Source: Paraspadella gotoi
Lineage: Eukaryota > Animalia > Chaetognatha
Reading direction: 5' to 3'
Assembly (NCBI GenBank): GCA_051294375.1
Contig: JBJCIZ010000138.1
Coordinates: 1 to 6,946 of the forward strand
Length of the DNA stretch: 6,946 nt
Shown: positions 1 to 6,946 of the stretch, piece by piece
How the letters are laid out: the number at the start of each line of letters is the position of its first letter
How positions within the stretch are numbered: the stretch's first letter is position 1
Program-made: the position numbers and the translations under genes
Notes under the pieces: model-generated
Seen by the model: the letters and a program-made list of their open reading frames with translations, nothing else
What the model was told of the DNA's origin: nothing
Databases searched by the model: none

Positions 1-1
1 C

Positions 2-328
2 GATTTCATTTAAAGTTTTTTGAGCGAACAGATCTCCTCGTTGAATCTTAAACATCGCCCAAAGGACCAGGTTTGTATTTTCGTCGTCGATAAATTGAAT
101 TCTTTTTCTTTCGGCTTCGACGTCCGCCGCAGGGTTTTCTGCCAGTTTCGTCTCGACAGCGGTTTCAATTCTTGCCATCTCCGAGTCGTTGCTTCTGGCT
201 TGTTCGAGGGACTCTTCCGCAGAACTCGGCATCCTTTGATTAACCTCTTGTTTCATTCGAGTTTTTATAACGTAGGTAATTTGGCTATGGCCACGAATCC
301 AATGATCAAAGTCTTGTTCTCTTGACAT
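2..328 (-). CDS. Family A small helical protein (A3), 3' end runs off the window; absent from the ORF track
   Basis: ATG at 328, open to the edge: MSREQDFDHWIRGHSQITYVIKTRMKQEVNQRMPSSAEESLEQARSNDSEMARIETAVETKLAENPAADVEAERKRIQFIDDENTNLVLWAMFKIQRGDLFAQKTLNEI. Aligns with 3195..2761 (RMPSSAEESLE/RLPGCVEECIE; NPAADV/NPTANV; RGDLF/RGCIF). Confidence 0.8.
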   Translation of the reverse strand, partial: MSREQDFDHWIRGHSQITYVIKTRMKQEVNQRMPSSAEESLEQARSNDSEMARIETAVETKLAENPAADVEAERKRIQFIDDENTNLVLWAMFKIQRGDLFAQKTLNEI

Positions 329-438
329 ACTTTGATAAGCTTAATAAATGAATAAACAGATAAATAAACATTTCAATTAATAACGAATGGAATACACCAA
401 ATATAGGCAATTGATGATGATGACCGTTTACAGGTTTG

Positions 439-771
439 TTAAAGAGAATTCTCTCTTTCAAGAGTCTCCATCNNNNNNNNNNGCGCTTCATAAAACCGGA
501 GATAAATGCTAGCGTNNNNNNNNNNGATCTTCAGAGCCTCCCCGATCAGCCGTACGATGTCGGTTGACTTTTTCACTTCCTTTCTGATTTCAGCAATGGT
601 TCGAGGAACTTGTCTTCTGATCCCTTCTTGCTCTAGGTTCCATAGGGCATTTTCCCTGATAGTCAGATCGATGATGGATTTTGTCTTCTCTTGACCCCAT
701 GGCTTTTCGTTGAGCTGCATCCAGTCTCTGTTTAATTGATCTCGAATTTTGTTAAAAGCAATGAAATCCAT
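439..771 (-). CDS. Family B small helical protein (B3), 110 aa, spans two N runs
   Basis: TATTTCAG acceptor ending at 777, 5 nt before the ATG. WxxL-x12-IID-x3-RE has identical spacing to WxxL-x12-ILD-x3-RE in 3632..3291. Confidence 0.8.
   Translation of the reverse strand: MDFIAFNKIRDQLNRDWMQLNEKPWGQEKTKSIIDLTIRENALWNLEQEGIRRQVPRTIAEIRKEVKKSTDIVRLIGEALKIXXXXASIYLRFYEAXXXXMETLERENSL
473..525. other. Two 10-N gaps (473-482, 516-525)
   Basis: Seen directly; they indicate low-quality or masked sequence. Confidence 0.95.
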
Positions 772-852
772 TTTACCTGAAATAAGTTGATTATCAAGAT
801 ATCAAAAAATGTCATTTGCTTTGACTTGACCAAAAAATAAAGAACAGGTAAG

Positions 853-1119
853 TTAGCAAGGTAAATTCATTACAGTTTTGGTTCCGAGTGAAAATATATC
901 TCTTTTGCTCTTCCAGGATTTTCGCCCATCTGGTAAGTTGTGCAATTGTCTTGAATTCTCGTTCATCAGCACCATGGATCCCATACTCTTGAATTCTTCG
1001 GACCAAGTTGTCTTCTCTCTTCTGGATTTCATCCAGTGCGTCTTCAAGATTGGTAGGTAGCCAGAATATCGCGTTTTCTCTGGCATATTTTTTGAAGTTT
1101 CTTCTCTCACTTCAGACAT
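853..1119 (-). pseudogene. Family A copy (A5), frameshifted (pseudogene or sequence error); 3' end uncertain (about 870 to 812)
   Basis: ATTTCAG acceptor at 1141, ATG at 1119. After one frameshift near 1100 it reads NFKKYARENAIFWLPTNLEDALDEIQ...QLTRWAKILEEQKRYIFTR (frame of ORF 812..1006), matching both family A motifs. Confidence 0.65.
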
Positions 1120-1173
1120 TTTTTAATAATTAGTGAGAAGCTGAAATTTAGAAAAAGGTAAGTATAAAAAATT

Positions 1174-1470
1174 TCAACAATACTCAGGAATTCTGTAAAT
1201 TCTGGTGGCGAATATTTTTCCATCTTTTTCCAAAATGTCCGGCCATTTCCTCTACACTTAATGCGATATTGAATATTCTGCTCTGCTTCTGGCATTCGAT
1301 ACTTCGTTTTGTCCTTTCTCCTTTCGTCCCCTTTTCAATTTCTTGTTCTTCTTGAGCCAATTCCTTTTCAAAGCCTCTCAAGTCTTTTAAAGCTCTTTCC
1401 AACGAATCCGGGACCAAATGATCGGCAAAAGTCTCATTTTCTCGAACGTAAAACTCAGAATTTATGCCAT
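1174..1470 (-). pseudogene. Family A copy (A4), multiple frameshifts
   Basis: TTACAG|A|ATG at 1470, followed by GCA TAA in that frame. Another frame gives FYVRENETFADHLVPDSLERALKDLRGFEKELAQ (compare APDCVEKCFDLIKNYSLELKQ). A downstream shifted segment gives RKWPDILEKDGKIFA (compare EKWKKIRLAEGRIFN). Confidence 0.65.
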
Positions 1471-1555
1471 TCTGTAACTAAAGGTAAGTGAATTGATAAT
1501 TGATATAAATCACTAATCCGGAATGTCTAATAAAGTAAGTTTGTTTATATTTTCA

Positions 1556-1895
1556 TTAAACGTTCTTTTGCCTGATCCTGGAGTTCCTTTGCCCGGCTTT
1601 CATTTCATCATAAATTTCACCAAGATCTGGTCTTTTGCGTTTCGCATTCCTTGCCAATTTTTGGCGATCTTCCAATTCTTGAATGTCCTTGTACAGTTCG
1701 GACGCCTCGATGGCTTTATTGCCTCTCATCCTTTCCTCTCTTTTCCTCCTTTTTCTTCCGGATTCGAATTTCATATTCTCCGAAAGACTATGCTCTCAAC
1801 CGCAGAATTTCTTTCAAACGATCTTTGATATTCCTCGCTCTCCCAATCGCGAGCAATCTCATCTTGAATCTCGGAATGGATTTCATTTGAGCCAT
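1556..1895 (-). pseudogene. Family B copy (B4), about 2 frameshifts
   Basis: TATTCAG acceptor at 1913, ATG at 1895. A shifted frame gives IQDEIARDW (compare IRDQLNRDW in B3). ORF 1556..1774 KDIQELEDRQKLARNAKRKRPDLGEIYDE aligns ungapped to B2 KDVRNALGWKKTAVMLKFHQKKKTETYNE. Confidence 0.65.
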
Positions 1896-1944
1896 TGTAG
1901 GCAAGTATAGAGCTGAATAAATTTATTTAAAAATAAGACAATTA

Positions 1945-2298
1945 TTAGTGAAAGAAGGCGAACCGAATAACTTTGAGGTAAGTTTGAGTTATTATTCTCA
2001 TGGCAATTCTTCCATTATCGTCTCGACACTCTTCTTTATTGAAGATGCGCCCTTCAGCAAGTCGAATCTTCTTCCATTTCTCGATGAAGCATATTTCCTC
2101 TTCCAAGAATTTGATTCGTTCGTCTTGACCTTCAGCGACTTCCTGCAATTGCTTCAGTTCCAAGGAATAGTTTTTGATGAGGTCGAAACACTTTTCAACA
2201 CAATCGGGAGCTTCATTGTTCAACTTCTCGTTCTTTTTAACTACGAATGCTCGAAAGTCCTTATATCGATAGGCAAGGTACCCACTGCAGCCTTGCAT
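1945..2298 (-). CDS. Family A protein (A2); C-terminal half of ORF 1945..2685, probably its own cistron starting MQGCSGY
   Basis: ACTTACCT at 2346-2339, a T-rich tract, CCTTCAG (2314) and TATTCAG (2304) acceptors, ATG at 2298. PDCVEKC...IKFLEEE...EKWKKI...GRIFN matches A1 PGCVEEC...IKEFEEE...ERWKQI...GCIFN. Confidence 0.8.
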   Translation of the reverse strand: MQGCSGYLAYRYKDFRAFVVKKNEKLNNEAPDCVEKCFDLIKNYSLELKQLQEVAEGQDERIKFLEEEICFIEKWKKIRLAEGRIFNKEECRDDNGRIAMRIITQTYLKVIRFAFFH

Positions 2299-2351
2299 TG
2301 TTTCTGAATATTCCTGAAGGCAAAACATAAAGTAAACAAGGTAAGTTCGAT

Positions 2352-2698
2352 TTAAGACAGGATTTGAATTTCTTCCTGTTTTCTTCTTTATATATTCATC
2401 AATCATATTGTAAATCTCATTATAAGTTTCAGTCTTTTTCTTCTGGTGAAATTTGAGCATCACAGCCGTCTTCTTCCATCCTAACGCGTTTCGGACGTCC
2501 TTTTCGGCGGCTTCCTTCAGCTTCATTTTGATGTCTTCAGGTTTGTACTTGTGCCATTCTGGATGCCGTTCGACTTTCGCCTCTTGCTCCTTCACATTGA
2601 GGTTCCTTCCGAAATGTTTGTCGTCCATTCTTTCCCTCATTCTCGTAGAGGTGTTCCCATTCTTGAAGGTATCGTGCACCACCAACTGGATCGGACAT
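2352..2698 (-). pseudogene. Family B copy (B2), two apparent +1 nt frameshifts
   Basis: Begins MSDPVGGARYLQEWEHL at ATG 2698 (compare B1 MSDKVVWLWDEWRSL). Shifts into EQEAKVERHPEW...AEKDVRNALGWKKTA (compare EAEANIAYRPEW...AEKAIRLARNWMKTA). A further shift near 2380 gives KQEEIQILS* (TAA 2354-2352; compare KQEMIL). Confidence 0.7.
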
Positions 2699-2760
2699 CT
2701 TTCGAACAGGTAAGTAAGTATTAACTGTGAAGGTAAGTGTTTTAATTAAACGATCGCATC

Positions 2761-3195
2761 TCAAAATGGTAAGTTAATAAATCTTTGATCAATTAAAGAG
2801 TTCCATTGCATTTTATATAATGGAAAGTCCCACAATCTCAACTGCTTCCATTGCAGGGATTTTTTCTTTAAGGATTCAAGACTTTCGCGGTTGAAGATGC
2901 AACCTCGACTCAGATAAATTTGTTTCCATCGCTCGAGAGTCGGAAACTCCTCTTCGAATTCTTTGATCTTTTCAGTGAATTCTTTCACATTTGCCGTTGG
3001 ATTCTTTGCTTTTCTCTTCGCGATGGTCTCACGCAGCTTCTCGATCTTTGTAGTATAACTTTGCGTCAATTCGATGCATTCTTCGACGCATCCTGGGAGA
3101 CGCCTTTCCAGCTCATCCGTCTTCCGGCGTTTGAAGGCACAGAGCTCCAAATGCTCTCTGGAATAGATCCAAGATAATGGAAGTCCGTTCTGCAT
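2761..3195 (-). CDS. Family A protein (A1), 144 aa, likely start MQNGLP
   Basis: Intact ORF; TTTATTTACAG acceptor at 3210 precedes ATG 3195. The upstream 33 codons of ORF 2761..3294 are AT-rich spacer. Clear paralog of A2 and A3. Confidence 0.85.
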   Translation of the reverse strand: MQNGLPLSWIYSREHLELCAFKRRKTDELERRLPGCVEECIELTQSYTTKIEKLRETIAKRKAKNPTANVKEFTEKIKEFEEEFPTLERWKQIYLSRGCIFNRESLESLKKKSLQWKQLRLWDFPLYKMQWNSLIDQRFINLPF

Positions 3196-3290
3196 TGTAT
3201 CCAAGAGAACTGTAAATAAATAAATTAATATTCGAACAATCCAAATCGATATTTTTGACATTGACTTCACATTAGTTTGTATGAATTCAT

Positions 3291-3632
3291 TCATTCATGA
3301 AATGTTTTTAGAATCATCTCTTGCTTTTCGATGCGTTCCTGCATCATTTCAATAATAGTTTCAAAGGTCTTAGCCCTTTTGGGTTTTTCTTTTCTCAGGA
3401 TCTCCGCTGTCTTCATCCAATTCCTGGCAAGACGAATTGCCTTTTCTGCTTCATCTTCAGGACCTTTGTTCTCTCCTTGGAGGATCTTTTTCACCCACTC
3501 CGGTCTGTAGGCTATATTTGCTTCTGCTTCTCGGAGAATCACGTCCAGGATCTTCCTGTTCCTGTTTTCGGTCTCTTTCTGCAGCTTAAGACTTCTCCAT
3601 TCGTCCCATAGCCAAACGACTTTGTCAGACAT
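3291..3632 (-). CDS. Family B protein (B1), 113 aa
   Basis: Intact K/E-rich ORF preceded by ATACTTACCTTCAG...TATTTAGCAAATG; paralogous to B2, B3 and B4. Confidence 0.85.
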   Translation of the reverse strand: MSDKVVWLWDEWRSLKLQKETENRNRKILDVILREAEANIAYRPEWVKKILQGENKGPEDEAEKAIRLARNWMKTAEILRKEKPKRAKTFETIIEMMQERIEKQEMILKTFHE

Positions 3633-3719
3633 TTGCTAAATAAATCCTGAAGGTAAGTATATTGAAAATAATAACTTTGAATTGCAATAAAATTGTAGTG
3701 ATAAATGAACAATCACTGA

Positions 3720-3915
3720 TCAGTTTTTTTCCGTTTTTCGTGTAGAGTTTTTTGTCTCTTGATCTGGGATGGGTGCCTGGATCATCATCTTTTTACTTTC
3801 TAGTAAGATCAAGGATCGCTTTGCGCTTGCCTTTTCAGGATCGGAATATGAAACTCCATGGGTTTCGCCATAACAGATGCCATTTGCCAAACATATAGCC
3901 GCTAAATGAAGTCAT
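3720..3915 (-). pseudogene. Probable short cistron, frame-disrupted, family unassigned
   Basis: TTATTCAG|GAAAATG at 3915 and coding-like composition between two AT-rich spacers. The ATG frame stops after 26 aa; another frame stays open to TGA at 3722-3720 (...DPEKASAKRSLILLESKKMMIQAPIPDQETKNSTRKTEKN). Confidence 0.4.
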
Positions 3916-4005
3916 TTTCCTGAATAATCAAGAATAATTAATAATAACAGGATTCAATTTCAATGGTTTGACAGCCAATTGAACAAATATTTGATGAGAT
4001 AATGT

Positions 4006-4329
4006 TTAAAATGTTTTCCTTTTGCGATATAACGTCTGTTTTGTTACTGGTTTTGAGGCGCGGTGAACAAAGTCTCGAATTACTGCGTAAATGTCTTCGA
4101 GAGCCTCTCGTTGCATGTCAGCGTATTTTTCCATTGACGCTGTAGGAATACTGCCCATGGGAAGATTCTGTATCGTCCTCCTGTCCACGGTTTCGTTCAG
4201 CTTCTTTTCCGTCCGTTCTTTCCAGCGCCCGTACTCCATCACAAATTCTTCTTTGAAGGGATCTGGGATGTGTTCGAGTAGAATTCTCATGTGGAGTTCT
4301 CCCTCGATTTCAATATAGTTTCCGGACAT
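4006..4329 (-). CDS. Family C protein (C2), 107 aa, start MSGNYIEI
   Basis: Intact ORF; ACTTACCTTTTTTAG upstream of ATG 4329; paralog at 4646..4407; basic C-terminus RKRK. Confidence 0.85.
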   Translation of the reverse strand: MSGNYIEIEGELHMRILLEHIPDPFKEEFVMEYGRWKERTEKKLNETVDRRTIQNLPMGSIPTASMEKYADMQREALEDIYAVIRDFVHRASKPVTKQTLYRKRKTF

Positions 4330-4406
4330 TTTGAATGTGAATAACAAACTAAAAAAGGTAAGTAAATCAAACAATTCGTACACAAAGTTTTATGAATAAT
4401 TTCGTT

Positions 4407-4646
4407 TTACTTCTCGGCTCTGTCTCGTAAGTCAATGATAATCTTTTTTAACATTTCTCGCCTCTTTTTCATGGCATGTTGCATATATAAGTTCTTTGCT
4501 TATTCTGATAAGTTCAACGATTCGATTTGATCCATTTTGAGCATCGTTTCGTCGTACCAATGATTGTATCTCTCGTGAAACTCCGCTAAGTGTTCCATTG
4601 GAACGAGATCCATCATCCTATTGAACAGGACTCGCCGAGATGACAT
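4407..4646 (-). pseudogene. Family C copy (C1) with one in-frame TAA at 4502-4500; absent from the ORF track
   Basis: MSSRRVLFNRMMDLVPMEHLAEFHERYNHWYDETMLKMDQIESLNLSE*AKNLYMQHAMKKRREMLKKIIIDLRDRAEK*. Shares P-x5-EF-x3-Y-x2-W-x3-T-x2-K and RExLxxI-x4-RD with C2. TTTATAG acceptor near 4665. Confidence 0.75.
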
Positions 4647-4968
4647 GATCCCAAAGTTGATTCTCTATAAAGAAATGTTTATTATTATTCCATTGCCATC
4701 AGGTAAGTATTTGTATTGAAATATTGACTTTATTAATTCTTTTCCTCTGCAGGATCGTTACCAGAATTTCGTCGAATTTTCTTAATGTTGAGCAAGTGTC
4801 CGGAAATCCAATAGATGCTTAAAGTTCTTGTATCGCCGGAAGCTTAAAGGTAGGTTTGCAAGTTTATTGAAAACAATTCAAAACAACTTAAAACAATGCA
4901 AGAGATCAAAACGCCAGTCTCCCGCCTAAATTTTGTGCCATAATGCGAATCTTATGAGAAATAAATTC

Positions 4969-5166
4969 TCATGGAGTTTTGCAGTAAGTGTCTGCTGACA
5001 TGATATGAGACGGAATGATGCGTCCGATCTCCGTCTCTGAAAGAATCGTAGCTAAACGACGTCGGTAAAGGTTTACTTCAAAAGAGATTTCGATTGAAGA
5101 TTCCGGCGGACGCGTGATTGGCGGCGTCGGCGGCGCCTGATAATTTGAATCGGATTTCTTTTCCAT
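4969..5166 (-). CDS. Hypothetical Pro-containing ORF, possibly the 3' part of a longer disrupted gene
   Basis: 65-aa ORF in GC-richer sequence; no clear acceptor before the ATG; faint resemblance of RPPESSIEISF to RPSSPGTVVEISW in the upstream gene. Confidence 0.3.
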   Translation of the reverse strand: MEKKSDSNYQAPPTPPITRPPESSIEISFEVNLYRRRLATILSETEIGRIIPSHIMSADTYCKTP

Positions 5167-5219
5167 TCCTTTGCGACTTCACCGAACTTGGTACTAGCGA
5201 TAATTCTGTCCGAGCTTGA

Positions 5220-5264
5220 TACAAGTGGTGACTCTGTCCAAATCCACTACAAGTGGCAACTCTG
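5220..5264. repeat. Short direct repeat, 17 nt x2, period 28
   Basis: tacaagtggtgactctg (5220-5236) and tacaagtggcaactctg (5248-5264), 15/17 identical. Confidence 0.8.
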
Positions 5265-5321
5265 GCTGAATCCGTTGGTACGACGGTCTCTTCGTACTTG
5301 GCTTTGTGGATTCCGTGGACA

Positions 5322-5478
5322 CCTTATTTTACGAAGAGCGACGGTTCCTGATCTGTAACGATAAAGCTTCTCAACATCTCCAATGGCATCAAAGTTTGAG
5401 GATAGTCTTAATAATTAGTTGCTTGCGAGAAGCTTTACCTCCGGTCGATTTAGATGCGGTTTGTTAGGTGGAAGCCAT
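5322..5478 (-). pseudogene. H3: Degenerate histone H3 N-terminal fragment (about residues 1-52)
   Basis: MAST*QTASKSTGGKASRKQLIIKTILKL, frameshift, DAIGDVEKLYRYRSGTVALRKIR, versus canonical [53 protein letters not shown]. No histone fold follows. Confidence 0.9.
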
Positions 5479-5627
5479 GGCGAATAGTGGGTGAAGTCTG
5501 CAGTCTGTCTAATATATCTGTCAATCAGGTTAAGACAACATTAGCAATGTTTGACTTCATTATAAAAGAAAATACGGTAACAAAGTTCGGGACACACGAC
5601 TTTTTTTAAAAAAAAAAGGAGGAACGC

Positions 5628-6662
5628 TCAATTTGGCTGTTGGGGAAGCCATCCCAATCGCTCCTTCACTGGGCGACGGCGCCTGTTCTCCTCGGCGTTA
5701 GGACGTTGGCTTGATAAACTCTCGCGTAGATCACGGACCGCCTCGCCCACGCTCTTCGCGATGTTGAAATCGTGCGGCATCTCGCGCCTTGTCACCGTCA
5801 CGCGTGGATGCGTTTCAAATACGACTTCCTGTTTAATAGCATTTTTTATATAATAAATTTGTTTGTCAGCATCCTTCCTATAATAAATTCGGTTCTTACG
5901 CAATCGGAGCTGTCGCTATCAACGGCTAACGGTGGGTAGCCGAAATAGTCACGGACCGGCGTTCCCACTTCAGTCGAAGGCGAGGAAGGTGGGGACGGTG
6001 AAGGGGCGCGGATCCTTTGCGCCATGAACGGACGACGAACCGAGGCGTTTTGTTCGTCGTCCGGTTGAGAAACCGGGGTTTCCGTCGCCGGAGCGGACGG
6101 CGGCATAATGCGGATCCTGTGTGCCATGAACGGGCGACGAACCGGGAAATCCTGCTCGTCGTTAGGTCGAGAGACCGGGGTTTCCGTTTCCGGCGCAGAC
6201 GGCGGCATCATGCGGATCGGACGACGAACCGAGGCGTCCTGCTCGCCGCTAGGTCGAGAGACAGGGACTTCCGTTCCTGGTGGCGGTGGTTCCACATCGA
6301 CCCATGAAATTTCAACGACTGTTCCTGGCGACGATGGTCGTGCGTTGCTCCGAACGGTTGGATCGTCTGTCCCCGGCGGCGCTGGCTCGTTCTTTGAGAG
6401 AGGTGCGACTCTCGCCGTTGGTTTGGAACAAGTGGCCGCGGCAATCTCTCTTGCCCGCTTTGACGCGTCGTCCTGAAGTGGACAATTAAACTTAACGAGA
6501 TCGTGAAAGCAAATATATTTAAGAGGCAAAAACTCTCTCTTTCTCGCTTGATAGAATTATCGTTACATGATTGGTTGGAATCAACCGATCAAAGATATAC
6601 TAATTTGATCAACCGGCTAGCTCGATAATGATTATTTCCTTTATTTTATTTACCGATGACAT
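5628..6662 (-). CDS. Pro/Arg/Ser-rich repeat protein; coding exons 6662-6654 and 6472-5628, with an apparent frameshift near 5900
   Basis: ATG TCA TCG|GTAAAT donor (6653) and CACTTCAG|GAC acceptor (6473) join in frame as MSS-DDASKRARE. ORFs 5846..6529 and 5628..5903 overlap and look like one shifted CDS. High GC. Confidence 0.65.
6008..6290 (-). repeat. Coding tandem repeat, about 3 units (102, 102 and about 87 nt)
   Basis: GCGGATC anchors at 6008, 6110 and 6212; peptide unit PPSAPxTETPVSRPxDEQDxxVRRP(FMAxR)IR. Confidence 0.9.
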
Positions 6663-6864
6663 CTTGAGAAGATGGTTGACCGCAAAAAGGAAGTTGGACT
6701 GCGACGAGAGTCAAGGAAACTTACTGAACTGGTGCCTGCGGAAAATTTCAGTAACGCAAAGTTCAATGAACGAGCATGAGAAAACGATTAAATACAGAAT
6801 TAGCATTGGTAACGCTTAAATAAACGTGAAAGACAATTGGTCTGGTAACTTTCAAATTTCGAGT

Positions 6865-6945
6865 TCAGATTTCCTCAGAGTCTTCCATTTCATGGATTTT
6901 CGTAAGAAGAGCACGATTTCTCCTGTCTCTCTTAATTTTACGAAG
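6865..6945 (-). CDS. 3' end of a possible upstream ORF (LRKIKRDRRNRALLTKIHEMEDSEEI*), weakly H3-like
   Basis: Open from the window edge to TGA at 6867-6865; LRxIxR-x6-LL has the spacing of H3 LREIRRYQKSTELL. Confidence 0.3.
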   Translation of the reverse strand, partial: LRKIKRDRRNRALLTKIHEMEDSEEI

Positions 6946-6946
6946 T

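Follow-up and report, generated by a model that had tools for sequence, protein, structure and literature searches.

A row of small co-oriented genes with splice-donor-complementary spacer motifs, a candidate leader-spliced array

The window (here, the whole 6,946-nucleotide stretch of DNA that was analysed) carries about 12 small ORFs on the minus strand of positions 1-4760, all of them co-oriented, and nine of these genes have upstream at least one exact copy of ACTTACC, the complement of a consensus splice donor. We tentatively propose, at a likelihood just short of even, that this is a polycistronic array resolved by leader splicing in which the motif docks the donor site of the leader, a reading built on sequence features and on analogy with known operons. 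The ~12 genes would be transcribed together as one precursor, and each cistron would gain a short leader through splicing at its AG. Either trans-splicing from an SL RNA or cis-splicing from a first exon shared by the genes could supply the leader. Base pairing between ACTTACC(T) and the donor site of the leader RNA, AG|GUAAGU, is predicted to dock that RNA, and the donor of the SL RNA or leader exon would then be complementary to ACUUACCU. We infer this pairing role from the analogous Ur element in the SL2 operons of nematodes.

How the spliced-leader particle finds the correct acceptor is an open question, and to our knowledge the sole answer based on a specific sequence is still Ur, the short and degenerate element in operons of nematodes. 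Nine spacers with an exact donor complement would, if the proposal is true, provide a natural high-contrast test case for the pairing model. The array would also exceed the operon lengths described in the excerpted literature (seven genes in Ciona, nine in a chaetognath, and nine in a schistosome candidate). Composed solely of lineage-specific small proteins, it would bear on the birth and expression of new genes in operon-using animals or, alternatively, on a mobile element that expresses many small genes from one transcript.

The number of minus-strand ORFs in positions 526-4760 is far above chance. Eight ATG-initiated ORFs of ≥60 aa cover 2796 nt of this region, whereas 500 shuffles averaged 0.78 ORFs and 170 nt and never gave more than six ORFs. 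The original prediction had proposed 12 co-oriented cistrons, and we count the same number, all on the minus strand (Table 1). Stop-to-next-ATG spacers for these 12 ORFs span 51-170 nt in the window sequence as read. The predicted poly(A)-like hexamers are all present: AATAAA occupies 1927-1922 and 4734-4729, while AATGAA accompanies the stops near 1557, 871, and 3291. An A occupies position -3 in 11/12 start codons and, as had been anticipated, no Shine-Dalgarno-like run was found upstream of the 12 starts. The -3 A and the spliceosomal intron of a neighboring gene point to a eukaryotic source. A bacterial integron cassette array is contradicted by the -3 A, the missing Shine-Dalgarno runs, and the adjacent intron; a search for imperfect inverted repeats (attC-like) between the array ORFs found none.

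Table 1. Positions of the array genes, the spacer motif copies and two motif variants, and the neighboring gene in the window.
Feature	Position	Strand	Remarks
g12	2..328	-	B-type ORF, open at left edge, 109 aa read
g11	439..771	-	110 codons as read; two 10-N runs inside (473-482, 516-525)
ACTTACC before g11	847..853	-	its first A is the final letter of the g10 stop as read
g10	853..1119	-	88 codons as read; one motif copy within ORF
ACTTACC inside g10 ORF as read	932-938	-	
ACTTACC before g10	1157..1163	-	37 nt to ATG; AG at 1141
g9	1184..1470	-	ATG at 1470 out of frame with long ORF in window
ACTTACC before g9	1483..1489	-	AGs at 1478, 1472
Variant ACTTACTT	1533-1540	-	near g9 motif copy
g8	1556..1895	-	three frames in window
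g7B	1945..2298	-	B-type ORF, 117 codons as read
ACTTACC before g8	1977..1983	-	in 3/4 samples 1977 is A instead of G, giving ACTTACT
ACTTACC before g7B	2340..2346	-	AG at 2314
g6A	2350..2698	-	A-type ORF, ATG at 2698; end coordinate approximate in window
Three ACTTACC before g6A	2768-2774, 2732-2738, 2709-2715	-	AGs at 2725, 2699
g5B	2761..3195	-	B-type ORF, 144 codons as read; no motif upstream; AG at 3210
g4A	3291..3632	-	A-type ORF, 113 codons; predicted all-helical
ACTTACC before g4A	3652..3658	-	AGs at 3647, 3636
g3	3720..3915	-	ATG 3915 and ORF 3890-3720 in different frames in window; no motif; AG at 3920
g2	4006..4329	-	ORF, 107 codons
ACTTACC before g2	4357..4363	-	AG at 4349
g1	4500..4646	-	ORF, 48 codons as read
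ACTTACC before g1	4702..4708	-	AGs at 4665, 4663; AATAAA (4734-4729) 20 nt upstream
Variant ACCTACCT	4848-4855	-	upstream of g1 motif copy
GC-rich neighbor gene, proline-rich repeat protein	5628..6529	-	71-nt GT..AG intron

The window is an unpolished long-read assembly. Compared with short-read contigs from four samples, which look like DNA, it differs by 29 small indels in positions 1100-2400 (1.3 kb) alone, and all four runs are concordant on the 12 of these 29 differences that were listed. The ORF sizes (65-145 codons) and frames given in the original prediction thus rest on faulty sequence, although the small ORFs themselves are real. Spacer distances and ORF ends in the array are approximate for the same reason. 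As the window reads, four genes (g3, g6A, g8, and g9) are each spread across two or three reading frames; these breaks are assembly errors, and by frame arithmetic the listed differences, shared by the samples, rejoin pieces of all four genes. In g9, differences at 1463 (+1), 1437 (-1), and 1426 (+1), present in all four runs, bring the ATG and the long ORF into one frame. A one-base difference at 2628, also in all four runs, joins the frames of 2698 and 2640 in g6A, and two extra bases at 3881 join the pieces of g3 in three of four runs, the fourth (X9) having no cover there. In g8, all four runs share differences at 1779 (-1) and 1741 (-1) that join the last three pieces; the listed differences do not cover the join to its ATG at 1895. 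Elsewhere, an extra base at 2871 (all four runs) shifts the stop of g5B to ~2814, and differences at 2234 and 2031 leave the end of g7B uncertain. The g4A gene is gap-free over 3291-3618 in the short-read contigs listed. The frame of g1, read past one stop, stays open for another 30 codons.

The strongest feature of the array, the GGTAAGT/ACTTACC motif, was absent from the original prediction. GGTAAGT occurs 12 times, always on the plus strand, against 0.33 copies expected and a largest count of three in 200 shuffles; the coding strand of the array therefore bears ACTTACC(T). When one mismatch is allowed, AGGTAAGT gives 18 matches, again all on the plus strand (2.96 expected; largest shuffle count 10). 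All but one of the 12 exact copies are situated within a spacer or at its margin, 10-81 nt upstream of the next ATG, and only g3, g5B, and g12 have no exact copy upstream. With the difference at 2871 applied, the three copies upstream of g6A fall between genes. Stops in all three frames of the plus strand just before 3652 mean that this strand cannot code across its apparent donors. Conservation is confined to ACTTACC and a T at the next position (10/12), and the flanks carry no information. Given these uninformative flanks and the divergence of the encoded proteins to 23-34% identity, we conclude that the motif is kept by selection and not by recent duplication.

Acceptor-like sites accompany the motif. 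An AG lies ≤60 nt upstream of all 12 starts, in line with the original prediction, and nine of the 12 starts have a strict site (YAG after ≥6 of 8 pyrimidines, ≤45 nt upstream). Such strict sites number 22 in the array, 10 of which fall within the 11% of its sequence that lies just upstream of starts. In each of the nine motif-bearing genes an acceptor-like AG stands between the motif and the ATG, with 0-45 nt from the motif to the nearest AG. With an AG before every gene and an exact donor-complementary motif before nine, the genes are likely transcribed together into a single RNA, and the operon-like interpretation put forward originally gains from both features.

The docking role itself would depend on base pairing. 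The octamer ACTTACCT is the reverse complement of AG|GTAAGT, and we take ACTTACC(T) to be the sequence of the U1 snRNA 5' end. Among the eight one-mismatch variants, four (859, 1533, 1899, and 2712) replace C by U or A by G on the coding strand, as does the polymorphism at 1977, which may weakly suggest that pairing is retained through G-U wobble (chance estimate ~0.07). ACTTACC-like segments also occur within SL exons tabulated in an excerpt of PMC3795323, where the Rotifera exon includes ACTTACC and that of Platyhelminthe 4 includes CTTACCTT; by inference, leader donors may commonly be paired to such sequence. Several observations count against the proposal. The spacers of 51-170 nt must fit a 3' UTR, a poly(A) signal, the motif, an acceptor, and a 5' UTR; g3, g5B, and g12 are without the motif; and one copy (932-938) is inside the g10 ORF as read. 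In g4A and g9 the motif abuts the AG, leaving little room for a branch point.

Nematode SL2 operons with their Ur element (primary paper, Lasda et al. 2010) are among the closest counterparts. In C. elegans this element includes a stem-loop; we found no consistent stem-loop upstream of the motif copies, which also counts against the proposal. As described in the excerpted sources, nematode SL2 operons also have co-oriented genes, spacers of ~100 nt, and an acceptor for each downstream gene (PMC7668243; PMC7725455; PMC11155486); their short spacer motif, complementary to the donor of the leader, is a possible counterpart of ACTTACC. In these excerpts, Ur is given as TAYYTT, with SL2 trans-splice sites expected downstream of it (PMC7668243), and hybridizes with the SL RNA (PMC11155486); it reportedly pairs with the donor site of the SL2 RNA. 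TACCTT, which matches TAYYTT, is found in six of our 12 copies. Unlike Ur as presented there, the motif in our array is the exact octamer, with 8 rather than 6 potential base pairs, and it adjoins the acceptor instead of lying ~50 nt from it (PMC7668243). The spacers are also tighter than in C. elegans, where cistrons lie a median of 129 nt apart, counted from the poly(A) site. Most T. spiralis operons comprise two genes in the same excerpts (PMC7668243; PMC7725455; PMC11155486), whereas we find at least 12 orphan intronless genes. Tunicate operons (Ciona and Oikopleura) resemble the array in having very short or absent intercistronic regions, with the AG close to the end of the upstream gene, and one SL serves all genes (PMC7986045). 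The excerpted part of that source describes no donor-complementary spacer motif, and its Ciona operons reach up to seven genes, compared with ~12 genes without homologs here.

A bolder version of the docking proposal is possible but doubtful. The spacer motifs would be hard-wired mimics of the U1 snRNA 5' end that capture the leader donor and deliver it to the adjacent acceptor, a perfect 8-base-pair "role reversal" serving an orphan array of at least 12 genes, perhaps that of a multi-copy element exploiting host trans-splicing. The only donor capture of this kind known to us so far is degenerate, namely that by Ur in the SL2 operons of nematodes.

The array holds at least two alternating paralog families comprising at least five genes. 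In searches against a 63-segment database, g12 matches g5B (25% over 102 aa, E 7e-12), g7B matches g5B (29% over 115 aa, E 3e-14), and g6A matches g4A (33% over 72 aa, E 8e-11); g11 shows a weak A-type likeness. The suggestion that the array is rapidly expanding would fit paralog families at this level of identity. The encoded proteins are short, predicted to be helical, and partly coiled-coil. No relatives of the array ORFs were found in any protein library searched, a metagenome search gave no match, and neither Pfam (14 ORFs, E up to 1) nor PHROGs gave a hit above the curated cut-off. Among the viral contigs scanned there were only two short matches, both spurious.

Other readings of the motif and the ORFs were weighed against docking. 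The array could be leader-spliced with a motif that is a strong branch-point sequence and pyrimidine-tract start, recognized by U2 and docking no donor. CUUAC fits the branch-point consensus yUnAy, the next AG downstream is (by eye) 4-42 nt from the motif, a usual branch-to-AG range, and T-rich sequence follows most copies. We nevertheless consider this decidedly unlikely. Eight exactly conserved positions, some unable to pair with U2, exceed the needs of a branch point; ACTTAC is not present in the one cis intron of the window (5899-5829) or at the three motif-less acceptors; the variant ACTTGCCT at 1899-1906 substitutes the would-be branch A; and the 4-7 nt branch-to-AG distances of the copies at 938, 3658, and 1489 would be very short. 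It is also unlikely that each gene has its own compact promoter, with ACTTACC(T) as a core-promoter or initiator element and no polycistronic RNA, an arrangement known from large DNA viruses and certain protists with densely packed genomes. Promoter motifs of large DNA viruses, which are short, exact, and close to start codons, look much like a motif placed 10-81 nt before most ATGs, and the contig-depth hint of several copies (see below) would suit a viral or mobile element. There is, however, no reason for a promoter to be the exact complement of a consensus splice donor; an acceptor-like AG follows the motif in nine of nine cases; and the viral scans gave just the two spurious matches, the profile searches no hit above the curated cut-off. 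Finally, we regard it as very improbable that the ORFs are non-functional, either remnants of a tandem duplication in decay or open frames that arose by chance in AT-rich sequence. Their lack of relatives in protein libraries and the broken frames would agree with decay, but the breaks are mended by differences common to four samples, protein-level similarity is kept among paralogs, and both the ORF excess over shuffles and the -3 A argue for function.

A separate matter is whether the array belongs to the host. It could form the accessory-ORF part of a mobile or virus-like element that exists in several copies, such as a Terminon- or Burro-type giant retroelement, and that uses host trans-splicing or a common leader of its own. 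This is compatible with leader splicing, since it concerns ownership, and we consider it fairly unlikely. The excerpted accounts of Terminons, the Athena-type giant retroelements of bdelloid rotifers, describe multi-copy elements with multiple co-oriented ORFs, some of them coiled-coil (PMC6431247; PMC5408684). In three runs, contig depth over the array exceeds that over the GC-rich flank by a factor of 2.2-4, and long-read errors persist in the array and not in the flank, as in repeats where polishing fails; each of these observations hints weakly at more than one copy. Every contig stops near 4742, coverage starts again at 5124, and variant loose ends lie in the interval. Contig depth is a poor guide to copy number, however, and in the flank GC bias or split alleles could mimic the ratio; moreover, three samples have 2.7-kb contigs that run colinear with the window.

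The original prediction noted no hallmark mobile gene in the window and called for a scan of the flanks for such genes and terminal repeats. Our profile and repeat scans of the 6.9 kb agree, with no reverse transcriptase, integrase, capsid, Rep, hammerhead ribozyme, or terminal or telomeric repeat, which sets the window apart from the Terminons of the excerpts. Specifically, Pfam on 14 ORFs (E up to 1) gave no reverse-transcriptase family, although one could lie beyond these 6.9 kb, since Terminon units may be longer than 40 kb; Rfam (E up to 1) yielded one weak unrelated match and no hammerhead ribozyme; and (ACACCC)n, allowing up to 2 mismatches, was absent from the window as a tandem repeat. 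As to the check on copy number and presence across strains that had also been proposed, the array is present in short-read contigs of six samples, with copy number only hinted at by the depth ratio. The neighboring gene differs in sequence quality. Its intron is in phase 0 on both sides and has an in-frame stop within, and the X2 contig over 5608-6550 is identical to the window.

The array, about a dozen small co-oriented ORFs (g1 to g12, numbered right to left), occupies the AT-rich part of the window, where GC content is 35-41% up to ~4800 before rising to as much as 61% around 5750-6500. Eight ATG-initiated ORFs of at least 60 codons, totaling 2796 nt, lie on the minus strand of 526-4760; 500 shuffles gave a mean of 0.78 such ORFs and 170 nt, with a maximum of six in a single shuffle. 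The layout described in the original prediction is real, and twelve cistrons can be counted, although the picture is partly distorted by assembly errors. A is found at -3 in 11 of the 12 array starts, Shine-Dalgarno-like runs are absent upstream of all of them (as had been predicted), and the GC-rich neighboring gene (the flank gene) has a 71-nt GT..AG intron of phase 0 that contains an in-frame stop. The locus is therefore eukaryotic. The predicted poly(A)-like hexamers are also present at the positions given. Half of the ORFs open with ATGTC (Met-Ser), and part of g11 is masked by two runs of exactly ten N, which are either gaps or withheld letters.

Start codons of the array genes and positions of other features in the window
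Feature	Position	Strand	Remark
g1	4646	minus	ATGTC
g2	4329	minus	ATGTC
g3	3915	minus	
g4A	3632	minus	ATGTC; A-type
g5B	3195	minus	B-type
g6A	2698	minus	ATGTC; A-type
g7B	2298	minus	B-type
g8	1895	minus	
g9	1470	minus	
g10	1119	minus	ATGTC
g11	771	minus	
g12	328	minus	ATGTC; B-type
N runs in g11	473-482, 516-525		
Possible UTR intron before g5B	3270-3210		no motif
Possible UTR intron before g12	431-340		no motif
65-codon ORF	4969-5166	minus	
Flank gene	6529-5628	minus	
Duplication in flank gene intron	5830-5889		30-nt, tandem
Repeats in flank gene	6008-6280		102-nt unit x2.1
Right-edge ORF	6868-6946	minus	open at right edge

The stretch is present in short-read contigs of a single organism, obtained from six samples in three studies. 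The four runs aligned in each comparison are mutually consistent but depart from the window at numerous indels of 1-2 bases: 60 places in 526-6946 and 29 in 1100-2400, of which 12 per comparison were listed individually. Substitutions are fewer (in one 2719-nt contig, 16 letters are changed and 34 are gaps), and the contig of run X2 over the GC-rich flank (5608-6550) is identical to the window. Because indels outnumber substitutions and are restricted to the array, the differences point to leftover long-read assembly errors. The contrast between dense indels in the AT-rich array and none in the X2 flank contig looks like a local polishing failure, perhaps of a repeated array. By frame arithmetic on the differences listed, 2628 (-1) unites the 2698 and 2640 frames of g6A, 3881 (+2) connects the g3 start with the 3890-3720 ORF, 1779 and 1741 (-1 each) unite three pieces of g8, and 1463 (+1), 1437 (-1) and 1426 (+1) bring the g9 start into the frame of its long ORF. 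In g5B, 2871 (+1) shifts the stop to ~2814, which makes three motif copies intergenic. Since these differences repair broken ORFs, the array genes appear to be intact in the sequenced samples; the codon counts of the original prediction are only approximate, the window sequence being faulty here. Run X9 was considered as possible RNA and rejected: its low-depth contigs span the spacers and end where DNA contigs end, and it was treated as DNA.

The most striking feature of the array is a short spacer motif, ACTTACC(T) on the coding strand (longer form ACTTACCT). Its plus-strand counterpart GGTAAGT occurs 12 times in the window, on that strand only, against 0.33 expected and a maximum of three in 200 shuffles; AGGTAAGT with at most one mismatch gives 18 matches, again confined to the plus strand (2.96 expected). 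After ACTTACC comes T in 10 of 12 cases, and either T or G in 11, and the sequence flanking the copies carries no information. Eleven copies lie within or bordering spacers, 10-81 nt upstream of the next ATG, and one is inside g10 as read. At least one copy serves 9 of the 12 genes (g6A has three), and an acceptor-like AG lies between every copy and the ATG. The 8-mer has stayed exact even though identity between the paralogous proteins is down to 23-34%, and the motif is therefore under selection. A reading of the copies as donors of plus-strand genes with GT-AG introns was rejected, as stops occur in all three frames just before the "donor" at 3652; plus-strand ORFs are Ser/Leu/Phe-rich mirror images that cannot be joined across such "donors".

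The sequence ACUUACCU is the reverse complement of the consensus donor AG/GUAAGU and corresponds to the U1 snRNA 5' end. In six copies the letters are TACCTT and so fit TAYYTT, which PMC7668243 employs as the Ur motif that should precede SL2 trans-splice sites; PMC7725455 and PMC11155486 describe the Ur element as likely to base-pair or hybridize with the SL2 RNA donor. SL exons listed in the table of PMC3795323 include stretches of this type as well (rotifer and cestode-type entries), which would fit leader donors normally being paired to such sequence. Four of the eight one-mismatch variants, together with a polymorphism at 1977, would keep such pairing by G-U wobble in coding-strand RNA, a weak hint at pairing (about 0.07 by chance, by our estimate). 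At 1977, the first G of the plus-strand motif before g8, A is found in three of four samples, so that the coding strand reads ACTTACC or ACTTACT. Complementarity to the donor, likeness to TAYYTT, the wobble variants and the SL exon segments together suggest that the motif would be a docking site carrying the leader's donor to the adjacent acceptor, the array being a polycistronic unit resolved through leader splicing. So striking a motif strengthens the reading as a candidate eukaryotic operon, in which both polycistron and leader are inferred. By analogy, the motif may be an extreme version of a Ur-like signal, and the array of orphan genes that carries it is unusually long.

Several observations count against this reading. 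The Ur element of nematode SL2 operons lies ~50 nt from the AG, whereas the array motif lies 0-45 nt from it; the spacers are very tight; 3 of the 12 genes have no motif; and no consistent or regular stem-loop was found upstream of the copies. Within the literature collection searched, no paper combined the motif with either trans-splicing or intercistronic regions. With an AG downstream of every copy, the motif could alternatively be a strong branch point, or, lying upstream of most starts, it could act as a promoter or initiator element for genes that are each transcribed on their own. An origin of the copies as remnants of spliced leaders in retroposed mRNAs was rejected: ACTTACC is part of the rotifer SL exon, but the match is longer (11 nt) only for the copy at 938, and in no copy does the 3' end of the SL come next. 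U1 pseudogene fragments were rejected because similarity ends after 11 nt. Two of the three motif-less spacers, those before g5B and g12, have a donor-like GTGAAGT or GTAAAC with an acceptor 61 or 92 nt later, and may be cis-spliced UTR introns between an A-like and a B-type gene.

The array could also be cargo of a mobile element rather than a host operon. Three observations hint at several near-identical copies. In three runs the array has 2.2-4 times the contig depth found over the GC-rich flank, which as a copy-number measure is a hint only; all contigs end near 4742 and restart at 5124, the interval holding variant loose ends; and polishing failed in the array only. Terminons, giant rotifer retroelements, have many co-oriented ORFs, including coiled-coil ones, according to PMC6431247 and PMC5408684. 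Pfam, PHROGs, repeat and ribozyme searches of the window found no mobile-element hallmark, terminal (inverted) repeat, ribozyme or telomeric repeat, in agreement with the original prediction that no hallmark mobile gene is present. Over 2225-2352, low-depth contigs from two samples (at depths of 6.8 and 5.8) have 139 different letters in place of 126 nt of the window, suggesting that the g6A-g7B junction exists in a second copy that has diverged.

At least two protein families alternate along the array. The A-type proteins g4A and g6A share 33% identity over 72 residues; among B-type proteins, g5B shares 29% with g7B over 115 residues and 25% with g12 over 102 (paralog E-values 8e-11 to 3e-14, from a database of just 63 segments). 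No array ORF matched Pfam, PHROGs or NCBIfam above curated cut-offs, and searches of a 5.8-billion-protein index that took g4A, the flank exon or the alignment of the B family as query yielded no relatives. A full HMMER search with g5B returned two coiled-coil look-alikes only, the B profile matched only GCN4-type coiled coils in PDB (E 0.03 or worse), and a protein atlas gave no usable matches. Scans of viral contigs gave none or two matches of 18-20 residues, regarded as spurious, and exact-word scans of metagenome contigs gave none. AlphaFold predicts g4A to be entirely helical (pLDDT 74), and the model has no structural match at E 0.001 or better.

The flank gene product is proline-rich, and its repeats comprise three 66-nt cores; a tandem duplication lies in its intron. 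Between array and flank gene, where an array promoter would be expected, sits an ORF of 65 codons that begins with a proline-rich stretch and has no family match. At the right edge, a Lys/Arg-rich ORF that ends near 6868 resembles the array proteins in composition, and small genes may thus be present on the right-hand side of the flank gene too.

Follow-up and report, generated by a model that had tools for sequence, protein, structure and literature searches.

The window, by which we mean the whole stretch of 6,946 nucleotides of Paraspadella gotoi DNA analysed here (GCA_051294375.1 JBJCIZ010000138.1:1-6946), carries on its minus strand a same-strand row of about 12 tiny genes of two database-orphan families, mostly alternating in the order B-A. 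This raises the question of how such a row is read out as single genes, and whether the neighbouring B and A genes belong together.

Gene order and reading frames

A sequence-only reading had described nine units in the order B-A-B-A-B-A-A-B-A. The unit coordinates agree with this order and place it on the minus strand where, read 5' to 3', the units run B1-A1-B2-A2-B4-A4-A5-B3-A3. The array also reaches past these units, as X3, X2, and X1 were found upstream of 3632, up to 4646. Paralogue similarity in the minus frames was as strong as 4e-14 in in-window blastp, and the best plus-frame similarity within the A/B gene region was 1.5e-05. The spacers from stop to ATG measure 53-128 nt at 11 junctions, so that the array has the one-strand arrangement with short spacers, most of them 50-200 nt, that is expected of operons with SL2-type trans-splicing. 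The small genes are apparently intron-less.

Reading frames in the window are broken by about one indel per 100 nt. We compared the window with contigs from public runs of three studies, the differences being indels of 1-3 nt on which the contigs of the three studies were concordant. None of the runs listed is recorded as RNA, and the contigs showed no joints. When these indels were applied, intact ORFs of 79-127 aa were obtained in eight of the 12 small genes (X1, X2, B1, A1, B2, A2, B4, and A5). The complete list for 1530-2760 comprises 12 events, and 15 gap letters were noticed in the contigs over 1090-1694, a stretch which includes A4. The 246-aa window ORF at 1945-2685 is a fusion of B2 and A2 that the contig indels separate, and the C-termini of A1, A2, and A5 align once the indels are corrected. 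Over 2718-3632 the X1 contig differs from the window by one letter and one gap, the latter outside B1. In the window, A4 has TTA at the position of the A1 and A2 ATG. The genes, all on the minus strand, are as follows.

4970-6662, minus strand: H3-like gene, apparent GT-AG introns, tail proline-rich and repeated, frames broken in the window
4407-4646, minus strand: X1, extra array gene and X2 paralogue, 79 aa after contig indels
4044-4329, minus strand: X2, extra array gene, 94 aa after contig indels
3720-3915, minus strand: X3, candidate small gene lying between X2 and B1, ORF at 3720-3890, contigs variable here
3291-3632, minus strand: B1, 113 aa, intact in window and contigs
2813-3195, minus strand: A1, 127 aa after a one-base contig insertion at 2871, start at the ATG at 3195
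2352-2698, minus strand: B2, 114 aa after contig indels at 2628 and 2379
1998-2298, minus strand: A2, 99 aa after contig indels at 2234, 2228, and 2031
1545-1895, minus strand: B4, in three frames in the window, 117 aa once the six contig indels are applied (1874, 1837, 1815, 1779, 1741, 1601)
1184-1477, minus strand: A4, open frame of 97 codons
853-1119, minus strand: A5, 87 aa after contig indels at 1103 (2 nt) and 903
439-771, minus strand: B3, about 110 codons, masked by 10 N at both 516-525 and 473-482
2-328, minus strand: A3, 109 aa or more, truncated at the window end

The upstream neighbour is an H3-like histone gene, possibly of the centromeric type. A phmmer search with 5250-5414 against PDB chains returned 132 distinct sequences at E<=10, and the best 60 of these 132, headed by a match at E=0.002, consisted entirely of histone H3 and H3/CENP-A constructs; a 55-aa piece of the gene aligns to H3 residues 30-56. 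Pfam gave no histone domain in the six pieces scanned, the gene being interrupted by frame breaks in the window. The exon/intron borders were read by eye, and a 102-nt tandem repeat lies at 6008-6218 within the gene. The location of this gene upstream suggests a eukaryotic setting for the array.

Two families of predicted helical proteins

Family A membership is supported for all five members, A1 to A5. In-window blastp matched A1 with A2 (E=4e-14), A1 with A3 (1e-11), A4 with A5 (3e-3), and A2 with A4 (0.047), with z of 19 for A1-A2 and 15 for A1-A3. A profile made from A1-A3 gave scores of 10.5 bits for A4 and 6.6 bits for A5, and in each case 0 of 300 shuffles reached the score. In family B the evidence is graded: the membership of B1 and B2 appears solid (blastp E=1e-10, z 9-11), that of B4 moderate, and that of B3 weak. 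The B1+B2 profile gave B4 13.0 bits (0/300 shuffles) and B3 just 5.0 bits (11/300), and B3 is tied to the family mainly via B4 (z 3.3-3.5), its z being 0.7-0.8 with B1 and -0.2 with B2. An N-terminal (D/E)W, noted by eye, is common to B1, B2, B3, and B4. The two extra genes X1 and X2 resemble each other with z of 4.4-4.9 (0/200 shuffles). Between-family z ranged from -1.6 to 2.1, and judged by their sequences A and B are distinct paralogue families. Within them the paralogues are only 20-35% identical.

The AF2 model of A1 is a three-helix bundle (pLDDT 82.8) and that of B1 is all-helical (pLDDT 78.3); both look like generic helical bundles. No relative of either family was found in protein, locus or fold searches, and none of the Pfam models, profile searches, and fold searches gave a family match for A or B members. 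Two candidates were examined and set aside. A1 resembles tubulin-binding cofactor A (TBCA) in its similar size and predicted three-helix bundle, and TBCA 1h7c was its best Foldseek row; however, this hit (E=0.72) and the Pfam score of A4 (14.9 bits, E=0.033, cut-off 30.3) are both sub-threshold, the TBCA model matched none of the five family-A members in a separate scan, and TBCA was absent at E<=10 when the family-A profile was compared with PDB sequences. Furthermore, B1 scored 16.5 bits against Pfam WXG100_2, the cut-off being 27; one of the four B members matched, and no WXG turn was seen by eye. The array does recall the EsxB/EsxA (WXG100) pairs of Gram-positive bacteria and mycobacteria in having adjacent genes for helical proteins of about 100 aa, paired repeats, and low paralogue identity, while it differs from them in its eukaryotic setting and in being without a secretion system.

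Pairing and duplication of B and A

In all four cases B and A are adjacent, A5 being without a B partner. With four B and five A genes, 5 of the 126 possible orders (0.04) would put an A after every B by chance. The sequence-only reading had proposed that the pair was amplified as a unit. This fits pairs 1 and 2, which are mutual closest relatives in both families (A1-A2 and B1-B2) as B-A unit duplication predicts. It is contradicted by pair 3, where A3 is near A1 and B3 is without similarity to B1 or B2, and A5 is unpaired. Maximum likelihood (ML) trees grouped pairs 1 and 2 in both families, A3 with A1/A2, and B3 weakly with B4. Their end branches reach 3-4 changes per column, a level of saturation that, together with support of 89/94 for A and just 49/31 for B, makes the trees a poor guide to congruence. 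We infer that the array grew partly via tandem duplication of the B-A unit (pairs 1 and 2) along with single-gene duplication (A4/A5 and X1/X2).

It was further suggested that the pair might be a toxin and its antidote, or an effector and its regulator. Nothing points to either role, and no family match of any kind was obtained. Known toxin-antidote pairs of Caenorhabditis are peel-1/zeel-1 and sup-35/pha-1. Similar to these, B and A are tightly linked, fast-evolving, and lineage-restricted. On the other hand, they bear no sequence or fold resemblance to them and no sign of toxicity, and are repeated four times in a row in what is apparently one transcription unit.

A plausible alternative, which we do not favour but take seriously, is that B and A form no functional couple, and that their alternation simply records one or two segmental duplications in which unrelated orphan neighbours, some of them perhaps decaying, were copied together. 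The matching relatedness limited to pairs 1 and 2, the incongruence of pair 3 and the unpaired A5 speak for it, as do the modest chance probability of the order, the missing ATG of A4 in the window, and the single-gene duplication of X1/X2 that also occurred here. It is opposed by the adjacency of B and A in every case, and by eight frames that stayed intact in contigs of three studies despite the low identity of the paralogues. If B and A are indeed partners, their proteins, encoded by adjacent cistrons, would work jointly and might assemble into a mixed helical bundle.

A U1-like word in the spacers

The word ACTTACC occurs 12 times in the window, all on the minus (coding) strand, against an expectation of 0.30, and 0 of 200 shuffles reached 12. 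Eleven of the copies are in spacers and one is inside the A5 coding sequence. Extended to the 8-mer ACTTACCT, it is present in 10 exact copies, on the coding strand only and all within about 1.1 kb of spacer. The 8-mer is complementary to the consensus 5' splice site AGGTAAGT, and we take it to be identical to the 5' end of U1 snRNA. Nine of the 12 genes have the word in their upstream spacer; the three spacers without it are those before X3, A1, and A3. The copies in the spacers are as follows.

4701-4708, minus strand: ACTTACCT copy upstream of X1, reading ATACTTACCTG with its flanks
4356-4363, minus strand: ACTTACCT copy in the X1-X2 spacer
3651-3658, minus strand: ACTTACCT copy in the X3-B1 spacer, TTCAG directly after
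2708-2774, minus strand: three exact ACTTACC (2768-2774, 2732-2738, 2709-2715) and one ACTTACT in the A1-B2 spacer
2339-2346, minus strand: ACTTACCT copy in the B2-A2 spacer, 5 nt past the B2 stop
1976-1983, minus strand: ACTTACCT copy in the A2-B4 spacer, with a ACTTGCCT variant at 1899-1906
1482-1489, minus strand: ACTTACCT copy in the B4-A4 spacer, with a ACTTACTT variant at 1533-1540
1156-1163, minus strand: ACTTACCT copy in the A4-A5 spacer
846-853, minus strand: ACTTACCT copy in the A5-B3 spacer, overlapping the A5 TAA stop

The word follows A/T-rich stretches and precedes a pyrimidine-rich AG and then the ATG. From word to ATG the distance is 10-81 nt; the next AG comes 3-35 nt past the word (median about 6) and 0-26 nt before the ATG, these acceptor calls being descriptive, as pyrimidine-rich AGs are common on the minus strand. 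No other DNA repeat common to the paralogues was found, which suggests that the word was kept while the remaining sequence diverged. Among 10 upstream segments that were folded, six left the word unpaired at minimum energy, so that it would often be free to pair; none of the 10 had a stem-loop before the word at z <= -2 (range -1.30 to +1.46).

Proposed spliced-leader processing and its alternatives

We propose, at close to even confidence, that this array of about 12 orphan helical-bundle genes is transcribed as one operon-type RNA, from which spliced-leader trans-splicing would release one mRNA per gene. In the nascent RNA, the U1-like word would base-pair with the donor of the spliced-leader RNA and thereby bring that donor to the pyrimidine-rich AG beyond the word. 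In its stronger and rather unlikely form, the proposal is that every cistron carries a built-in copy of the U1 snRNA 5' end, such that the pre-mRNA itself acts as an snRNA and captures the spliced-leader donor, in the service of co-duplicated B-A partners.

We also considered that each small gene might be its own transcription unit, with ACTTACC(T) after A/T-rich sequence serving as a core promoter or initiator and short-leader mRNAs starting near the word. The position of the word, strand-specific, spacer-confined, and a short way upstream of the ATGs behind A/T-rich stretches, would suit such a role, and compact genomes and viruses are known to place private promoter words before tightly packed genes. 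We nevertheless judge it a clearly unlikely explanation, since the distance from word to ATG is far from constant (10-81 nt) and one spacer holds three copies, the word touches or runs into the preceding stop codon and so leaves no space for a terminator, and the 9-11-nt identity with what we take to be the U1 5' end would then be accidental.

Alternatively, ACTTACC-(Y)n-AG may be a fused branch-point and 3' splice-site module used in cis, either in 5'-UTR introns or for a shared upstream leader exon that is alternatively spliced to each acceptor. CTTAC fits the loose branch-site consensus yUnAy, the AG is 3-8 nt downstream in 7 of the 11 spacer copies, and the donor of a cis leader exon would be equally able to pair with the word. 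Yet branch points seldom lie as near to the AG as the 7-10 nt required here, no exact AGGTAAGT is present on the minus strand of the window, where near-matches sit at the H3-like gene, and the apparent introns of that gene are without the word by eye. Use in cis is accordingly improbable in our estimation.

Least of all do we credit that the words are genuine plus-strand 5' splice sites of an antisense, probably non-coding transcript with the spacer position being secondary, for which the plus strand offers ten exact consensus donors and, by eye, plausible short introns after some of them, but against which stand the much weaker plus-frame paralogue similarity (1.5e-05 vs 4e-14), the lack of any plus frame open to the donor at the one site downstream of the B1 antisense ORFs 3321-3611, 3331-3510, and 3437-3589, and, as a hint from three variants only, the spacer variants (ACTTACTT twice and ACTTGCCT), which would keep the pairing of the minus RNA via G-U, whereas ACTTGCCT would give a GC donor on the plus strand.

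The trans-splicing reading finds its nearest parallel in the SL2 operons of nematodes. Lasda et al., in 2010, reportedly proposed that the Ur element pairs with the SL2 donor, and a short stem-loop is said to lie just before the Ur motif in the same work. The array word would share with Ur its complementarity to a 5' splice site, and differs from it in lacking a preceding stem-loop and in being longer and nearly invariant, with 8-11 nt that presumably equal the U1 5' end. Similar to nematode SL2 operons with Ur, the array genes share one strand and are separated by about 50-130 nt; unlike the genes of those operons, they are tiny, apparently intron-less paralogues. If the stronger form of our proposal is true, the "role reversal" put forward for the nematode Ur element would occur here naturally and in near-perfect form. 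The Ur motif is TAYYTT, is found in the intercistronic region of SL2-type operons, and lies about 50 nt from the AG (PMC7668243). Compared with that account, the array word stands closer to its AG, at 3-35 nt, while it contains TACCTT, one form of TAYYTT, likewise before a pyrimidine-rich AG near the ATG (PMC7668243). TACCTT is read in 6 of the 10 exact ACTTACCT copies, and the remainder read TACCTG or TACCTC.

A same-strand array of small genes with a recurrent spacer word

Every sizeable paralogous ORF in positions 1-4700 of the window was found on the minus strand. The sequence-only reading had arranged two families of small genes, A and B, in the order B-A-B-A-B-A-A-B-A; this order was correct, and we confirmed all nine units 5' to 3' on the minus strand. 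The array extends past 3632, with three further small genes (X3, X2 and X1) upstream on the same strand, and the spacers between the small genes range from 53 to 128 nt. Coding on the plus strand was also considered and rejected: the best similarity of a plus frame in the gene region was 1.5e-05, much weaker than that of the minus frames, which places the coding on the minus strand.

Genes of the array and its neighbour, in 5' to 3' order on the minus strand
4970-6662, minus strand, H3-like histone gene upstream of the array, frames broken in the window
4646-4407, minus strand, X1, 79 aa after contig indel correction
4329-4044, minus strand, X2, 94 aa after contig indel correction
about 3915-3720, minus strand, X3, putative small gene
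3632-3291, minus strand, B1, 113 aa
3195-2813, minus strand, A1, 127 aa after contig indel correction
2698-2352, minus strand, B2, 114 aa after contig indel correction
2298-1998, minus strand, A2, 99 aa after contig indel correction
1895-1545, minus strand, B4, 117 aa after contig indel correction
1477-1184, minus strand, A4, with TTA in place of the ATG of A1 and A2
1119-853, minus strand, A5, 87 aa after contig indel correction
771-439, minus strand, B3, open over 771-526, then two 10-nt N masks
328-2, minus strand, A3, open up to the window end, which cuts the gene

The corrections come from nine public sequencing runs, belonging to three studies, that contain at least half of the window's sampled words. 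Compared with contigs of the three independent studies, positions 526-4742 carry small indels of 1-3 nt at a rate of about one per 100 nt, frequently at homopolymers, and the contigs concur on many of these insertions and deletions relative to the window. Because the differences break reading frames, the window probably comes from a long-read assembly that was left unpolished, or from a degenerate haplotype. At such an indel rate raw ORFs mislead; in the 246-aa ORF that the uncorrected window shows at 1945-2685, for instance, B2 and A2 are falsely joined. For 1530-2760 the indel list is complete, its 12 events adding up to 15 letters, which is the gap count of the single spanning contig, and the listed indels also sum to the contig gap counts for 526-941, 922-1118, 2718-3632, 3882-4392 and 4363-4742. 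When the contig differences were applied by script, clean ORFs were obtained for B1, A1, B2, A2, B4, A5, X1 and X2, and the C-termini of A1, A2 and A5 became alignable, which served as an internal check.

Three of the genes call for comment. An in-frame extension upstream of A1 (3195-3294, minus strand), whose ATG overlaps the B1 stop as ATGA, encodes a hydrophobic stretch; since A2 and A4 lack it, we set the A1 start at the ATG at 3195. The TTA in place of ATG in A4 could mean that the copy is dead, that translation starts at a non-AUG codon or that the assembly is wrong here, and a two-codon mini-ORF, ATG-GCA-TAA, overlaps this start region (1465-1477, minus strand) out of frame. The C-terminal third of B3 is unreadable because of its two N runs of 10 nt each, at 473-482 and 516-525.

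The most interesting feature of the locus, in our view, is the U1-like word ACTTACC in its spacers, on which the sequence-only reading was silent. It occurs in 12 copies, on the coding strand only, against 0.30 expected, and none of 200 shuffles reached 12. The copies of ACTTACC(T) span 846-4708 on the minus strand; 11 of the 12 lie in spacers and one inside A5, and the 10 exact copies of the 8-mer ACTTACCT all fall in the roughly 1.1 kb of spacer sequence. The word is present in the upstream spacer of nine of the 12 small genes, the others being X3, A1 and A3, and it is the sole DNA repeat common to the paralogous units. It is exactly complementary to the consensus donor, or 5' splice site, AGGTAAGT, and when its flanks are included, as in ATACTTACCTG at 4708, it matches the 5' end of U1 snRNA. 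An AG follows 3-35 nt after the word, usually behind pyrimidines, with an ATG 0-26 nt past such an AG. Several stop codons abut the word, and that of A5 overlaps it. Wobble-keeping variants were dropped as evidence: pairing was kept in three of four spacer variants, but with transition bias taken into account this number has no significance. An acceptor score, for which the background tally was partly faulty, did not separate the gene ATGs from other ATGs of the minus strand.

A likely operon and the place of the spacer word

The row of tiny genes on one strand, the short spacers, the acceptor-like AG shortly before the ATG and the donor-complementary word closely preceding that AG fit an operon with spliced-leader trans-splicing, and this is the most likely reading of the array from its sequence. 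The same-strand row of tiny, apparently intron-less genes would be transcribed as an operon and resolved by spliced-leader trans-splicing, and the spacer word would correspond to the Ur element, the intercistronic element of nematodes. Lasda and colleagues reportedly put forward a base-pairing idea for the Ur element in 2010. According to PMC7668243, the Ur element reads TAYYTT, is needed for trans-splicing of the spliced leader SL2 and precedes the splice site by about 50 nt. The array word differs from it in being longer and nearly invariant, in lying nearer to the AG and in having no stem-loop before it. How the spliced-leader RNP finds its acceptor is described as an open question in PMC11229312; if the array word recruits the spliced leader by base pairing, the locus would supply ten to eleven naturally occurring copies of a recruiting element that is minimal and defined by its sequence.

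Other readings of the word were weighed against trans-splicing. Standing before most of the small genes, it could be a private promoter or initiator word; with an AG close behind it, it could act in cis as a branch point fused to an acceptor; and as the complement of a donor site, its copies could be plus-strand donors of antisense RNA. The idea of a single long gene whose introns are the spacers was rejected, as an ATG and a stop codon are present in every unit and a splice from the sole GT close to the B2 stop would shift the frame. The contigs of sequencing run X8, which we guess to be RNA, were the same as those of DNA run X9, without joints.

Families A and B and the question of a duplicated unit

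Blastp within the window related A1 to A2 (4e-14), A1 to A3 (1e-11), A4 to A5 (3e-3) and A2 to A4 (0.047), and B1 to B2 (1e-10). With the corrected proteins, A4 scored 10.5 bits and A5 6.6 bits against a profile built from A1-A3, neither score being reached by any of 300 composition-preserving shuffles. Against a profile of B1 and B2, B4 scored 13.0 bits (0 of 300 shuffles) and B3 5.0 bits (11 of 300). Smith-Waterman z values ran from 2 to 19 within family A; within family B they were 9-11 for B1-B2, about 4 for B1-B4, about 3.4 for B3-B4, 0.7-0.8 for B1-B3 and -0.2 for B2-B3, and between the families they ran from -1.6 to 2.1. Three residues (P, E and W) are invariant in the A alignment, and by eye a (D/E)W near residue 12-17 is common to all four B proteins. 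Judged by these similarities, family A holds for all five members and family B for three, B3 being doubtful.

Genes X1 and X2 (4044-4646, minus strand) form a further small paralogue pair (z 4.4-4.9) with a common P...EF...W-type stretch, and they faintly resemble B2 and A1 (z about 3). Besides A and B, the array may thus contain an older, third layer from the same stock.

The sequence-only observation was largely right, and 5 of 126 random orders of four B and five A genes (0.04) show an A after every B. The further claim that a B-A module was amplified as a unit was supported for pairs 1 and 2 only, whose members are mutual nearest relatives in families A and B alike. It was not supported for pair 3, as A3 is close to A1 (z 15) whereas B3 has no detectable likeness to B1 or B2. 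Maximum likelihood trees placed (A4,A5) against (A1,A2,A3) with support 89/94 and (B1,B2) against (B3,B4) with support of only 49/31, the end branches being saturated at up to 3-4 changes per column. A4/A5 and X1/X2 look like single-gene duplications. A coupled pair of B and A is plausible, its only support being adjacency and pairs 1 and 2. The suggestion of a toxin-antidote system found no support. The two families have kept open frames and B-A adjacency during divergence to 20-35% identity, which would make them a convenient example of putative partner genes that are lineage-restricted and that arose and multiplied at one locus.

The encoded proteins

Pfam gave no family at threshold or recurring among the members of the array genes. 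No relative was found by a word search, limited to near lengths, with the B2 and A2 read-through, B1 and the B alignment, by HMMER with the A profile against 1.84 billion representative proteins, by an ESM Atlas search with B1, or by scans for related loci in metagenome contigs (with A1) and viral contigs (with B1). An exact 30-mer had no match in viral and metagenome contigs, nor had the locus in phage and plasmid collections, and Rfam returned a single sub-threshold row (24.9 bits against 60). AlphaFold2, supplied with the small paralogue alignments, modelled A1 as a three-helix bundle (pLDDT 82.8) and B1 as an all-helical protein (pLDDT 78.3). Foldseek against the PDB gave nothing at E<=1e-3, and the A and B sequence profiles against PDB chains gave only coiled-coil-type noise. 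Tubulin-binding cofactor A (TBCA), WXG100 (Esx family), apolipophorin-III and GCN4-type coiled coils were set aside as sub-threshold matches without recurrence across members. Charged residues are abundant in the array proteins, whose pI values span 4.9-9.8 and whose N-termini are, by eye, polar.

The H3-like neighbour and possible extra copies of the array

A 55-aa piece of the H3-like gene resembles histone H3 residues 30-56 (best E=0.002), and all 60 of the PDB matches listed are H3-type; Pfam on the broken pieces of the gene did not detect a histone domain. Its N-terminal tail is proline-rich, with a 102-nt tandem repeat at 6008-6218, and the histone is possibly of the centromeric type. 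By eye, it has apparent GT-AG introns, and with such a gene upstream the locus is most likely nuclear eukaryotic DNA. Across 526-6550, word depth in sequencing run X1 was about 106-164 on the small-gene array but 35.7 for the contig that covers the H3-like gene region, and the corresponding values in run X5 were 31.7 and 15.8; the array is also covered by many contigs that are 90-95% alike. With this higher depth and these similar contigs, the array may be present in extra copies or as divergent haplotypes.

Follow-up and report, generated by a model that had tools for sequence, protein, structure and literature searches.

The locus considered here raises the question of what an eight-nucleotide motif, repeated between small genes that all face the same way and identical in sequence to part of the 5′ end of U1 snRNA, may be doing at the junctions of those genes. 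We addressed it in the window, that is, the whole 6,946-nt stretch of Paraspadella gotoi DNA that was analysed.

Organisation of the gene array

The minus strand of the window carries about 12 small open reading frames arranged head-to-tail, each opening with ATG. The minus strand was assigned as the coding one on the basis of these start codons and of the similarity between paralogous pairs within the array, whose proteins are 25-34% identical and which score higher in the minus frames (51, 47 and 38 bits) than in the plus frames (27, 16.5 and 24 bits). Many indels of 1-2 nt separate the window from short-read contigs, and the gene ends are therefore approximate.

Numbered in the coding direction, all on the minus strand, G1 (4410-4646) is a small ORF, its frame interrupted by indels in the window, G2 (4006-4329) is intact and encodes 107 aa, and G3 (3720-3933) is again small and broken in frame. 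G4 (3291-3632, 113 aa) has a paralog in G6 (2350-2698), the frame of which is broken and the end uncertain. A second family comprises G5 (2761-3195, 144 aa), G7 (1945-2298) and G12 (2-328); the stop codon of G7 probably lies near 1999, allowing for a 1-nt difference at 2031, and G12 continues past the window edge. The remaining small ORFs are G8 (1556-1901), with a broken frame, G9 (1184-1470), with an indel close to its start, G10 (853-1119), which differs from the contigs by 2 nt at 1103 and by 1 nt at 903, and G11 (439-771, 110 aa), which has two runs of N within it. In G6/G7 and in G10, the frame as read in the raw window continues through a copy of the motif.

The array lies beside a three-exon gene on the same strand (5628-6662; exons 6662-6654, 6472-5900 and 5828-5628). 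Its two introns, of 181 and 71 nt, are of the GT..AG type and its spliced frame is open over about 260 aa, which shows that the source is an intron-bearing eukaryote.

Searches for relatives of the encoded proteins returned little. Nothing above the cut-off was found in Pfam for 11 ORFs, no homologs were found for G4 or for an exon of the neighbouring gene, and an Atlas search gave no usable match; a family profile search yielded only one 85-aa protein, P0001, and one spurious repeat protein. The predicted model of G5 is a helical bundle (pLDDT 70), with which Foldseek gave no match at E<=0.001, and a search of metagenome_contigs and viral_contigs for relatives of the G5/G7/G12 family came back empty. 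Exact 40-mers of the window had no match in viral_contigs, metagenome_contigs or genome_contigs, and a blastn comparison of the window with phages gave none either.

A motif identical to part of the U1 snRNA 5′ end

The sequence ACTTACCT occurs in ten exact copies in the window, every one of them on the minus strand, where 0.05 copies are expected; none of 200 dinucleotide shuffles reached ten. When one mismatch is allowed, the minus strand holds 18 copies and the plus strand none, against 2.8 expected. All ten exact copies fall into inter-ORF spacers, on the coding strand, although the 12 spacers tested total 1026 nt, or 23% of positions 329-4735 (P ~5e-7 for random placement). The claim of the sequence-only reading that ten exact copies mark the gene junctions on the coding strand was thus borne out. 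Copies are present in 9 of the 12 spacers, while those preceding G3, G5 and G12 (3 of 12) contain none, not even with one mismatch.

Along the coding strand, the first copy (4701-4708) lies upstream of G1, with an acceptor 36 nt on at 4665. It is embedded in ATACTTACCTG (minus strand, 4710-4700), which had been described as the canonical beginning of U1 and which indeed agrees at 11 of 11 positions with nt 1-11 of human U1 snRNA, as given in the available portion of PMC3936765. The G1-G2 spacer contains the copy at 4356-4363, 7 nt before an acceptor at 4349, and the G3-G4 spacer the copy at 3651-3658, 4 nt before an acceptor at 3647. Two copies share the G5-G6 spacer: that at 2731-2738 is followed after 6 nt by an acceptor at 2725, and that at 2708-2715 stands 9 nt before the ATG of G6. 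Further on are the copies at 2339-2346 (G6-G7; acceptor 2314, 25 nt on), 1976-1983 (G7-G8), 1482-1489 (G8-G9; acceptors 1478 and 1472, at 4 and 10 nt), 1156-1163 (G9-G10; acceptor 1141, 15 nt on) and 846-853 (G10-G11). Among the copies with one mismatch, all on the minus strand, ACTTACCA is found at the end of G5 (2767-2774), and others lie in or beside spacers at 859-866, 1533-1540, 1899-1906, 2712-2719 and 4848-4855.

Alignment of the copies revealed eight invariant positions with sharp borders and unconserved flanks, and the motif is therefore not a leftover of a duplicated unit, an explanation that was ruled out. The base that follows is T in six copies, G in three and C in one; in line with the earlier statement that several copies include UACCUU, TACCTT is contained in 6 of 10, and the other four read TACCTG or TACCTC. 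The motif corresponds exactly to nucleotides 3-10 of the U1 5′ end and is consequently a perfect complement of the consensus donor. It is predicted to be mostly unpaired (mean P(unpaired) of 0.41-0.99 at the ten sites). No recurrent stem-loop was found upstream of it among these sites, the fold z-scores of which range from -2.8 to +2.7.

In paralogous contigs from the same organism the adjacent bases have changed and the motif is retained. In one of them, matched over 102 nt with 14 base differences and 5 gaps, the copies at 2708 and 2731 are both kept, the former despite a 4-nt GTAA slip. Together with the eight invariant positions and the low identity of the encoded proteins, this agrees with the earlier view that the motif persists while the paralogs diverge. 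The samples comprised 11 sequencing runs with contig totals of 77-242 Mb, none of them recorded as RNA; in run X9, which like X10 and X11 is RNA by guess only, spacers and genes are covered alike, as they are in the DNA runs, and no contigs were placed from X10 and X11.

Spacers and acceptors

The spacers measure 54-113 nt from stop codon to ATG, which leaves little room for separate promoters. A pyrimidine-tract YAG acceptor, with 6-9 pyrimidines in the preceding 10 nt, stands before 11 of the 12 ATGs, and these acceptors are the strongest of the array. The G of the AG lies, upstream of G1 to G11 in turn, at 4665, 4349, 3920, 3647, 3210, 2725, 2314, 1913, 1472, 1141 and 777 of the minus strand, and the start of G12 is preceded merely by a weak TTAAG. 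The sites at 3920, 3210 and 2725 are additions of the same kind to those that the sequence-only reading had proposed (4349 as 4350), which all proved to be the strongest such sites before their ATGs. At the three junctions without the motif the acceptors, where present, are equally good, so that the motif is not obligatory. From the motif to a strong acceptor the distances are 4, 4, 6, 7, 9, 15, 25, 36, 63 and 69 nt.

One explanation of this layout takes the motif as a DNA element with an orientation, whether core promoter or transcription-factor site, and gives each small gene a promoter of its own in the spacer. We consider it unlikely, even though a sharp 8-bp motif in fixed orientation, which 9 of 12 genes have 9-79 nt upstream of their ATG, could be expected of such an element, as could the presence of multiple copies in some spacers (2708, 2731, 2767) and a variable place within the spacer, which resembles upstream promoter boxes of compact genomes. 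On that view the motif would match the U1 5′ end exactly by chance, and the strong acceptors right after it would be left unexplained. Moreover, the same short spacers must also house the upstream 3′ UTR, the stop codon of G10 appears to overlap the first base of the motif in the G10-G11 spacer, and three genes from the same families have no motif.

The motif might instead belong to the end of the upstream gene, as a 3′-UTR site of 8 nt for an RNA-binding protein or a small RNA, or as a substitute for the poly(A) signal. In places the next ATG is just 9-18 nt away, so that such a 3′ UTR would overlap the 5′ end of the next gene, and the distance from the stop codon (0-66 nt downstream of it) varies as much as that to the acceptor; hence we find this explanation rather improbable. 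In its favour, the motif does follow stop codons, its length and clustering are typical of such sites, and the canonical hexamers AATAAA or ATTAAA are present in 4 of the 12 spacers and absent from 8. We know of no small RNA or protein site that matches ACTTACCT.

Proposed role of the motif

The reading that fits the anatomy of the array best is that of an anti-donor guide, an extended version of the nematode Ur element. As judged from the sequence, ACTTACCT in the spacers may well serve as a guide for a spliced leader (SL) RNA that resolves a polycistronic transcript, a proposal that we make tentatively and place somewhat short of an even chance. The array would be transcribed as a single polycistronic RNA in an organism that uses SL trans-splicing, and the SL RNA would have a donor, AG|GUAAGU, complementary to the 8-mer. 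In the RNA, the 8-mer would base-pair with the SL RNA at its 5′ splice site and draw it to the acceptor before each start codon, this pairing taking the part that U1 plays in cis-splicing. Such a 'role reversal' was reportedly proposed for the C. elegans Ur element by Lasda et al. in 2010. Since the spacers hold few canonical poly(A) hexamers, formation of the upstream message's 3′ end would probably be tied to the same SL event.

Several observations count against the guide. In five of the ten copies the first AG lies 4-7 nt past the motif, which leaves no room for a branch site in between, and the guide duplex would cover the 3′ splice-site region. In addition, the copy at 1976-1983 has an A at 1977 in run X5 and reads ACTTACTT in that sample, and in a third paralog the plus strand reads CGTAAGT. 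Literature searches found no description of the motif or of a donor-complementary junction element, and nothing useful on the ascidian SL donor.

The complementarity could also act in the opposite direction. If the plus strand were the functional one, AGGTAAGT would represent perfect U1-binding sites in an antisense RNA, either true donors of a spliced antisense transcript or unpaired donors through which U1 would silence or shorten antisense read-through. The borders of the 8-mer coincide with the stretch paired by U1, and in 9 of 10 copies the 9-mer is MAG|GTAAGT, the textbook donor consensus; the base after the motif suits the M at -3 of an ordinary donor on the other strand as well as it suits an SL donor (9/10, P ~0.006). 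On the other hand, the two cis donors of the neighbouring gene are imperfect (GTAAGA and GTAAAT, after GC and CG), so that ten invariant sites are unlike ordinary donors, the sequence before the donor GT is unconserved, the coding signal on the plus strand is only mirror-image similarity, and neither an Sm site nor a match to an SL RNA family follows downstream. We regard a plus-strand function as quite unlikely. Genes for U1 or SL RNA on that strand were rejected as well: scanning the window against Rfam with E up to 5 gave four weak unrelated matches and no snRNA or SL RNA, and no conserved exon and, by eye, no Sm-like site were seen.

Least of all do we expect a module of the 3′ splice site, in which CTTAC would be the branch site, joined, together with the beginning of the pyrimidine tract, to the acceptor. 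The branch consensus, yUnAy, is loose and CTTAC is compatible with it, the three positions that follow the motif are enriched in T and 6 of 10 copies have their first AG 4-9 nt away, but by our estimate, made with no tool, these distances are not beyond chance for the composition, distances of 25-69 nt in four copies suit a fused module poorly, and three of the eight conserved positions lie past the candidate branch A. ACTTACCT is also absent from both cis introns of the neighbouring gene (2/2), and on this ground a general branch site was rejected; punctuation by tRNAs was rejected because a tRNA search found none.

Returning to the anti-donor guide, a stronger form of it can be stated: the polycistronic pre-mRNA would carry its own U1, in that the U1 5′ end, copied exactly into most junctions, would pair with the SL donor right beside the acceptor and replace both U1 and the usual handover driven by the poly(A) signal in an operon of fast-evolving small genes. 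This form, drawn from the letters of the locus, we hold to be doubtful. If the reading is true, a natural and perfect copy of the U1 5′ end, 8 nt long and invariant, would make the U1-replacement model directly testable and show how much of operon resolution simple base pairing can encode; it would also provide a tag in the sequence by which downstream operon genes of P. gotoi could be found.

Comparison with known systems

Every copy of the motif is identical to the U1 snRNA 5′ end for 8 nt, and at 4710-4700 the identity extends to 11 nt. In contrast to U1 itself, these letters sit within an array of protein genes, and Rfam found no U1 fold or gene in the window.

The Ur element of SL2-type operons in nematodes (C. 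elegans, T. spiralis, B. malayi) is likewise located on the sense strand, between co-oriented genes and upstream of a trans-splice acceptor. Ur elements are preceded by a short stem-loop, whereas none recurs in the P. gotoi array. Support for the idea that an intercistronic element stands in for U1, through base pairing to the SL donor, comes mainly from in-vitro experiments on a nematode motif that is short and degenerate. Ur elements direct SL2 to the downstream acceptor (available portion of PMC7668243; 10.1101/642082). In that portion of PMC7668243, the motif is given as TAYYTT, with TACCTT among its forms, and candidates in T. spiralis are TATTTT in 66-80% and TACCTT in 0.6-2.5%. Compared with this degenerate, U-rich 6-mer, the P. 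gotoi motif has eight invariant positions equal to the U1 5′ end. The earlier description of it as an extended Ur element was upheld as regards the co-oriented array, the short spacers, the unpaired acceptors and the sense-strand motif; it did not hold for the distance to the acceptor (4-69 nt and not about 50 nt), the stem-loop or the three motif-less junctions. Intercistronic distances in T. spiralis, in the same portion of PMC7668243, are about 74-213 nt counted from the poly(A) site, a measure different from the 54-113 nt counted here from stop to ATG.

SL-resolved operons in which intercistronic DNA is scant or absent, namely those of the Ciona type and the C. elegans SL1 type, likewise combine very short spacers with an acceptor immediately ahead of the downstream ATG, and poly(A) hexamers are few in them. 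The P. gotoi array shares this anatomy, with 12 co-oriented ORFs, short spacers and an unpaired acceptor before 11 of 12 ATGs. It differs in that those operons string together unrelated genes and, in the literature searched, have no conserved junction motif, whereas the P. gotoi array strings together paralogs and has such a motif.

The junction motif

The 8-mer motif, ACTTACCT on the minus strand and AGGTAAGT when the same site is read on the plus strand, occurs exactly ten times in the window, always on the minus strand, as compared with a mean of 0.05 and a maximum of 1 in dinucleotide-preserving shuffles. Allowing up to one mismatch gave 18 matches, again all on the minus strand (2.8 expected), and at two mismatches the strand bias weakened (24 vs 16). 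All eight positions are invariant across the ten copies and the adjoining ones are not conserved, the base directly 3′ of the motif being T in six copies, G in three and C in one; repeat finding around the copies revealed no longer common unit. The minus-strand sequence at 4710-4700, ATACTTACCTG, is identical to nt 1-11 of human U1 snRNA as given in an excerpt of PMC3936765, and TACCTT is present in six of the ten copies. The sequence-only reading had described ten exact copies on the coding strand, the U1 identity of the one at 4710-4700 and several copies containing UACCUU; the coordinates were confirmed by our count, and the other two statements agree with the excerpt and with the six copies, respectively. 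The motif was predicted to be mostly single-stranded, and folding of the sites revealed no recurrent stem-loop preceding it.

The minus strand carries about 12 small head-to-tail ORFs (G1-G12, G1 being the rightmost), which extend from 4646 down to the window start. One set of paralogs comprises G5, G7 and G12 (BLASTP E 1e-12 to 1e-14, identity 25-34%), and G4 with G6 makes up a pair of its own (E 1e-10). The same paralog pairs scored 51, 47 and 38 bits in minus frames vs 27, 16.5 and 24 bits in plus frames, therefore minus is the coding strand. Spacers between the ORFs are 54-113 nt long and sum to 1026 nt, or 23% of 329-4735 (counted between called stops and starts), gene ends being approximate, given the indels between the window and the contigs. 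All ten exact motif copies lie inside spacers, nine of the twelve spacers holding at least one; the spacer before G6 has two exact copies and a one-mismatch copy, and those before G3, G5 and G12 are without the motif even at one mismatch.

Among the minus-strand YAG sites with a pyrimidine tract, the strongest immediately precede 11 of the 12 ATGs. They include all eight acceptors named from the sequence alone; the other three are at 2725, 3210 and 3920. Wherever the motif is present, the acceptor lies 4-69 nt downstream of it. In the spacer between G10 and G11, a short upstream ATG (772-822, minus strand) follows the motif and precedes the acceptor at 777, and would be lost if splicing uses the latter. 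Upstream of G1, a degraded further gene is possible at 4736-4860 on the minus strand, and ACCTACCT at 4848-4855, which precedes it, matches the motif with one mismatch. Contig sequences diverge markedly in this part: over 270 nt, that of sequencing sample X9 has 16 substitutions and 8 gaps relative to the window.

Conservation of the motif was compared within the organism only. Over the 102 nt of 2641-2742, a paralogous contig (record 4 of sample X6, record 8 of X9) shows 14 substitutions and 5 gaps, and still has the motif copies at both 2708 and 2731. The sequence GTAAGTAAGT at 2708-2719 is a GTAA slip: a 4-nt deletion in the paralogous contig takes out one GTAA, so that there is one unit fewer with AGGTAAGT still intact, and three of the seven bases right beside it are changed. 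Counter to such retention, a third paralog has CGTAAGT at the corresponding place, and an A at 1977 in one sample turns that copy into ACTTACTT.

Assembly, encoded proteins and host genome

Several ORFs (G1, G6, G8, G9 and G10) have reading frames that are interrupted in the window. Over 526-4900 it is separated from the same organism's short-read contigs, those of four to six runs, by a large number of 1-2 nt indels (12 itemized, with 49 others), for example at 630, 813, 903, 1103, 2031, 2628, 2871, 4057, 4486 and 4503, and, judged from these alignments, the frame breaks look like noise of an unpolished long-read assembly rather than pseudogenes. Two runs of ten N (473-482 and 516-525) lie within G11. 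Word depth over the array (526-4742) relative to the right flank (5124-6885) is higher by a factor of 1.5-3.4, which varies among samples, and several partly matching contigs exist for the array; therefore paralogous arrays occur elsewhere in the genome. At about 1088-1119 three contigs stack, with a depth above 370 in sample X1. Depth and stacking together suggest that there are several such arrays or that copy number varies, and a multi-copy element is possible.

None of 11 ORFs scored above the cut-off in a Pfam scan, an Atlas search gave no usable match, and a predicted helical-bundle model had no significant match in a structural search. Homologue searches of the array proteins returned nothing beyond one 85-aa protein, P0001. 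In the searched collections the G5/G7/G12 family had no other relative; a KLAENP-ADV stretch is common to P0001 and G12.

A neighbouring minus-strand gene has three exons (6662-6654, 6472-5900 and 5828-5628) and two introns, 181 and 71 nt long, with GT..AG ends. Once the introns are removed, the exons join in one open frame of about 260 aa, therefore the host is an intron-bearing eukaryote. Both intron donors are ordinary and imperfect, and the motif is absent from both introns. The exons are GC-rich (55-63% GC) and the introns AT-rich; a 102-nt unit, repeated in tandem at 6008-6211 and partially a third time to 6280, encodes a proline-rich repeated peptide, and a homologue search with this gene gave none. 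Judging by the contig sets that contain the window (77-242 Mb), genome size would be of the order of 1e8 bases.

Possible roles of the motif

The anti-donor guide mechanism of the sequence-only reading fits best and leads the explanations considered, and we favour it tentatively, at somewhat below an even chance. From the anatomy of the array we infer that the whole of it would be transcribed as a single polycistronic RNA, that a spliced leader (SL) would be added to each downstream gene at its acceptor, and that the leader RNA would have the donor AG|GUAAGU, with which the 8-mer would pair as a sense-strand guide. Against this mechanism stand the three junctions without the motif, two imperfect motif variants and the lack of a recurrent preceding stem-loop, together with a first AG just 4-7 nt from the motif in five of the ten copies.

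An oriented promoter or factor site seems unlikely. We give slightly less weight to a 3′-UTR or 3′-end signal of the upstream gene; the copies do follow upstream genes, and AATAAA or ATTAAA is found in only 4 of the 12 spacers. That the copies are plus-strand U1 sites, or donors of an antisense RNA, is quite improbable in our estimate; on that strand the 9-mer is MAG|GTAAGT in nine of the ten copies (P ~0.006), which counts against the guide mechanism and fits ordinary U1 sites equally well. Least probable is a branch-site and pyrimidine-tract module. Readings as a U1 gene or as SL RNA genes were rejected, since an Rfam scan of the window matched neither and adjoining positions are not conserved; a repeat-unit relic was rejected, there being no longer common unit around the copies.

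Neither the motif nor a donor-complementary junction element was found described in full-text literature searches. The array motif resembles the Ur element, the intercistronic motif of nematode SL2 operons, which reportedly pairs with the SL2 donor. If the guide mechanism is true, the array motif would be a novel form of this Ur-type element and far more sharply defined. Even if the mechanism is false, what is left is a genuine junction signal that is strand-specific and under selection.
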